DNA from: an uncultured Ruminococcus sp.
GTDB taxonomy: Bacteria > Bacillota > Clostridia > Oscillospirales > CAG-272
Direction of reading: 5' to 3'
DNA: 64,000 nucleotides
Assembly (NCBI GenBank): GCA_964634795.1
Contig: CAZWLL010000002.1
Coordinates: forward strand, 5,836-69,835
A model generated the notes under the pieces. That model ran no database searches and was not told where the DNA came from. It worked only from the letters and a program-made list of their open reading frames with translations. Of the stretch, positions 1 through 64,000 are shown piece after piece. A program made the translations under genes and the position numbers. Every line of letters starts with the position of its first letter. Position 1 is the stretch's first letter.

Positions 1-596
1 AGGTTATGACTCTTAACAATAATCGTCAGAAAATCAACGACTGTCTCGGCAACCCGATTGAAATCGGTATAGCTGTAATGTGGAAAGTAAATGATACCGC
101 AAAGGCTGTATTTAACGTTGACAACTATAAGGAGTATCTTTCATTGCAATGTGATGCCGCGCTTCGTGAAATAGTACGTATTTATCCGTATGACGTTGCT
201 CCGAATGTTGACACAACAGGTGACGGTATAGCCGATGAAGGAAGTCTTCGCGGTTCAAGTGAAATTGTTGCAAACAGAATTCGTGAAAAAATCAGTGAAA
301 AGGTAGCATTTGCCGGACTCGAGGTAATTGACGCACGTATTACATATCTTGCGTATGCACCTGAAATAGCCGCTGTAATGCTGCAAAGACAACAGGCATC
401 CGCTGTTATAGATGCAAGAAAAATGATAGTCGATGGTGCTGTGAGCATGGTGCAAATGGCTCTCGATAAGATACAATCCGATCATATATGCAGTCTTGAT
501 GATGAAAGAACAGCGCAAATGGTATCCAATCTTCTTGTTGTGTTATGCAGTAACCAAGGAGCTCAGCCTATAATCAACTCAGGCAGTATATATTAA
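1..596 (+). CDS. SPFH/Band-7 domain protein, C-terminal ~197 aa (5' end outside window)
   Basis: The reading frame is open to the left edge. The translated segment (NVDNYKEYLSLQCDAALREIVRIYPYD, ARITYLAYAPEIAAVMLQRQQA) resembles the core and C-terminal helix of stomatin/prohibitin-type SPFH proteins. The ATG at 6 is probably internal. Confidence 0.65.
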   Translation, partial: VMTLNNNRQKINDCLGNPIEIGIAVMWKVNDTAKAVFNVDNYKEYLSLQCDAALREIVRIYPYDVAPNVDTTGDGIADEGSLRGSSEIVANRIREKISEKVAFAGLEVIDARITYLAYAPEIAAVMLQRQQASAVIDARKMIVDGAVSMVQMALDKIQSDHICSLDDERTAQMVSNLLVVLCSNQGAQPIINSGSIY

Positions 597-597
597 T

Positions 598-807
598 ATG
601 GCTGAAAAAGAAAAAAAACAAGTCCCCCTAAGACTTTCCAAAACACTTTATGATGAATTAATGAGATGGGCTGAAGACGACTTTCGCTCGCTCAACGGTC
701 AAATCGAATATTTACTGACCGAATGTGTTCGAAAGAGAAAAAACTGCAATAACGAAACAGAAAATGAAGATTCTGACGACAGCGATAATTCCGGAAGCGC
801 AACGTAA
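598..807 (+). CDS. Ribbon-helix-helix (Arc/MetJ-type) small DNA-binding protein with acidic C-terminal tail
   Basis: The ATG lies 1 nt after the SPFH stop (TAA-T-ATG). KKQVPLRLSKTLYDELMRWAEDDFRSLNGQIEYLL fits the strand-helix-helix pattern of RHH proteins. The tail reads ETENEDSDDSDNS. Confidence 0.55.
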   Translation: MAEKEKKQVPLRLSKTLYDELMRWAEDDFRSLNGQIEYLLTECVRKRKNCNNETENEDSDDSDNSGSAT

Positions 808-839
808 TATTTAAATAAAACTATCTACTAAATTCCATT

Positions 840-870
840 AAAAAAGCATCTCAATATGAGATGCTTTTTC
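840..870. terminator. Bidirectional intrinsic terminator between convergent genes
   Basis: AAAAAGCATCTCA-ATA-TGAGATGCTTTTT: a perfect 13-bp stem with a 3-nt loop, an A-run on one side and a T-run on the other. Confidence 0.7.
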
Positions 871-873
871 GAT

Positions 874-1434
874 TTACTTTTTATGCCAATATATTACCGA
901 AAAATATGTTACGGTATTCACTCCGTTAATATAATGCATGCCGCAATCCGCCGCAAGCTTAACTACATTTACTCCTGTTGCTTCAATTGAGTGATGCATT
1001 AATGTGGGGTGACGACATGGAGACGTCGGATATGTACATTTTTCGCACAGATGACAACCTTCCGCACCGCAAATTTCAAATGCATCACCTTGTTCCGAAA
1101 GCATTTTTTCTATCTCGCGTTCGGCTTTGACGTGCTGTATTCTTCCTTCATTCATTCCGTCAACATCGTATGAATCCTCTAATTCATGAACGGTAGTGTA
1201 AACAAATGCGTTTTCATACTCGCGATAATGTTCCATTAAATCCTGCCAGCGTCCCACTCCGGGAGGACATGACCAACATTTACCGTACATACCGCACAAG
1301 TTCGCTTCACACGCATCACGTACCTCCTGAGAAAAAGTTATATTCATAGGAGAAACAAACGACGATTCGTGTATAGGGTACGATAATACATCGGAATTCT
1401 TTTGCAAATCGCTTAAAATCGATTCTATAGACAT
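874..1434 (-). CDS. DUF2284-type predicted metal-binding protein (Cys-rich), last gene of the corrinoid methyltransferase cluster
   Basis: Cys patterns CGMYGKCWSCPP and CHLCEKCTYPTSPC. AAAGGAA RBS upstream of the ATG. The family typically accompanies corrinoid methyltransferase operons. Confidence 0.65.
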   Translation of the reverse strand: MSIESILSDLQKNSDVLSYPIHESSFVSPMNITFSQEVRDACEANLCGMYGKCWSCPPGVGRWQDLMEHYREYENAFVYTTVHELEDSYDVDGMNEGRIQHVKAEREIEKMLSEQGDAFEICGAEGCHLCEKCTYPTSPCRHPTLMHHSIEATGVNVVKLAADCGMHYINGVNTVTYFSVIYWHKK

Positions 1435-1467
1435 AGCATATTCCTTTCATTCACAGAGACAAGACAC

Positions 1468-3033
1468 TTACTCATCGGGAAACATCATATATTCAATAAA
1501 CCCATCGTTAAATGTTTGCGATTTATTCAGTTCTATAGTCGTGCACACCTTCGCGAGTTCACATACATGTGACAGTTCCGATGAGTCTGTGAGTACCTTT
1601 ATTGCTCCTGCGAGCGCTGAGTTTCCGACTGCGGACACAGTATTTTCATCCGCAACAAAGCTTTGCGGAAGTAAGCCGACGCGCGCCGCGTTAATAGGAT
1701 TAATATAGTAGCCGAGTCCGCCTGCAATATACACTTTGCCGCCGTACTTTACAAAGGAATCAACATCCATTCCCGCATAGTCAAGCAAAGCCTCGATACC
1801 CGCGCGCAATGCACTTTTAGCAAGTTGTATCTCACGTATATCCTTTTGGCTTAAATATACATCTGTTGTCTTTTCTGCACTTGTTGTGTTTTCCGTTTTA
1901 TGCATTCCCGTAAGTACATACGGATCATCCTCAAGATAACCTGTTTCGTCAATACTTTCGTTGTTTAAAAGCACCGAACAAAGGTCTATGACTCCACAGC
2001 CGCAGATTCCCTTTGCAGGCTTATCTCCGATGGTTCGATATACAAGCTTACCGCTTTCTTCCGCAACGCGGCTGACAGCGCCTTCAACACCGCCTATACC
2101 GCATGACAGATTAGCGCCCTCAAGAGCCGGTCCCGCCGCGGTAGATGCGGCAATCAGACGATTTCCGAACTGTTTGCCTGTATCCAAAACCATTTCACCG
2201 TTTGTACCGATATCGAGAAGCAATGCGGGACATTCAGATGAACCGAGACCGCACACGAGCATTCCCGCGGTAATATCTCCTCCTATAAATGCGGAGACAG
2301 ACGGCATCAATGTGACGTTCCGTACGGGAAGACCGAGCTCGGATCCTGACATTTCCTTCACATCCGTAAACACGGGAGTAAACGGGTATGCTCCCATTCC
2401 TTCCGGTGAAACACCGCAAAACAGATGCAGCATAGTCGTGTTTCCCGCCACGACAAGCTTTTCCGCAGGTGCTTCAGATGTGACACACAACTGCTCAAGC
2501 AAAGAGCGAACAGCATCGAGAACACATGACTGCATATCCGCAAGCTGACCTTTCTTTGCCGCTTCGATACGGCTGATTACGTCAGCTCCGTACATCTGCT
2601 GCGGATTCAAACATGAAGCAGACATAAGTATCCTGCCGTTTTTCATATCAACTCTTGCCGCCGCAATTGTAGTGGTACCGATATCCAATGCAATCCCATC
2701 GCACCTGGATTCATCGTGTTCATCGTTTGACTTAATGTGTTCATCGGCAATCGTCAGGCCTTCTCCCGAGAATGTCGGAGATTCGATCTCACTGTCGACA
2801 TCCGCACATAAAGCCTGACATGAAAGAATATAGCCTTCCGAATCGGGTTTTAAGATTTCTCCGTTAACACGTGAAATAAAATATCCGGATTTAACTTTGA
2901 CACGACATTTACCGCAAACACCACGTCCGCCGCACGGTGAAGAAAGATATACTTTTTGGCGTGCGAGATAAGATGTCAGCTGTTCTCCTGATGCGGAAGA
3001 CGGAATTTTAATTATCTGTATATCCTTGTTCAT
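1468..3033 (-). CDS. Reductive activator of corrinoid enzymes (RACo-type: N-terminal 2Fe-2S ferredoxin domain + ASKHA/DUF4445 ATPase)
   Basis: N-terminal CGGRGVCGKCRV...C plant-type ferredoxin Cys pattern, then ASKHA phosphate motifs (LDIGTTTIAA, LLDIGTNGEM). Confidence 0.8.
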   Translation of the reverse strand: MNKDIQIIKIPSSASGEQLTSYLARQKVYLSSPCGGRGVCGKCRVKVKSGYFISRVNGEILKPDSEGYILSCQALCADVDSEIESPTFSGEGLTIADEHIKSNDEHDESRCDGIALDIGTTTIAAARVDMKNGRILMSASCLNPQQMYGADVISRIEAAKKGQLADMQSCVLDAVRSLLEQLCVTSEAPAEKLVVAGNTTMLHLFCGVSPEGMGAYPFTPVFTDVKEMSGSELGLPVRNVTLMPSVSAFIGGDITAGMLVCGLGSSECPALLLDIGTNGEMVLDTGKQFGNRLIAASTAAGPALEGANLSCGIGGVEGAVSRVAEESGKLVYRTIGDKPAKGICGCGVIDLCSVLLNNESIDETGYLEDDPYVLTGMHKTENTTSAEKTTDVYLSQKDIREIQLAKSALRAGIEALLDYAGMDVDSFVKYGGKVYIAGGLGYYINPINAARVGLLPQSFVADENTVSAVGNSALAGAIKVLTDSSELSHVCELAKVCTTIELNKSQTFNDGFIEYMMFPDE

Positions 3034-3060
3034 ATTGCAGTACTCTGAGTCAGCTTAATT

Positions 3061-4185
3061 TTAATAATTTATCTTTTTGATTTCGTCGGCATAATATTGA
3101 ACGAGTTCAAACTTTGTGCCAGGCATTAAACGATGATCGGGACAAGGAAGGAATCCGCCGAGTGAAGCAAGATGCTTGATTCTCTCAAGCTCTTTATCTA
3201 CTGCCGCTTTGTCTTTGCGCAGCGCGGTTTTATCCATACCGCCGACTCCCAGCATGCCTTTGCCGAACTTCTTTCTTGCAGGTTCAAACTGGTCTCCCCA
3301 TGTACCGACTTCTATCGGGAACATTGTATTAACACCGTTTTCGTACCATGTCGGCAGTAATTTTTCGGTCACGCCGTCACAGTCCAGTGAAATAACGTCT
3401 ATTCCGTGCTGATGGCAAAGCTCATTTCTCTTCTTATAATGCTTTGCGCATAGCTTATCGAAAACAACCGGAGAGAGCAGCGGGCCGCTCTTAAAGCATA
3501 TATCCTCCCAATAAAGAGCAAAATCGAACTTAGCTCCTGTTGCGAGGATTGCTTCCACACACTTATACTGCATCTCGGCATAACAGTCGACAATGTCGGC
3601 AAATAAATCCTCGTCATCATCATACAGCAGGTAGCCCATTCCGACTACAGATGTCATACTGCGGATTTGTCCGAGTACACTTCCCATTGATATTCCGAGC
3701 GGCACGTCTGATTTGTCATAAACATTTTCATTGAAATGCTTGAAGAATTCGGTATCGACACGCTCAGGCGCATACTGCATGCGAGGGCGATATAATGTTT
3801 CAAACGCTTCACGGTCTTTCAAGAGATAGTCGTCCTCCTGAGGAATAGATACAATTCCCGGGTGGATTCGTTCAATCAAACCTACACTATTCTGTTCACG
3901 GCGTGTGCCGTCAGGCAGAACTTCAAGTACTTTATGTTCGAATGCGGGATATAACCCGTTGTTTGAGCCGAAAGCATGTGACCAGTTAAAATCCCAACCG
4001 ATCAATTTATCCAGTTCCATATCCTTTTGGCTACCGTCGTAATTGCCTACGGCAAGGTCTTTCGGTATTTTTCCCTGTTCAGCCCATTCGGTTAAAAGCT
4101 CGGGCCAGTAGCCGAAATGAACAGCAGGAAAACGATCTACCGGTTTATAGTGCAATATATTCATTGCGCGTTCTCGGTTAGTCAT
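3061..4185 (-). CDS. Uroporphyrinogen-decarboxylase (URO-D) family methyltransferase-like protein, paralogue A (374 aa)
   Basis: URO-D-like length and C-terminal TIM-barrel motifs (ISLDCDG, FLPCPDHRL). Start moved to the ATG at 4185, preceded by AAGGAG 7 nt upstream, rather than the track start at 4212. Confidence 0.7.
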   Translation of the reverse strand: MTNRERAMNILHYKPVDRFPAVHFGYWPELLTEWAEQGKIPKDLAVGNYDGSQKDMELDKLIGWDFNWSHAFGSNNGLYPAFEHKVLEVLPDGTRREQNSVGLIERIHPGIVSIPQEDDYLLKDREAFETLYRPRMQYAPERVDTEFFKHFNENVYDKSDVPLGISMGSVLGQIRSMTSVVGMGYLLYDDDEDLFADIVDCYAEMQYKCVEAILATGAKFDFALYWEDICFKSGPLLSPVVFDKLCAKHYKKRNELCHQHGIDVISLDCDGVTEKLLPTWYENGVNTMFPIEVGTWGDQFEPARKKFGKGMLGVGGMDKTALRKDKAAVDKELERIKHLASLGGFLPCPDHRLMPGTKFELVQYYADEIKKINY

Positions 4186-4215
4186 AGAAATTCTCCTTAT
4201 ACTAATAAGCAAGAG

Positions 4216-5280
4216 TTACTTTTTCTCTTTAAATACGGGACAAGGTGAAATCGAACTGCCCTCATGTGTTACTTTAGAGGCATATTCTTTAAGAAGTCTT
4301 ACATAGATACGATAATAGTCAATCGGAACGTCAGGCGGTGTCTGGTGATCCACTGACGGAATAAATTTTCCTCTCATCATACTTGGCAAGACTCTCTCGA
4401 ATTCCTTTCTCATTGCCTCCTCTCCGTATTTCATGCACATTTTATCGTAGTGTCCGATAAAAGCCATATCGGGCTGCTTGTCTAAATACACTGAAACATC
4501 CACACCTGCCTGACGTTCCAACGGAAGCATACCGTCAGCACCGACTGAAGAATACCAATCGACAGCCATCGTAATATCGCCGTCAGAATCGATGAAGACG
4601 GGAACATTGTATTCATGTATAACCGGAATAACCTTTCTGTAAAAAGGCGCTAAAAATTCATCGAATTGTTCCTTTGAAATCATGGGACCGCCGTTATAGC
4701 TCATATCCTCGGCAAAAGTCATAAAATCAAAACGGAACCTCGAAAAAACATAACGAAACAGCGGAATAAGCCAATCGGCATAATCTTCGCAAATCTGTTT
4801 GTAGAGTTCGGGATAATCGTAGAAGCTGAATAAATGGCTTTCTATTCCGAATAATGTTCTCGGGAACCAAAAGAATCCTTCAACCGTAAAGAACTGAATG
4901 GTATCCCCTCGATTGCGGATATTGTGCCAATTATCATACTGCTCTTCACTGAAGAGCGAATCAACCTTCGGAAATAAAGTAGGTTTGACTTTATTTATGT
5001 AGTCACTCTCGTCAGACATAATTCCCTGCCCGTATGCGAGCGGCTGAGGTGTTGCCGATGTTCTTATACCGGCACAGAACTGGAGGCATTTATCAAGTCC
5101 GAAATAGCCCTGAAGTGCCTCATAATTCGCAAACTCACGCGGCAGCCCGTCGCGAAGCCAGCGTTCAACAGTCAAATTCCACCATGGAGCCCACTCGATA
5201 ACGGGAACACGGTCAACGGCTTTTCCCGAAAGATATGCCTGAAACCGTTCGGAAGCCGTCATGCTTTTTATCGTATTCAT
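4216..5280 (-). CDS. URO-D family methyltransferase-like protein, paralogue B (354 aa)
   Basis: Colinear with paralogue A (FIDSDGD, FIPSVDHQTPPD). No clear RBS, so the start is uncertain (alternative ATG at 5262). Confidence 0.7.
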   Translation of the reverse strand: MNTIKSMTASERFQAYLSGKAVDRVPVIEWAPWWNLTVERWLRDGLPREFANYEALQGYFGLDKCLQFCAGIRTSATPQPLAYGQGIMSDESDYINKVKPTLFPKVDSLFSEEQYDNWHNIRNRGDTIQFFTVEGFFWFPRTLFGIESHLFSFYDYPELYKQICEDYADWLIPLFRYVFSRFRFDFMTFAEDMSYNGGPMISKEQFDEFLAPFYRKVIPVIHEYNVPVFIDSDGDITMAVDWYSSVGADGMLPLERQAGVDVSVYLDKQPDMAFIGHYDKMCMKYGEEAMRKEFERVLPSMMRGKFIPSVDHQTPPDVPIDYYRIYVRLLKEYASKVTHEGSSISPCPVFKEKK

Positions 5281-5308
5281 ATCATATTTAAATTAAAATT
5301 AATTAAAT

Positions 5309-6310
5309 TCAATGTGTACGGTAATACTCTTCACTTGCTTTAAAGAAAGCTCTGATATTATCCCAAGAAGAAGCGGGAGGAATATCGCAGCCCGATGAAA
5401 TCAGGAAATTAGGATATGAAGAACACTTCTCAAGCAGTTCGTTAACCGCTATTGTCATGCTTTCAGGTGTTCCTCCGAGAAATTGTCCTGCGGGAGAAAT
5501 ATTACCCATAACAGTACGATCGGACGGCATGTTGTCAAGCAAATCCGTCAGCTGTATAGCATCACCGAAATGATATGCAGAGGCACCGTTTGACGCCAAT
5601 GACTTTGTCATAAGCGGTGTATTGGGGCCGCAGTTATGATATATTACGGCAAAGTTTTCGTCCTGTACACTCTCAATCATCTCACGAACATACGGTGCGG
5701 CAAATTCCTCTTCCATTGCGGGCGCGAGAAGGCCTGACAGCGGCTCTGCCATTACTATACCGTCAAGTCCTGCTGCTTTATATGCTTTAGCGTATTCAAT
5801 CAAAAATGCCGTAGTTTTACGCAGAACAGCATGAACAAAATCGGGATCACATATACAGTTTGCCAATGCCTCGGAAACATCCATAAGTCTTCCGGCGAGC
5901 GAAAACGGTCCGATTTCACCGGCAAGTACCGGACGGTCTTTAATAACATCCTTAGCGGCTTTAGCAGCTTCTATATAAAGTCCTGTGCGTGCATCACCGA
6001 CATGCGGCATTTCAAGTTCATTCGCTTCGTCCTCATCCGTCACAAGAGCACCGACAACTGTCGGAATTTCGTTTTCCACAGTACGTAATGTACAGCCGAA
6101 CGCTTCTGCTTCTACGGACAAGTCCATCATGGTAACCGCTGCGGCGGAATTCGTTTCCTTTGCTACACGGATTATGCCCTCACTTTGAATCGCTGCATCG
6201 TGAGTAAGTTTATATACGCTTACGCCTAATAATGAAGACGACGGAAACGAAAGAATCGGCATAGGTTTATGTGATGACGGCAGTTTGTCGACCCAACTCG
6301 GATAAGCCAT
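5309..6310 (-). CDS. MtaA/MtbA-like methylcobamide methyltransferase (URO-D family, zinc site retained)
   Basis: IYHNCGP (His-x-Cys) and SSGCDIP (Cys) match the MtaA zinc-ligand arrangement. AGGAGG RBS upstream of the ATG at 6310. Confidence 0.8.
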   Translation of the reverse strand: MAYPSWVDKLPSSHKPMPILSFPSSSLLGVSVYKLTHDAAIQSEGIIRVAKETNSAAAVTMMDLSVEAEAFGCTLRTVENEIPTVVGALVTDEDEANELEMPHVGDARTGLYIEAAKAAKDVIKDRPVLAGEIGPFSLAGRLMDVSEALANCICDPDFVHAVLRKTTAFLIEYAKAYKAAGLDGIVMAEPLSGLLAPAMEEEFAAPYVREMIESVQDENFAVIYHNCGPNTPLMTKSLASNGASAYHFGDAIQLTDLLDNMPSDRTVMGNISPAGQFLGGTPESMTIAVNELLEKCSSYPNFLISSGCDIPPASSWDNIRAFFKASEEYYRTH

Positions 6311-6449
6311 AAATTTAATCCTCCTAAAAATGCTTATGTAAATATGTTCAAATTGAACTTTTGCGATAAAAGACTTAAAAAATTAAGCTCTTATCGCAAA
6401 ATTCACATTAATTCGAAGAATCCGTAACGCTTCGAATATACATATTCAA

Positions 6450-7085
6450 TTAGTCAAAAAACGCTCTTGCTGCCTGTGCTGCGGATGCGGCATCGACTGT
6501 GTAGCAGTCCGCGCCGATTTCATCTGCATAAGCCTGAGTAACCGGTGCTCCGCCTACCATAACCTTAACCTTGTCACGAAGTCCTGCTTCTTTCAATGCA
6601 TCGATTACGTCCTTCTGTCCGTACATTGTTGTTGTAAGAAGTGCGGAGAGGCATACAATCTGCGCACCTGTCTCGCGTACGGTTTCCACTATTTTTGCGG
6701 GTTCCACGTCAACACCGAGGTCGATGCATTCGATTCCCTGACCTTCAATCATCATCTTAACAAGGTTCTTTCCGATATCATGCATGTCACCCTTTACGGT
6801 ACATATAACAGCCTTTCCGATAGGCTCGATACCTTCTTTTGTTAAAGCGGGTTTTAATGTCTGCATGCCTTTGTTCATAGCACGAGCGGCAACGAGAATC
6901 TCGGGTACGAAAACTTCATTATTCTTGAACTTTTCACCGATAATATTCATTCCGTCTACTAATCCCTCATTAAGAATAGTTTCAGGTGACATACCGCTGT
7001 TAAGTGCTTCCTCAACAAGTGCTACTACTTCTTTGGCGCGACCTGTCTGCACCTTTTCGGAAATGGTTTTGCAAATTTCTGACAT
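6450..7085 (-). CDS. Corrinoid (cobalamin-binding) methyl-carrier protein
   Basis: B12-binding signature DxHxxG...SxL...GG (GDMHDIGKNLV, CLSALLTT, VMVGGAP). Start moved to the ATG at 7085 with AAAGGAG 7 nt upstream. Confidence 0.85.
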   Translation of the reverse strand: MSEICKTISEKVQTGRAKEVVALVEEALNSGMSPETILNEGLVDGMNIIGEKFKNNEVFVPEILVAARAMNKGMQTLKPALTKEGIEPIGKAVICTVKGDMHDIGKNLVKMMIEGQGIECIDLGVDVEPAKIVETVRETGAQIVCLSALLTTTMYGQKDVIDALKEAGLRDKVKVMVGGAPVTQAYADEIGADCYTVDAASAAQAARAFFD

Positions 7086-7195
7086 AGTTATACTCCTTTC
7101 GTGATAACCACACAAAGTAATTCTTTTTTAGTTTAAGCTATGTTTAAAAGCTCTGCTGTAAATATTCGTTATCAGCAACGTATTTTATTATAGCT

Positions 7196-7224
7196 ATAGT
7201 AACATATTAATTATCGTTTGTCAA
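7196..7224 (-). promoter_or_regulatory. Candidate sigma-A promoter of the corrinoid methyltransferase operon
   Basis: Minus strand reads TTGACA-17 nt-TACTAT, about 100 nt upstream of the corrinoid protein start. Confidence 0.35.
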
Positions 7225-7253
7225 CTTAAAATTAGATATTTTTATGTTATGTA

Positions 7254-9080
7254 CTACTGATTTAAACACAGTTCTGTTTGAAGTGTTTCAAACGGTCCGG
7301 GAAGTACTTCGTTTGACGGGCGCTTTTTGCCTGAATAATCCTTATCAATGCATATGTCGGATCCGTCCGGATTCTCATACCATTGGTTCGTTTCGAATGC
7401 TTTTCCGAGTTGAGACGTTGTCACTGTCGGGAATCTCTTCATACTGTCTGCAATATTCAGAGTCAAAAACCACTTCTTACCATCACGCAGTTCTGTTTTC
7501 AGTAATACCTTGTCAATGTGCTGTGCATTTACATCGCTTTCACATGACTGCGCACCGTTTATATAAACATTATTGCGTATTTCCGTAGGCATTGTTTCAT
7601 CGGCACTATGATAAGGGCTGTCGCTTCCCTCTCCTAATTTACATTCACGCATCGGCGGATATCCTCTGTAATCGGATGTTCCGCTGTTTTCGCCGACGAA
7701 TATGTTTCCTATTACACGGTCATCTCCGCTGTAAACAACCATCGAGCCTGCAACAAACGTCTCGTGCGGAAAATGATACAATGTAAATCTTGCTGTTTCA
7801 CGTCTGATACGTACTGTTCCCGCGAACAGGTTATTTATAAGCGCGCTTCCCTGTGATACCGACAGATAGGAATTCTTCGATAGAAACAGATTATTGTCTA
7901 TTACGCACGGTCCATGACATACCTCAATAAAAAAGTCTTCCCCGCCGCCGTTTTCGAAAAATGTATTTCTCGTCACACGTGCGCCTTGCGCTTCCCAATC
8001 AAGCCAAAGTCCGCGTGTGCAATGGTGTATACAGTTGTTCTCAAGATGGACATCAATTGCGGCATGCAGTTTTATGCCCGCTATTTCCGCTCCTCCGAAT
8101 TCCCCACGTGTATTGATATCGTGAATATGATTATCGGTAATTCTCGAATAGACACTGCCCATATTGCCTACTATACCGGTCTGACCGCAATTGTATATAT
8201 GATTGTTATGGATATAGTGACTTCCTACCGTTTCTTTGCTCCAACCGTGACGCACAGCATCCATGATGATTTCGGTATATGTTTGTGCTCCGCCTTTGCG
8301 TGCGTTGCGAACCCAATCATTGTCATTGGCGTCGTAGCTTTTGCCTATGCTTATTCCGCAGCACTTGCTGTCATGTATCGAACAATTTTCAATTATCCAG
8401 CCTTTGCTCCAGTGAGTTCCTACAGCCGCAGACTGAAATGCTGTAGGCGGTGCCCATTGCGATGCCGCACAGCAAAACTCCAATCCGGATAAAGTAATAT
8501 AATTGACACCTGTCCTTTTAGGGAAGAAACAGCTTTCACGAACATTTACCTCAGTCAAATGCTCATTCGGATTAACATCTCCGAAGCATGCGTGAAGAAT
8601 CGTTTTCTCATTGTCCACATGTGCAATCCAGTAATTTTTCTCTGTCGAGAGAAGCTCATCCGCACCTGAGGCTTCAAATAAAGCTTTACCGTCAAGATAA
8701 ACCTCTGCGGTATGGTGCTCTCTTCCCCATCCGTCGAACCAGTCGCCTGAAATCAGCTCATTAAAAGGATTGATTTCACCGAACATTCTGTTGTCAATTA
8801 CTGTTGTCCATATGCCGTTATCTTCTTTTCTCCAGTCTGAAACAACTTCGGCACCTGAAATAATCGGCTTCTCGCCGTCGGCGGCACGGTAAACAATACG
8901 TTCACGCTCACTTATACCTCCGTACTGTGGATTTACCCACTCGCGATAGACTCCGCCTCCGATAATTACAGTGTCTCCTCCGCGGGCGATTCGTGCGGCT
9001 TGTCCTATTGTTCGAAACGGATTGTTTTTACTTCCGTCTCCCGTATTTGGGTTTTTACATGAAACATAAATAAAAGACAT
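7254..9080 (-). CDS. Right-handed parallel beta-helix (pectin-lyase-fold) protein, no signal peptide; probable glycan-active enzyme
   Basis: The N-terminus NPNTGDGSKNNPFRTIGQAARIARGGDTVIIGGGVYRE is typical of DUF1565/beta-helix proteins. Repeated N-x-I-x-x-N/H coil motifs are present (NNHIYNCG, DNHIHDIN, NNCIHHC, DNNLF). Confidence 0.6.
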   Translation of the reverse strand: MSFIYVSCKNPNTGDGSKNNPFRTIGQAARIARGGDTVIIGGGVYREWVNPQYGGISERERIVYRAADGEKPIISGAEVVSDWRKEDNGIWTTVIDNRMFGEINPFNELISGDWFDGWGREHHTAEVYLDGKALFEASGADELLSTEKNYWIAHVDNEKTILHACFGDVNPNEHLTEVNVRESCFFPKRTGVNYITLSGLEFCCAASQWAPPTAFQSAAVGTHWSKGWIIENCSIHDSKCCGISIGKSYDANDNDWVRNARKGGAQTYTEIIMDAVRHGWSKETVGSHYIHNNHIYNCGQTGIVGNMGSVYSRITDNHIHDINTRGEFGGAEIAGIKLHAAIDVHLENNCIHHCTRGLWLDWEAQGARVTRNTFFENGGGEDFFIEVCHGPCVIDNNLFLSKNSYLSVSQGSALINNLFAGTVRIRRETARFTLYHFPHETFVAGSMVVYSGDDRVIGNIFVGENSGTSDYRGYPPMRECKLGEGSDSPYHSADETMPTEIRNNVYINGAQSCESDVNAQHIDKVLLKTELRDGKKWFLTLNIADSMKRFPTVTTSQLGKAFETNQWYENPDGSDICIDKDYSGKKRPSNEVLPGPFETLQTELCLNQ

Positions 9081-9257
9081 TTTTGGCTCCTCCTGATTTA
9101 TGCGGTATTATTTATCGCTTTGAAGGTTTATTCCGATGCTTTTTTCACTCTATTACTAAGCCTAAAGAACGGAACTTGCACGTTTGCTGAATGGCAAGTT
9201 CAAGGAGGCGGCGGTTAGCTGCATTATCAAGCTTAAGATTATCCGCCGACATTATTT

Positions 9258-9509
9258 TTACTCAATAATTTCGTACATTGAGGAGGCGTCAGCTTTAAGC
9301 GCATGCTCTTTTACATCAAGTACACGCAGCTTGAGCGTTCTTCCGCCATATGACACCTCAATGATGTCACCCTCCTTAACATCATATGATGCTTTTGCAC
9401 ATTTATCATTTACCTTTACATGCTCCGTATCACAAGCCTCATTAGCTATTGTACGGCGTTTTATAACTCTTGATACTTTAAGAAATTTATCCAGTCTCAT
9501 ATCATTCAC
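9258..9509 (-). CDS. S4-domain RNA-binding protein (YabO/Hsp15-like)
   Basis: MRLDKFLKVSRVIKRRTIANE S4 motif. 4-nt overlap with the upstream mazG, as in Bacillus yabN-yabO synteny. Confidence 0.8.
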   Translation of the reverse strand: MNDMRLDKFLKVSRVIKRRTIANEACDTEHVKVNDKCAKASYDVKEGDIIEVSYGGRTLKLRVLDVKEHALKADASSMYEIIE

Positions 9510-10204
9510 CCTTGCTTGTAGTTGTTTACAAATTCATTTGTTTTATCGCCGAGATTCTTTTCACTGTCGGCATCCCCTGCAAGTACTACCGCATCAAATA
9601 TTATTTCGGTGAGGATTTTCTCCCTCTCGCTGCCTGCCGATGTTTTCAGCTTTTCAGCCAAAGAAACTATATTGTCCTCTGTTACATTAAAGTCGTATAA
9701 ATCCTTTTTTGCTTTTTTTACGATTTTACGAGTTCTCATAAGAGCGGGAAGCTGTTTCGGCACTGACTGCATAGATTCTTTTACCGTTTTTCTGTCTTTT
9801 TCCGCTTTTTTAATTTGTTCCCAATTGTTCAGTACATCATCTGAATTGTTGACGCTCACGTCACCGAAAACATGCGGATGCCTTGTTATCATCTTCTCGC
9901 AAACATCGTTTATTACATCTTCGACAGAGAAATTACCGGCTTCCTCTTCTATTCTGCTGTGAAACATTACCTGAAACATTACGTCTCCCAGTTCCTCACG
10001 AAGCAGTTTTTTGTCTGCGTTGTCGATGGCTTCTACAACCTCATATGTTTCTTCTATTATATCATTTCTTATCGACTCGTGTGTTTGCTCTATATCCCAC
10101 GGACATCCGCCTATACCGCGCAAAACCTCCGTCAGCATTCTCAGTGAATCGAAATCGTGTTTTTCTTCTGTGACAAGCTTTTTCTTTTTTTCTTCCGTAT
10201 TCAT
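9506..10204 (-). CDS. mazG: MazG-family nucleoside triphosphate pyrophosphohydrolase
   Basis: EExxE/ExxD metal motifs (IIEETYEVVEAID, ELGDVMFQV). Confidence 0.8.
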   Translation of the reverse strand: MNTEEKKKKLVTEEKHDFDSLRMLTEVLRGIGGCPWDIEQTHESIRNDIIEETYEVVEAIDNADKKLLREELGDVMFQVMFHSRIEEEAGNFSVEDVINDVCEKMITRHPHVFGDVSVNNSDDVLNNWEQIKKAEKDRKTVKESMQSVPKQLPALMRTRKIVKKAKKDLYDFNVTEDNIVSLAEKLKTSAGSEREKILTEIIFDAVVLAGDADSEKNLGDKTNEFVNNYKQG

Positions 10205-10239
10205 AACTTCTCCAAATGTTTAAGCCAAACCTAATAGTA

Positions 10240-11718
10240 TTACTTTTTAAAGAAAGCTTTTGCGGCATCACGCAGCTGACCGAGCTTATAATCCTCTTCG
10301 GCGCAATCCTTAAGATATTCATATGGATATTTCGGTCTGAAAAATCTTTCTATTCTTACATCCCCGTTCGCATCGGGAACGGATACAAGCTTTGTGACAG
10401 ATGACGCACCGGACGAGAAAATCGAATGCACCTCTTCCATCATATAAACATTATAGAGTCCTTCATGACCTATCTTTGAGTATCCGACGTTCTCGAGATT
10501 GCCGACCGTGTTCTTTTGTCTGTACATATAATACGGCAGATAATTATTTGCCGCCAACACGCTCTGTGAATAATTTACGCTTTCAGCCGCAATCACCGAT
10601 GAAGGATCGAACTTTCCTTCAATCTTGAATTCCGATGACTTTTTAACACTGAATGTATGTACGGTTATATTTTCGGGATCAAGCTTGATTACTCTGTCAA
10701 TGGAATTCATAAACGATTCCGTAGTATCGTACGGCAAACCCGCAATTAAATCCACATTAATATTTTTTATACCGCTGTTTTTCGCTATTTCATATGCGTG
10801 AAGGAACATATTCGAATCATGCGCGCGTCCTATTTTCTTCAGTACCTCATCGTTCATAGTCTGAGTATTTACACTCATCCTGTCAACGCCATGATTATAC
10901 GCAACCTTGAGCTTTTCAGCTGTAATCGTATCCGGTCGGCCTGCCTCAAGAGTAAATTCTTCTATTCCGCAAACGTTTTTATTTACACATGCCAGCAAGA
11001 AATCGAGTTGCTCTGCATTTAGAATCGTGGGTGTACCGCCGCCTATATAGACCGAGCGCACCTTCATCCCAAGCTCTCTTATTATATCGAATGTACCGTC
11101 GATATCTCTCGAAAGAGCTGTCAGATATTCCGGTATAAGCTTTAAAAGCTTCGGAGACGTATATGATACAAATGAACAATACGCGCATCTTGTCGGGCAG
11201 AACGGTATTCCTATATATACACTGCATTCTTTTCTGACTTCATCGGTAATAAGCCGTCTTTCCGCGGCGGAAACGTCTACCGCAAGCTTAGCCTTGTTCG
11301 GTGAAACCAAATAATCGCGCTCGATTTCACGCATTGCCTCTTCAGCACTTCTGTTGTTGTCCATAAGCTCGGTAGCAACCTTAGCGGGACGAACTCCCGT
11401 AAGAATACCCCACGGCGGATTAAAACCGGTAAACATGACACCTGCTTTTAGAAATGCCGAACCTGCCGCAATTTTAATTGTTTTTTCGTCGTCATGTAAA
11501 CCTCTATTTACGCACTCATGCGCTGTACATGACTTTTCCCCTTGGCTGATTGTAACGTCACTCGAAACATTATCATCGGTTTCATCAATGTTAATTACCG
11601 CTTTTAATGTGTCATATGTTTCCTCTTCGTCATCGGGAAACTTAACTCCCGGGAAAAATATCATCGAAAGCGTCTGTATATAGTATGGCTTTACATTACC
11701 GTTAATTTTTAATATCAT
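10240..11718 (-). CDS. hemZ: Radical-SAM coproporphyrinogen-dehydrogenase-like protein HemZ
   Basis: CPTRCAYCSF (CxxxCxxC) radical-SAM motif. The ~490-aa length with an N-terminal extension is typical of HemZ. Confidence 0.7.
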   Translation of the reverse strand: MILKINGNVKPYYIQTLSMIFFPGVKFPDDEEETYDTLKAVINIDETDDNVSSDVTISQGEKSCTAHECVNRGLHDDEKTIKIAAGSAFLKAGVMFTGFNPPWGILTGVRPAKVATELMDNNRSAEEAMREIERDYLVSPNKAKLAVDVSAAERRLITDEVRKECSVYIGIPFCPTRCAYCSFVSYTSPKLLKLIPEYLTALSRDIDGTFDIIRELGMKVRSVYIGGGTPTILNAEQLDFLLACVNKNVCGIEEFTLEAGRPDTITAEKLKVAYNHGVDRMSVNTQTMNDEVLKKIGRAHDSNMFLHAYEIAKNSGIKNINVDLIAGLPYDTTESFMNSIDRVIKLDPENITVHTFSVKKSSEFKIEGKFDPSSVIAAESVNYSQSVLAANNYLPYYMYRQKNTVGNLENVGYSKIGHEGLYNVYMMEEVHSIFSSGASSVTKLVSVPDANGDVRIERFFRPKYPYEYLKDCAEEDYKLGQLRDAAKAFFKK

Positions 11719-11730
11719 AATAAATGCCTG

Positions 11731-12192
11731 TTATTTTTTAGGTTGTTTTAATACGTCGGAATACATCGGAATGGTAATGGGTCCGTCAAGTGTTGTCGAG
11801 ATTATCATGTGAGCCCCGAAAATACCGCTTGAAACCTTATCACTGTGTTCTGCGAGTCTGGCAACAAATTTATCAAAAAGCGGCTTTGCAACATCGGGAG
11901 ACGCGGAGTTCATATAATCGGGACGATTTCCTCTTCTGTATGAACCGTAAAGAGTAAAATTCGGAACAACCATAAATCCGCCTCCGACGTCCGCCGCGGA
12001 AAGATTCATTTTACCGTTCTCATCACAAAATACTCTCAGCTTGGCAATTTTATCTGCAAGGAGATTTACATCCTCCTCTGTATCGGTATGCGTAACTCCG
12101 ACAAGTACATATAATCCTATCCCGCACTCGGCAACGCATTCACCGTCAACTGTGACTGTGCCGTTTGATATTCTTTGAATTACAGCAATCAT
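11731..12192 (-). CDS. dtd: D-aminoacyl-tRNA deacylase
   Basis: MIAVIQRI...GLYVLVGVTHTD and the C-terminal GPITI motif. Confidence 0.9.
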   Translation of the reverse strand: MIAVIQRISNGTVTVDGECVAECGIGLYVLVGVTHTDTEEDVNLLADKIAKLRVFCDENGKMNLSAADVGGGFMVVPNFTLYGSYRRGNRPDYMNSASPDVAKPLFDKFVARLAEHSDKVSSGIFGAHMIISTTLDGPITIPMYSDVLKQPKK

Positions 12193-12278
12193 TTGACCTC
12201 CGAATAATATTTAATCAGCAAACCGAAACATCGGTCGGAATTATTATTTATTCTTTCATTTTTCGTAAAATCTTCAAA

Positions 12279-14534
12279 TTATGAAAATCCGCGCTGAATT
12301 GAATGAATGTGATTTATGCTTTTCAGACGCGACATTATCGAATTGAAATGGTCGATATTCTTGCATCCCACTGTCAGATTAATTATTATATCATTTTCGG
12401 TACGGCGTTTTGTGTTTATAGAAAGAAGAGAAACCTTCATATCCGCCAAAGCAGTCGTAATGTTAGCAAGAAGCATAATATCGTTTTCGGCAAATATCTG
12501 AAGCATAACCTCATACAGTGATTTTTGATCCGAATACGGAGATTCGATATCCCATTCGGTATTAACCCACCGATCCTTCATGTCAGGATTCTGCATACCC
12601 GATATTACATTCGGACAATCGCGTTTATGAATGGAAATACCGTAGCCTTTTGTAATAAATCCTATTATTGAGTCTCCGGGAAGCGGATTGCAGCATTTTG
12701 CGTATTTTACATCACATCCGTATTCGCCGTCGACTATAATTCCGCCTGTAGATTTAATCCTCTTAGGCTTTTGAGTTTGAACCTGATCTGTGTCTGTTAT
12801 AAGTGCGGTTTGTTCATCGGGTTTTACGACGCGCTCATATTCACGCTTTAGCATCGTAGCAACCTTTGACATTGCAATACCGTTATAACCGAGGGTGTTA
12901 TATAAATCCTCGATTTCATTCATACCGAGCTTATGCGCGGTTGAAGAGAGTATTTCGTTTTTCTGAGCGTCATTCGGTTTAATCTTGAACTTGGAAATTT
13001 CTCTTTCTATTTCCGCACTGCCTATTCGTATGTTCTCGGGACGCTGTTCTTTTTTGAACCATTGTCTTATTTTGGCACGTGCTTCACTGGTTTTTACTAT
13101 TTTCAGCCAGTCACGGCTCGGTCCTTTTGCCGCAGACGATGTTATAACTTCTACTATGTCACCTGTCTCGGGTGTTTTGTCTATCGGCGAAATCATTCCG
13201 TTAATTTTCGCACCGATCATTTTATTTCCGACAGCAGAGTGTATAGCATATGCAAAGTCTATCAGAGTAGCTCCCTGCGGAAGTGCTATGACATCTCCCT
13301 TAGGCGTAAACACAAAGGTTTCGTCACTGAAAATATCGATTTTCAGCGCGTGCATAAAGTCTTCACTGTCAATTGCACCGTCTTCGGTATCAATGAGCTT
13401 TGATATCCATGCAAGCTTCTTATCGATATCATCGTTGCTCTTATCGCCTGATTTATATTTCCAATGAGCTGCTATACCGTATTCGGCTACATGGTGCATT
13501 TCACGTGTTCTTATCTGCACTTCAAACGGAATACCGTCTCTGCCAATAACGGTTGTGTGCAGAGACTGATACATGTTCGGCTTAGGTGTGGAAATATAAT
13601 CTTTGAATCTTCCGGGAATACTCTTAAACAATTCGTGTATTATTCCGAGAGATGTATAGCACTCGATTTCGGTATCGACGATTATTCTTATGGCATAAAA
13701 ATCGTATATTTCATCGAAGCTTTTATTTTGCTTAAACATTTTGCGATAAATCGAATATACGGTTTTAACTCTTCCCTCAAGAGTGAAGTGTATATTGTAC
13801 TCCTCAAGCTTTTCGGAAACATACGCACGTGTATTCTCGATAAAATTCTGGTTTTGTCCGTATTTTTTCTCAATATCGTTAGAAACCTCTGCGTATCCGA
13901 TAGGATCAAGATACTGCAGTGCAAGATTTTCAAGCTCCTGCTTCATTCTCTGCATACCGAGTCTGTGAGCAAGCGGTGCATAGACATGCATAGTCTCAAG
14001 TGCGGTAGCTCTTCTTTTTGCTTCGCTTTTAACTCCGAGTGTGCGCATGTTATGAAGTCTGTCACACAGCTTAATGAAAATGACACGAATATCCTTCGAC
14101 ATTGCGAGAAGCATCTTACGGATATTTTCCATGTTCGCTTCTTCTTTATCTTCTACATTTATCACTTTCATTTTGGTGAGGCCGTCAACAAGCATAGCAA
14201 CATCGTCGCCGAAGCGCTGTCTTATCATCTCTATGTTGGTCTTATCGGGACAGTCCTCTACCGTATCATGCAGAAAAGCCGCACATATTGAATCAGTATC
14301 CAAACCCAGCGAGGTAACGATTTCCGCAACCGCAACTGGGTGAGAAATATACGGCTCTCCGCTTACACGGAACTGACCTTCATGCAAAGTCTTTGCGTAA
14401 AGATATGCACGTTCGATTTTCTCGACATCATAGTGCTTCTCGCTGCTTTTTATTACAGCCATTAATTTTTCTATTCCGACTGAACCGTATCTTGCGGTCT
14501 GTTCGTTATCTTTTATTTCATTTATATCTGACAT
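12279..14534 (-). CDS. relA: Bifunctional (p)ppGpp synthetase/hydrolase RelA/SpoT
   Basis: HD hydrolase motif (AAFLHDTVED), synthetase core (YQSLHTTV), and TGS and ACT regions. 751 aa. Confidence 0.95.
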   Translation of the reverse strand: MSDINEIKDNEQTARYGSVGIEKLMAVIKSSEKHYDVEKIERAYLYAKTLHEGQFRVSGEPYISHPVAVAEIVTSLGLDTDSICAAFLHDTVEDCPDKTNIEMIRQRFGDDVAMLVDGLTKMKVINVEDKEEANMENIRKMLLAMSKDIRVIFIKLCDRLHNMRTLGVKSEAKRRATALETMHVYAPLAHRLGMQRMKQELENLALQYLDPIGYAEVSNDIEKKYGQNQNFIENTRAYVSEKLEEYNIHFTLEGRVKTVYSIYRKMFKQNKSFDEIYDFYAIRIIVDTEIECYTSLGIIHELFKSIPGRFKDYISTPKPNMYQSLHTTVIGRDGIPFEVQIRTREMHHVAEYGIAAHWKYKSGDKSNDDIDKKLAWISKLIDTEDGAIDSEDFMHALKIDIFSDETFVFTPKGDVIALPQGATLIDFAYAIHSAVGNKMIGAKINGMISPIDKTPETGDIVEVITSSAAKGPSRDWLKIVKTSEARAKIRQWFKKEQRPENIRIGSAEIEREISKFKIKPNDAQKNEILSSTAHKLGMNEIEDLYNTLGYNGIAMSKVATMLKREYERVVKPDEQTALITDTDQVQTQKPKRIKSTGGIIVDGEYGCDVKYAKCCNPLPGDSIIGFITKGYGISIHKRDCPNVISGMQNPDMKDRWVNTEWDIESPYSDQKSLYEVMLQIFAENDIMLLANITTALADMKVSLLSINTKRRTENDIIINLTVGCKNIDHFNSIMSRLKSINHIHSIQRGFS

Positions 14535-14555
14535 ATTTACTTTACCGTTAATTTT

Positions 14556-16739
14556 TTATTCTGCTGTTTCAAAATCGGCTTTCAGTTTTCTCAATATTTC
14601 GGAGTTATCAAGATTGGTTTTGGTCTTTGTCTTTACAACCTTAAACGCATAAATTTCATGCTCCTCATCAAGTTCTTTTACTTCAAGGAGATTCAGTTCA
14701 TTAAACACAAGCATAATAAATCTCAGTTTTACATATCCGATTTTGTCTCCTATGGAGCTGAGAAGATTGAGCAGTGCTCTTATCGAAAATACCTCGTGTT
14801 CGATTTTAGCCTCACGGCGTATTGCGTTGTATACTGCTGCAAAATCAGCGTGAGTCGGTACTACATCTGAGGATTTTATCTTTTTTGCTTCTTCTTTACC
14901 GATTCCGTTTCTTATTTTCTTGAACAGCTCTCTTTCATTCATTTCATACGAAAACTCAATCTCGGAAAGCCGTATATCCTTTATTATCATCTGAAGCGAC
15001 TTCTGATTCTGGAATTCATTTATATCAAGCGAAAACATAACATCGACCACATCTCCGGGAAAAAGACCGATGTCATCGAGATTATGACGGAAAAACATCG
15101 CGTTAACGACTCTATTTCCGATTTTCAGCATAATTCTCGTATGCTTTCCGCCTCCGACAAGAGATATTTCCGTAATTGTCAATCGATACATCACAAATAT
15201 CGGAACGGGATTCGATACACCGTATGGTTCGAGATAATTCAGTTCTGCTGCTTGTTCCATTGTAATGTCACTGTCTTCAAGCTCGCACTCCGCTTCAACA
15301 GTCGGCATATGTTCCGCTTCTTTAAAGCTGTCTCTCGCACAATAGTTTAGTTTTCTCTTGAATTCGGAAAGATTGCTTCTTTTAATTGTGAGTCCCGCCG
15401 CAAGCTCATGTCCTCCGAACTTCACAAGCAAATCCGAACATGTCGAAAGCGCTTCTACAAGGTTCAAACCTTTTACGCTTCTTCCAGAGCCTTTGCCGAA
15501 ATCATCATCACTTTTTTCTTCTCCGTTGCCCTCAAAAGATATAAGTATGGACGGACGTGAGTATTTTTCCGTTATTCTTGACGCAACAATCCCGATAATT
15601 CCGTGGTGCCAATTTTCATCCTCCAAAACTATTATCGGATCTTTCTTAAAATCATGATCCGCATCGATTCTGGCATAAGCCTGATCGACAATCTTATTCT
15701 CCTCATTCTGTCTTTCACGATTTATGTCGCACAGCTTTTTGGCAATCGGAGCTGCGGTTTCACAATCCTCAGCTAAAAACAGCTTTACCGCAATTGAGGC
15801 ATCGCTGATTCTTCCTGCTGCGTTTATTCTCGGAGCGATAGTATATCCTATGTAAGATGTCGTTATTTTACGCTTTGTCTGATATTTAGAGTCACCTTTT
15901 GTCGCTTCTATGAGTTCAATTAATCCGGGTCTTGATGTATTTTCTATAAGTGACAGACCGTAGCTGACAATCAAACGGTTTTCGTCATTTATAGGCATAA
16001 CATCCGCTATTGTACCTATAGCAACGAGATCACCGTATTCGTTCGATATTCGACGTACACAATCTATCATTTCGTCTTCGGGATTTAATACCGATTCGAC
16101 AGCGCACATAAGCTTGAATACTACACCGACTCCCGCCAAATCCTTAAACGGATACGGACAATCGGGTCTGTGGGGATTGACTACAGCCTCGGCACTCGGT
16201 AAGTCTCCATGACATTCATGATGATCTGTAATAATAAGATCCATTCCGAGTTCACGAGCAAGTTTAGCCTCTTCAACTGCGGTTATACCCGTATCCACGG
16301 TTATAATAAGATTACAGCCGTCATCATGCAGCTTTTTTACAGAGGATGACGACATTCCGTATCCCTCACCTGCACGGCAAGGTATGTAATATGAGACATT
16401 AGCACCGTTTTTTTTCAGATATAAATATAAACTGCTGACCGATGTTACTCCGTCGACATCGTAGTCACCGTATATTACAATATTATCTCCGTTTTCGATT
16501 CCTTCGATAATTCTGTATGCGGCATTGTCCATGTCAAGCATCATAAAAGGATCGTGCAGCTGTTCTTCTCCTTTAGCAAGGTACAGTTTTGCATCAGACG
16601 GCGTTTTGCAGCCTCTGTTCACCAAAAGCTGTGCCGTCGGAAGCTTAATTCCGAGTTTTTTCGATATTTCATCTGCTATAGGGCTGTTCTTCATTTTATC
16701 ATGTGTCACTTGAACAAGCCATTTATTTCTGTATTGCAT
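14556..16739 (-). CDS. recJ: Single-stranded-DNA-specific exonuclease RecJ
   Basis: DHH motifs (YGDYDVDG, TVDTG, ITDHHE) and a DHHA1 region. Confidence 0.9.
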   Translation of the reverse strand: MQYRNKWLVQVTHDKMKNSPIADEISKKLGIKLPTAQLLVNRGCKTPSDAKLYLAKGEEQLHDPFMMLDMDNAAYRIIEGIENGDNIVIYGDYDVDGVTSVSSLYLYLKKNGANVSYYIPCRAGEGYGMSSSSVKKLHDDGCNLIITVDTGITAVEEAKLARELGMDLIITDHHECHGDLPSAEAVVNPHRPDCPYPFKDLAGVGVVFKLMCAVESVLNPEDEMIDCVRRISNEYGDLVAIGTIADVMPINDENRLIVSYGLSLIENTSRPGLIELIEATKGDSKYQTKRKITTSYIGYTIAPRINAAGRISDASIAVKLFLAEDCETAAPIAKKLCDINRERQNEENKIVDQAYARIDADHDFKKDPIIVLEDENWHHGIIGIVASRITEKYSRPSILISFEGNGEEKSDDDFGKGSGRSVKGLNLVEALSTCSDLLVKFGGHELAAGLTIKRSNLSEFKRKLNYCARDSFKEAEHMPTVEAECELEDSDITMEQAAELNYLEPYGVSNPVPIFVMYRLTITEISLVGGGKHTRIMLKIGNRVVNAMFFRHNLDDIGLFPGDVVDVMFSLDINEFQNQKSLQMIIKDIRLSEIEFSYEMNERELFKKIRNGIGKEEAKKIKSSDVVPTHADFAAVYNAIRREAKIEHEVFSIRALLNLLSSIGDKIGYVKLRFIMLVFNELNLLEVKELDEEHEIYAFKVVKTKTKTNLDNSEILRKLKADFETAE

Positions 16740-16766
16740 CAGTATTTCTCTCTCAATAATATTATA

Positions 16767-17231
16767 TTATATATTTTTCTCACTGTCGTCTTTTACGATA
16801 ATTTCCGCTATTCGTATATCTCCGTGCTTGTTTTTTCGTTTTCTGTCGAAAACCATAATTCCGAGAAACGTTAAAACAAAACCGACAGCCGCACATATAA
16901 CACCGGTTAATTCGTTGGCTGATAATCGATAAGCAATCAAATAAAAAAGCATGCATATTGCTATCGGAACTACAAAAACAAGTGCGGCATAGAATAAAAT
17001 AGTCTTACTGTCACTTTCGAGCTCAACCGTGTCACCTATTTTCGCGCCGAGCTTGTTTTCGGCTTCAGCTCTCATAACGCCTTTATCCGCAACCAAACCT
17101 GTTATTTCGCAGTGTCCGCCGCATCCGCCGTTTTTCACGCATCCGTCGCACATGGTACGTCGGCTTGATTCGACTATCGCGTAATCACCCTTTACATCTA
17201 TGACAACAGCTCTTTGTCGCATTACAGTCAT
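16767..17231 (-). CDS. RseC/MucC (SoxR-reducing system) family membrane protein
   Basis: N-terminal VVIDVKGDYAIVE...CDGC...CGGHC pattern followed by two TM helices. Confidence 0.65.
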   Translation of the reverse strand: MTVMRQRAVVIDVKGDYAIVESSRRTMCDGCVKNGGCGGHCEITGLVADKGVMRAEAENKLGAKIGDTVELESDSKTILFYAALVFVVPIAICMLFYLIAYRLSANELTGVICAAVGFVLTFLGIMVFDRKRKNKHGDIRIAEIIVKDDSEKNI

Positions 17232-17243
17232 ACCTTCTTATTC

Positions 17244-18824
17244 TCAATATGGTTTATATCTCGTTATTATTTTCGATGCCACGCGCAATCCGTCAACAGC
17301 GGCGCTTACTATGCCGCCCGCATATCCCGCGCCCTCTCCGCAAGGGTATATCCCATCGTGCCCTATCGCACACAGATTTTCCCCTCGCAATATTCTGATC
17401 GGTGAAGAGGTTCTTGTTTCAACTCCCGTGAGGGGAGCGTCCGGTGTATCATAACCTTTAATTTTTTTGCCGAAATTTAAAAGTCCCGATTTTAACATTC
17501 CGGTGACAAACGGAGGGAACAGTTTCGAAAAATCCGCACATTTAACTCCCGCATTACGATATGACGGAATTATTCTCGAATATTCGGTACCGTGCTTATC
17601 GTTAAGAAAGTCTCCTACAGTCTGCATCGGCGCACAATAATTTTTTCCGCCTGCATTATATGCCGCTCTCTCGAGATTCCTCTGGAATTCTATAGCACCT
17701 ATCGGATTGCTTCCGTAATCATCAGGCAGTACCGAGACGCAGACCGCGGCATTTGCGTTATTTCCGTCTCTGGAATGTCTGCTCATTCCGTTAGTAACAA
17801 CTCCGCCTTCTTCGCTTGCGGAAGGAACAACCTCGCCTCCCGGGCACATGCAGAATGTGTAGCATCCACGCTCTCCGTTACGCCATGACAATTGATATTC
17901 CGCGTGTCCGAGCTGTTTGTCACCCGCATGAGAGCCGTACATTGCGATATCTATATCCTTCTGCAAATGCTCTATACGGACTCCGACGGAAAACGGTTTG
18001 GGTTCTACACAAAAACCTTCTTTAATAAGATCGCCGTAAGTATCTCTCGCACTGTGTCCGCAAGCGAGAATTACAACACCGCATGGTACTTTTTCACCGT
18101 TAATCTCAACAGAACGCGGTGTAATGTTCTCCGCTTTCGATTTATATCTTATTTCCCCGCCGAGTCTTGTTATTTCTCGATCTGCGTTTTCCACTACTTT
18201 TCTCAGAATATCGGTGCCTATATGCGGTTTCGCCTTATACATGATATCATCGGGAGCTCCGAGCTTATGCAAAACCTCGGTAACATATACAATATGCGGG
18301 TCGTTTATCCTCGTTGTCAGCTTTCCGTCCGAAAATGTTCCCGCTCCGCCGGCACCGAATTGTATGTTTGTAGAAGTATCAAGTATTCCATCCCTGATAA
18401 AACGTTCTACCGCTTCAACTCTTTCTCCGACAGAAGCACCTCTCTCGACAATCAAAGGCTTATATCCGTATTGTGCCAACAAATATCCCGCGAAAATGCC
18501 CGCAGGTCCGAATCCTACGATGACGGGGCGTTCAGACAACTGCTCATTTCCCGGTTCAAGAACGAAGTCGGGTGCCGAATATTCCTTAATATCGGAAAGC
18601 TCTATTTTTTTATCGGTTTCTACTTCCGCATAAACACTGTAGACAAAAGTAATTTCTCGTCTGGCATCAATTGATTTCTTCGATATCCTTAAATTTTTCG
18701 GTACACAGCCTGTTTCTTTTTTTATCTTCTCGGATGCTTTATACACAGCCTCTTCGTCATAATCGGCTGATTTGTTGTACTGTACTTTGATGCCGTTGAC
18801 AAGTATTTTCTTAATTTCCTTCAT
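17244..18824 (-). CDS. FAD-dependent oxidoreductase (COG2509-like)
   Basis: Dinucleotide fold VIVGFGPAGIFAG...ERG. ~526 aa, typical of this clostridial family. Confidence 0.65.
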   Translation of the reverse strand: MKEIKKILVNGIKVQYNKSADYDEEAVYKASEKIKKETGCVPKNLRISKKSIDARREITFVYSVYAEVETDKKIELSDIKEYSAPDFVLEPGNEQLSERPVIVGFGPAGIFAGYLLAQYGYKPLIVERGASVGERVEAVERFIRDGILDTSTNIQFGAGGAGTFSDGKLTTRINDPHIVYVTEVLHKLGAPDDIMYKAKPHIGTDILRKVVENADREITRLGGEIRYKSKAENITPRSVEINGEKVPCGVVILACGHSARDTYGDLIKEGFCVEPKPFSVGVRIEHLQKDIDIAMYGSHAGDKQLGHAEYQLSWRNGERGCYTFCMCPGGEVVPSASEEGGVVTNGMSRHSRDGNNANAAVCVSVLPDDYGSNPIGAIEFQRNLERAAYNAGGKNYCAPMQTVGDFLNDKHGTEYSRIIPSYRNAGVKCADFSKLFPPFVTGMLKSGLLNFGKKIKGYDTPDAPLTGVETRTSSPIRILRGENLCAIGHDGIYPCGEGAGYAGGIVSAAVDGLRVASKIITRYKPY

Positions 18825-18836
18825 TAATTTGAGTCC

Positions 18837-20144
18837 TTACTTCGTAAATGTAACCGTTATTTCGTAATATCCTATTGCCAAGAGTTCATCCTTATAATCG
18901 GAATCGATTATTACCTCCGCTCTCACCTCAGTTGTTCCTGTGTTTGTTTCAGAGTACGGACTCATATCAAAACATAGTGTAATGTCGTCTGCACTCAGTG
19001 AGGATACGGCATCGAGACTTCCGATTATTTTTACCGTAACGGATGAATGATCCCACGTATAGCTTACGCCCTCATTTCCGCCTGTGTCGACAATATTTTT
19101 TCCGGGGACCGTAATCTTACGCATTTTTATTGATGATGACGGAATTGATTCTACATCGACTGTATCGGTATCCAGCTCTACACCTGCCGCTGCTTTAAGC
19201 GCGACTTTTTTAGTACATTTTAATTCATCGCTTCCCGCTGATATATAGTCGTTCACCTCATCGATTTCGATTTTCTCGATTAAATTGCCCGCATCTATAA
19301 CATCGGGGTCTCCGGTTACACGAACTGTCGACGGAGTAACGGTGGTATTTGTATTTTCGTCGTTGAAGAAACCGTTTTTATATACTACCTCAATCGGAAC
19401 CTCAACTGATTTCAAAATCGGAATATCTATTGTAATCTCCTGAGGATAATACTTTATATACGGGCTGTCTATTTCATTGCCGTATTCATCAACCAAATAA
19501 ACCTGTCTGGTAACGGATACCGACTTTGTTATTCCCGTCATATCATTATCAAATCTTGCCTCGGCAACACGAGAGACTATTTTTTCGGGTCCTTCGATAT
19601 TTATCATATCAACAGGCAGCTCAATAGCTCCGACATAGCATCCGTCGGCAAGGCTTGTGTTGTCACGCTTTTCGGTAAGCTTGACAGATGCGGTGGATAC
19701 CTGATCAACGTATACGGATATTGACTCCTGCGATAAGCTTATAAGCTTACAGCCTGCGGGGACGTCAACACTCAACTTGCAGTCATATCGTCCGCTGCCG
19801 CCTGTTATCTTTCCAACGTCAGCAGTTACTACAATGTCATCATCGCTGAGCTTTGAAACTATGCTTTTTTTACCCGAAACCGTTACTCCGACCATATTTC
19901 CGTAGCCGCTGTACAGCATTAGTCCGCTGTCCGATACAAGCACATCGGTATTTATAAGTTCTACGGTAACATTTGAGAAGGTCTGTTCATACTCGGGACT
20001 CTCAACGGTCATAACGTATATCCATAGGCAAAATGCGGCAAAAACACACAATATCTTAACGGCAATATCTGTATGTATATTTTTTACCTCAGTATCGCCT
20101 TCACTGCTTTTATTATTTGTATTTTTTATTTTGAGATGAGCCAT
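18837..20144 (-). CDS. cdaR: YbbR-domain protein CdaR (regulator of diadenylate cyclase)
   Basis: N-terminal TM plus repeated YbbR-like beta modules, immediately downstream of cdaA. Confidence 0.75.
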   Translation of the reverse strand: MAHLKIKNTNNKSSEGDTEVKNIHTDIAVKILCVFAAFCLWIYVMTVESPEYEQTFSNVTVELINTDVLVSDSGLMLYSGYGNMVGVTVSGKKSIVSKLSDDDIVVTADVGKITGGSGRYDCKLSVDVPAGCKLISLSQESISVYVDQVSTASVKLTEKRDNTSLADGCYVGAIELPVDMINIEGPEKIVSRVAEARFDNDMTGITKSVSVTRQVYLVDEYGNEIDSPYIKYYPQEITIDIPILKSVEVPIEVVYKNGFFNDENTNTTVTPSTVRVTGDPDVIDAGNLIEKIEIDEVNDYISAGSDELKCTKKVALKAAAGVELDTDTVDVESIPSSSIKMRKITVPGKNIVDTGGNEGVSYTWDHSSVTVKIIGSLDAVSSLSADDITLCFDMSPYSETNTGTTEVRAEVIIDSDYKDELLAIGYYEITVTFTK

Positions 20145-20175
20145 AATTATATCTATCTCCGATTATATTATGTAA

Positions 20176-21054
20176 TTACTTACTCTTCTGCTTATTTTTG
20201 CGAATGCGTTCAAAAAGATTATTGGTTTTAACGTTTCCGTAGTCACCCAGAAGCTCGGCACGCAGTAATTTGGATAATGTCTGTTCGTTGTAATTTCTTT
20301 TAAGTTTACCTTCGATGGCAACGGAAATTACTCCCGTTTCTTCCGAAACGATTATTACAACCGCATCGCTGTTTTCACTCATTCCGATACCGGCTCTGTG
20401 TCTTGTTCCGAGATCCTTAATTATATCCGGATTATTGGATAGAGGAAGAAGACATCCTGCGGCAAGCAATCTGAAATCACGTACAATTAAAGCGCCGTCA
20501 TGCATGGGAGCCTTATTGAAAAAGATATTTTTAATAAGGAATGAGGCAGGATATGCATCTATCATTGTACCGGTAAGTGTTACATCGCCTAACTTTATAT
20601 CCCTCTCAAACACAATAAGCGCACCTGTTTTTGATTCCGACATATCACATACAGCCGAAACAATTTCATCGATAACGTGTTCACGATAAGATATATCCTT
20701 CGTCTCGCTGATACTTCTAAGGCTTTTCAGCGGAGTTGTGCCGACTTTCTCGAGTACCGAACGTATTTCAGGCTGAAACAAAATCACAAGTGTAATAAAG
20801 CCTATTTGGAATATATTCTGCATGATATATTGCATCAAATACATATCGAGCATTTTCGATACTATTTGTATTACAAACAAAAACAGCACTCCGACTGCAA
20901 GCTTTCCCGCGCGTCTGTCTCTGATGAACTTATATAAGTAATACAGAAGTACGGAAACGCAGAATATATCTATTATATCTACGAGCGATATTGTTTTTAT
21001 AATATTAATTACATCGGTTATCTTCTCCGGAAGAACCACAGCGGTAATACTCAA
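20176..21054 (-). CDS. cdaA: Diadenylate cyclase CdaA (c-di-AMP synthase)
   Basis: Three N-terminal TM helices and a DAC domain (DGALIV, GTRHRAGIGMSE). TTG start at 21054 with GGGGAGG 7 nt upstream. Confidence 0.9.
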   Translation of the reverse strand: MSITAVVLPEKITDVINIIKTISLVDIIDIFCVSVLLYYLYKFIRDRRAGKLAVGVLFLFVIQIVSKMLDMYLMQYIMQNIFQIGFITLVILFQPEIRSVLEKVGTTPLKSLRSISETKDISYREHVIDEIVSAVCDMSESKTGALIVFERDIKLGDVTLTGTMIDAYPASFLIKNIFFNKAPMHDGALIVRDFRLLAAGCLLPLSNNPDIIKDLGTRHRAGIGMSENSDAVVIIVSEETGVISVAIEGKLKRNYNEQTLSKLLRAELLGDYGNVKTNNLFERIRKNKQKSK

Positions 21055-21314
21055 ACGAACGCCTCCCCTGTAATGAACACAGTATAAGTGCGATGATTAT
21101 TATACTTTTTAACATAATAATAACTCATAGTATATTATACCATATGCATTGTTTTTTTTCAAATACTTTCAACGCAAATCTTTCCCGATTTTAATTATAA
21201 AAGCACTCTGTTCGACACAGTGGCGTTTTGTTAAACGATAACATAAAAAGCAATTGTTTAAAAACAGAGATTGTAAAATATACCGCGGTAATGTATAATA
21301 GTAATAAGGTCAGC

Positions 21315-21344
21315 TTGACGACAGAATAACTTTACATATATAAT
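21315..21344 (+). promoter_or_regulatory. Candidate promoter of the Fe-ADH/G1PDH-like gene
   Basis: TTGACG-18 nt-TATAAT, followed by a GAGG RBS before the ATG at 21361. Confidence 0.4.
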
Positions 21345-21360
21345 TATAATCGAGGTTTTT

Positions 21361-22650
21361 ATGTTTGAAAAAGTAAAATCACTTACCGAAAACTGTTCAT
21401 GCGGTAAGAAGCACAACCTTATAACCGAGGATTTCGTTATAGATAATGATGCCGCATCTTTAATGGCGGAATATTTAAAAAAATACGGATATACATCCCC
21501 CGCTGTAATATGCGATGAAAATACACATGTTTTCACAGCCGACATAGAGAATAAAATCAATATTAAATCCACTCTTGTTGTTGACGGCAATGCTCATGCA
21601 ACCGAAATATTCGCTGCGGAAGCCGAAAGCTTTATTCGCTCAAATTCTCCCGATGTACTTATCGCATGCGGTTCCGGTTCCGTTCACGATATTACAAGAT
21701 ACGCCGCACATTCAATGAATATACCGTTTGTCTCGTACCCTACCGCCGCAAGTGTCGACGGATTTATTTCGGGCGTCGCAGCCATGACATGGCACGGACA
21801 GAAGCTTACTTTCGATGCGGTACCGCCTAAAGCTGTTTTCGCATCCCCCGATGTTCTTGTTACCGCTCCGGACAGATTGACCGCCTCAGGTGTCGGTGAT
21901 GTACTCGGTAAGTACAATTCTCTTTTCGATTGGAAGGTCGGCAAAATATTCACCGGAGAATACTATTGCCCCGAAATTGTCGAACTCGAATATGAAGCTG
22001 TAGAGGAAATGGTTCGCGCAATAAAGCATCGTTCTGAAATTACAAAGAAAGAGTATACAATCAAAGTTATGTATGCGCTTCTGCTTTCGGGACTTGCTAT
22101 GCAGTTATGCGGAAATTCACGCCCCGCGTCCGGAGCGGAGCATCACATGTCTCATCTTTGGGAAATGCATCTTATCAACAATGACATTGATGCTCTTCAC
22201 GGTGAAAAGGTTGCTGTCGGACTGCTTGCGGTAACTGACTTATATAAAAAAGCTATCGCGCATGGTTTGGATTACGAAAAGATTAACGGTATTAATCTCT
22301 CAAGTGTTTTTGACTATGACAGAATTTCTCCTGTTTTCGGACAGCTGACTGACGTAATCATAAAGGAAAACCTTCCCGACGGTTCATTATTATCAAGCAG
22401 TCTCGCGAAAATTAAAATCGAAGATATGCATAAAATCGAAAATGAGTTAAACAAAGCCGCAAATGAATTGCCGAGCACTCAGGAGCTTATTAATCTTTGC
22501 ACCATATCGAATGTTCCAATCAAAGCATCCGATATCGGCCTTTCAGACAGTAAAGAATTTACCGAAAAATCTCTTAAATACGCACCGTATGTACGCAACC
22601 GCATCACACTCCTGAAAATTCTGTCAGCTGCAAACATGATAATAATATAA
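21361..22650 (+). CDS. Iron-containing alcohol dehydrogenase superfamily protein, sn-glycerol-1-phosphate dehydrogenase (AraM/EgsA)-like
   Basis: GSGSVHDITRYAA nucleotide/glycine motif, His-rich metal site (AEHHMSHLWE...HGEKV), N-terminal CSCGKKH. Confidence 0.55.
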   Translation: MFEKVKSLTENCSCGKKHNLITEDFVIDNDAASLMAEYLKKYGYTSPAVICDENTHVFTADIENKINIKSTLVVDGNAHATEIFAAEAESFIRSNSPDVLIACGSGSVHDITRYAAHSMNIPFVSYPTAASVDGFISGVAAMTWHGQKLTFDAVPPKAVFASPDVLVTAPDRLTASGVGDVLGKYNSLFDWKVGKIFTGEYYCPEIVELEYEAVEEMVRAIKHRSEITKKEYTIKVMYALLLSGLAMQLCGNSRPASGAEHHMSHLWEMHLINNDIDALHGEKVAVGLLAVTDLYKKAIAHGLDYEKINGINLSSVFDYDRISPVFGQLTDVIIKENLPDGSLLSSSLAKIKIEDMHKIENELNKAANELPSTQELINLCTISNVPIKASDIGLSDSKEFTEKSLKYAPYVRNRITLLKILSAANMIII

Positions 22651-22703
22651 GACAATACATCACAAAATCGGCTGTGACTTAACAATTTCGGTATATAATA
22701 CCT

Positions 22704-22735
22704 AAAAACCTGACTGTGTATACGGTCAGGTTTTT
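22704..22735 (+). terminator. Intrinsic terminator
   Basis: AAAAACCTGAC-TGTGTATACG-GTCAGGTTTTT. Confidence 0.7.
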
Positions 22736-22860
22736 GTTCTAAGTACATTACAGTATTACGAATTATTATAGCAGTCGTATATTTATTGTTTTCTAATGGA
22801 AATACGTGTATATTTATAATTTATAGCTGTATTTTTATTCTGTTTTGTTGATTATTTCTA

Positions 22861-22889
22861 TTGCATTTTTTTTCATTAAATAGTATAAT
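22861..22889 (+). promoter_or_regulatory. Candidate sigma-A promoter of the arg operon
   Basis: TTGCAT-17 nt-TATAAT, 47 nt upstream of the argC ATG. Confidence 0.5.
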
Positions 22890-22935
22890 AATACCACTCA
22901 TTAATTTATAAATAGTTTACTAAGGAGTGTGCGAT

Positions 22936-23979
22936 ATGAAAGAAAAAATCCGAGTTGCCATAGTCGGTGCTACCGGTTATGCGGGTGCTGAGCTTGTACG
23001 TTTGCTTATAACCCATCCTAACGCAGAAATCGTCGGATTATCCTCGGTTTCGTTCGCAGGCAGTGAAATAGCCGCGGTGTATCCGAATTTTAAGAAAATC
23101 ACCTTGCCGATATTAACCGATGCAGATACCGCAATTGTCGACGCCGATGTCGTATTCGCTTCGCTGCCGCACGGCTTGAGCGAACCGCTTGCGGAAAAAT
23201 GCCTCTCCTCAGGTAAGCTGCTTATTGACCTCGGTGCCGATTTCCGTTTAGAAAACGAAAGCGATTATGAAGAATGGTACAACAAACCGTTTGATAAACC
23301 GAAGCTTCACACCGATGCGGTATATGCCCTGCCGGAACTGTTCCGTGACAAAATCCCGACGGCAAAAATACTGGCAAACCCGGGATGCTATCCTACAGCT
23401 GCGGCTTTGGGTCTTGCTCCCGCTCTTCAGCATGGTTTTATCGAAAAAAGCGGAATTATCATCGACGCAAAATCGGGTATTACAGGTGCAGGCAGAGGAC
23501 TTACGCAAAACACACATTACCCCGAAGCAAACGAATCTATATCGGCATACAAAATCGGGGTACATCGTCACACACCTGAAATAGAGCAAACTCTTTCTCA
23601 CATGGCAGGTGACAGTGTTTCGGTAACCTTTGTACCTCATTTGCTTCCCGTCAATCGCGGAATCGAGGAAACGATTTATGCTCATCTCACACCATGCACA
23701 TCTCTCGGTATGGTTCGTGCGGCATATGAATCGGTATATCAAAACGAACAATTCGTTCGCCTGGAACCCGACGGATGCTCGGCACAAATCAGATTTGTTA
23801 CACGATCCAACTACTGCGATATTTCCCTGCATTGCGACACACGAACAAACACACTTATTGTTTGTTCCTGCATTGACAATATGGTAAAGGGCGCAGCGGG
23901 ACAGGCTATTCAAAACATGAACCTTTATTTCGGACTGCCTGAAGAAACGGGAATTAATGCGGTTCCCGCAGGATTTTAA
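22936..23979 (+). CDS. argC: N-acetyl-gamma-glutamyl-phosphate reductase
   Basis: VAIVGATGYAGAEL Rossmann motif and active-site NPGCYPT. ATG at 22936 with AAGGAG 8 nt upstream, preferred over the GTG at 22927. Confidence 0.95.
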   Translation: MKEKIRVAIVGATGYAGAELVRLLITHPNAEIVGLSSVSFAGSEIAAVYPNFKKITLPILTDADTAIVDADVVFASLPHGLSEPLAEKCLSSGKLLIDLGADFRLENESDYEEWYNKPFDKPKLHTDAVYALPELFRDKIPTAKILANPGCYPTAAALGLAPALQHGFIEKSGIIIDAKSGITGAGRGLTQNTHYPEANESISAYKIGVHRHTPEIEQTLSHMAGDSVSVTFVPHLLPVNRGIEETIYAHLTPCTSLGMVRAAYESVYQNEQFVRLEPDGCSAQIRFVTRSNYCDISLHCDTRTNTLIVCSCIDNMVKGAAGQAIQNMNLYFGLPEETGINAVPAGF

Positions 23980-24001
23980 TTAACGAAAGGATTAATAAAA
24001 A

Positions 24002-25228
24002 ATGGAATATAAAGAAATTGAAGGCGGTGTATGTGCCGCAAAAGGATTCTCTGCCGGCGGTGTTCATGCCGGCTTCAGAAAAAACACTTCCAAGCTTGAT
24101 TTGGCAATGGTAGTTGCGGATGATTTATGCACAGCCGCAGGTGTATATACTAAAAACAAGGTTTTCGCCGCTCCTGTCGGTGTAACACGTGCACATCTCG
24201 CAAACGGTCACGCTCGTGCCGTTATAGTAAACAGCGGCAACGCAAATGCATGTACACCTGACGGATACGAAACAGCAGGAAAGACTTGTGACATGGTTGC
24301 GGAATTAATCGGTATTTCCGCTGATGATGTCATCGTTTCTTCCACAGGTGTAATCGGCGTAAGTCTTCCGCTCTCACCTATTGAAAATTCCATTTCAGGC
24401 TTATATTCCTCTTTGACTGCAGATGCCGAGGGTGCCGGTCTTGCCGCCGCCGCTATTATGACAACGGATACAAAGAAAAAGGAATTCGCATTGTCATACA
24501 CATACGGCGGTCATGAAATTCACATAGGCGGAATGTGCAAGGGTTCGGGTATGATTCATCCTAACATGGGAACAATGCTCGGATTCATCACCACAGACGC
24601 CGCAATAACACCCGAATTACTCCATACGGCACTGGTAAACGCAACACAGGACAGCTTCAATATGGTCAGCGTTGACGGCGACACAAGCACCAACGATATG
24701 GTATGTGTTCTTGCTTCAGGCAAATCAGGCGCAGATGAAATTACATCTGCCGACACTGCATATGATGCTTTTTATAATGCACTTTCTATTATATGCATGA
24801 AAATGGCTACCGCAATCGCAGGTGACGGAGAGGGAGCGACGAAGTTCCTGCGCTGTATCGTGCTGAATGCTGCCGACAAGGAATCCGCACGAATCCTTTC
24901 AAAAAGCGTAATCGCATCTTCTCTCGTAAAAACAGCTATGTTCGGTGCAGACGCCAATTGGGGACGTGTTATATGCGCTCTCGGATATTCTGGTGTTGAA
25001 TTCGACCCGAAGAAAGTGGATATTTCATTCAAATCATCTGCCGGAACAATTGACGTATGTGCGCACGGCGGAACATTATTATTTGATGAAGAAAAAGCAA
25101 AAGACATTCTCACAAAAGACAGCATTGATATTATTTGCGATATGCATGTGGGTGATGCAACCGCTACTGCGTTCGGCTGTGATCTCAGTTATGAATATGT
25201 AAAAATCAACGGTGACTACAGAACCTGA
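24002..25228 (+). CDS. argJ: Bifunctional ornithine acetyltransferase / N-acetylglutamate synthase
   Basis: Autoprocessing site MLGFITTDA (ATML-type) and the overall ArgJ pattern. Confidence 0.95.
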   Translation: MEYKEIEGGVCAAKGFSAGGVHAGFRKNTSKLDLAMVVADDLCTAAGVYTKNKVFAAPVGVTRAHLANGHARAVIVNSGNANACTPDGYETAGKTCDMVAELIGISADDVIVSSTGVIGVSLPLSPIENSISGLYSSLTADAEGAGLAAAAIMTTDTKKKEFALSYTYGGHEIHIGGMCKGSGMIHPNMGTMLGFITTDAAITPELLHTALVNATQDSFNMVSVDGDTSTNDMVCVLASGKSGADEITSADTAYDAFYNALSIICMKMATAIAGDGEGATKFLRCIVLNAADKESARILSKSVIASSLVKTAMFGADANWGRVICALGYSGVEFDPKKVDISFKSSAGTIDVCAHGGTLLFDEEKAKDILTKDSIDIICDMHVGDATATAFGCDLSYEYVKINGDYRT

Positions 25229-25353
25229 TTATTTTATCAACAGATAATATATTTTAAAAGCCATCACCGCAACAATTAAGGAAACTCCGATTTATGGTTT
25301 GATTTATTCGGCGCATCCTTAAATACATTAAATTAACTTGAGGTATAAAGAGT

Positions 25354-26223
25354 ATGTCCATATCCAATCAAGATAAAGCCAATGTGCTTATCGAAGCACT
25401 TCCGTATATACAAAAATACACAGGACAAACGGTTGTAATCAAATACGGAGGCAATGCTATGCTTTCCGAAGAACTGCAGGATGCGGTAATCAGCGACCTT
25501 GTTTTGTTATCCTTAACGGGAATTCATGTAGTGCTTGTCCATGGCGGCGGTCCCGACATCAATGAAATGCTCACTAAAATCGGTAAGAAATCACAATTCA
25601 TCAATGGATTGCGGTATACTGATGCCGAAACAGCCGAAGTCGCTCTGATGGTGCTTGCAGGCAAAACAAATAAGCATCTTGTCGACAGAATCGAGCGCAC
25701 AGGCGGAAAAGCCATCGGACTTTGCGGATTGGACGGCGGATTACTCAGCGCAAAACGACACACAGACAGTGTCGGCACAGATTACGGCTTCGTTGGGGAC
25801 ATTGAGAATGTTAACGCCTCAATCATACAGGATGTAATCGACAAGGGATATATACCCGTTATATCGACTATTGCTCATGCATCGGATGGTACAGGCGTTT
25901 ATAATATTAACGCGGATACGGCGGCAGGTGAAATTGCCGTAGCATTGCACGCAAGAAACTTTATTCTTCTGACAGACACACGCGGTGTTCTGAGTGATCC
26001 TCACGATGAAAGCTCGCTGATTCCCGTTATTCACACAAACGAGGTTCAAGCATTGCGCGACAACGGAATAATAACAGGCGGAATGATTCCGAAGGTAGAG
26101 TGCTGTGTCAGTGCCGCCGAGCGCGGTATTCACCGTACGTTTATAACAGACGGCAGAATTCGCCATTCCATCCTTATAGAAATGCTTTCCGATGAAGGAT
26201 GCGGAACCATGTTCACGAAATAA
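25354..26223 (+). CDS. argB: Acetylglutamate kinase
   Basis: VVIKYGGNAM and LVHGGGP motifs. Confidence 0.95.
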   Translation: MSISNQDKANVLIEALPYIQKYTGQTVVIKYGGNAMLSEELQDAVISDLVLLSLTGIHVVLVHGGGPDINEMLTKIGKKSQFINGLRYTDAETAEVALMVLAGKTNKHLVDRIERTGGKAIGLCGLDGGLLSAKRHTDSVGTDYGFVGDIENVNASIIQDVIDKGYIPVISTIAHASDGTGVYNINADTAAGEIAVALHARNFILLTDTRGVLSDPHDESSLIPVIHTNEVQALRDNGIITGGMIPKVECCVSAAERGIHRTFITDGRIRHSILIEMLSDEGCGTMFTK

Positions 26224-26248
26224 CGACATACGCAAAGGAAATACGATA

Positions 26249-27436
26249 ATGGATAAACAAACGGTCATTTCATTAGACAATGAATATATAATGCATACCT
26301 ACGGCAGGCTTCCTCTTGTTCCCGATCATGGTTCAGGTGCTTCACTGTGGGATGTCGACGGTAATAAATACATTGATTTCACCAGCGGAATCGGCGTAAA
26401 TGCTTTAGGCTACTCCGATCACGGTTGGGTAAACGCAGTATATAATCAGGCTGTAAAATATCAGCATGTATGCAACTATTACTATTGTGAGCCTTCGGCT
26501 CAGCTTGCAAAATGGCTTATCACAAAATCGGGACTTACAGATGTATTTTTCTGCAACTCCGGTGCGGAAGCAAACGAATGCGCTATAAAACTGGCTCGTA
26601 AATACAGCTTTGACAAATACGGCTCCGACAGATACAAAATCGTCACACTGCAAAAGTCATTCCACGGCAGAACAATAACGACACTTGCCGCTACAGGACA
26701 GGATGTGTTCCACAAATACTTCGATCCTTTTACAGACGGTTTTGTCTACTGCCCTGCCGAGGATATTTCCGCTATAGATGCGGCAATAGATAATTCGGTT
26801 TGTGCGGTTCTCTTAGAGGTAATTCAAGGTGAAGGCGGAGTAAATATTCTCTCCCACGAATACGTATCGGCAGTTGAAAAAATCTGTCATGATAGAGATG
26901 TTTTGCTCATCATAGATGAAGTACAAACCGGTATTGGCAGAACAGGTATGACATTCGCATTCCAAAACTACGGAATTAAACCTGACATTATAACATTGGC
27001 AAAGGCTCTTGCGGGAGGCATTCCCATGGGAGCATGCATCAGCGGTACAAAAGCTGCTGAAACACTCGGCGCCGGTATGCACGGTTCTACATTTGGGGCA
27101 AATCCGATAGCGTCTGCCGCCGCGCTTTATATTACATCATGTCTGACAGATGACTTTTTAAGCGGAGTAATTCACCGCGGAAACTTGATGGCTGACAAAA
27201 TCGCGTCATGGGAAAACTGCGGTATCAAATCGGTACGTCACATGGGACTTATGATCGGTGTAGAAATCGCCGGCAATCCCAAGGATGTGCTCAAAAAAGC
27301 ATTCGAAAACGGACTGCTTGTTTTAACCGCAGGCACGGACGTAATTCGTCTTCTTCCGCCGCTTAATATTTCAATGCACGAAATTGACGAAGGATTACAG
27401 CTTTTACAGAAATCACTTACGGAGGTTATGGAATGA
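26249..27436 (+). CDS. argD: Acetylornithine aminotransferase
   Basis: Class-III aminotransferase motifs (SGAEANE, DEVQTGIGRTG, and the PLP Lys in TLAKAL). ATG at 26249 after AAAGGAA; the longer track ORF would overlap argB. Confidence 0.9.
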   Translation: MDKQTVISLDNEYIMHTYGRLPLVPDHGSGASLWDVDGNKYIDFTSGIGVNALGYSDHGWVNAVYNQAVKYQHVCNYYYCEPSAQLAKWLITKSGLTDVFFCNSGAEANECAIKLARKYSFDKYGSDRYKIVTLQKSFHGRTITTLAATGQDVFHKYFDPFTDGFVYCPAEDISAIDAAIDNSVCAVLLEVIQGEGGVNILSHEYVSAVEKICHDRDVLLIIDEVQTGIGRTGMTFAFQNYGIKPDIITLAKALAGGIPMGACISGTKAAETLGAGMHGSTFGANPIASAAALYITSCLTDDFLSGVIHRGNLMADKIASWENCGIKSVRHMGLMIGVEIAGNPKDVLKKAFENGLLVLTAGTDVIRLLPPLNISMHEIDEGLQLLQKSLTEVME

Positions 27437-28356
27437 ATAAGGATTTAACTAAAATGGCAGATTTATCGCAGGAAGAAATATTTTCTCTGCTTGATCTTGC
27501 GGCTAAATTAAAATACGAAAAACATCACGGAATTACTCATCATTTACTTCCCGGTAAGTCTCTCGGAATGATTTTTCAGAAATCATCTACACGTACGAGA
27601 GTATCTTTTGAAACGGGTATATATCAGCTCGGCGGTCAGGCATTGTTCCTCTCCCCGAGAGATTTGCAAATCGGACGCGGTGAACCGCTTATCGACACCG
27701 CACGTGTACTGTCAAGATATCTTGACGGAATAATGATTCGTACATTTGCTCAATCCGAGGTTGACGATCTCGCTAAATACTGCACTTGCCCTGTTATAAA
27801 CGGACTTACCGATTATTGCCATCCTTGTCAGATTCTCGCTGATTTGCTTACAGTACGTGAATTCAAGTGCGGCGGCGAAAACGACTTTTCCAAACTCAAA
27901 ATGTGCTATATAGGCGACGGAAACAATATGGCAAACTCCCTGATTGTCGGCGGACTTACCGTCGGTATGTCGGTTACAATCGGCTGTCCCACATCACACC
28001 AGCCGCATCCCGATGTCCTCGCATTCACCAAAAAATATCCCGGAAAATTCTTAATGACAGATGATATATATGCGGCAGCTTCGGGTGCTGATATTCTCTT
28101 CACCGACGTTTGGGCTTCCATGGGTCAGGAATCTGAAGCACTTGAACGTCAAAAAATCTTTGCCGGATATCAAATCAACAATAAGCTTCTCGAGGCTGCA
28201 AATCCCGGTGTAATGGTACAGCATTGTCTGCCTGCACATCGCGGTGAGGAAATCAGTGAAAATGTTTTCGAAGCACATGCAAATGAAATATTCGAAGAAG
28301 CCGAGAACCGACTCCATGCACAAAAGGCAGTCATGGTTCAGCTGATGTCGAAGTAA
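27433..28356 (+). CDS. argF: Ornithine carbamoyltransferase
   Basis: STRTR carbamoyl-phosphate motif and HCLP ornithine motif. ATGA overlap with argD. Confidence 0.9.
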   Translation: MNKDLTKMADLSQEEIFSLLDLAAKLKYEKHHGITHHLLPGKSLGMIFQKSSTRTRVSFETGIYQLGGQALFLSPRDLQIGRGEPLIDTARVLSRYLDGIMIRTFAQSEVDDLAKYCTCPVINGLTDYCHPCQILADLLTVREFKCGGENDFSKLKMCYIGDGNNMANSLIVGGLTVGMSVTIGCPTSHQPHPDVLAFTKKYPGKFLMTDDIYAAASGADILFTDVWASMGQESEALERQKIFAGYQINNKLLEAANPGVMVQHCLPAHRGEEISENVFEAHANEIFEEAENRLHAQKAVMVQLMSK

Positions 28357-28370
28357 AATAATGCTCCGCA

Positions 28371-28402
28371 AAAAAGGGTACAGTATAAGCTGTACCCTTT
28401 TT
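28371..28402. terminator. Bidirectional intrinsic terminator
   Basis: AAAAAGGGTACAG-TATAAG-CTGTACCCTTTTT between convergent argF and the oxidoreductase gene. Confidence 0.75.
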
Positions 28403-28422
28403 AAGTATTTAATATGTTCGAA

Positions 28423-29496
28423 TTATTTAATAGGCGTAATATCTACGCTCTTGCCTGTTTTAGCAGAGGTATAGATGGCGTCAAGAATCTTCATGAGCCA
28501 TACACCGTCTTCGGCAGTCGCACGGCAAGGTGCTCCGCCTGTAGCTGCATTGATAAATCCTGCGATTTCGGCACGGAATGCGTTTGAATCACAGCCGAGT
28601 CTTGAATAAGGTGTTGTCTTTACGAACATGCCGGACATATCCGTGTACATTTCAACCTTATCGTCATATGCCTTAACACCGGATTTTGTTCCGAAGAGCT
28701 CGATGCTGCCGGTGTCTCTGTCTATGTTCAAGTTGAAGCTTGCTTCTACATGGAGAGAGAAGCCATTTTCAAAACGAACGATAGCATTGGCAAAGTCTTC
28801 AACTGTGTACTGGTAGCCTGTCTTGGAAGAAGAAAGCTCCCATGCCGTAGTTCCGCCTGCCGCACGATTGCAGCCGAGATTATTGTACGTTACACCGTAT
28901 GCCGATACCGGACGAGGATTGCCTGCAAGATAACGTGACAAGTCTATAACATGCACACCGAGGTCTATGAGCGGACCGCCGCCGGAGAACGACTTATCAC
29001 CGAACCAACCGCCGGGACAGCCGTCTTTACGCAGATAAGATGCTTTTGCGAAATAAACATCACCCATCATGCCGTCTGCAGTCCATTTACGGATTGTATC
29101 TGCATCCGAGCCGAAACGGCGAACGAAGCCGATCTGAAGGAGCTTGCCTGTTTCCTTAGCCACAGCGCGCATTTCTTCCGCTTCCTCTGCATTCAATGCC
29201 ATCGGCTTTTCGCAAATAACATTAGCACCGCCGCGCAGTGCAGCTATTGTACAAGGCTTATGAGCGGCATTCCATGTGCAGACGCTTACACAGTCGAGAG
29301 TTTCCTTTTCCATCATTTCATGGCAATCTGTATACCATCTCGGAACATTATATCTTTCGGCGTATGCCTTAACTTTCGCCTCATCGATATCACATACCGC
29401 AACAACTTCAACGCGATCAGCCATGTTTTTATAGCCGTCCATATGACAATGGCTGATACCGCCGGTACCTATAATACCTACTCTGACTTTTTCCAT
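28423..29496 (-). CDS. Gfo/Idh/MocA family NAD(P)-dependent oxidoreductase
   Basis: N-terminal VRVGIIGTGGISHCH Rossmann motif and the EKP motif (CEKPMA). Confidence 0.85.
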   Translation of the reverse strand: MEKVRVGIIGTGGISHCHMDGYKNMADRVEVVAVCDIDEAKVKAYAERYNVPRWYTDCHEMMEKETLDCVSVCTWNAAHKPCTIAALRGGANVICEKPMALNAEEAEEMRAVAKETGKLLQIGFVRRFGSDADTIRKWTADGMMGDVYFAKASYLRKDGCPGGWFGDKSFSGGGPLIDLGVHVIDLSRYLAGNPRPVSAYGVTYNNLGCNRAAGGTTAWELSSSKTGYQYTVEDFANAIVRFENGFSLHVEASFNLNIDRDTGSIELFGTKSGVKAYDDKVEMYTDMSGMFVKTTPYSRLGCDSNAFRAEIAGFINAATGGAPCRATAEDGVWLMKILDAIYTSAKTGKSVDITPIK

Positions 29497-29795
29497 AACA
29501 GTTACTTTCTGTCTACATTTTTAACTGTAAACAGTATATCCTTTCTTTATTATTTCGATATGAATTGGTATAAAAATCGTATCACAACTGACATAAAATG
29601 TCAAGTAGTTCTAACTAAAAAATAAAATTGATTGAACATAAAATACAGATACAACGCATTAACATACCATTTCGGCGGTTTTATATCGGATTTTCACATT
29701 TCGGAACTTTTTCTTGAAATTTCCGTCTAAGATATTGTTTGCGATATGATATTATATATCAAACATATCGCATATGATTCAGAAAGGATACTTTA

Positions 29796-31292
29796 ATGAA
29801 AAGAATTTTTACTCTTATTTTAGCATCGTTGATTCTCTTTTCATCTACATCCTGTGCAGCATTAAAAACTCAAGACGCCGACACAGATATATTTGAAACC
29901 GATACCAACGAAACAAACTCGTCAGAAACAAATATCGAAGAAACAACTCCCGCTCAGCCTGATGAAACAGTAACGGACAATGCTGAGGAGGAAAAAACAG
30001 AAGAAACCGAAAATAACGATACCGTTAATTACGAAAACGTTGAAATGAGCTTCGTGCTCGGTTCCCCGCTTACTAAAGAAAGCGAATACACAGATGACAA
30101 CGGTGTTGTACTGTTTAAAGAAAAATACGAACTGCCTCAGCTTGAGGTTCACGCTGCTGACGGTACGGTATGTGACCTTGAAAAAGGATTTACAAGTGAC
30201 TCAGGTAGCTACTATCCGCCTGAAACTGACATATGCCGTACATTCAACGCAAAAATGCAGGAAGCAATCGATACATTTGAGGCGGCGGTTGAACAGGATT
30301 TGGCGAATGCCCGTGACTATTACGCAACTCTCAGCGCCGATGAACAGGCAAACTGGTACAGCTATGCGGAAGAACTTACTATCGCATCCACATACCAGAC
30401 TAACGGCTTGTTAAGCATACAGCTAAACGGATATGTAAGTCTCGGCGGTGTTCATCCTACATCTTACACTACCGTTTATAATTTCGATCTCACCACGGGT
30501 GAGTTTATCACACTTGAATCTCTTACAGGTGAAAGCAATCCGCTCGGTCAAGTATTAAAAAATAATTTGGTAAATCTCGTATTAGAGGAAATCAATACTC
30601 AAAATTTAAGCGAATCCTACTTTGATGACTACTATTCATACGTTAACGACTTAACGTCATACGCAAAAATCAGCTTTAATGATTCCGGAATGGTCATTAT
30701 GTTTGACACATATTTGTTAGCGCCGTATGCCGCTGGCCCTCAGATGTTCGATATTACATATGACAAATTCTATTATGCTCTCAGCGAACATATGCAGTCG
30801 CTTTTCACACTTGATACGGACAATTCGATAATATCCGATTATCGTACGACACAGGTATTATGGTCATGGTTTTACATGTCGATGCCGCCGGTATTTAACG
30901 AAGATGAACAGATTACCTCTGACGACGGTTATCAGATTTGCCGTGTAAACCTCGGAAATATCAACACATTAAGTGATTTAAAATCGTTCCTCTGCCGTCA
31001 TGTAAGTGAAGAGGTTGCAGACAAGTGGATGACCGAAAAGCGTTTCTATGAAATAGACGGTGCTCTCTACACAACATTCGGTGCACGCGGAGGAGACATT
31101 ACAATAGGCAAGACCGAGTACAAGGTTGAGCTTAACGGAAACAGCGGTACACTGATTCAAACGGTTTACCGTCAGGATTACGATGAAGCTACAGACAGTC
31201 TTGCACTCACAGGTGAAACCGAGGATTATATATATCCGTTCGAATTACAAGACGGACACGCAGTATTTTCCGATTTCCCTTGTCCGTATTAA
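29796..31292 (+). CDS. Lipoprotein with DUF3298/DUF4163 (PdaC/RsiV-like) domain
   Basis: Signal peptide with lipobox LFSSTSC, an acidic T/E-rich linker, and GGVHPTSYTTVYNFDLTTGEFITLESL typical of DUF3298. Confidence 0.55.
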   Translation: MKRIFTLILASLILFSSTSCAALKTQDADTDIFETDTNETNSSETNIEETTPAQPDETVTDNAEEEKTEETENNDTVNYENVEMSFVLGSPLTKESEYTDDNGVVLFKEKYELPQLEVHAADGTVCDLEKGFTSDSGSYYPPETDICRTFNAKMQEAIDTFEAAVEQDLANARDYYATLSADEQANWYSYAEELTIASTYQTNGLLSIQLNGYVSLGGVHPTSYTTVYNFDLTTGEFITLESLTGESNPLGQVLKNNLVNLVLEEINTQNLSESYFDDYYSYVNDLTSYAKISFNDSGMVIMFDTYLLAPYAAGPQMFDITYDKFYYALSEHMQSLFTLDTDNSIISDYRTTQVLWSWFYMSMPPVFNEDEQITSDDGYQICRVNLGNINTLSDLKSFLCRHVSEEVADKWMTEKRFYEIDGALYTTFGARGGDITIGKTEYKVELNGNSGTLIQTVYRQDYDEATDSLALTGETEDYIYPFELQDGHAVFSDFPCPY

Positions 31293-31316
31293 TTAAGCAG
31301 AATAAATAAATCGAAA

Positions 31317-31350
31317 ATGACGTCAGCTGAATTACATCGGCTGACGTCAT
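31317..31350 (+). terminator. Intrinsic terminator of the lipoprotein gene
   Basis: ATGACGTCAGC-12 nt loop-GCTGACGTCAT followed by TTCTTATT. Confidence 0.6.
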
Positions 31351-31362
31351 TTCTTATTATAA

Positions 31363-31397
31363 AAAGCATCACCTATGTGTTACATAGGTGATGCTTT
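31363..31397 (-). terminator. Intrinsic terminator of the five-gene ABC/HlyD operon
   Basis: AAAGCATCACCTATGT-GTT-ACATAGGTGATGCTTT, a 16-bp perfect stem 15 nt beyond the stop at 31412. Confidence 0.65.
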
Positions 31398-31411
31398 AAT
31401 TGTTTTAACTA

Positions 31412-33850
31412 TTATGAATGTTCGGAAATGTAAATCTTTGCGCGGCTTGCGATTACTTTTGCGGTCTCTTCAGCGGTCTTTGTACCTCCGAAGAATCCGG
31501 AAAGCTCCTCTGTGATAATTTCAAGCAAATCGGAATCGGAACGGGAAACTACAGTGGCGTTCTTTATAAGATTCATTGTAATATCAACTACCTTTTGATC
31601 AAAGGGCTGTTTGGATTTTTTCAAATACTCTATGTAATCTTCGCTGTATCCCTGTTCTCTGTACCATTCGTAATCATCTTCAGTATTTTCGTAGTAATAA
31701 TAATTATCTTTTGCGTTTGCAGCCTGTGATTCCAGATTGCTGATATTAGGTGAGAAGTAATAGCTTCTGTTTGTAATACTGTCATCATTGAGGAAGAATT
31801 TCAATACTTCCCAAGCCTGATTCTTTACCTTGGATGACTGGCTTATGGCAAGCTCGATATTAGGAACGATTATAGCACCGTTGCCCGAATCGGTAGGATA
31901 ACCTATAGCTGTTATATCACTTGAAGCGAATGTATTTTGGTCATACAAGAAGTCGGTAAAACTCGAAAGATTTCCGTATTCAAGCAATCCGTAATCCTTA
32001 TAATAACGGAGCTCATACTTCTGCTGCATCTCGGTTTCTAATTCCTGGTCATATACATAATCATCACCCTGTGATGCGTAGTATGCCTCCCAGTAACCCT
32101 GTTCGGGACACTGTGCAAGATACTTTATAAAATCAATAAAGCCTTGTGTTTCGAATTTGGTTTCACCGGTTTCCCAATTGATAAACAAATCCATGCAGTT
32201 TCCGAAGAATTGGTGAATAATTTCATCTCTGCTGCTGGTAAAGAATGCTGTCATACCTTCGGGCATATTGTTTATGGCATCAAGCATTTCTTCAAATGTC
32301 CAGCCTGATTCGGTTCCTACGTATTGCGATTTAGCGATTAAGGTTTGCAGACTGAAGGACATAATAATCGAATAAAGCTTTCCGTCAACCGTAGTAGCGT
32401 CAAATATATTCGTAAGATAATTCGAGCGGTCTATACCGTTTTCGGCATCATCTATATATGTGTTCAGGTCTGCGAAAATACCCTTCTGGAAATAGCTTTC
32501 CACGGGCAGTGATGAATCTAAAAGTATTATATCGGGGAGATTGCCTGTTATAATATCATTGTTAAACTGAGTAACACCGCCTTGGTAATTATTCTCTTCA
32601 TTATTATACTGATCATATGTCACCAGAGAAATACGAATGCCTGTGTTTTGCTTGTTAAATTTTATTACAGAGTTAACTATATTATAGTTTGAGTAAAGAG
32701 TTGCGAGCTTTACGATAATTTCTTCCTGAATTTCTTCATCGGGAACTTTTGTCATCAGCTGAATTGTGGTTTGACTGCTCTCATTACTGTAATTGTATGT
32801 GGTAACAAGCATTCTTCCGTCAGGAAGCAGTTTAATCGAATTTATTTGGCTCTGCGATATATCGGAGTTGATAAAGTTCATCTCTTCGGAGATTGTATCG
32901 GTGTTGGGATCATACTTTGAGACGTTTGTGTTAGTACGGTAATAAAGCTGTCCGTTATAGAATCCGAGGAATTCATACATGTTGTTTATAACAGTCTTGA
33001 TATTTTCACCGTTATAATCGGTTTTAGTGCCGTTTTCTACTACACAAAGCTTTTGGTTGCTGTCTTCATAGTAGTATAAATAAACACTGTCACCGCTGAT
33101 GCAGATATTACTTATCCAACCGCCGTCAAGTTCAAACTTTGTTTTGTAATTCATATCGGAATCGAAAACTATGTACACATTCTCAGCGACAACGTATACG
33201 TCTCCGCTGTCCGATATTTTAATCGAATTGATGTATGTAGATGAGATATCTACATTAGCTGCCGTGAAGCAATCGGCAAGATCATAGCTGCCCGTTTGTT
33301 CACCGGTAGTCGAATCGATTTGTATCAAAGTATAAGTATTCTGCGAATTACCCGTAGTTTCATCCCAGTTATACTGACAATATACCATATCGATAATGCC
33401 TTTATTATCGATAGCCATTGACTGCAGGTAACCGGGTATATCGCTCGGCATGCTTACTGTAGTGCTCTCCCCTGTTTCAGTGTTTACCGTAGTGACGTTT
33501 TGCAGGCTGAGATAATCGTAATACCAACCGTCCGGAAGAGTTGTGGTTTCTTCATCGGAATCCTCCTGAGAGCCTTCCCAATAGTATCCCGCTCTTCTCT
33601 CGACCTCTTCTCCGAGTTCGTTCATTGTTAATGTGTATGTGGTTGTATAAACCGTATACACATTATTATTCGTATAATCTACACTGCTGACATACGATAT
33701 ATCAGAAGGGAGCGGAACTTCCACACTGCTGTAAACATTGGTACGCTTGGATTTGGGCGGTTCACTCTCGGACTGAGAGCATGATACAAGGGCAGAGCTT
33801 GCGAGCATAACACCCGCCAGAAGTCCTGCCGTTATTCTTTTTGAATTCAT
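31412..33850 (-). CDS. 812-aa lipoprotein: N-terminal ~350-aa beta-rich (propeller-like?) domain fused to a family-1-type extracellular solute-binding domain
   Basis: Signal peptide with lipobox SSALVSC. From about aa 375 the sequence looks like a sugar SBP (IIVKLATLYS...NNDIITGNLPDIILLD...GWTFEEMLDA). The N-terminal part is Y/T/D/N-rich with repeated beta-like segments. Confidence 0.6.
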   Translation of the reverse strand: MNSKRITAGLLAGVMLASSALVSCSQSESEPPKSKRTNVYSSVEVPLPSDISYVSSVDYTNNNVYTVYTTTYTLTMNELGEEVERRAGYYWEGSQEDSDEETTTLPDGWYYDYLSLQNVTTVNTETGESTTVSMPSDIPGYLQSMAIDNKGIIDMVYCQYNWDETTGNSQNTYTLIQIDSTTGEQTGSYDLADCFTAANVDISSTYINSIKISDSGDVYVVAENVYIVFDSDMNYKTKFELDGGWISNICISGDSVYLYYYEDSNQKLCVVENGTKTDYNGENIKTVINNMYEFLGFYNGQLYYRTNTNVSKYDPNTDTISEEMNFINSDISQSQINSIKLLPDGRMLVTTYNYSNESSQTTIQLMTKVPDEEIQEEIIVKLATLYSNYNIVNSVIKFNKQNTGIRISLVTYDQYNNEENNYQGGVTQFNNDIITGNLPDIILLDSSLPVESYFQKGIFADLNTYIDDAENGIDRSNYLTNIFDATTVDGKLYSIIMSFSLQTLIAKSQYVGTESGWTFEEMLDAINNMPEGMTAFFTSSRDEIIHQFFGNCMDLFINWETGETKFETQGFIDFIKYLAQCPEQGYWEAYYASQGDDYVYDQELETEMQQKYELRYYKDYGLLEYGNLSSFTDFLYDQNTFASSDITAIGYPTDSGNGAIIVPNIELAISQSSKVKNQAWEVLKFFLNDDSITNRSYYFSPNISNLESQAANAKDNYYYYENTEDDYEWYREQGYSEDYIEYLKKSKQPFDQKVVDITMNLIKNATVVSRSDSDLLEIITEELSGFFGGTKTAEETAKVIASRAKIYISEHS

Positions 33851-33867
33851 TTTTACCTCCGAATAAA

Positions 33868-34965
33868 TTATAATGACTTTCTTTCTATATGCTTGGGTTT
33901 ATTATTGGGATGCTTTTTTTTATAATTTCTATAAACCGATGTCGAAAGCCTTTTGATGTCATAAATAATCGAATAACCCGAAAAGCGGAGTGTGATAATC
34001 GAGAGCAAAAGCGCTACAACAAACAGTGCAGCCATTGCGACCTCGAATATCATGAAAACGGCACAATAGTAATCGTATACTCGCGCTTCGTTTTCCCAAT
34101 ACGGGTATTCAATCTTATCTCCTCTTATCCATGAATACTTGAGAGTTTTCATATTAGCGTAACGGTTTTCCAAGGAAAATCTTGATGTAACTTCTATTAC
34201 CTCGCTTGTTTCCTCGTTCATCTTTATTACGCCGTCGAATATATTTTTCGCAAACCCTTTAACCGAATTCGGTAAAGCCGCCTCAAATATCGTGACGCTG
34301 TTGTCCTCGCCGACAGTCTGTACATATCCCGCATAATTCATATACATTCTCGGTCTTGTTCCGTATGTATAACCGTATACACCGCTTTCGCTTTCAGGCT
34401 CTGCAACGCCTGAGACAACAAACTCCACATCGTTTATTGTTACCGTCATACCCACAATGTTTTCGGCTCCGAACAGCTTCCATGCAAGATTGCGGTCAAT
34501 TACAATTCCCATAGGATTAGAATCATCGTTCAGAAAGTACGAGCCGTACACTATCTTCATCGGATGAAATACAAAATAATCTCCTCCTGCCGCAATTGCT
34601 TCCGCGGTAACAGAGCTTTTAGTGCCTGTTACACTTACCGTTACATCTGCAGCGTAGGTATATGCCCATGATCTCGCTCCGTCATTCGGAGTTACCGATG
34701 AATTAAGCAAAGATGCGTCTATAGAGTTTGCCCATGATAATGCCTGATCAGACGATACCGCGCTTCCCTCTTCAAGATAAAGGTTAACCACGGCGTATGC
34801 GTCTCCGTTTGATGACCAGCGCGAGCCTGCTTCAAGATATTCGAGCTTATTCTTATAATGCAGAACAAGAAGCTCGAATATTCCGATAACAATTAGCGAA
34901 ACCACAAGTATTACAGCGCATATTCCCGAAAAAACGAGAAGCTTTTTGTTGACTTTTTCGTTCAT
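33868..34965 (-). CDS. Membrane protein with a MacB/FtsX-type extracytoplasmic core domain (MacB_PCD-like) but only two TM helices
   Basis: N-terminal TM (LLVFSGICAVILVVSLIVIGIF), PCD-like GDYFVFHPMKIVYGSYF...GIVIDRNLAWKLFGAENIVGMTVTINDVEFVVSGV, and a single C-terminal TM (AVFMIFEVAMAALFVVALLLSII). No TM3/TM4. Confidence 0.5.
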   Translation of the reverse strand: MNEKVNKKLLVFSGICAVILVVSLIVIGIFELLVLHYKNKLEYLEAGSRWSSNGDAYAVVNLYLEEGSAVSSDQALSWANSIDASLLNSSVTPNDGARSWAYTYAADVTVSVTGTKSSVTAEAIAAGGDYFVFHPMKIVYGSYFLNDDSNPMGIVIDRNLAWKLFGAENIVGMTVTINDVEFVVSGVAEPESESGVYGYTYGTRPRMYMNYAGYVQTVGEDNSVTIFEAALPNSVKGFAKNIFDGVIKMNEETSEVIEVTSRFSLENRYANMKTLKYSWIRGDKIEYPYWENEARVYDYYCAVFMIFEVAMAALFVVALLLSIITLRFSGYSIIYDIKRLSTSVYRNYKKKHPNNKPKHIERKSL

Positions 34966-34969
34966 TTTA

Positions 34970-37222
34970 TCAGTTCTCCGCGAGGCGTACCTGCTGCTTA
35001 TCCGATATCGGTACTGTTGAGTTCGTTATTACAAATTCGCTTCCGTATAATCCCGAAACAGCGGATTGAGTGTCATCCGACGCGAGAACCTCGATATCCA
35101 CCCTTTTCGCTGTATATCTCATGTTCAAAGGTGTTTTCTTCGATTCAACGACAAGGACGAACTTTCCGTCGTTATCCTCACGAATCGCTGAATTGGGAAG
35201 AACGGAATCGTATGACTGGCTCTTGTCGCCTATGGAGAAGGTAAGAGACTGTCCTTCGGTTACGTCGCCTGTCACTGTAATTGTGATAATACGGTTTTTA
35301 CCCTGAGATGACGCGTCCGAGCGCATTCCCGTAACGGATGCCTCGATATTGGTATACCACCACGAGTTTGTAACACTGCACGGTGTGCCAACCTGAATTT
35401 TTCTTGCCTGTTCCGATGACATGCTGATTTCCACAATATAACCCTTGTCGGCAATTTCAATTGATGCTACGGTATTACCGCTCGAAACCGATTCACCGGC
35501 GGAAAAGTTTATGGATGTAATCTTACCTGCGATGGGCGCGGTAATCTGTGTGTTTTCGGGAGCGTTTTTGTATTTCTCTATTTTCGCTTCAAGCTCCTCA
35601 AGCTGTTTCTTCTGGTCTTCTCTGTCAAGGTCGTTTTTTGTATTGCTCTGATTTTCGGTTGCTTTGGTTATCTCAAGAGTTGATTCAAGCTTTTCGATTG
35701 ACTCTTCCTGTGATTTTATTTTATCCGCCAATTCTTCTTCTGTGTACTCGGATGTCGAATCGGTAAGCTGTTTTTTCAGCTTTTCAAGGTCTTTGTTTTT
35801 CTGTTTGATGGTGTCCTCGAGAGATTTTTCCTCGTTCTCGTAGGTTGTGAGAAGAAGCGAGTATTCGTTCACCGTGTCTTCAGCCGTGCTCTGTTTTATG
35901 AGGGATTCGTATTTTGTTTTGGCTTCGGTATACTCGGTCTCAATCTCGGTCAGCTTTGCGGCGGCGTCATCGTAATTCTTCTGTGCTTCGCTTAAGTCGT
36001 AGTCAACGGTATAATCGACAAGGTCGTCAACCTCCGGCATTCCGATAACCTCAAGCTTGTCTTCGATTTCGGAAATCTGGTCTTCGAGGGACTCAACCTT
36101 ATCATCATAGTCTTCTATCTGACGTTCGTAGTTTTTTTCGGCTTTTTCATAAGCACTTTTAGCGGCTTGATATGCTTCCCATGCGCTTTCCTTTGAAATA
36201 GTTGTTGAACCATCTCCTTCGACTTCTATCTCATTATCATTCACTGATGCGTTATCATAATCTCTTTTAGCTTCCACCATAGCATTATATAGTGTAATAA
36301 GCTCTTCTTCAGCATCCTCTTTATATCTTCTTATTTCCTTTTCGAGTGATTCAAGTTCATCGTTAAGTGTTGCAAGTTCTTTTGTAAGTGTATTCGCTTC
36401 GGTTACACTGCCGGAAATGCTCTTTATTTCATCGAGCTTTTCTTTATAAAAGTCTGCTTCCTTTTTTAATGTCTCGTATTCGCCTGATACGGCATCATAC
36501 TCTTCCTTAGCTGTCGCAAGCTTTTCGGAGACGGTCTCATTCGATAGCACATCCTTTTCGATTAACGCCTTCGCTTCGCTTATCGTGCTTTTTACGTCGG
36601 CTATCGTGTTTGACAGCTCTTCCTTCTGCTCTTCAAGAGTTTCTATGGTTTCGGTTAAAGAGTCTATCTGATTATTGATAATCGTTGTGGTATCGACACC
36701 GGAAAGCAGGTCATTGTAATTCTTCTGCAGTTTTGTAAGTTCTTCTTTTGCATCCTCAAGAGATTTTTCCGCATCCGTTATAGTCTGCTTTGACGTAAGT
36801 TCCGTTACGGTATCCCCGAGTACGGCGAGATCATACTCCCTCTTCAGCTTATCGTACTCCTCCTGAGCGGCTTCAAGCTGTTCGCTGGCTCCGCCCTTCA
36901 GCTCGAGTATAGGCTCATCCTTTTCGACAGTCTGTCCTTCCTTGACATATACGGAAACTACCTTTCTCGACTGAACGACACCGTCATCTGCTTCGGCTTC
37001 GTCCGCTTCATACACAACGTTATAGCTTGCGTTCGCTTTAACCGTGCCGGATGCCTTTATCGCGGTCGACAATGTTCCCGATGACGCATATTGAGCGGAC
37101 ACCTCGGGTAATGAATAGTTTAAGATTGTATTTGAGAAAAACGTGAGCAGCAGCAATATTACAAGGAAAATAATAGCTGCGTTCTTTATCCAGGCTCTGC
37201 GTCTTGATGAATCATTTGACAT
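34970..37222 (-). CDS. HlyD/membrane-fusion-protein-family adaptor with an exceptionally long (~440 aa) coiled-coil insert
   Basis: N-terminal TM. Split lipoyl motif VVSVYVKEGQTVEKDEPILEL ... ITAPIAGKITSINFSAGESV. C-terminal beta-barrel/MPD-like region. aa ~112-552 are E/K/L/T/D-rich and heptad-like. Confidence 0.7.
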   Translation of the reverse strand: MSNDSSRRRAWIKNAAIIFLVILLLLTFFSNTILNYSLPEVSAQYASSGTLSTAIKASGTVKANASYNVVYEADEAEADDGVVQSRKVVSVYVKEGQTVEKDEPILELKGGASEQLEAAQEEYDKLKREYDLAVLGDTVTELTSKQTITDAEKSLEDAKEELTKLQKNYNDLLSGVDTTTIINNQIDSLTETIETLEEQKEELSNTIADVKSTISEAKALIEKDVLSNETVSEKLATAKEEYDAVSGEYETLKKEADFYKEKLDEIKSISGSVTEANTLTKELATLNDELESLEKEIRRYKEDAEEELITLYNAMVEAKRDYDNASVNDNEIEVEGDGSTTISKESAWEAYQAAKSAYEKAEKNYERQIEDYDDKVESLEDQISEIEDKLEVIGMPEVDDLVDYTVDYDLSEAQKNYDDAAAKLTEIETEYTEAKTKYESLIKQSTAEDTVNEYSLLLTTYENEEKSLEDTIKQKNKDLEKLKKQLTDSTSEYTEEELADKIKSQEESIEKLESTLEITKATENQSNTKNDLDREDQKKQLEELEAKIEKYKNAPENTQITAPIAGKITSINFSAGESVSSGNTVASIEIADKGYIVEISMSSEQARKIQVGTPCSVTNSWWYTNIEASVTGMRSDASSQGKNRIITITVTGDVTEGQSLTFSIGDKSQSYDSVLPNSAIREDNDGKFVLVVESKKTPLNMRYTAKRVDIEVLASDDTQSAVSGLYGSEFVITNSTVPISDKQQVRLAEN

Positions 37223-37250
37223 ATGTATCTCCTAAGTTATTTAATCACAA

Positions 37251-38201
37251 TCAACCTGTTACCGATGCCGAGTATGCAATGCCTTCAATGAGGTAATCCT
37301 CACTGTAAAGGAAAAGCAGAACCGGAGGCACCATATATATTACCGCAATTGCCAAGGCTATGCCCGTATCTCCTTCGTTAATCTTTGAAAGGAAAACCGA
37401 AAGCGGATACAATTCCTGATCGGTTAAAAGAATAAGCGGCTGTTCTACCATATTCCAGTAATCGATAAAAACAAGGATGGCTATAGAATACAGAGTACTT
37501 TTGCAAAGCGGCATAAAGATACTTGCGAATATTCTGAATTCCGACGCACCGTCAATCTGTGCGGCTTCCACTATCGATTTCGGAATTCGTTTCATGTACT
37601 TTGTCAGAATGAAAACCGAAAACGGTGAAAACACACCGGGCAGAATAATTGCCCATCTGGTGTTCAGCAAATTCATCTTGTTTATGACAAGATAGTTCGG
37701 TACCAGAGTAACCTGATAAGGCATGAGCATCAGTATAATATATGTAAAAAATATTATAGAGCGGAATTTGGTTTGCGCTCTCGATATAGCATACGACGCA
37801 CCTGTGGCAACCAACAGCTGGAATATTACTATCGGTACAACGTATATAACGGAGTTCCAGAACTTTATAAGATACTCGGGGCTTTTCAAGAGTACGGTTG
37901 CGTACTGCGAGAAGCTTACCTTGTCGGGAATAAGCTGCAAATTTACCTTTTCCGCGATAAATACTCTTCCGCTGCCGGAGGTGCCGAGTCCCGTAAATAT
38001 TTTGCCGTAATTCGCGGATATTTCCGTGGTTGACATGAACGAGTTAGTTATGGTAAATACCGTAGGAAACAGGAATAATGCCGCAAACGAAATAAGAATT
38101 AAGAGAGCGAAAAACAGAAACAAAGCGTGAGACAGCTTTTTCTTCTTTCCCTTTTTGGCTTTCGGAAACGCCGCGGAATTGAGTTTGATTTCTTCCGTCA
38201 T
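37251..38201 (-). CDS. Carbohydrate ABC transporter permease (MalG-like)
   Basis: Six TM helices and the EAA loop VEAAQIDGASEFRIFASIFMP. Confidence 0.85.
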   Translation of the reverse strand: MTEEIKLNSAAFPKAKKGKKKKLSHALFLFFALLILISFAALFLFPTVFTITNSFMSTTEISANYGKIFTGLGTSGSGRVFIAEKVNLQLIPDKVSFSQYATVLLKSPEYLIKFWNSVIYVVPIVIFQLLVATGASYAISRAQTKFRSIIFFTYIILMLMPYQVTLVPNYLVINKMNLLNTRWAIILPGVFSPFSVFILTKYMKRIPKSIVEAAQIDGASEFRIFASIFMPLCKSTLYSIAILVFIDYWNMVEQPLILLTDQELYPLSVFLSKINEGDTGIALAIAVIYMVPPVLLFLYSEDYLIEGIAYSASVTG

Positions 38202-39148
38202 TCTTCAATCCCCTTTCCGAGACGGTTATCCGCCCACAAGAGAATACCGATTATCACTATCATTATCAAACAAAGAACAACCGCCGCACTTGAAAGCTTT
38301 TGATATTCGAAGTTGCTGAAGGTATTGTTCATGAAATGCTGCAGCGTATACATTGAGTCATATGGGTAATTGCCCGTGAGCAAATAAACCTCACGGAATA
38401 CCTTGAATGAGTTAATTAAAGACATTATTGTAACAAATGAAATCGTAGACGCAAGATATCTCATCTTAATCATAAAGAAACGTCTTATAGGTCCGCATCC
38501 GTCAAGCATCGCAACCTCTATGATTCCTTTTGGTACTGCGGATAAAGCAGACATAAACATTATCATATTGTATCCGATGTTTTTCCAAAGGAAGAGAAGA
38601 ACAACGACCTGATATCCGTAGTCCGACTTAAGCCATTCAACGGGATCGGCACCGAACAGTGCCGTTATGTCATTTACAACTCCGTTGTAATCGAACAGAA
38701 CCTGCCATATAAGTATAACCGATGCCGCGGGGACAATCATAGGTGACAAGAATATTGTTCTGAACGTACTTTTGCACGGTATATTCGCATCAAGCATAAC
38801 CGCAAGTGCCAAAGAAAGCACAACAACCAGCGGAACTGCGGTAACCGAAAATATTCCCGTGTTTTTTAAAGCAAGCTTAAACGCGGAATTGTTGAACAGC
38901 TTCTCAAAATTAGCCAAACCGACAAAGTTAGCCGATGTGGTGTTGTCTATTAACGAATAATAGATTACAACAAGAAACGGCAAAATAAAGAAGAGCATAA
39001 CACCTAAAAAAGAAGGTATTAAAAACGGAAGCGTTCGCGCCCTCTCCTTAAGTTCCCGTTTTGTTATGTATTTTTCTTTGCGAGGTTTAACGGAAACCGA
39101 GGGATCCCCTCCGCTTTCCGCCGCAGTGAGCAGTTGCTTTTTTTTCAT
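38198..39148 (-). CDS. Carbohydrate ABC transporter permease (MalF-like)
   Basis: Six TM helices and the EAA-type loop IEVAMLDGCGPIRRFFMIK. 4-nt overlap with the next permease gene. Confidence 0.85.
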   Translation of the reverse strand: MKKKQLLTAAESGGDPSVSVKPRKEKYITKRELKERARTLPFLIPSFLGVMLFFILPFLVVIYYSLIDNTTSANFVGLANFEKLFNNSAFKLALKNTGIFSVTAVPLVVVLSLALAVMLDANIPCKSTFRTIFLSPMIVPAASVILIWQVLFDYNGVVNDITALFGADPVEWLKSDYGYQVVVLLFLWKNIGYNMIMFMSALSAVPKGIIEVAMLDGCGPIRRFFMIKMRYLASTISFVTIMSLINSFKVFREVYLLTGNYPYDSMYTLQHFMNNTFSNFEYQKLSSAAVVLCLIMIVIIGILLWADNRLGKGIEE

Positions 39149-39247
39149 TGATTTACGACCATGTATAATTGTTTATGATTTTAATTATATGACGACGTGA
39201 TATTCGAAAAGTTCCGTAAAAATAGTTTTTTACATAATGTTAAAAAA

Positions 39248-39970
39248 TTACATCCATCCATCAAGCTCTCTCTTTTCAAGAGCTGTAATTATACGTTTTT
39301 TCAGACCGCGGTGACTTTTCTCGAGCTCCCGTATAACACCCTTAATCTCGGCTCTGTCGGTTTTCCCGTCTTCGGGACACGGAGATTTTATAACGGGCAG
39401 ACCTTCACTTTTCACAAGTGACTTTATATCGGCTTCACGTGTGTATATAAGAGGACGGATAACGGTGATATCGTTATCCGTATATTCTGTAACAGGCGAA
39501 TAACAGCCTATTCTTCCCTCATTCACAAGAGTAAGCATAAAGGTCTCGGCGGCGTCATCGAGATGGTGTCCGAGCGCGAGTCGGCTGGCGTTCAGTTTTT
39601 TCGCACATGAAATAAGCGCTCCTCTTCTCAGCTTTGCGCATAAAGAACACGGATTCTTCTCTTTGCGTACATCGAAAACTATTTCTTTAATTTTTGTATG
39701 CTCAATGTAATAAGGTATATTTTGTGCCGAACAGTATTCCGACAAAGGCGCGTAAATATCACCGACATCCTCAAATCCCATGTCAACGGTTATTCCCACA
39801 ATCGAGAATTTCTTCGGGTAAAATTCCTTTAATCTGTTCAGAACCGCAAGCAATGCTATCGAATCCTTTCCTCCGGACAGTCCTACGGCTATTGTATCCG
39901 ATTCTTCTATCATTTTATATTTGTCAACCGCCTGTCGAACGGTAGAAAGCATATGCTGCATTTCATTCAT
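39248..39970 (-). CDS. ttcA: PP-loop ATPase, tRNA 2-thiocytidine biosynthesis TtcA family
   Basis: SGGKDS PP-loop and the CSLCAKLRRG Cys motif. Confidence 0.75.
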   Translation of the reverse strand: MNEMQHMLSTVRQAVDKYKMIEESDTIAVGLSGGKDSIALLAVLNRLKEFYPKKFSIVGITVDMGFEDVGDIYAPLSEYCSAQNIPYYIEHTKIKEIVFDVRKEKNPCSLCAKLRRGALISCAKKLNASRLALGHHLDDAAETFMLTLVNEGRIGCYSPVTEYTDNDITVIRPLIYTREADIKSLVKSEGLPVIKSPCPEDGKTDRAEIKGVIRELEKSHRGLKKRIITALEKRELDGWM

Positions 39971-40023
39971 AGTTTCAACCTTAATTTATGTTTCTGTCCG
40001 TTCCACTGTGCGGCATATTCATG

Positions 40024-40734
40024 CTACTTTTTATTAAGCAAATCCGGACGTCTTTCTTTTGTTATTTCAAGTGATTTTTCATGCCGCCACTTTTCTATGT
40101 TCGCATGATGGCCTGACAGGAGTACCTCAGGCACTTCCCTGTTCATCCATGTCTGAGGGCGTGTATACTGCGGATATTCAAGAAGATTGTCTTCAAAACT
40201 TTCCTTCTCATAGCACTCCGGCAGCGCAAGCACACCGTCGCAAAGTCTTCCCACAGCATCTGTTATAATACAAGCAGGCAATTCTCCGCCCGTCAAAACA
40301 TAGTCTCCTATAGACATTTCTTCATCGACAATTTCTTCGATAACGCGCTCGTCTATACCCTCGTAATGTCCGCACAAAAGGATAAGATTTTCTTTTTCGG
40401 ACAGCTCTTTCGCAATATTCTGATTGAATGTACGTCCTCTCGGTGACATGTAAATAAGATAAGGCTTTGTTTCTTTATTATCGTCTTTCTTATCCGCCAT
40501 TATCGATTCAACCACCGCATTATAGCATCTCCAAATCGGCGGAGCTGCCATAAGCATCCCTCTCCCGCCGCCATACGGAGTATCATCTACTCTCCTGTGC
40601 TTGTCTTCGGAATAATCACGTATATTGTGAACTCTGACATCAAGCTTTCCGGCACGCCTTGCGCGGCCGATAATGCTCTCGGAAAGTATAGCGTCAACGT
40701 ATTCCGGGAAAAGAGTCATAATATCTATGCGCAT
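40024..40734 (-). CDS. trmD: tRNA (guanine37-N1)-methyltransferase
   Basis: [33 protein letters not shown]. Confidence 0.95.
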
Positions 40735-41252
40735 TATTCCCTCATCCCTTCAATAAGATGAACACTTATGCATCCGTTTACAACGTCGATATCACGAATA
40801 AATTCATTTACTGCGGGAATCATGAATTCTCCGCCGTTCACATCGGAAACAACATATATATCTCGTCCGGCAGGAGATATTACTTCCTTCAATACACCGT
40901 ATTTTTCGTTTGTTGCTTCATCTATAACATCAAGCCCGATCATATCCGCAATGAAAACATCACCTTTTTTTCTTGAAATGTCATCACGGTCGGCATAAAA
41001 TACAGTACCTTTATATTTTATCGCTTCATCAACTGTCTTTATGTTTTCGAATGTTACGAGTACCATATTCTTCTGTACGGCAGACGCCATAACCTTCATC
41101 GGAGCATATTCATTGTTTTGAAGCTTTACATACATTTTTCTCAGCTTCGCAAGTGTTTCCGCATCATTACAGTAGCATTCAAGCTTTAATGTTCCTCTGA
41201 CACCGTGTGTCGATACGGCTTTGCCGCACTCAAGATATTTCTGTACACTCAT
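40734..41252 (-). CDS. rimM: 16S rRNA processing protein RimM
   Basis: [16 protein letters not shown]-terminal motif and a PRC barrel C-terminus, directly upstream of trmD. Confidence 0.9.
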
Positions 41253-41324
41253 ATGTTCTATTTCTCCGTATACCCAAAATTATTCATTATAATTATATCA
41301 TAATATTAAAACATTATCAATACG

Positions 41325-41358
41325 AAAATCAGCGTGTACCAAACGGCGCACGCTGATT
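41325..41358 (-). terminator. Intrinsic terminator after the sialidase-fold gene
   Basis: Minus strand AATCAGCGTG-12 nt-CACGCTGATT followed by TTCGTATT. Confidence 0.6.
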
Positions 41359-41366
41359 ATAATATA

Positions 41367-42326
41367 TCATATTTCTATTCTCACAAACATCACGGATATT
41401 CTGTTATACGTAAATGTCACAAGCAGTTCCCCATTGTTGTATAATACCGCGGGATATGACAGCTCTCCTCCGTCCTCTTTCATTATGTCGAATGCATATT
41501 CAAAGCTGTCTCCTCCGTTTTCGGAAACAAGGAGAGATATCGGTGATCTATCACCTGTATCTACGGGATTGCAGACGAGAAATATCCTGCCGTCGGGAGA
41601 CGAGTCAAGATCTATTCCGCTGTTATTGCTCGGAACATCGATAGGATATGCATCCGAAAAAATCAGTTTTTCTTTGTCTGCATCCGAGCGGAATATCTTT
41701 CCGTTTTTTGATCGCATTAATGCGTGAATTCCGTTATCATCACACCATAACGCAGGCTGGATAAGCTTAATTTTCTCTCCGTCGCATAAATATTGTCCGC
41801 GCTCCCATGTCGCGCATCCGTCACGGGAAATATCGATAAACGCGCGCCATACACTTTCTCTGTCGCTTGTTTCGTGCGAAGCTCCTGCAATTACAGTTCC
41901 GTCGGACAATATAAGCGGTTTATTTTTCACGGGACCTCGTCCGCCGCTTCTGTCTCCGTCTACAAGCTCAACAGGTTCCGTCCATGTATATCCGTCATCA
42001 TATGAATATCTGACAAGAGTTTTCCATTCGGGAATCGTTGAACCTTTTTTGTAGCATAATACGATTTTACCGTCGATTTTGAACAGAACGGGGTTCCAGC
42101 ACGCTATATTATCCTTTACCGAAATCATCCTCGGTTCTGTCCATATGCCGCTTGATTTGTCTCTTCTGGACAAGTATATTTCGACGTCATCTGCTTTCTC
42201 ATGTTCGCCGCCAAACCATGCAGCTAAAATGTCACCGTTATCCGCTGCGCAGACAGTCGATGCGTGACATGAGTTTGTCACTCTTTTTTCTATCGGAAAA
42301 ATCAGTGTTTTTTCTGTTATTTTCAT
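41367..42326 (-). CDS. Sialidase/BNR (Asp-box) beta-propeller family protein, no signal peptide
   Basis: Asp-box motifs SYDDGYTW, SRDGCATW, SENGGDSF. 319 aa with no N-terminal hydrophobic leader. Confidence 0.6.
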   Translation of the reverse strand: MKITEKTLIFPIEKRVTNSCHASTVCAADNGDILAAWFGGEHEKADDVEIYLSRRDKSSGIWTEPRMISVKDNIACWNPVLFKIDGKIVLCYKKGSTIPEWKTLVRYSYDDGYTWTEPVELVDGDRSGGRGPVKNKPLILSDGTVIAGASHETSDRESVWRAFIDISRDGCATWERGQYLCDGEKIKLIQPALWCDDNGIHALMRSKNGKIFRSDADKEKLIFSDAYPIDVPSNNSGIDLDSSPDGRIFLVCNPVDTGDRSPISLLVSENGGDSFEYAFDIMKEDGGELSYPAVLYNNGELLVTFTYNRISVMFVRIEI

Positions 42327-42327
42327 A

Positions 42328-43284
42328 TCACAATCCTAAGCGATTTATCATGTCTTCAGTTAATTCATGCAGCTGATCAACACACATCATTTGATATTTA
42401 TTCAGCCTTGTTTTATCACATGATCTGCTTTCGAGAGTCATATTTATTCCTTCATGCGCCGCGAAATTATATTTTGCACTTACGGGGTATGCAAGAGACT
42501 CCGTAAATGCGGTTATGCTCAAAAACGAACCGACAAGAGACGCCTTTTCATTATTTATATTATGTGTCAGCCAGGAATATATTGTCGGTTGAAAATTAGC
42601 CATAACACCGCAAAAGCCTGCAGCTCCGTGCAGCATCGACTGATAAAGCGTTTCGGCATTAGCGTTAAACAGCATCAGATTGCTTCCGCGAACAATATCA
42701 AGCCGTCTCTCGATTTCATCCTCATCACAGCATGTATCCTTGATAAAACGAAATCTTCCGGTTGAAAGACACCACTCCAAGATTTTGGGAGTTATCAATC
42801 TCTTATATGGTACGGGGCATTCATAGAGACCGAGTGCAATATCGTCTGGGATTGAGTCGATTATTTTCTCCGCATCCTTTATCCAGTTTTCATCGGATGT
42901 ATTTTCTATATCAAGTCGGTTGGTTATTAATATGACAGCGTCCGCACCGCTTTCGGCTATTCGGTTGAGCTCACGTATCTGGTCATCACGTTTTTCGGAT
43001 ACATGTCCCGACGCGACAATCGTCATTGCTTTTCTGCTGTGATCACAGGCTGCAAGCTCTTTTGCTTTTTTCACAACAGCATTCGCCAATGATACTCGTT
43101 CGTCTTCATTTAGATACCATATTTCACTTGACTGACAAACGGCAAAGATACCGTCGCAATTATTATTCCAATACCATTCTACAAGTCTGTCTACAGCCTC
43201 AAAATCGATTTTTCCGTTATCTAGGTAGGGCGTAATCATCGTAGGATATGATCCCTGCGCGTAATTATCATGTGCATATGTCAT
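42328..43284 (-). CDS. Dihydrodipicolinate synthase / N-acetylneuraminate lyase family (class I aldolase) protein
   Basis: DHDPS-family pattern with the Schiff-base Lys context FRFIKDTC. Its stop lies 1 nt upstream of the sialidase-fold gene start. Confidence 0.75.
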   Translation of the reverse strand: MTYAHDNYAQGSYPTMITPYLDNGKIDFEAVDRLVEWYWNNNCDGIFAVCQSSEIWYLNEDERVSLANAVVKKAKELAACDHSRKAMTIVASGHVSEKRDDQIRELNRIAESGADAVILITNRLDIENTSDENWIKDAEKIIDSIPDDIALGLYECPVPYKRLITPKILEWCLSTGRFRFIKDTCCDEDEIERRLDIVRGSNLMLFNANAETLYQSMLHGAAGFCGVMANFQPTIYSWLTHNINNEKASLVGSFLSITAFTESLAYPVSAKYNFAAHEGINMTLESRSCDKTRLNKYQMMCVDQLHELTEDMINRLGL

Positions 43285-43372
43285 AATTGTTTCCTCTCTT
43301 CATTCAGTCATGAAAATTCCACGGAGTAAGGTGCATCACTCTGCTCATAAGATGAATTTTATTGTCATTTTT

Positions 43373-43401
43373 ATAATAGCAATTAAGATTGTAATTGTCA
43401 A
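43373..43401 (-). promoter_or_regulatory. Candidate promoter of the DHDPS-family/sialidase-fold pair
   Basis: Minus strand TTGACA-17 nt-TATTAT. Confidence 0.45.
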
Positions 43402-43410
43402 GTATTTCTA

Positions 43411-44121
43411 TTATATCACATCGACTGTTTTCGACTGCGCAATGCTCATTCTGTGCCAGTTAATAAATCCGTATAAATCGTTTACGAAAAACATTACAAA
43501 GCATACGACTACCGATAAATACGACCTATTGCTTATTGAAGCCAGTACCCAAAGTATAATTAACACCACATCGTTCGCCGCATAAGCCAGCGCGAAATAT
43601 TTGCTCCGCCTGAAAGTAAGATATACTGCCGCAAAGCTTGTTGTTACCGATATCGTACTCGGGATGATATTGGCGGTATTAAAACTGTCGAGAATAAAAT
43701 AAAATCCGAATGTTACAGCCAAAGTCAGAACTGACATGAAAACAAATTCTTTAACACTCAGTTTATTCACCTCAACCTGTGCATGGTTGCCGTTATACGG
43801 ATTGCGAATCCACGAAATAAGCGCAAACAATGCCATAGGACCCGTCATCCCGAGGTAGGTTATCATTTCCCCGTAATATGAAAACGAATATGATATTATT
43901 CCGTAAAGAATACTGAATATAATAGCGAAAACCTGTCCTATCGGGTTGCCTTTTGCGTTTAAAATGAGCATTGTCGCTCCGACTATCGATGCACACAGTG
44001 TTAGTACACTGCCCGAATTCCATAACAGGTAAGTTGTGATAATAAGTGTGACAGATGTAAAATAGAGGATAAGCTCTCCGAGGGTAAAGTATCTTGTCAG
44101 CTTATCAAACATTCTTTTCAT
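43411..44121 (-). CDS. pnuC: Nicotinamide riboside (PnuC-family) transporter
   Basis: Multi-TM protein ending in FFVNDLYGFINW, typical of PnuC. Start set at the ATG at 44121 (MKRMFDKL) with GGAGG just upstream. Confidence 0.7.
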   Translation of the reverse strand: MKRMFDKLTRYFTLGELILYFTSVTLIITTYLLWNSGSVLTLCASIVGATMLILNAKGNPIGQVFAIIFSILYGIISYSFSYYGEMITYLGMTGPMALFALISWIRNPYNGNHAQVEVNKLSVKEFVFMSVLTLAVTFGFYFILDSFNTANIIPSTISVTTSFAAVYLTFRRSKYFALAYAANDVVLIILWVLASISNRSYLSVVVCFVMFFVNDLYGFINWHRMSIAQSKTVDVI

Positions 44122-44130
44122 TTTTCCTCC

Positions 44131-44189
44131 AAAAAGAAAAGCGTTCGCGGGCACATCTTCAAAGACCTAACGATGTGCGGCGAATGCTT
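44131..44189 (-). terminator. Leader (attenuator) terminator between the pnuC promoter and the pnuC RBS
   Basis: Minus strand AAGCAUUCGC-C-GCACAUC-13 nt loop-GAUGUGC-CC-GCGAACGCUU, then UUUUCUUUUU, immediately followed by GGAGG and the ATG. Confidence 0.55.
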
Positions 44190-44226
44190 GATTATCAGCA
44201 TTATTCTACCCGGTGGCAGTTATCGC

Positions 44227-44255
44227 ATTATAACATAGATTATACATTATGTCAA
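44227..44255 (-). promoter_or_regulatory. Candidate sigma-A promoter of pnuC
   Basis: Minus strand TTGACA-17 nt-TATAAT (consensus in both hexamers). Confidence 0.55.
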
Positions 44256-44349
44256 GTTTTTTTGCGTATTTATTACCGAAACAACCGTGTATCGATATGT
44301 CTCGGAATAAAATTTTTATCATTATTATATTTATTTATACGCCGTTTTG

Positions 44350-44358
44350 TGGTATAAT
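44350..44358 (+). promoter_or_regulatory. Extended -10 element upstream of asnB
   Basis: TGGTATAAT about 45 nt upstream of the asnB ATG. Confidence 0.4.
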
Positions 44359-44401
44359 ATTTTTTATGAATGTATAAAACTCAAACTGAAAGGCAGACTA
44401 T

Positions 44402-46240
44402 ATGTGCGGATTTATTGGATTTACCGGAATAATTGACCATCGTGAGGATGTAATCCGTAGAATGGCTGAAAGAATCATACACCGCGGTCCTGATTCGGGT
44501 GGTTTTCACTTCAGCGGAACCGATGACAATGACAGCATCACCCTCGGATTCAGACGTCTTTCTATTATCGATTTGTCGGACGGATCACAGCCGATGTATA
44601 ACGAAGACGGCAGTGTTGTAATCGTATACAACGGAGAAGTTTACAATTTCATGGAGCTTCGTGATGAGCTTATCACATGTGGTCACGTATTCAAAACCCG
44701 CTGTGACACTGAGGTTATAATTCACGGATACGAAGAATGGGGCGTTAAAATTGCCGAAAAGCTTAGAGGTATGTTTGCGTTTGTTATTTGGGATAAGAAA
44801 ACAAACACTCTTTACGGCGCACGTGATCCATTCGGTATAAAGCCTTTCTACTACACAAAGCTTAAATCGGGACTCGTTTTCGGCTCGGAAATCAAAAGCT
44901 TTCTCGAGCATCCGGAGTTTAAACCCGAAGTAAATGAGAATTCTCTCAGACCGTATCTTACATTCCAATATTCTTCGCTCGAGGAAACATTCTTTAAGGG
45001 TGTGTTCAAGCTTCCGCCTGCTCACTATTTCACATACAGCAACGGCAAGATGGAAAAAACACGTTATTTCAACTTCGATTTCACAAAAAAGACGTCTGTC
45101 TCTTATGACGAATGTGCGGAGCTCATAGACAAACGCATTCACGAATCGGTTACCGCCCACAGAATAAGTGATGTAAAGGTCGGCTCTTTCCTCTCAGGCG
45201 GTGTCGATTCATCATACATAACTGCGGTACTCATGCCGAATGATACGTTTTCCGTCGGTTTCAATTACGAAAAGTTCGACGAAACAAATGAAGCAAAAGA
45301 GCTTTCCGAAAGACTCGGTGTTAAGAATTATCTGAAACACATTACCGCAGATGAGTGCTTTGACGCGTTTCCTACCATACAGTACCACATGGATGAACCT
45401 CAATCGAATCCGTCGTCTGTTCCTCTGTATTTTTTGGCACAGCTTGCGGCACAGCATGTCACCGTTGTTCTCTCAGGTGAGGGAGCTGATGAAATATATG
45501 CTGGATACGAATGGTATGACGAAACACCGCTTATGCGCAAGTATAAGAAAATACCCGCTTGCATCAGACACGGTGCCGCGAATATCACAAAAAAGCTGCC
45601 GTATTTTAAGGGCCATGACTTTATAATCAAATCAAGCGGCAGACCCGAGGATTACTTTATCGGACAAGCTTTGGTATTTCCCGAGAATGAAGCGTACAGC
45701 ATTCTACGCGACAAATACAAGGTCGGACCGTGCGCACACGATGTAACTAAACCGATTTATGATGAGGTCAAAGACCTCTCGGAGCTTGAAAAAAAGCAAT
45801 ATCTCGATCTCAATCTTTGGCTGCCCGGCGATATTCTGCTCAAAGCCGATAAAATGAGCATGGCGCACTCTCTCGAATTGAGAGTTCCCTATCTTGATAA
45901 AATAGTAATGCAGGAAGCACAAACCATTCCCGCATCATACAAAATCAACGGACAGGACACAAAAGCCGTATTAAGAACCGCGGCTAACAAAACACTTCCC
46001 GACGAATGGGCTCACAGACCCAAAAAAGGCTTCCCTGTTCCGATTCGCAACTGGCTCAGAGAAGATAAATATTACAACATAGTAAAGAAATCATTCACGT
46101 CCGATGCCGCCGCAGAATATTTTGACGCGAATGCACTCATAAAGCTTCTTGACGATCACAAAAACGGAAGCGTCAACAATCAAAGAAAAATCTGGACTGC
46201 CTATACTTTCTTGACATGGCACGAGCAGTTCATTAAATAA
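44402..46240 (+). CDS. asnB: Asparagine synthase (glutamine-hydrolysing) family amidotransferase
   Basis: N-terminal MCGFIGF (Cys2 nucleophile) and the PP-loop FLSGGVDSS. Confidence 0.9.
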   Translation: MCGFIGFTGIIDHREDVIRRMAERIIHRGPDSGGFHFSGTDDNDSITLGFRRLSIIDLSDGSQPMYNEDGSVVIVYNGEVYNFMELRDELITCGHVFKTRCDTEVIIHGYEEWGVKIAEKLRGMFAFVIWDKKTNTLYGARDPFGIKPFYYTKLKSGLVFGSEIKSFLEHPEFKPEVNENSLRPYLTFQYSSLEETFFKGVFKLPPAHYFTYSNGKMEKTRYFNFDFTKKTSVSYDECAELIDKRIHESVTAHRISDVKVGSFLSGGVDSSYITAVLMPNDTFSVGFNYEKFDETNEAKELSERLGVKNYLKHITADECFDAFPTIQYHMDEPQSNPSSVPLYFLAQLAAQHVTVVLSGEGADEIYAGYEWYDETPLMRKYKKIPACIRHGAANITKKLPYFKGHDFIIKSSGRPEDYFIGQALVFPENEAYSILRDKYKVGPCAHDVTKPIYDEVKDLSELEKKQYLDLNLWLPGDILLKADKMSMAHSLELRVPYLDKIVMQEAQTIPASYKINGQDTKAVLRTAANKTLPDEWAHRPKKGFPVPIRNWLREDKYYNIVKKSFTSDAAAEYFDANALIKLLDDHKNGSVNNQRKIWTAYTFLTWHEQFIK

Positions 46241-46259
46241 CATTACAGAGGAATATATC

Positions 46260-47492
46260 ATGTCTCAAACTATAGTACCTGTTCTTTTGGGAGCAGACCT
46301 TAACTGCTACAATGTAGCCCGCGCGTTTCATATGCAGTACGGTGTTAAATCATATGCTTTCGCAAGATATGCGATTTCAGCTACCAAGTATTCCAAAATA
46401 GTACATTTCACATGTGTTCCCAATATCGACACTGACAGTGTTATGCTTGATGTTCTGCACCGCTTTGCCGATGCGCATATCGGTGACAGAATGGTGCTTT
46501 TCGGATGCACCGATGATTATGTTGCCATGATTATCCGTAATCGCGATGAGCTCTCTGATTTCGTTATTCCGTACCCGCCCAAGGAAATGCTCACAACGGT
46601 TTCGAAAAAAGCCGAATTTTATGAAACGTGCGATAAATTCGGAATTCCTCATCCCGATACTGTAGTTCTCACCGACAAAACCGATACCGACTCGATAACC
46701 GCGGATAAGTTGGGATTCTCTTATCCTATAATCGTAAAACCGTCATCAAGTGTTGACTACTGGAAGCATTCATTTGACGGAATGAAAAAGGTATACACTG
46801 CCACATCTCCCGAGGAAGCCGCCGAAATTATCAACAGAATATATGCGGCAGGATATCCCGAAAAGATGATACTGCAGGAGCTCATAGCAGGCGGTGACTC
46901 GCAAATGAGAGTTTTCACCTGCTTCTCCGACAAAAACGGAAAAGTACGTGCTATGTGCCTCGGACATACAATGCTTGAAGAGCATACTCCGAAAGGTCTC
47001 GGAAATCATGCCGCGATAGTAACCGAACCTGTATCTTCCCTTCCGATTGCGGATAAAATCAAGGATATGCTTGAAGCTCTCGGATATACAGGCTTCTCAA
47101 ACTTCGATATAAAACTGCGCGAAAACACAAAAGATGATTATCGTGTATTCGAGATTAACCTTCGTCAAGGCAGAAGCAACTTCTATCTGACATCCGCGGG
47201 TCTTAATGTTGCTTATCTCGCAAATGAAGTATACGAATCCGCAGGTAACGACTGTAATAAAGTTGAAAAGGTTGTATTTTGGCACCATATTCCGAAAAGT
47301 ACCGCTTACAAGTACACAGAAGACAAGACTCTTGTCGAAAAGGCAAAATCTCTCTCAAAACAAGGCTTGGAATATTCTTCGGTATGGTATACGCCCGACA
47401 TGAGATTCAATCCGCTCAGAATAATTTGCGTACTCGAGCAGCTCAGACGACAGAAAGGCAAATTTAAAAAATATTATCCGGTGAAAAAATAA
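46260..47492 (+). CDS. ATP-grasp carboxylate-amine ligase, D-aspartate ligase (Aslfm)-like
   Basis: VPVLLGADLNCYNVARAF..., MRVFTCF...CLGHTMLEEHTP, and FEINLRQGRSNFYLT resemble the enterococcal/lactococcal D-Asp ligase family as I remember it. Confidence 0.65.
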   Translation: MSQTIVPVLLGADLNCYNVARAFHMQYGVKSYAFARYAISATKYSKIVHFTCVPNIDTDSVMLDVLHRFADAHIGDRMVLFGCTDDYVAMIIRNRDELSDFVIPYPPKEMLTTVSKKAEFYETCDKFGIPHPDTVVLTDKTDTDSITADKLGFSYPIIVKPSSSVDYWKHSFDGMKKVYTATSPEEAAEIINRIYAAGYPEKMILQELIAGGDSQMRVFTCFSDKNGKVRAMCLGHTMLEEHTPKGLGNHAAIVTEPVSSLPIADKIKDMLEALGYTGFSNFDIKLRENTKDDYRVFEINLRQGRSNFYLTSAGLNVAYLANEVYESAGNDCNKVEKVVFWHHIPKSTAYKYTEDKTLVEKAKSLSKQGLEYSSVWYTPDMRFNPLRIICVLEQLRRQKGKFKKYYPVKK

Positions 47493-48199
47493 TGAAAGAT
47501 AAAAACCGTAAATTGCTCGGTGTTATAGGAGGGCTCGGCCCTGCATCAAGCGCGTATTTTTACGAGCTCATTACCGAACATACCAAAGCAGAGAGGGATC
47601 AGGATCATATTGACATGATTCTCTCAAGCCGCGCCACGACACCGGACCGCACAGACTATATTCTCGGCAGAAGCAATGTAAGTCCTCTTCCGATAATGAT
47701 TGAAGATGCGAAAGCACTTGAAGAATACGGTGCCACCGCAATTGTTATACCGTGCAATACCGCTCACTATTTTATTGACGAGGTCAGAAAATCCGTAAGT
47801 GTTCCTATGCCGAGCATAATAGAAGAAACCGTAAAATACATTAAGGAACGCGGTTTCAAAAAAGCCGCTATTCTTGCTACAGAAGGAACAATTCACGCGG
47901 GTGCGTACCAGCATGAATTTCTGAAGCAAGGACTCGGATGCATGGTTCCCGATGACAACGGGAAAGCGAAACTCATGGATTTAATTTACAACAAAGTAAA
48001 AAAAGGCGTTATTCCCGAACCTGAGGAGCTGTACGCAATAGTAAACCCGATGTTTGACGCGGGATGTGACTGCGCTATACTCGGATGCACTGAGCTTTCT
48101 CTGATCGGTAAAAAAATGACCGATGACAAGAGAATTATAGATTCACTTACAGTACTTGCATACTGCTCCATTAAACTGATGGGACACGAGGTTATTTAA
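47492..48199 (+). CDS. Asp/Glu/hydantoin racemase family protein, aspartate racemase-like
   Basis: GVIGGLGPASS plus two catalytic Cys contexts (IPCNTAHYF, ILGCTELS). ATGA-type junction with the ligase gene. Confidence 0.8.
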   Translation: MKDKNRKLLGVIGGLGPASSAYFYELITEHTKAERDQDHIDMILSSRATTPDRTDYILGRSNVSPLPIMIEDAKALEEYGATAIVIPCNTAHYFIDEVRKSVSVPMPSIIEETVKYIKERGFKKAAILATEGTIHAGAYQHEFLKQGLGCMVPDDNGKAKLMDLIYNKVKKGVIPEPEELYAIVNPMFDAGCDCAILGCTELSLIGKKMTDDKRIIDSLTVLAYCSIKLMGHEVI

Positions 48200-49690
48200 A
48201 TGAGTCTTGCGTTGAAAAATCTGCTTACTCATATAACTTATGAAGCAGTCGGAAAACCGAATGAAGAAATGATTGTAGATTCAATCGAATATGATTCGCG
48301 GAAGGTTACGCCGTCATCCTTTTTCTTCTGTCTTCCCGGTGCTAAGGTAGACGGGCACGATTATGCTGCAGCAGCTTACGATTTAGGATGCCGTCTGTTT
48401 GCGGTAGAAAAACAGCTCCCTCTTCCAAGTGACGCATGCCAGATTATAGTTCGTTCCACTCGATATGTATTGGCTTTTGTTTCCGCCGCATTTTACGGAT
48501 ACCCGTCTGAAAAATTAACTGTCATCGGAATCACCGGAACTAAAGGAAAAACAACGACATCGATTCTCATAGAAGAGATTATGCTTCATAACGGCATTAA
48601 ATGTGCATACATAGGTTCAAACGGTGTCAACATTGGCAGTGAACATTATGACACAATGAACACCACACCCGAAAGCCGTGAGCTGCACAGATATTTCTCC
48701 CTGATGGTTGATGCCGGATTCACACATGTTGTAATGGAGGTATCATCCCAGGCACTCGATAGATACAGAGTCAGCGGAATCAAATTCGACACAGTCATTT
48801 ACACTAACCTTTCGCCTGATCACATCAGTCCTGTCGAACATGCGACGTTTGACGAATATCGTGAGGCAAAGCATAAGCTGTTTACCGATTACAGTGCCAA
48901 ACATATGGTATTCAACGCAGATGATTCAAATCACGCGTATATGTGTGAAGGAGTTCCGGCTGACTTAAAATTTTTAAGCTATGCCGTGAATACGTCCGCT
49001 GATTTCGGTGCCGACAATATAAGACCATACAGAGATAAAACCTCACTCGGTATAGATTTTAATGTTATCCATAATAGTACATCAGTTGCCGCGAGACTCA
49101 GGACACCGGGTTTATTCAGTGTGTATAATGCCCTCGCAGCCATTACGACATGCTCGATTTACGGAATTACGGTTGATGAATCCTCAAATACGCTTAGAAC
49201 AATCTCGATACGCGGACGAAGCGAAATTGTCGATGCGATTGACAACATAACGTTTATAATTGACTACGCGCACAACGGATTAAGCTTAACAAACGAATTG
49301 ACTGAGTTGAGAAGCTACAACCCGGCACGTCTTATATGCGTTTTCGGCTGCATAGGCGGCAGAACATACGGCAGACGCAAGGAGCTCGCAGAAGCCTCGG
49401 GTAAGCTCGCGGATTTGACGATAATCACATCCGATAATCCCGATAATGAAGACCCCGATGCAATCATTGAGAACGTACTTACGTATTTCGACAAAACAAA
49501 ACCGTACTGTACAATAACAGACCGCGAGAAAGCTGTTCGCTATGCGGTTGACATTGCACAGGATGGCGATATAGTTCTCTTTGCCGGAAAAGGTCACGAG
49601 ACATATCAGCTTGTTAACGGAAAAAAGTGTCCGTTTTCCGAACGCAGTATCATCATCGATGAAGCGCAGAAGCTGATTAAACAGAAATAA
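48200..49690 (+). CDS. murE: UDP-N-acetylmuramoyl-L-alanyl-D-glutamate:diamino-acid ligase MurE (probably not meso-DAP type)
   Basis: P-loop GITGTKGKTT and Mur ligase domains. The specificity motif reads DNPD (49433-49444) rather than DNPR. Confidence 0.9.
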   Translation: MSLALKNLLTHITYEAVGKPNEEMIVDSIEYDSRKVTPSSFFFCLPGAKVDGHDYAAAAYDLGCRLFAVEKQLPLPSDACQIIVRSTRYVLAFVSAAFYGYPSEKLTVIGITGTKGKTTTSILIEEIMLHNGIKCAYIGSNGVNIGSEHYDTMNTTPESRELHRYFSLMVDAGFTHVVMEVSSQALDRYRVSGIKFDTVIYTNLSPDHISPVEHATFDEYREAKHKLFTDYSAKHMVFNADDSNHAYMCEGVPADLKFLSYAVNTSADFGADNIRPYRDKTSLGIDFNVIHNSTSVAARLRTPGLFSVYNALAAITTCSIYGITVDESSNTLRTISIRGRSEIVDAIDNITFIIDYAHNGLSLTNELTELRSYNPARLICVFGCIGGRTYGRRKELAEASGKLADLTIITSDNPDNEDPDAIIENVLTYFDKTKPYCTITDREKAVRYAVDIAQDGDIVLFAGKGHETYQLVNGKKCPFSERSIIIDEAQKLIKQK

Positions 49691-49745
49691 TTATTTATAG
49701 CCTCTGCACAAATTAAACGACGGCTGAATATCACAAATAAAAAAT

Positions 49746-49794
49746 GCCTGTTTCGATAATTTTCTTCGAATTATCGTAAACAGGCTGTTTTTTT
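49746..49794 (+). terminator. Intrinsic terminator after murE
   Basis: GCCTGTTTCGATAATT-loop-AATTATCGTAAACAGGC (one bulge) followed by TGTTTTTTT. Confidence 0.65.
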
Positions 49795-49828
49795 CCCATC
49801 GAGAATATTGCGAACAAGCAGTGCTATT

Positions 49829-50452
49829 TTATTCTTTAATTGTCGTGATAAGCTCCTTGGCGTACGGAAGAGTTTCTATCCACTTACAGTATTCTCTCCA
49901 CTCCTGAAGCTTATGATTTCTTCTCGCGTAATATATATTAACCAGGTTTTCGTAATTAAGTGTACAGGTTCTCATCTGATTGTATGATGACGGTAGAAGC
50001 TGTATCATGTCATGCCAATACGAAATATCCTTGGTTTCAAGATATAACTTTCTTCTGTCCTCAAGTACAGCTATTGTCGCATCGAGAGATGAAAGCGCGA
50101 CATTCGACATTCTGTCATGGCTGAAATCATCTCTTGAAAATTCCTTTGAATGAATCTTATGCATGGTACTGGTGGAATTGGCAACTGTACCGACCTTATA
50201 TGTATCATATTCTTTCCACCAATATATCGGAGCAGTTACGTCCACCGATACAAATATCATTCGCATAAACTTTCTGTCATCACTTCCGGCATGACATAAA
50301 GTCTTCATAAGCTTCATGTCATTTTCTCCGACAACAAATTTACCGTTTTCATCGTATCCGCTGTCGATTTTCGCCCATGAATTCATAGGATTTCTCATGC
50401 CCCGAATAGCATTCTCGAAATTCATTACAGCACCGTTTTCTATTTTTATCAT
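49829..50452 (-). CDS. ThyX-fold (flavin-dependent thymidylate synthase-like) protein lacking the canonical RHR...S signature
   Basis: By-eye alignment to T. maritima ThyX: TAPIYWWKEYDTYKVGTVANSTSTMH against [25 protein letters not shown], and MRTCTLNYENLVNIYYARRNHKLQEWRE against [27 protein letters not shown]. Start set at the ATG at 50452 with GGGGAG upstream. Confidence 0.5.
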   Translation of the reverse strand: MIKIENGAVMNFENAIRGMRNPMNSWAKIDSGYDENGKFVVGENDMKLMKTLCHAGSDDRKFMRMIFVSVDVTAPIYWWKEYDTYKVGTVANSTSTMHKIHSKEFSRDDFSHDRMSNVALSSLDATIAVLEDRRKLYLETKDISYWHDMIQLLPSSYNQMRTCTLNYENLVNIYYARRNHKLQEWREYCKWIETLPYAKELITTIKE

Positions 50453-50465
50453 AATACTCCCCGAC

Positions 50466-51356
50466 TTATTCAGATTTAATGTTTTTAGCCTTGTTTCTTG
50501 CTTCTTCGATTTCACTCAGTTCAAATGTATACTTTTTACCGCAGAACAAACACGATGTTTCTATCGGCTTGTCTTCCGATTTCAGCTCATTCATATCGTC
50601 TTCCCCGAGTCCTACAAGAGCTCTGAGATATTTTTCTCTGCCGCAATTACATTTGTATTCAATATCGAATTCATCAAACATCTGGTATTCAATACCGTCA
50701 AAAAGAAGTGCTATAATTTCATCTCCGTTTTTGCCGTCAGCTATCATTTTCGAAACGGAGTCAAGCATATTTACATTTGTCTCTATTCGATCTACATCGG
50801 CATCGGTATACCCAGGCATCAACTGAATAAGATATCCGCCTGCGGCAAAGCACATGTTATCCTGATTAACTCTTACACCTAAAGCGCAAACAGTCGGTGT
50901 CTGCTCACTGTTCGCGAAATATTCGGTGATATCCTCGGCAATCTCTCCCGAGACAATCGGGGACATTCCGACATACGGTTCGTTCATCCCCATATCCTTG
51001 ATTACATACAATGTACCCTTGCCTACAGCGCCACCTACATCAAGCTTGCCGAATTTATTCGGAGGCAGCTCTACATTCATGTCATCCGCATAACCGCGTA
51101 CATTTCCTTTGTAATCACCTACGCAAATTATCTTTCCGCAAGGACCGTCTCCTTTAATCTGCAGAGTAAGCGTGTTGTCCTGATCCTTCAGCAGACATGC
51201 CATGAGTGATGTTGCGGTAAGTGCTCTTCCCAAAACAGCTGTCATTGTTTTGGATGTTTTGTGTATTTCACATGAGCGGCGGACGATATCCGTACTATCG
51301 CAAAAAATAACTCTGATTCCGCCGTCCGATGATAAAGCTCTTTTAATTATTGACAT
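50466..51356 (-). CDS. hslO: Redox-regulated chaperone Hsp33
   Basis: C-terminal zinc centre CNCGREKY ... CLFCGKKY. Confidence 0.9.
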   Translation of the reverse strand: MSIIKRALSSDGGIRVIFCDSTDIVRRSCEIHKTSKTMTAVLGRALTATSLMACLLKDQDNTLTLQIKGDGPCGKIICVGDYKGNVRGYADDMNVELPPNKFGKLDVGGAVGKGTLYVIKDMGMNEPYVGMSPIVSGEIAEDITEYFANSEQTPTVCALGVRVNQDNMCFAAGGYLIQLMPGYTDADVDRIETNVNMLDSVSKMIADGKNGDEIIALLFDGIEYQMFDEFDIEYKCNCGREKYLRALVGLGEDDMNELKSEDKPIETSCLFCGKKYTFELSEIEEARNKAKNIKSE

Positions 51357-51384
51357 TATTATATTTCCCTTTTATAAATTAATT

Positions 51385-53127
51385 TTAATATGTATTTCCT
51401 TCTGCTATTGCCTTTTTTAAATATTCGAAGAATGTTATCGGATCCAGCAATTCGATATTTTTCTCGGGAGCCGCTCTTTTCATTTCTTCATAAATTTTCA
51501 AGTGATCTGTCGGAGACACAAGTATGGTACGAAAAATATGAAATTTCTTTCTCGGATTGGAATTATTAATAGCATCGATAGCTTGATGAGCCGACTTTAT
51601 TGCATCCACATGTTCTGCACCTATATCGCACGTATGCGTCATAAAAGGTACACCGTTCACTATACATGCCGGTTCTCCGTAACCGTTATACGCAACTCCG
51701 CCGCGTGCGAATCTTGAAAGATCATACATTTGATTGGAATCGGTCTTATGAACTCCGTTTATAACAAATCCGATAATCGATAAATCGAATTGTTCAAAAT
51801 ATTTAATGTTATGTTTTACGTTGGCTTCAGCTCCCGACGGCAAATCCGAGAAAATTCTCGGAGGATACAGTAAACGTGGATTATTGTATCCCGCACCCGA
51901 GTCGCCTGCTTCGAAATAATCGTTCTCGGTATAGTTCTCATATATGAAATCAAACGCCTGCGGTATTCTGTCGGACAAATTCGGATTGAAACACCACATA
52001 AGCGGTATCTTGCCTAAATTTTCATCCTTATACCATCGCGGTATAAATCTTGCGGTCCATGCCGCCGCATCGTAATCCCCGACATAGAAAAGAATGTATG
52101 TTTTATCTTTGTCGTATCCATTTTCCGGAGGATTAGGTTTACGGTTGCGATAGTGTCCCTTCAGAGGAAAATGACAATACACGCTGGCGTCTGCAAGTCC
52201 GCAATACCCTGCCGCATCGGCATCCTTTACACAATTATATGCTGAGAAAATTTCTCCCAGTCTCCATTCGGATTCGACACCTTCATGGTGGTTTTTATTT
52301 CCGAAATCCGTATATTTAACGTGCCAGGGATTGAATCCGCAAACCGTTGTTATTTTCTCTCCTTTGGTTTTCTCATACTGCTCTCTTAATATACGCTTCA
52401 TCGTTTTCAAATCGGTACCGATCGGCTGTGTTTTATCATCACACGGAGTTTCATCGTCAAAACAGAACAAATCAAAAACGAAAGCTTTTTTAGATACAGC
52501 ATAATCCATATTCGGAACAAAGGCATTGCCCATATCTCCGTAATACCATCCGTCATCGGCCCAGCTTACACCGTCAAGCGTAAAGAAAAGAATGCTGTCC
52601 GATGTCTTATCCATATATTTGTTTAATGCCCAAATATACGCATCGCATTTACTGCTTCCCGTAGTATCCTCATCGGTTTCCCATATTTTTCCTTCAGCCG
52701 TAAATTTATCACACAAGTCGAGTTTTACATCCGCTCCTGTGTTGTTTACGATTATGTTATATGCTCTGCTGTCTCGACGCACAGGAAGATATCCGTCAAC
52801 ACCGCACGCTGTGGTTGCGGCATTTAGAGTTGACGGTACCGACGGATCCCACAGCGAAATTCCGCAGCTACGTATTGTATTGCGGAAGGTATCCAGTACA
52901 TCCTCTACGGTTTTAAGCTCCGATATTTGCTCTCCGTATAAGAATTTTCCTTCGGATGTAATATAGTTAAGCCAGAACTCGTCTTGAGGTTCCCATAATA
53001 TAAACAATGTCGGTTTTTCACGATTCAGTATTCCCTGAAGACATGTTATAAATCTGAAAATGTCATAACATACAACGGTATCGTCTCCGTATACCGCGGT
53101 GGCTTTATTAATATCAAGTGTATACAT
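51385..53127 (-). CDS. GxGYxYP-family putative glycoside hydrolase, no signal peptide
   Basis: Motif AGDSGAGYNNPRLL (GxGYxxP). 580 aa. Confidence 0.5.
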   Translation of the reverse strand: MYTLDINKATAVYGDDTVVCYDIFRFITCLQGILNREKPTLFILWEPQDEFWLNYITSEGKFLYGEQISELKTVEDVLDTFRNTIRSCGISLWDPSVPSTLNAATTACGVDGYLPVRRDSRAYNIIVNNTGADVKLDLCDKFTAEGKIWETDEDTTGSSKCDAYIWALNKYMDKTSDSILFFTLDGVSWADDGWYYGDMGNAFVPNMDYAVSKKAFVFDLFCFDDETPCDDKTQPIGTDLKTMKRILREQYEKTKGEKITTVCGFNPWHVKYTDFGNKNHHEGVESEWRLGEIFSAYNCVKDADAAGYCGLADASVYCHFPLKGHYRNRKPNPPENGYDKDKTYILFYVGDYDAAAWTARFIPRWYKDENLGKIPLMWCFNPNLSDRIPQAFDFIYENYTENDYFEAGDSGAGYNNPRLLYPPRIFSDLPSGAEANVKHNIKYFEQFDLSIIGFVINGVHKTDSNQMYDLSRFARGGVAYNGYGEPACIVNGVPFMTHTCDIGAEHVDAIKSAHQAIDAINNSNPRKKFHIFRTILVSPTDHLKIYEEMKRAAPEKNIELLDPITFFEYLKKAIAEGNTY

Positions 53128-54009
53128 TTAATCCTCTGTTCCCGCATCACGGCACATACCGATAAAGCTTTTATCCATTTCAGACAGCTTTTTATCTTTA
53201 TGATATATAAGCTTGTACTTGCGTTTGAATTCGATATTATCTATAAATACCTCTTTTATACTGCCGCTGTTTATTCTTTCCGCAGCCATTCTATACGGAA
53301 CCACCGCTATTCCGAGTCCCGCTTCGGCAGCGTTTATTAAAGCCGCTGTACTCATACTCTCCCACGTAGGCTTCGGGAGCGGATACGATTTCGACGTCAA
53401 TGTACTCTCGAACACTTCGCGTGTGCCGCTTCCTTTTTCTCGGAGTAAAAAACTGAAATTGTATATTTCGTCCGCTTTGATAACATTCTCTTCGAAATCA
53501 TCGGAAACCACCAGCGCAAGTCTGTCTTCCATGAAGTCTTCATATATAAGATTTGCATCGTGGATAATTCCCTCAACCAATGCGAAATCAAGCTTGTTTT
53601 CTATAATAAACGATTCAAGCTCTTCCGAACGGTTGATTATAACGTTTACCTTTGTATCGGGATATGTGAGATTAAATTTTTTCACAAATTTCGGCATCAG
53701 CATCGCACCGATTGATATACTCGCGCCTACACGTATTATTCCCGATTTTTCCCATGACCTTATTCTTTTTTCCATATCATCGAATGTTAATGTTATGGCG
53801 TTTGAATATTCGAGAAATAATTTTCCCGCCTCACTTATATACAATCTGCGTGATATTCTGTCAAACAATTTTACTCCATAGTAATTCTCAAGCTCGGATA
53901 TTGCGAGGCTTACGGCAGGCTGAGTCATATTAAGCTTTTCAGCAGCTTTTGTAATGCTGTATCCGTTTTCACAGACTGTTTTAAATATTCGCATATGTCG
54001 TACAGTCAT
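53128..54009 (-). CDS. LysR-family transcriptional regulator
   Basis: N-terminal wHTH (ITKAAEKLNMTQPAVSLAISELE) plus a LysR substrate-binding domain. Divergent from the chrA pair. Confidence 0.9.
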   Translation of the reverse strand: MTVRHMRIFKTVCENGYSITKAAEKLNMTQPAVSLAISELENYYGVKLFDRISRRLYISEAGKLFLEYSNAITLTFDDMEKRIRSWEKSGIIRVGASISIGAMLMPKFVKKFNLTYPDTKVNVIINRSEELESFIIENKLDFALVEGIIHDANLIYEDFMEDRLALVVSDDFEENVIKADEIYNFSFLLREKGSGTREVFESTLTSKSYPLPKPTWESMSTAALINAAEAGLGIAVVPYRMAAERINSGSIKEVFIDNIEFKRKYKLIYHKDKKLSEMDKSFIGMCRDAGTED

Positions 54010-54109
54010 ATAAGCGATTCCTTATTATTTTGATTAATTTATATCATTTTACAAATCATCTCTTCTGTAGTATACTTATTATATCATAATTTTATTTTAC
54101 GGAGAAGAA

Positions 54110-54679
54110 ATGACTAAACTAAAACTGTTTCTGCGTTCGCTTGTAATATCATCAACGACTATCGGCGGCGGATTCGTGATTATATCGGTTGTACGATCAC
54201 TTTATGTAGATAAGCTGAAAATACTCAGCGAAGACGATATGCTTGAATTAACATCTCTTGCTCAAAGTGCCCCGGGAGCTGTCGCAATAAACCTTTCAAT
54301 AATTCTGGGATACAAGTTATGCGGTTTACCGGGTGCATTGGTTTCACTGCTCGGTACATTCTTACCACCGTTTGTAATCATGTCGCTTATCGCGGCACTT
54401 TATGGTTTTCTCGGTGAATTCAGGTATAACGAAACAGTATCCGAGTTCATGTCGGGAATGCAAATCGGTGTTTCAGTTGTAATTCTTGATGCCGCCTTAA
54501 AAATGACAGCATCGGTATTTCATGAAAAAAGTGTCTTCAAATACATTATATTCTTCTGCGCTGTGATCCTGCAGCTTTGCTTTTCCGTCAGCTCTGTTTA
54601 TATTGTTTCAGCAGCTATTATCATCGGTATTGTTTCATCTGTAATTACGGGGGTAAAGGAAAAGCATGGTATACATTAA
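54110..54679 (+). CDS. Chromate transporter (CHR) short-chain subunit 1
   Basis: Multi-TM protein with GGGFVIISV...AQSAPGAVAINL typical of the ChrA family. Confidence 0.8.
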   Translation: MTKLKLFLRSLVISSTTIGGGFVIISVVRSLYVDKLKILSEDDMLELTSLAQSAPGAVAINLSIILGYKLCGLPGALVSLLGTFLPPFVIMSLIAALYGFLGEFRYNETVSEFMSGMQIGVSVVILDAALKMTASVFHEKSVFKYIIFFCAVILQLCFSVSSVYIVSAAIIIGIVSSVITGVKEKHGIH

Positions 54680-55223
54680 GCTGTTTGTAACCTTTATTAT
54701 TATCGGAGCTCTCAGCTTCGGCGGAGGATACAGTACATTATCATTGATAAACGAGCTTGTCATAAAACAAATGGCTTGGATAACCAAAGAACAGCTATGC
54801 GATGTTATAACTCTTTCCGAATTAACACCCGGACCTATAGCACTTAATGCTGCTTCATTCACAGGATACACTGTCGGAGGTATCGCAGGTTCTCTGGCAG
54901 CTACCATCGGATGTGTTCTGCCGTCATGCGTGTTAATGGGTATTATCACATACGCATATACTAAATACAAAAAAAGCAAAGCTTTTTCGTCGATTATAGG
55001 TACGATAAATCCGGCTGTTTGTTCACTTATGTTCTCGGCATTCTTTACAATGTTTCTTCCCGTATGCTTCGGTATTGATTCCGTAATTTCTGCTGCAAAT
55101 GCGAAAATCAATATAGTATCACTTGGTATATTTGCCGCCGCATTTATTGCTGTCAAAACGAATAAGATTCCGCCTATAATAATAATTTTGTTATGCGGAA
55201 TTCTATCGGCTGTTATACCGTAA
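54666..55223 (+). CDS. Chromate transporter (CHR) short-chain subunit 2
   Basis: FGGGYSTLSLI...SELTPGPIALNAA. 14-nt overlap with subunit 1. Confidence 0.8.
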   Translation: MVYIKLFVTFIIIGALSFGGGYSTLSLINELVIKQMAWITKEQLCDVITLSELTPGPIALNAASFTGYTVGGIAGSLAATIGCVLPSCVLMGIITYAYTKYKKSKAFSSIIGTINPAVCSLMFSAFFTMFLPVCFGIDSVISAANAKINIVSLGIFAAAFIAVKTNKIPPIIIILLCGILSAVIP

Positions 55224-55886
55224 TTACATCAAAACCTGATCGTTTATTATCAGTCTGAACCGCAGTCCCAACCTTTCGGCTGCCTTACGGCATAAAATCA
55301 TTCTCTCGAGAAATATCTCGAAATAGTCGGTAACCGTTGAAAACTCAGTATCTATACCGAGGTTCAGAATAACCTCGGTTTTTTCTTCGTTGATTTTCAG
55401 TGAAGACGAAAATACCGAATAGTTAACTCTGTCATGTATATCGAATTTTGACATTTCAATATTTCTCACACGGCTTCTTCTTACATCAGACTTGTCTGCA
55501 AGAAATAATGCCGCGGAAATCGCATTTACGGGAATGCCCGTTCCTTCATCATGATTTCCGATAGCCGTTACAACATCCGATATGTCTGCGGCATCCATTC
55601 CCAATTTATCGAGTATTCTGAATGCCATAACCGCACCGCTTTGAGAATGCTCGAAACGATTCACAAGGTTTCCGATGTCATGCAGATATGCCGCGATTTT
55701 CACAAGCTCCACCTGGTGCTCATCGTAACCTAAGGTTTCCAATATATATCCCGCAGACTGAGCTACTTTCGTCACATGAGCGAATGAGTGCTCAGTATAT
55801 CCGATTGCGTTCAGTGATTCATCGGCCTTTTTTATATATGTGTTTATGCTTTCGTTTTTAATTATATCGTTATAAGTTATCATCAT
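55224..55886 (-). CDS. HD-domain phosphohydrolase
   Basis: FAHVTKV ... AAYLHDIGN ... GNHDE metal-binding motifs. Confidence 0.75.
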   Translation of the reverse strand: MMITYNDIIKNESINTYIKKADESLNAIGYTEHSFAHVTKVAQSAGYILETLGYDEHQVELVKIAAYLHDIGNLVNRFEHSQSGAVMAFRILDKLGMDAADISDVVTAIGNHDEGTGIPVNAISAALFLADKSDVRRSRVRNIEMSKFDIHDRVNYSVFSSSLKINEEKTEVILNLGIDTEFSTVTDYFEIFLERMILCRKAAERLGLRFRLIINDQVLM

Positions 55887-56104
55887 TTTACCACGTTATT
55901 AAAGTAATTATACCGTTCTAAACGGAATCATTCGTTATTTTCTTAGTTTACCGTTATATTATATCACAATCGAAAGTGCGTTTCAACATTCCCTTGATGT
56001 AAACTTATATTTTACATAAATCGTCGGAGCACGATTGCGATAATTAAAACGCGCACATCGAAAACGCACATCTTGCACAGCACCACATTGGTATATTGTT
56101 TATA

Positions 56105-56941
56105 TTAGCCTTTGCGCTGTCGATATTCTCCCGGCGTTACACCGAGCTTCTGCTTGAAAATGCGTAAAAAATAGAGTGTGTCTCCGTATCCGCACGCCTG
56201 TGCAATCTCCGACAGAGTGTCATCGGTCTGCAGCAAAAGGTCGCATGCACGCTGCATTCTGAGTGCGATTCGGTACTCGTTCGGTGAAAAACCGGTACAA
56301 TCGTGAAAAACGCTTCTGTATCTGCTTTCGCTTAAATGCTCCATGGAGGCAAGGGATGCGACCGAAATATTCTCGGTGAAGTGACAATGCAAATACTGCA
56401 GTGAAATAAGCGTTCTCGATAAAACCGAATTTTCCCTCTCCATACACCGCGCCAATTCGGTAAGCAGCAAAGTCAAACGGGCACCGCACGAATCATCAAA
56501 TCCAATACCGCGCTCGATAAACTCTCGGAATATATCACCGAACAGGCTGTCTATTGTATCATTATCGGAATTAAAACGATATAGTTTTCCCGTCTCAATC
56601 CCAAGTCCCGAGATAAGTCTGCCCGCGTGAAAGCCTGTAAAATGAACCCAGTTGTATGTCATTCTTTCTCCGTCCGAGAGGGCATAACGATATGGAGTGT
56701 GCGGTTTATAAATACAGAACATGCCCTGTGAAAAGTCCTGCGGTATACCTTCTATCCACGCCATAAGTCTTCCCTCGGTCATAACCTGCAAATAATAATC
56801 ATCACGTCCTGCGGGAACATTTGTCACAAAAGAATTTGTTAAATTGCAACAACCAGCGCAGTTCACTATCAGCGGTTCCTCATCAATCTGCGGATGAACA
56901 TCCTGCAAATGAATAGAACGGTAATATTCCTGATTTTCCAT
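56105..56941 (-). CDS. AraC-family transcriptional regulator (cupin sensor + HTH)
   Basis: C-terminal double HTH (SLASMEHLSESRYRSVFH..., IAQACGYGDTLYFLRIFKQ). Confidence 0.85.
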   Translation of the reverse strand: MENQEYYRSIHLQDVHPQIDEEPLIVNCAGCCNLTNSFVTNVPAGRDDYYLQVMTEGRLMAWIEGIPQDFSQGMFCIYKPHTPYRYALSDGERMTYNWVHFTGFHAGRLISGLGIETGKLYRFNSDNDTIDSLFGDIFREFIERGIGFDDSCGARLTLLLTELARCMERENSVLSRTLISLQYLHCHFTENISVASLASMEHLSESRYRSVFHDCTGFSPNEYRIALRMQRACDLLLQTDDTLSEIAQACGYGDTLYFLRIFKQKLGVTPGEYRQRKG

Positions 56942-57161
56942 AATTGCACTCCTCCATTCCTTTACTTATTAAAGCAACAGTCGAAATGTCCATAAAGACG
57001 GTCGTTTCCTGTATTGTACGGATAAGCATTTTGGGTTACACTAAAGTAGCAGACGCGAAACACATCGATCGGAACTATGTTTGCATTATAGCATATTCTC
57101 CGATCGTTGAAAAGCGCATTTTATGAACGAAACATCTTTCCGAATAAGGAGGAATCAAGCA

Positions 57162-57989
57162 ATGAAAAAAGCACTGAACGCATGGACTCTTGACGGCTCG
57201 CTCGACATGGAAGAATCCTTCAAAGCCGTTTCGGAAGCGGGATTTGACGCGATTGAGCTGAATGTAGACGCGCCGGGAGCCGCACACGGACTCTCTCTCG
57301 AAACAACAAAAGCCGATTATGCCGCAATACGAGCTTTATCCGAAAAATACCATATCCCCGTTGCCAGCATTTCAAGCTCTCTCTGGGGACCGAGAATGGG
57401 TATAGCGGCAAATCATAAAGCCGCTGAGGCTTTACTGTGGAAACAGGTGGAAGCCGCTAAGGAGCTTGGTGCAGACGGAATTTTAACTGTTCCGGGAGGC
57501 ATGGGCGGCGGCGTTACCATCGCGGATGTACGCCGTGATTCTTTGGCATTTTTAAAGGGTGTACGCACAGATGTCGAAAAGGAAGGAATTTTTGTCGGAC
57601 TCGAAAACGTATGGAACGGCTTTTTCCTTTCACCTTACGACATGGTATCAATGATTGACGAGATCGGTTCTCCGAAAATCGGTGCGTATCTGGATGTAGG
57701 CAATATGCTTGCGTTCTCAGTACCCGAATACTGGGTTGAAATACTCGGAAGCAGAATAGGAAAGGTTCATGTAAAGGATTACAAGCGTGCCGGCGGTTTA
57801 AACTCAGGCGGTACTTGGGAAGACGTCACACACGGCAGTGCCGACTGGAAGGCTATAATTCCCGCATTGCGTAAAGCAGGCTATGACGGATATTTGGTAG
57901 GCGAGGTATTTAAAGCCGATCCGAATATGGCATGGAGCGATTACTACAAGAAGGTTTGCGGCGAGCTTGCGACAATCTGCTCATATTGA
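57162..57989 (+). CDS. Xylose-isomerase-like TIM-barrel protein (sugar phosphate isomerase/epimerase family)
   Basis: Family pattern (GFDAIEL, GLENV, YLDVGN, HVKD). ATG at 57162 with AAGGAGG 9 nt upstream. Confidence 0.8.
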   Translation: MKKALNAWTLDGSLDMEESFKAVSEAGFDAIELNVDAPGAAHGLSLETTKADYAAIRALSEKYHIPVASISSSLWGPRMGIAANHKAAEALLWKQVEAAKELGADGILTVPGGMGGGVTIADVRRDSLAFLKGVRTDVEKEGIFVGLENVWNGFFLSPYDMVSMIDEIGSPKIGAYLDVGNMLAFSVPEYWVEILGSRIGKVHVKDYKRAGGLNSGGTWEDVTHGSADWKAIIPALRKAGYDGYLVGEVFKADPNMAWSDYYKKVCGELATICSY

Positions 57990-58099
57990 TTTCGCTTAAC
58001 CGCTTTTTTATAAGATTAATCTCAACACAATAAGCTGATTCAGGCTGTCTGACGGACAAGCCTATAATATAATTTCATGAAATTAAAGGAGAAAAAAGT

Positions 58100-59158
58100 A
58101 TGAAAAAACTCGCAATCATCGGATGCGGCGGCATAGGTACTTATCACCTCGGACACTTTTTACAGTTCACCGATATCGTTGAACTGGCAGGCTTCTGTGA
58201 TTTGATTCCCGAGCGTGCAGAAAGCTTTCAGGCTAAAGCAGGTACAGGCAAGGCGTATACTGACTACCGTGTAATGCTCGATGAAGTAAAACCTGACATG
58301 GTATTCGTATGCATTCCTCCGTACTGTCACGGTCAGGTCGAATTCGACCTTATAGAGCGCGGAATCCATTTCTTCGTTGAAAAGCCACTTGCTCTTGAGC
58401 TTGATCTCGCTCGTAAAATAAGAGATGCAGCTGCAGCAAAGGGTCTGATTACCGCAAGCGGATTCCAATGCCGCTATTCCAACCTCGTTGAACCGAACAA
58501 ACAGTTTGTGGCAAACAATCAGGTAATTATGATTGAATGCTCTCGTATAGGCGGAGTTCCCGATCAGCCGTGGTGGCGTCACAAGGATCTCTCAGGCGGT
58601 CAGGCAGCAGAGCAAACAATTCACCAGTTTGACATTATCCGTTATATGATCGGCGATCCCGAGGAAGTATTCTCTTTTGCTAATCGCGGTTATATTTCCG
58701 ATAAAGAATGGCCCGGTTACGACACAGATGACCTTTCCACAACAGTTGTTAAATTCAAAAACGGTATTCTTGCAACAATCTCCACAGGCTGCTACGCAAC
58801 ATCAGGCAACAGCTTCGACTCTAAGATTACATTCAGTACACGTGACAAGAGAGCTGAGCTCAAAATTCTCGACACATTCAAAATGTACGGAGAAAAGCCT
58901 GCCGAGACAAAAGACAGCAAGGACGGCTTTGTAATCAAAGGTGACGGCGCTCTCTCTGCAGGAGGCGATGCAATCGTATACCATCAGGAAGGTGACGCAG
59001 GTATTCTCTGCGACCGTACGTTCATTGAAGCTGTTATTTCAGGTGACGGCTCCAAGATTCGTTCTCCTTATGCCGATGCATTCAAATCAGTAAGCTTTAC
59101 GCTTGCATGCAACGAATCCATGGCAACAGGCAAGCCTGTAAAGGTAGAACTCGAATAA
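58100..59158 (+). CDS. Gfo/Idh/MocA family oxidoreductase
   Basis: KLAIIGCGGIGTYH Rossmann motif and EKP motif (VEKPLA). Confidence 0.85.
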   Translation: MKKLAIIGCGGIGTYHLGHFLQFTDIVELAGFCDLIPERAESFQAKAGTGKAYTDYRVMLDEVKPDMVFVCIPPYCHGQVEFDLIERGIHFFVEKPLALELDLARKIRDAAAAKGLITASGFQCRYSNLVEPNKQFVANNQVIMIECSRIGGVPDQPWWRHKDLSGGQAAEQTIHQFDIIRYMIGDPEEVFSFANRGYISDKEWPGYDTDDLSTTVVKFKNGILATISTGCYATSGNSFDSKITFSTRDKRAELKILDTFKMYGEKPAETKDSKDGFVIKGDGALSAGGDAIVYHQEGDAGILCDRTFIEAVISGDGSKIRSPYADAFKSVSFTLACNESMATGKPVKVELE

Positions 59159-59180
59159 AAATACAAACATACACTATATG

Positions 59181-59208
59181 AAAACCGCACCCTTTTGGGT
59201 GCGGTTTT
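59181..59208. terminator. Bidirectional intrinsic terminator
   Basis: AAAACCGCACCC-TTTT-GGGTGCGGTTTT between convergent genes. Confidence 0.8.
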
Positions 59209-59223
59209 CTGTCTTCTATATAA

Positions 59224-60780
59224 TTATTTTGCTGCGCCTATAAACGGTGTCTCGACCTTATGTCCGAAAAAGTCTATTCCTCCGTTCTGCGGTATATCCT
59301 CTCCTCGGCATGCACAGGGCGAGTTATCTGCGAGGCGGTAATCTGACGGAACTGTGTTAAGGCGATTTTTATCGGGATTGACAAAACCTGGATCACCTAC
59401 GACGGCTTCGGTATCGTTCGGAACATTAACATTTACGTAGCAGTTTGAGCGATACTCTGCGCCTTCCTTCCACTCGATTTCCGTCGGAACACGGAATGCG
59501 AAAATATTGTTTACGAAAGTCCATTTATGACAATCATAAGGGCCGCGGAACGGACTGATATCCTCAGTGCCCATATAAAATGTATTATTATAGAAATAAG
59601 AGCCTTCATTTTCGTGAATCCAGATCAAACCGTTGCGGTCATTTTGGCTGATGTTATAACGTATCACATTATTCCATGTGAAATTCATTAGCAGCAGGAA
59701 TCCGCCTTCGTTGTCGTGCGTGTAGTTATACTGAATTACAGTGTCATGGCATCCGAGATCGATGTCAAACGGCTGTCCGTCGGCAACACCGTGCGTATAA
59801 CAAACCTCGTTGTACTGAATTACGGTACCGTCCGCATTGTGCGGCCATACAGCGGCATTCGCTCCGATTCGCATTTCATAGCAAGCATTTTCCACGTAGT
59901 TGTGCTCAATCAATGCTCCGATTGTTGAGTTTATAACCATAGCGTCACCGGCTGTCCACGATATGCGGCATCCTCTCACAACCAAACCTGTGCTTCCCTT
60001 CCAAGGACCGACAGTGGTGTGATAGAAGTTGTGCGTTTTTGAGAGATCGCCGTAATAATCAACATCACAGTCTCTTCCGCCTGCCCACTGACTGAATACC
60101 GATATACCTGTTCTGTCAATACGTTCAATTACACAGTCTTCAATGAGTACGTCGTCAAAGTTGGTGGGTACAATACCCTGTGTCGGCGCGACGGTAAGGT
60201 CTGCACCTTCAGCACCGCTGCATGATACAAGAATACCTTCGGCGACAAAACGCTGCATTTCACCGTTAATGTCGTGTATGTCCAGTTTTCTCAGATAAAC
60301 ATGATGTCCTGTTCCGTAATTATCCCAGCGAATTAAAACTCCGTAACGATAACGGTTCTTGGGGGACGGAATCATAACATTACGTTCACCGCTAGGCGTA
60401 AAATATGTAAATCCCTGTTTGAAATACGGATTGTGATTTGTTATTTCTAAGTCTTCGATTTCCCAATAATCCTGATTGAACAGCAGTACGGCAGCACCGT
60501 CAACATACTTTCCCTCCGGCGTTCCGTGAGAACCGCCGCCGTCAATCAATGGCTTTTTTCCGTCTCCGTATCTTCCTATACGAATCGGATGCTCAGCCGT
60601 TCCGCTTCCTTTCGGCCACAGCTGTCCGTTATAGGTTCGATCGGAACAAAACAGAATTCTGTCTCCCGGTTCGAATACCGTTGAGTTTACTTTTTCAAGC
60701 GTACGCCACGGTGCAGTCGATGTCACTCCGGGGTTATTGTCACAACCGAGCAGTGAATCAATATAATATGTTCGGCTCAT
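59224..60780 (-). CDS. Right-handed parallel beta-helix (pectate-lyase superfamily) protein, no signal peptide
   Basis: N-terminus APWRTLEKVNSTVFEPGDRILFCSDRTYNGQLWPKGSGTAEHPIRIGRYGDGKKPLIDG is typical of beta-helix glycan-active enzymes. Repeated coil motifs are present. Confidence 0.6.
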   Translation of the reverse strand: MSRTYYIDSLLGCDNNPGVTSTAPWRTLEKVNSTVFEPGDRILFCSDRTYNGQLWPKGSGTAEHPIRIGRYGDGKKPLIDGGGSHGTPEGKYVDGAAVLLFNQDYWEIEDLEITNHNPYFKQGFTYFTPSGERNVMIPSPKNRYRYGVLIRWDNYGTGHHVYLRKLDIHDINGEMQRFVAEGILVSCSGAEGADLTVAPTQGIVPTNFDDVLIEDCVIERIDRTGISVFSQWAGGRDCDVDYYGDLSKTHNFYHTTVGPWKGSTGLVVRGCRISWTAGDAMVINSTIGALIEHNYVENACYEMRIGANAAVWPHNADGTVIQYNEVCYTHGVADGQPFDIDLGCHDTVIQYNYTHDNEGGFLLLMNFTWNNVIRYNISQNDRNGLIWIHENEGSYFYNNTFYMGTEDISPFRGPYDCHKWTFVNNIFAFRVPTEIEWKEGAEYRSNCYVNVNVPNDTEAVVGDPGFVNPDKNRLNTVPSDYRLADNSPCACRGEDIPQNGGIDFFGHKVETPFIGAAK

Positions 60781-61024
60781 ATGAAATACCTTTCTTAAAT
60801 AAAAATTGCTTTATGCAAAAGTATAACACTTCCGAGTGCGTTGTGCAATACTTTTTTCGATTAAAATTTTTATCGGCAAACGTGTGGTATTGATGATACA
60901 TATCACTTTCAGATTCCCTCGAAATTCAGCGTTTTTCTCAGACTCTTTCGGATTATATCGGTAAATCTCGAATCGTTAATACCGTCACAAGCTTATATAA
61001 CATTATCCTTCCGTAAAAACAAGA

Positions 61025-61062
61025 AATCCGAACCTTTAACCAATCGGTCTAAGGTTCGGATT
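61025..61062 (-). terminator. Intrinsic terminator downstream of ssrA
   Basis: Minus strand AATCCGAACCTT-14 nt-AAGGTTCGGATT followed by TCTTGTTTTT. Confidence 0.55.
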
Positions 61063-61074
61063 ATCATGCAATTC

Positions 61075-61449
61075 TGGAGACGAGGGGAATCGAACCCCTG
61101 TCCGAAAATCTATTCACACAACTTTCTCCGGGTGCAGACTGCCTATTGTATTTCCCGCACGAAACTCCGTCAGTCGGGATTCCCGTGTCGGTAGCCTTTT
61201 AATGCATGACGATTACAAAAGCAAAATCATCGTTCACGTTCGCCGCTGAATGATGCCGTGACCAAATATGGGTCACTCCCAATGGGGGACATTCCGGAGT
61301 CGCGGCATTCTCCGGACGGACAGCTGCACTTAGGCAGCGAGTGCTAATTCGTCGTTAGCGTTTAATTTTAAAATGAGGATTATTATAGAGATTCCCCATC
61401 TCTACCCGCTTATCGTACTTCAAAATCCCCGTCGAGACCATTACGTCCC
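61075..61449 (-). ncRNA. ssrA: tmRNA (SsrA), ~375 nt, CCA not encoded
   Basis: 5' GGGGACGUAAUGGUCUCGACGGGGA. 3' GGACAGGGGUUCGAUUCCCCUCGUCUCCA with T-loop UUCGAUU. The acceptor stem GGGGACG/CGUCUCC carries the G3:U wobble. An internal tag ORF is present, and smpB lies 0.7 kb away. Confidence 0.9.
61330..61359 (-). other. tmRNA tag-peptide reading frame (A)NDELALAA-stop
   Basis: GCU AAC GAC GAA UUA GCA CUC GCU GCC UAA; the canonical -ALAA C-terminus. Confidence 0.7.
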
Positions 61450-61523
61450 CACATAACCGCCGGTGCAGACTAAGATTCGCTTTGTTATGCAGCCTTAGTA
61501 TCTGCTCTTATCGGCGTTTATTT

Positions 61524-61552
61524 ATTATACTCTTTTTTGCGGTTTTATGCAA
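61524..61552 (-). promoter_or_regulatory. Candidate promoter of ssrA
   Basis: Minus strand TTGCAT-17 nt-TATAAT. It implies a ~65-75 nt 5' leader removed by processing. Confidence 0.5.
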
Positions 61553-61568
61553 TAGCTTTAATGATTTT

Positions 61569-62099
61569 TTAATCCTCGGGTGTACCGATTATATCGACAA
61601 CCTCGCTCATGGGGCGTCTCTCCCTCATCGGAGGTTCTTCTGTCGGTTCTCCTATTGCCACAACCGCAACAGGCGTGTATCTCTCATCATTGATATAGTC
61701 GCGGAAGCATTTGTCAGCATCAAAGGAGCCGATAAAGCATCCGGCGAGTCCCTCATCGGCTGCAGCCAGAAGCATGTTCTCTATAGCGCATGCGGTATCC
61801 TGGAGCGAGAATAAATTCTTTCCGCGCTCTCCCGCCATCTTTTCTATTCCCTCTCTGTCAGTCGAAACTATAATAACCGCTCCGCAATTTACTATCCAGC
61901 TGTTTCCCGTATATTCGGGAGAAAACTTTTTGATCACTTCTCTGTCACAAATTACAGTAAAATGCCATGACTGCTTGTTGCACGCACTCGGAGCATGCAC
62001 AGCTGCGTACATAATGTAATCGAGCTGTTTCTTTGTAATAGGTGCTCCGGTATATGAACGGCAGCTTCTCCTTTTGTCAAGCAATGTTGAAAATTCCAT
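61569..62099 (-). CDS. Nitroreductase family (FMN-dependent) protein
   Basis: LLDKRRSCRSY, AVHAPSACNKQSWHF family motifs. Confidence 0.85.
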   Translation of the reverse strand: MEFSTLLDKRRSCRSYTGAPITKKQLDYIMYAAVHAPSACNKQSWHFTVICDREVIKKFSPEYTGNSWIVNCGAVIIVSTDREGIEKMAGERGKNLFSLQDTACAIENMLLAAADEGLAGCFIGSFDADKCFRDYINDERYTPVAVVAIGEPTEEPPMRERRPMSEVVDIIGTPED

Positions 62100-62160
62100 A
62101 TTAATCCTCCTCTTATGTATTTTGATAGTCCGTAGTTTTATGGCAGTGCTTCTTTAAGCT

Positions 62161-62646
62161 TTAATCGTCATAGTCGCGTCTGCTTTTTGATTTTGTCATG
62201 CGTTCGATTTCTCTTCCCGCTTCGGCTTTCGCATCTGACTCGCGCTTATCCCACAGCTTTTTACCTTTGCACAGTCCTACCTCAACCTTCACATTCGAAC
62301 CAGAAAAGTACATGGAAAGCGGAACAAGCGTATAACTGTCACGTGTTGTATACTGAAATAACTTTAATATCTCTTTTTTATGCATTAAAAGTTTCTTTTC
62401 ACGCAAAGGATCACGATTAAATATATTACCTTTTTCATATGGGGAAATATGTATACCCAGCGCGTATAATTCGCCGTTCTTTACACTGCAATACGAATCC
62501 TTGAGATTAACCTGTCCTGCTCTGACACTCTTAACTTCAGTGCCGAAAAGTGCTATACCTGCTTCGTAAGTATCCTCTATAAAATAATCATGTCTTGCTT
62601 TTCTGTTTACGGCAATGATTTTCTTGCCGTTTTTTTCATTTGGCAT
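62161..62646 (-). CDS. smpB: SsrA-binding protein
   Basis: [27 protein letters not shown] and the basic C-terminal tail. Confidence 0.95.
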
Positions 62647-62664
62647 TTTATCACCTCAGTTAAT

Positions 62665-63681
62665 TTACAGCTTCATGTAGCCGTCCTTGATCCAGCCGAT
62701 TTTACGCAGAATTTCGTTGAATATTATCGATAAAACCGCAGGCAGAACCACGCACAAAAGCACAATTCCTATCCATGTCACAGGAGATGTTCCCGTATCA
62801 GCGATTATGCCTATCGGTCCGACAAGACCGCATGTGCCCATACCTGCGGATACTCCGCTGCACTCGAGCTTAAATACCATAGTCGAAATCGGACCGCATA
62901 CTGCTGACGCAAGCGTAGGTGCTATCCAAATCTGCGGATGTCTGCATATGTTGCCCATCTGCAGCATTGATGTACCGAGCCCCTGTGAGACGACACCGCC
63001 CCATCCGTTCTCTCGAAAGCTGCAGGCCGCAAATCCAACCATTTGACAGCAGCATCCAACTGCCGCCGCACCGCCTGCTATTCCAGAAATGGATATCATC
63101 GCACACAAAGCCGCCGATGATATAGGCAATGTAAGAACTACACCTACAATTACCGAAACGACAATTCCCATAAGGAACGGCTGATACATGGTTGCGGTGT
63201 TTACATAGTCACCAAGGTAGTACATCAAATAAGCTATACCGGGGCAGACCAGCTTCGACACAAGCATTCCGACAAGTATTGTCACAGAAGGAGTTACTAA
63301 AATATCAACCTTGGTTTTCTTTGATACAAGCCTTGCTACCTCAGCCGCGGCAATTACCGCGACAAACGAACCTGCAGGCCCTGCAGTGACAGTTAACTCG
63401 CCTATTGTAGTTCCGAGTGAGTAGCCTGCATATCCGACAGCGGCACATGAAAACAAAACGAGCGGATCAGCTTTAAGCGAATATGCTATCGCAACTCCTA
63501 TAGCCATTCCCGCAGATGCAGAAGCAATTTTATTGATTTCCGTAAAGAATTCAAGATGTGTATATTTTCCGATTGTGTTAAAGATAGTGCCGATGAGCAG
63601 TGAAGCAAACAAGCCTAATGCCATTGCTCCCATCGCGTCTATAAAGTATCTTTTTAAATAGGTTTTAATTTTATTCTTCAT
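62665..63681 (-). CDS. PTS EIIC-like (PTS_EIIC_2-type) integral membrane permease, stand-alone
   Basis: 338 aa, about 10 TM helices, Gly/Ala-rich with a Cys-rich segment (AAAVGCCCQMVGFAAC). No EIIA/EIIB gene is adjacent. Confidence 0.5.
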   Translation of the reverse strand: MKNKIKTYLKRYFIDAMGAMALGLFASLLIGTIFNTIGKYTHLEFFTEINKIASASAGMAIGVAIAYSLKADPLVLFSCAAVGYAGYSLGTTIGELTVTAGPAGSFVAVIAAAEVARLVSKKTKVDILVTPSVTILVGMLVSKLVCPGIAYLMYYLGDYVNTATMYQPFLMGIVVSVIVGVVLTLPISSAALCAMISISGIAGGAAAVGCCCQMVGFAACSFRENGWGGVVSQGLGTSMLQMGNICRHPQIWIAPTLASAVCGPISTMVFKLECSGVSAGMGTCGLVGPIGIIADTGTSPVTWIGIVLLCVVLPAVLSIIFNEILRKIGWIKDGYMKL

Positions 63682-63836
63682 GATATTTCAGACATCTCCT
63701 GTTGAAATTATTGACAATTTCATCAGAGACGCTCCCTGTTGTCTTAAAATTTTAGCGCATAGCGAATATTGAATCGAAAAATGTAATATGGTATAATACT
63801 TGTATCAAATTATTAATGTTATACAAAAGGTATGCC

Positions 63837-64000
63837 ATGGTAAAAACAAATGCAATGCGCCTACTCGACAGCGCAGGTATAAAATATGATCTTTCGTCAT
63901 ATGAAGTCGACGAAAGCGACCTTTCGGGAATTCACGGTGCTCAATTACTCGGAATCGACCCCGACTGTATGTTTAAAACCCTTGTATGTGTCGATGACAA
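63837..64000 (+). CDS. ybaK: Cys-tRNA(Pro)/Cys-tRNA(Cys) deacylase YbaK (N-terminal 54 aa; continues beyond the window)
   Basis: Manual translation MVKTNAMRLLDSAGIKYDLSSYEVDESDLSGIHGAQLLGIDPDCMFKTLVCVDD matches the YbaK/EbsC N-terminus. TATAAT at about 63792. Confidence 0.75.
   Translation, partial: MVKTNAMRLLDSAGIKYDLSSYEVDESDLSGIHGAQLLGIDPDCMFKTLVCVDD

Follow-up and report, generated by a model that had tools for sequence, protein, structure and literature searches.

A conserved five-gene cluster of gut Clostridia combining CUT1-type importer genes with HlyD- and MacB-type accessory genes

CUT1 importers of Firmicutes commonly draw their energy from a shared ATPase of the MsmX/MsmK type, whose gene lies elsewhere (PMC7658222, PMC5730181, PMC9601137). 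The closest studied relative of the cluster described here is probably 'transporter C' of Clostridium thermocellum (CbpC-MsdC1-MsdC2; Cthe_2125-2128 / Clo1313_2783-2786), whose operon consists of two permease genes, a fourth gene, and cbpC in the last position (PMC8303734, PMC4788478). An 'acrA' efflux-adaptor gene is listed among sugar-transporter clusters (Fig. 1 of PMC9601137), and we infer that it is this fourth gene, whose HlyD nature is putative; in RefSeq the fourth gene is labelled 'ATPase' (PMC7471329 supplement). In the papers on transporter C, the system is regarded as a conventional sugar transporter. None of the tested sugars was bound by CbpC, its pocket reportedly being blocked by an extra loop, and the transporter C mutant grew normally on glucose, cellobiose, and Avicel (PMC9601137). 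The knockout was reported to have no growth phenotype (PMC9601137, PMC8303734).

Organization and conservation of the gene cluster

The cluster was examined in a 64-kb stretch of DNA, the whole of which is referred to as the window. Its features are as follows.

38198..39148, minus strand: permF, MalF/UgpA-type ABC importer permease, 316 aa, with the EAA-like loop IEVAMLDGCGPIRRFF
37251..38201, minus strand: permG, MalG/UgpE-type ABC importer permease, 316 aa, with the canonical EAA loop VEAAQIDGASEFRIFASIFMPL
34970..37222, minus strand: HlyD/MFP-type adaptor, 750 aa
33868..34965, minus strand: two-TM PCD protein, 365 aa
31412..33850, minus strand: SBP lipoprotein, 812 aa
31356..31397, minus strand: intrinsic terminator of the operon, a 15-16-bp stem and then TTTTTAT
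39149..39247, minus strand: 99-nt spacer separating permF from the PP-loop (TtcA-like) gene upstream of it

The initial annotation had described five packed minus-strand genes ending at a hairpin terminator, and all of these elements were found. According to the ORFs, the start of permG overlaps the stop of permF by 4 nt, and gaps of 28, 4, and 17 nt separate permG from the HlyD gene, the HlyD gene from the PCD gene, and the PCD gene from the SBP gene, respectively. The terminator is a strong one; its stem is located at 31363-31397, and TTTTTAT comes next on the minus strand. The 4-nt overlap and the 4-nt gap represent translational coupling and were counted in favour of one complex. Neither a terminator-like hairpin nor an Rfam element was found in the 99-nt spacer, and read-through from rimM-trmD-ttcA, which precedes the cluster in 12-17 Oscillospiraceae loci, is therefore possible; no promoter for the cluster was identified in this spacer.

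No ABC ATPase gene was found in the cluster or anywhere in the window, and the earlier statement that no nucleotide-binding subunit is encoded holds for both. The emphasis then placed on this absence is unwarranted. Trans-encoded shared ATPases are documented for Firmicute CUT1 importers, and because Firmicute sugar importers share MsmX-type ATPases, the absence is ordinary.

Conserved co-occurrence of the five genes, which had been proposed as a test of the association, was evaluated in 80 loci retrieved out of 296 matching species genomes, and the juxtaposition was conserved in 80/80. In testable loci, that is, related loci long enough to show the gene in question, the HlyD gene adjoins the PCD gene (77/77), an SBP gene is present (62/62), permF lies upstream of the PCD gene (52/52; median identity, 61%), and permG is present (53/53; median identity, 69%). 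The order is kept in Oscillospiraceae and Lachnospiraceae down to ~30% identity, and the same order was also seen in a member at 28% identity. The five families are the only ones conserved around the locus; neither a conserved glycoside hydrolase nor a conserved sugar regulator was found beside the cluster among the related loci. In two genomes, the PCD and SBP genes are naturally fused into one protein. These fusions lie within the same cluster and their junctions are topologically consistent, which argues for a physical association of the PCD protein and the SBP. The five genes form one strictly conserved unit; their association survived the test and is not a chance juxtaposition.

Features of the encoded proteins

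The permease, HlyD, and MacB_PCD assignments of the initial annotation were confirmed by HMM matches. PermF and PermG both match BPD_transp_1 above the Pfam threshold (permF, E 2.8e-11), and a hydropathy scan gave ~6 TM segments for each. The EAA loops quoted earlier are present in both translations. Matches of the two permeases to the UgpA/UgpE/MalF/MalG/GlcTU models fell far under the cut-offs of those models (for permF itself, UgpA, GlcT, and MalF were matched), so that the permeases are family-level relatives and not equivalogs.

The 750-aa adaptor matched HlyD_3 and Biotin_lipoyl_2 above threshold and was aligned with TIGR01730 over residues 496-747, under the cut-off. Its N-terminal part contains a single TM (~16-34) and the lipoyl N-half (~87-108), and its C-terminal part (~558-750) contains the lipoyl C-half, the beta-barrel, and the membrane-proximal domain. 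Between them lies a coiled-coil hairpin at ~112-555, nearly devoid of Pro and Gly, with its tip near G336/G338; at ~445 aa it agrees with the earlier description of a single-TM HlyD/MFP adaptor with ~440 aa of coiled coil between its lipoyl halves. Family members are 543-971 aa long, and coil length depends on lineage (median, ~770 aa in Oscillospiraceae-type versus ~570 aa in Lachnospiraceae-type loci). On the assumption of a continuous hairpin, its length would be ~33 nm here and ~17-50 nm across the family. In the conservation profile, the TM and the membrane-proximal domain are the most conserved parts, while conservation is lowest and indels are most frequent at the hairpin tip. Well-conserved membrane ends together with a variable coil length fit a membrane-anchored assembly with a generic shaft.

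The 365-aa protein matched MacB_PCD in Pfam (E 2.2e-10), and in the PDB its family profile hit the periplasmic domain of MacB (E 5e-9). An AF2 model (pLDDT 84) consists of a TM helix (7-40), an alpha/beta domain (57-258), and a second TM helix (289-329), C-terminal to which lies a short basic cytoplasmic helix. The best Foldseek matches of the model were MacB, Spr0694-0695, YknZ, and LolC/E. The protein had been described as "MacB/FtsX-type"; the MacB-type core between two TM helices was borne out, but no FtsX domain was found in the protein, which also lacks the FtsX TM3-TM4 module and an NBD. RW and YPYWENEAR motifs are conserved in the stalk. The family comprises 598 clusters at 50% identity with E<=1e-30, almost all of 340-400 aa.

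For the 812-aa protein itself, no Pfam, NCBIfam, or PDB-sequence match was obtained. Its AF2 model (pLDDT 87.5, pTM 0.80) shows a beta-rich domain (~40-370), probably a six-bladed propeller, followed at ~375-812 by a CbpC-like fold matching CUT1 sugar-binding proteins; the initial annotation had proposed a beta-rich N-domain joined to a sugar-SBP domain. CbpC (7x0o) was the top Foldseek match, followed by many sugar SBPs, and the family profile matched CbpC in the PDB (E 1e-29) across nearly the whole SBP domain. Among 38 family members, 22 matched SBP_bac_1, 7 matched SBP_bac_8, and 8 matched the SGL propeller family. The protein has a signal peptide with an invariant lipobox Cys24, and the folded domain begins ~15 residues past the lipidated Cys. 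Conserved aromatic residues of the SBP domain are Y412, W517, F566, F571, W680, and Y807. The SBP genes have undergone duplication (96 copies in 66 loci) and their products diverge quickly (median identity, 33%), while the permeases are constrained (61-69%); this pattern is expected if several receptors feed one translocator.

Possible roles of the unit

We tentatively favour, with a probability of roughly 0.45, an importer core to which a PCD/HlyD superstructure anchored in the membrane is added, with a coiled coil of variable length extending into the wall; the favoured net function is carbohydrate uptake. The products of the five genes would form a single envelope complex based on an ABC importer of the CUT1 type (type I), in which PermF and PermG would form a MalFG-like translocator taking power through its EAA loops from a shared MsmX/MsmK-type ATPase encoded elsewhere. 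The lipid-anchored 812-aa protein would be the receptor of this translocator; its CbpC-like SBP domain would dock on the permeases and its propeller domain may add glycan capture or docking. The two-TM PCD protein would sit beside the permeases and be physically linked with the SBP. On the model of MacA and MacB, the adaptor may oligomerise around the PCD protein through its conserved TM and membrane-proximal domain, a hexamer being assumed by analogy. Its antiparallel coiled-coil hairpin would project into the cell wall as a conduit, funnel, or strut between the importer and the wall or cell surface. The "composite envelope machine" of the initial annotation is upheld in so far as there is one conserved unit with PCD::SBP fusions, but the accompanying idea that the adaptor scaffolds the SBP or the capture step through the wall fits poorly, because only a short tether separates the SBP from its lipid anchor and no part of the adaptor is less conserved than the tip of the hairpin.

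Several points count against uptake. In general, oligosaccharides are taken to cross peptidoglycan by diffusion, and it is therefore not evident why a conduit would be needed. The position of the cluster behind rimM-trmD-ttcA in Oscillospiraceae, without hydrolases or regulators, is unusual for a diet-glycan importer, and the failure of CbpC to bind sugars and the normal growth of the transporter C mutant were likewise counted against this reading. Outside this cluster, HlyD and PCD modules are to our knowledge restricted to export or mechanotransmission machines, a point against an importer that, with the Foldseek matches, favours an extrusion or mechanotransmission machine with an importer-type engine. 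Here MalFG-like motions driven by a trans-encoded ATPase would be passed to the PCD protein and an HlyD tube, so that a surface molecule, for instance a glycolipid, lipid-linked glycan, peptide, or toxin, would be expelled or delivered from the outer leaflet to the wall or across it, as modelled on MacAB, DevBCA, and LolCDE; the SBP-like protein would be a feeder or regulator and not an import receptor. We know of no type I importer-fold ABC transporter that drives export. The PCD protein also lacks the TM3-TM4 and the coupling helix that tie MacB-type PCDs to the NBD, and the fast-evolving, duplicated SBPs with conserved aromatics resemble nutrient receptors. Extrusion is considered unlikely, even with the housekeeping-like context free of hydrolases and sugar regulators, the unusual conservation of the permeases (61-69% across two families), and the lack of sugar binding and blocked pocket of the nearest studied SBP, CbpC (PMC9601137), on its side.

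The operon may instead hold two functionally separate systems, an ordinary CUT1 importer (permF, permG, and SBP) and an orphan accessory pair, HlyD and PCD, serving a MacB-type ATPase/FtsX pump whose genes lie elsewhere. Work with such a separate MacB pump had been named as an outcome against a joint machine, and the locus checks weakened this case, although ~11 Lachnospiraceae loci do have a same-strand ABC ATPase gene and a 1000-1165-aa double-FtsX/PCD permease gene immediately upstream. This arrangement is repeated in two metagenome loci, and one Oscillospiraceae locus (L009) carries a 41%-identical copy of the pump, convergent and downstream. However, the HlyD and PCD genes always lie between permG and the SBP gene (77/77, 53/53, and 59/60 testable loci), and the PCD protein is fused to the SBP in two genomes and to no pump component. 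Among 80 loci centred on the family of this double-FtsX permease (FtsX2), only 2 contained the cluster, and in these 80 loci the ATPase/FtsX2 pair was never accompanied by an adjacent cluster-type HlyD of its own. Such a pump is absent from the window, and in L. glycerini a neighbouring canonical MacAB/YknXYZ-like system has its own adaptor, with parts only 22-29% locally identical to those of the cluster. Two separate systems are considered improbable.

We give similarly little credence to a non-transport envelope device, that is, a wall-thickness or surface sensor or a wall-remodelling regulator with the SBP-like domain as ligand sensor, likened to FtsEX with coiled-coil partners such as EnvC, PcsB, and CwlO. 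The constitutive-looking context behind rimM-trmD-ttcA, the difference in coil length between lineages, and the unaltered growth of the C. thermocellum mutant lacking the probable relative (PMC9601137) are consistent with it, but neither within the cluster nor next to it is a hydrolase, kinase, or other output domain conserved, and the presence of two complete permeases with intact EAA loops speaks for a functional translocator. A chance juxtaposition or gene-calling artefact has a negligible probability, being refuted by the 80/80 loci and the distant members, and structure models were confident for two of the five proteins.

Comparison with known systems

The five-gene architecture was not treated as a system in the literature that could be searched, and a 2026 review of glycoside transporters nowhere mentions HlyD, MacB, or adaptors. 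The architecture is essentially undescribed. The mycobacterial Mce1/Mce4, MlaFEDB, and PqiB/LetB tunnels offer a conceptual analogy only, namely a membrane ABC engine joined to a long, multimeric structure outside the cytoplasm that spans the envelope and serves transport into the cell; they are made of unrelated proteins (MCE domains, YrbE/MlaE permeases), handle lipids, and work in diderm or mycomembrane envelopes, and no homology of the cluster to these families was detected.

No CUT1 system that includes either an MFP adaptor or a PCD protein of the MacB type is known to us. The cluster resembles CUT1 importers (MalEFGK2, UgpBAEC, MsmEFGK / AraNPQ-MsmX) in its two BPD_transp_1 permeases with EAA loops, its lipoprotein SBP of sugar-binding fold, and its putative ATPase encoded elsewhere, as in many Firmicutes (PMC7658222), whereas its SBP is about twice the normal size through the added beta-rich domain. 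With MacAB-TolC, YknXYZ, and Spr0693-0694-0695 it shares an HlyD/MFP protein with a TM, split lipoyl domain, hairpin, beta-barrel, and MP domain, and a PCD of the MacB Porter/Sabre type between TM1 and TM2; cluster homologues gave faint YknX-type Pfam matches. In contrast to these systems, the cluster lacks the FtsX TM3-TM4, an NBD, and an outer-membrane partner; its transmembrane engine is an importer-type MalFG pair, and its adaptor is without a conserved tip and has a hairpin that, judged from the sequence, would be several times longer than those of characterised adaptors.

Transporter C of C. thermocellum appears to be a reduced relative of the unit, so the earlier view that this is not a described system holds for its treatment as a system but not entirely for its parts. 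By sequence as well as by fold, CbpC (PDB 7x0o) matches the SBP domain best. It differs in having 438 aa and no N-terminal propeller domain, and, when compared by published descriptions, transporter C has no reported PCD gene. The unit of gut Clostridia joins a sugar-importer core to two parts that are normally found only in export pumps.

Gene layout and transcription signals of the operon

The operon consists of five minus-strand ORFs at 31412-39148, which encode in order the MalF/MalG-type permeases PermF and PermG, the adaptor HlyD, a two-TM protein with a MacB-type periplasmic core domain (PCD), and a lipoprotein with a sugar-binding-protein fold (SBP). The tight packing reported in the initial annotation was reproduced exactly, with a 4-nt overlap and gaps of 28, 4, and 17 nt. 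The operon-end terminator was likewise present on the minus strand after the last stop codon, where a 15-16-bp stem (31397-31363) is followed by TTTTTAT; these elements beyond the SBP gene constitute a good intrinsic terminator. Strong hairpins are placed back to back between convergent genes at 31315-31397, a region in which an Rfam search returned just one spurious sub-threshold snoRNA match. The convergent gene at 29796-31292 encodes a 498-aa lipoprotein that has a DUF3298 domain and whose long N-terminal region is acidic and Thr/Glu/Asn-rich; this gene was not kept beside the cluster in other genomes.

Features flanking the operon
31315-31352, hairpin serving the plus-strand DUF3298 lipoprotein gene
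31363-31397, hairpin serving the five-gene operon on the minus strand
39248-41252, minus strand as the operon, rimM, trmD, and a PP-loop (TtcA-like) gene, directly upstream

Neither a terminator-like hairpin nor an Rfam element was found in the 99-nt spacer 5' of permF, and a search for an upstream riboswitch or leader RNA gave no candidate. The rimM-trmD-ttcA synteny upstream of the cluster recurred in 12-17 Oscillospiraceae loci, down to approximately 35-40% PCD identity. This recurrence and the lack of a terminator before permF suggest constitutive co-expression of the cluster with rimM-trmD-ttcA, which is unusual for a sugar importer. At 41367-44154, the gene of a sialidase-like BNR_2 protein (319 aa, no evident signal peptide) and a DHDPS-family (N-acetylneuraminate-lyase-like) gene adjoin a PnuC-type NMN transporter gene; these genes may form a small sialic-acid-related unit. 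No glycoside hydrolase or regulator from which a substrate could be named was conserved near the cluster.

Conservation of the five-gene unit

Relatives were retrieved from 296 species-representative genomes by a PCD profile search, and the 80 best loci were analysed; these belonged to Oscillospiraceae ("Ruminococcus" MAGs) and Lachnospiraceae, the latter including Acetatifactor and the cultured Lachnotalea glycerini. Neighbours were counted by tblastn of the five window proteins against these 80 loci, and only contigs long enough for the neighbour in question were included.

Neighbours of the PCD gene in testable loci among the best 80 of 296
HlyD gene directly upstream, 77/77
permG nearby, 53/53
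permF nearby, 52/52
SBP gene downstream, 59/60
SBP gene on either side, 62/62

The association persisted to approximately 30% PCD identity, and a member with 28% identity from a sequencing-run assembly had the identical gene order. When the flanking ORFs were clustered, these five were the only conserved families. Chance juxtaposition, which the initial annotation had itself named as an alternative that could overturn its reading, was ruled out with near certainty by these neighbourhood statistics, and the unit survived. Measured against the window proteins, median identities in these loci were 69% for PermG, 61% for PermF, 44% for HlyD, 38% for PCD, and 33% for SBP. A second large SBP gene upstream of permF was usual in Lachnospiraceae, and some Oscillospiraceae carried two or three SBP genes in tandem. 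The unit is spread over gut and rumen Clostridia: it occurs in 296 species-level genomes, and its proteins fall into approximately 600 clusters at 50% identity or more than 2000 at 90%; among its cultured carriers are Lachnotalea glycerini, Konateibacter massiliensis, and Acetatifactor aquisgranensis.

Architecture of the encoded proteins

Both 316-aa permeases matched BPD_transp_1 above the Pfam gathering score and contained approximately six hydrophobic segments by hydropathy. The EAA loops quoted in the initial annotation were present in both translations, that of PermG being canonical. Alignments to the UgpA/UgpE, GlcT/GlcU, and MalF/MalG models scored well short of the equivalog cut-offs, which makes the two proteins CUT1-type permeases of unassigned specificity. 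No nucleotide-binding subunit is encoded in the cluster, as had been claimed, or in the rest of the 64-kb window, and a MalK/MsmK/MsmX-type NBD was also absent from the flanks of the related loci; in most loci no ABC ATPase lay next to the cluster at all. A hidden ATPase within the cluster was found neither by Walker A and signature scans of the window and the 80 loci nor by tblastn with the ATPases of related loci. Since CUT1 importers of Firmicutes normally share MsmX/MsmK-type ATPases, as exemplified by Bacillus subtilis (PMC7658222, PMC5730181) and by transporter B of Clostridium thermocellum, which uses Clo1313_2554 as its shared ATPase (PMC9601137), an ATPase-less cluster is ordinary, and the NBD may be encoded elsewhere.

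The 812-aa lipoprotein alone gave no match in Pfam, NCBIfam, or PDB sequences. Its AF2 model (pLDDT 87.5, pTM 0.80) bore out the proposed combination of a beta-rich N-domain and a sugar-SBP fold: a domain of approximately 25 strands (residues 40-370) precedes a fold that resembled CUT1 sugar-binding proteins in Foldseek, with C. thermocellum CbpC at the top. Among 38 homologues, 22 matched SBP_bac_1, 7 matched SBP_bac_8, and 8 matched SGL, a family of six-bladed propellers. Cys24 of the lipobox is invariant among these relatives, and the SBP domain holds conserved aromatic residues.

The 365-aa PCD protein matched MacB_PCD, in agreement with the MacB-type core domain assigned initially, and a PDB search with its family profile picked out the periplasmic domain of MacB (E 5e-9). 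In its AF2 model (pLDDT 84, pTM 0.79), long helices at 7-40 and 289-329 flank an alpha/beta domain, whose top structural matches in Foldseek were MacB, Spr0694-0695, YknZ, YbbP, HrtB, and LolC/E. The core domain (Porter plus Sabre) lies between TM1 and TM2, the only two TM helices, as originally described. In MacB/FtsX permeases a C-terminal FtsX module (TM2-TM4, PF02687) couples by a helix to a dedicated NBD; neither an FtsX domain nor a third or fourth TM was found in the protein. The family comprises 598 clusters at 50% identity (E<=1e-30), nearly all of 340-400 aa, and 2189 clusters at 90% identity were obtained with the Lachnotalea protein as a query. The missing FtsX domain, the two TMs, and the uniform length indicate a PCD-only derivative rather than a MacB/FtsX (type VII ABC) permease. 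Its best-kept region is the base of the stalk, with RW after TM1 and YPYWENEAR before TM2.

Two PCD-family representatives of approximately 1100 aa (1131 and 1089 aa) are natural PCD::SBP fusions.

Loci of the PCD::SBP fusions
L161:8001-11396
L162:8001-11270

The gene order was permF-permG-HlyD-[PCD::SBP] in GCA_054277255.1 and SBP-permF-permG-HlyD-[PCD::SBP] in GCA_054272195.1. The lipobox is retained at one junction, and a plain TM helix is found at the other. Both fusions are topologically consistent: from an external PCD the chain would run inward through TM2, pass a linker, and return outward through a TM to an external SBP. By the Rosetta-stone principle, these fused sequences argue that the PCD protein and SBP act together.

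The 750-aa adaptor matched HlyD_3 (39.2 bits, threshold 22.2) and Biotin_lipoyl_2 (32.9, threshold 29.8), which substantiates the HlyD-type assignment; TIGR01730 (RND_mfp) aligned over residues 496-747 with 67 bits, below its cut-off of 94.9. The protein follows the plan of membrane-fusion proteins, namely a membrane anchor (a single N-terminal TM, residues 16-34), a lipoyl domain split around an alpha-hairpin, a beta-barrel, and a membrane-proximal domain. The lipoyl matches were located at approximately 87-108 and from approximately 558. Since the two lipoyl halves must come together, the intervening 445 residues must form a hairpin; the stretch 112-555 contains only eight Gly and one Pro, and has a Gly-rich break at 336/338 near its midpoint. 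As a continuous antiparallel coiled coil, the hairpin would have arms of approximately 220 residues, each measuring approximately 33 nm. The adaptors of the family range from 543 to 971 aa, with medians of approximately 570 aa in Lachnospiraceae-type loci versus approximately 770 aa in Oscillospiraceae-type loci, and by the same arithmetic their hairpins would reach approximately 17-50 nm.

Gram-negative adaptors bear an RLS docking motif at the hairpin tip. In an alignment of 68 adaptors, no conserved tip motif of this kind was found, and the tip was the least conserved region (50-70% gaps). The best-kept parts were the N-terminal TM with its juxtamembrane segment and the C-terminal membrane-proximal domain. 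Together with the conserved stalk base of the PCD protein, this pattern suggests that specific contacts are made at the membrane and that the shaft is generic and varies in length. The partner encoded with the adaptor is the MalFG-type pair, and not an efflux transporter of the RND, MFS, or MacB-type ABC class.

In approximately 11 Lachnospiraceae loci, a MacB-type pair lay just upstream on the same strand as the cluster. It consists of an ATPase and a 1000-1165-aa double-FtsX/PCD permease with a coiled-coil insert of approximately 220 aa, and a CPBP (Rce1-like) protease gene was often located between the pair and the cluster. One Oscillospiraceae locus (L009) had a 41%-identical copy of the pair, convergent and downstream.

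MacB-type pairs near the cluster and a complete system in L. glycerini
L057:2109-6168, MacB-type pair
L059:2171-6240, MacB-type pair
L045:3-3881, MacB-type pair
L009:15189-18970, MacB-type pair (further loci also carried one)
L164:12370-16032, canonical ATPase, YknX-like adaptor, and MacB-FtsX permease, 1.2 kb downstream of the cluster in L. glycerini

In a metagenome scan around the double-FtsX permease family, the cluster was present in 2 of 80 loci, which excludes this pump as an obligate partner; a link between the cluster and the pair is lineage-specific at best. The L. glycerini system, which follows an ECF S-component gene, possesses its own adaptor, and its parts were only 22-29% locally identical to those of the cluster, a value that rules out recent duplication from the neighbouring MacAB-like system. 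Genes for a LytTR two-component pair and for a chemoreceptor lie upstream at this locus. From these rates of co-occurrence and sequence identities, it appears that HlyD and PCD are not surplus components of an adjacent pump.

Models of the assembly and comparison with known systems

We favour a model, with a probability of roughly 45%, in which an importer core carries a superstructure of PCD and HlyD; all five of its steps are conjectural. PermF and PermG would make up a type I importer together with an NBD dimer that is shared and encoded in trans, and the lipid-anchored SBP would serve as its receptor. The PCD protein would sit beside the permeases, tied to the SBP. HlyD would oligomerise on PCD through its conserved TM and membrane-proximal domain, as MacA does on MacB, and its coiled coil, acting as a conduit, funnel, or strut, would reach into the wall. 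The intact EAA loops, the conserved aromatic residues of the SBP, and the duplicated, fast-evolving SBPs that feed a constrained translocator favour the importer model. On the other hand, no hydrolase or sugar regulator is kept nearby, the Oscillospiraceae cluster follows rimM-trmD-ttcA without an intervening terminator, and the nearest studied relative showed no sugar binding. The passage of small sugars through peptidoglycan should need no conduit, which also counts against the model.

A more specific and rather doubtful version is a new class of envelope machine in monoderms, a "reverse tripartite" system, in which a PCD collar would cap the importer and an oligomeric HlyD tube with a length particular to each lineage (approximately 17-50 nm) would span the wall and channel surface-captured glycans or glycolipids to the type I importer. 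If true, this would be the first import role of a membrane-fusion protein, and would explain why monoderm bacteria keep such adaptors. The observations in the initial annotation stood, and its composite-machine interpretation was upheld in part, the mechanism being conjecture; its suggestion that the SBP is scaffolded through the wall by the adaptor fits poorly, because a tether of approximately 15 residues keeps the SBP at the membrane and the adaptor tip is not conserved.

Membrane-fusion adaptors and MacB-type core domains are classic components of export machinery, and what they do in bacteria that lack an outer membrane is a long-standing puzzle. In this unit both belong to the operon of an importer-type ABC transporter. 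A machine for extrusion or mechanotransmission with the importer pair as its engine is unlikely, and ranks below the importer model that the EAA loops and SBP aromatics favour. Two separate systems sharing one operon are improbable, given a unit that is retained as a whole and contains PCD::SBP fusions in two genomes, and a non-transport sensor or wall-remodelling device is equally so. If the five proteins form one complex, it would represent either a new route of carbohydrate uptake through a thick wall or a new means of coupling an importer engine to extracytoplasmic work.

The cluster has the same core, permeases and SBP, as CUT1 importers; to our knowledge, no CUT1 importer is equipped with an adaptor or with a PCD protein, and none has an SBP of double size. 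The Gram-positive MacAB-like systems YknXYZ and Spr0693-0695 share the adaptor and PCD folds, but own the FtsX TM3-TM4 and an NBD, both of which the cluster lacks. The tunnel-bearing importers Mce and Mla offer an analogy only. A literature search for an importer with HlyD and PCD found no described system, and a 2026 review of bacterial glycoside transporters mentions neither HlyD, MacB, nor adaptors. All the folds are known, and their combination is undescribed as a system in the searched literature.

The closest studied case is probably transporter C of C. thermocellum, whose CbpC (7x0o), also the top fold match, aligned with the SBP-domain profile over its whole length (E 1e-29). Its operon (Cthe_2125-2128 / Clo1313_2783-86) comprises msdC1, msdC2, a fourth gene, and cbpC (PMC8303734, PMC4788478). 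An efflux-adaptor gene, "acra", is listed among the sugar-transporter clusters in a Fig. 1 legend and is undiscussed in the text of that paper (PMC9601137); we infer that it is the fourth gene, which RefSeq labels "ATPase". CbpC bound none of the tested sugars by ITC or NMR, and its pocket was blocked by an extra loop; a mutant in transporter C showed normal growth on glucose, cellobiose, and Avicel (PMC9601137). In strain DSM 1313 (RS14140-RS14170; PMC7471329 supplement), the two permease genes and the "ATPase"-labelled fourth gene were down 0.39-0.58-fold on xylose compared with cellobiose, whereas cbpC, a second SBP gene, and two downstream hypothetical genes were up 2.3-3.7-fold; these opposite changes hint at separate promoters. 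This genome, too, has a CPBP gene, labelled "abortive infection protein", a few genes beyond cbpC (PMC7471329 supplement). Unlike the SBP of the cluster, CbpC has no propeller domain, and a PCD gene is unreported for transporter C. We class the cluster as an ABC importer fitted with an extracytoplasmic module of the efflux type, and its family offers a concrete hypothesis for the unexplained transporter C of C. thermocellum.
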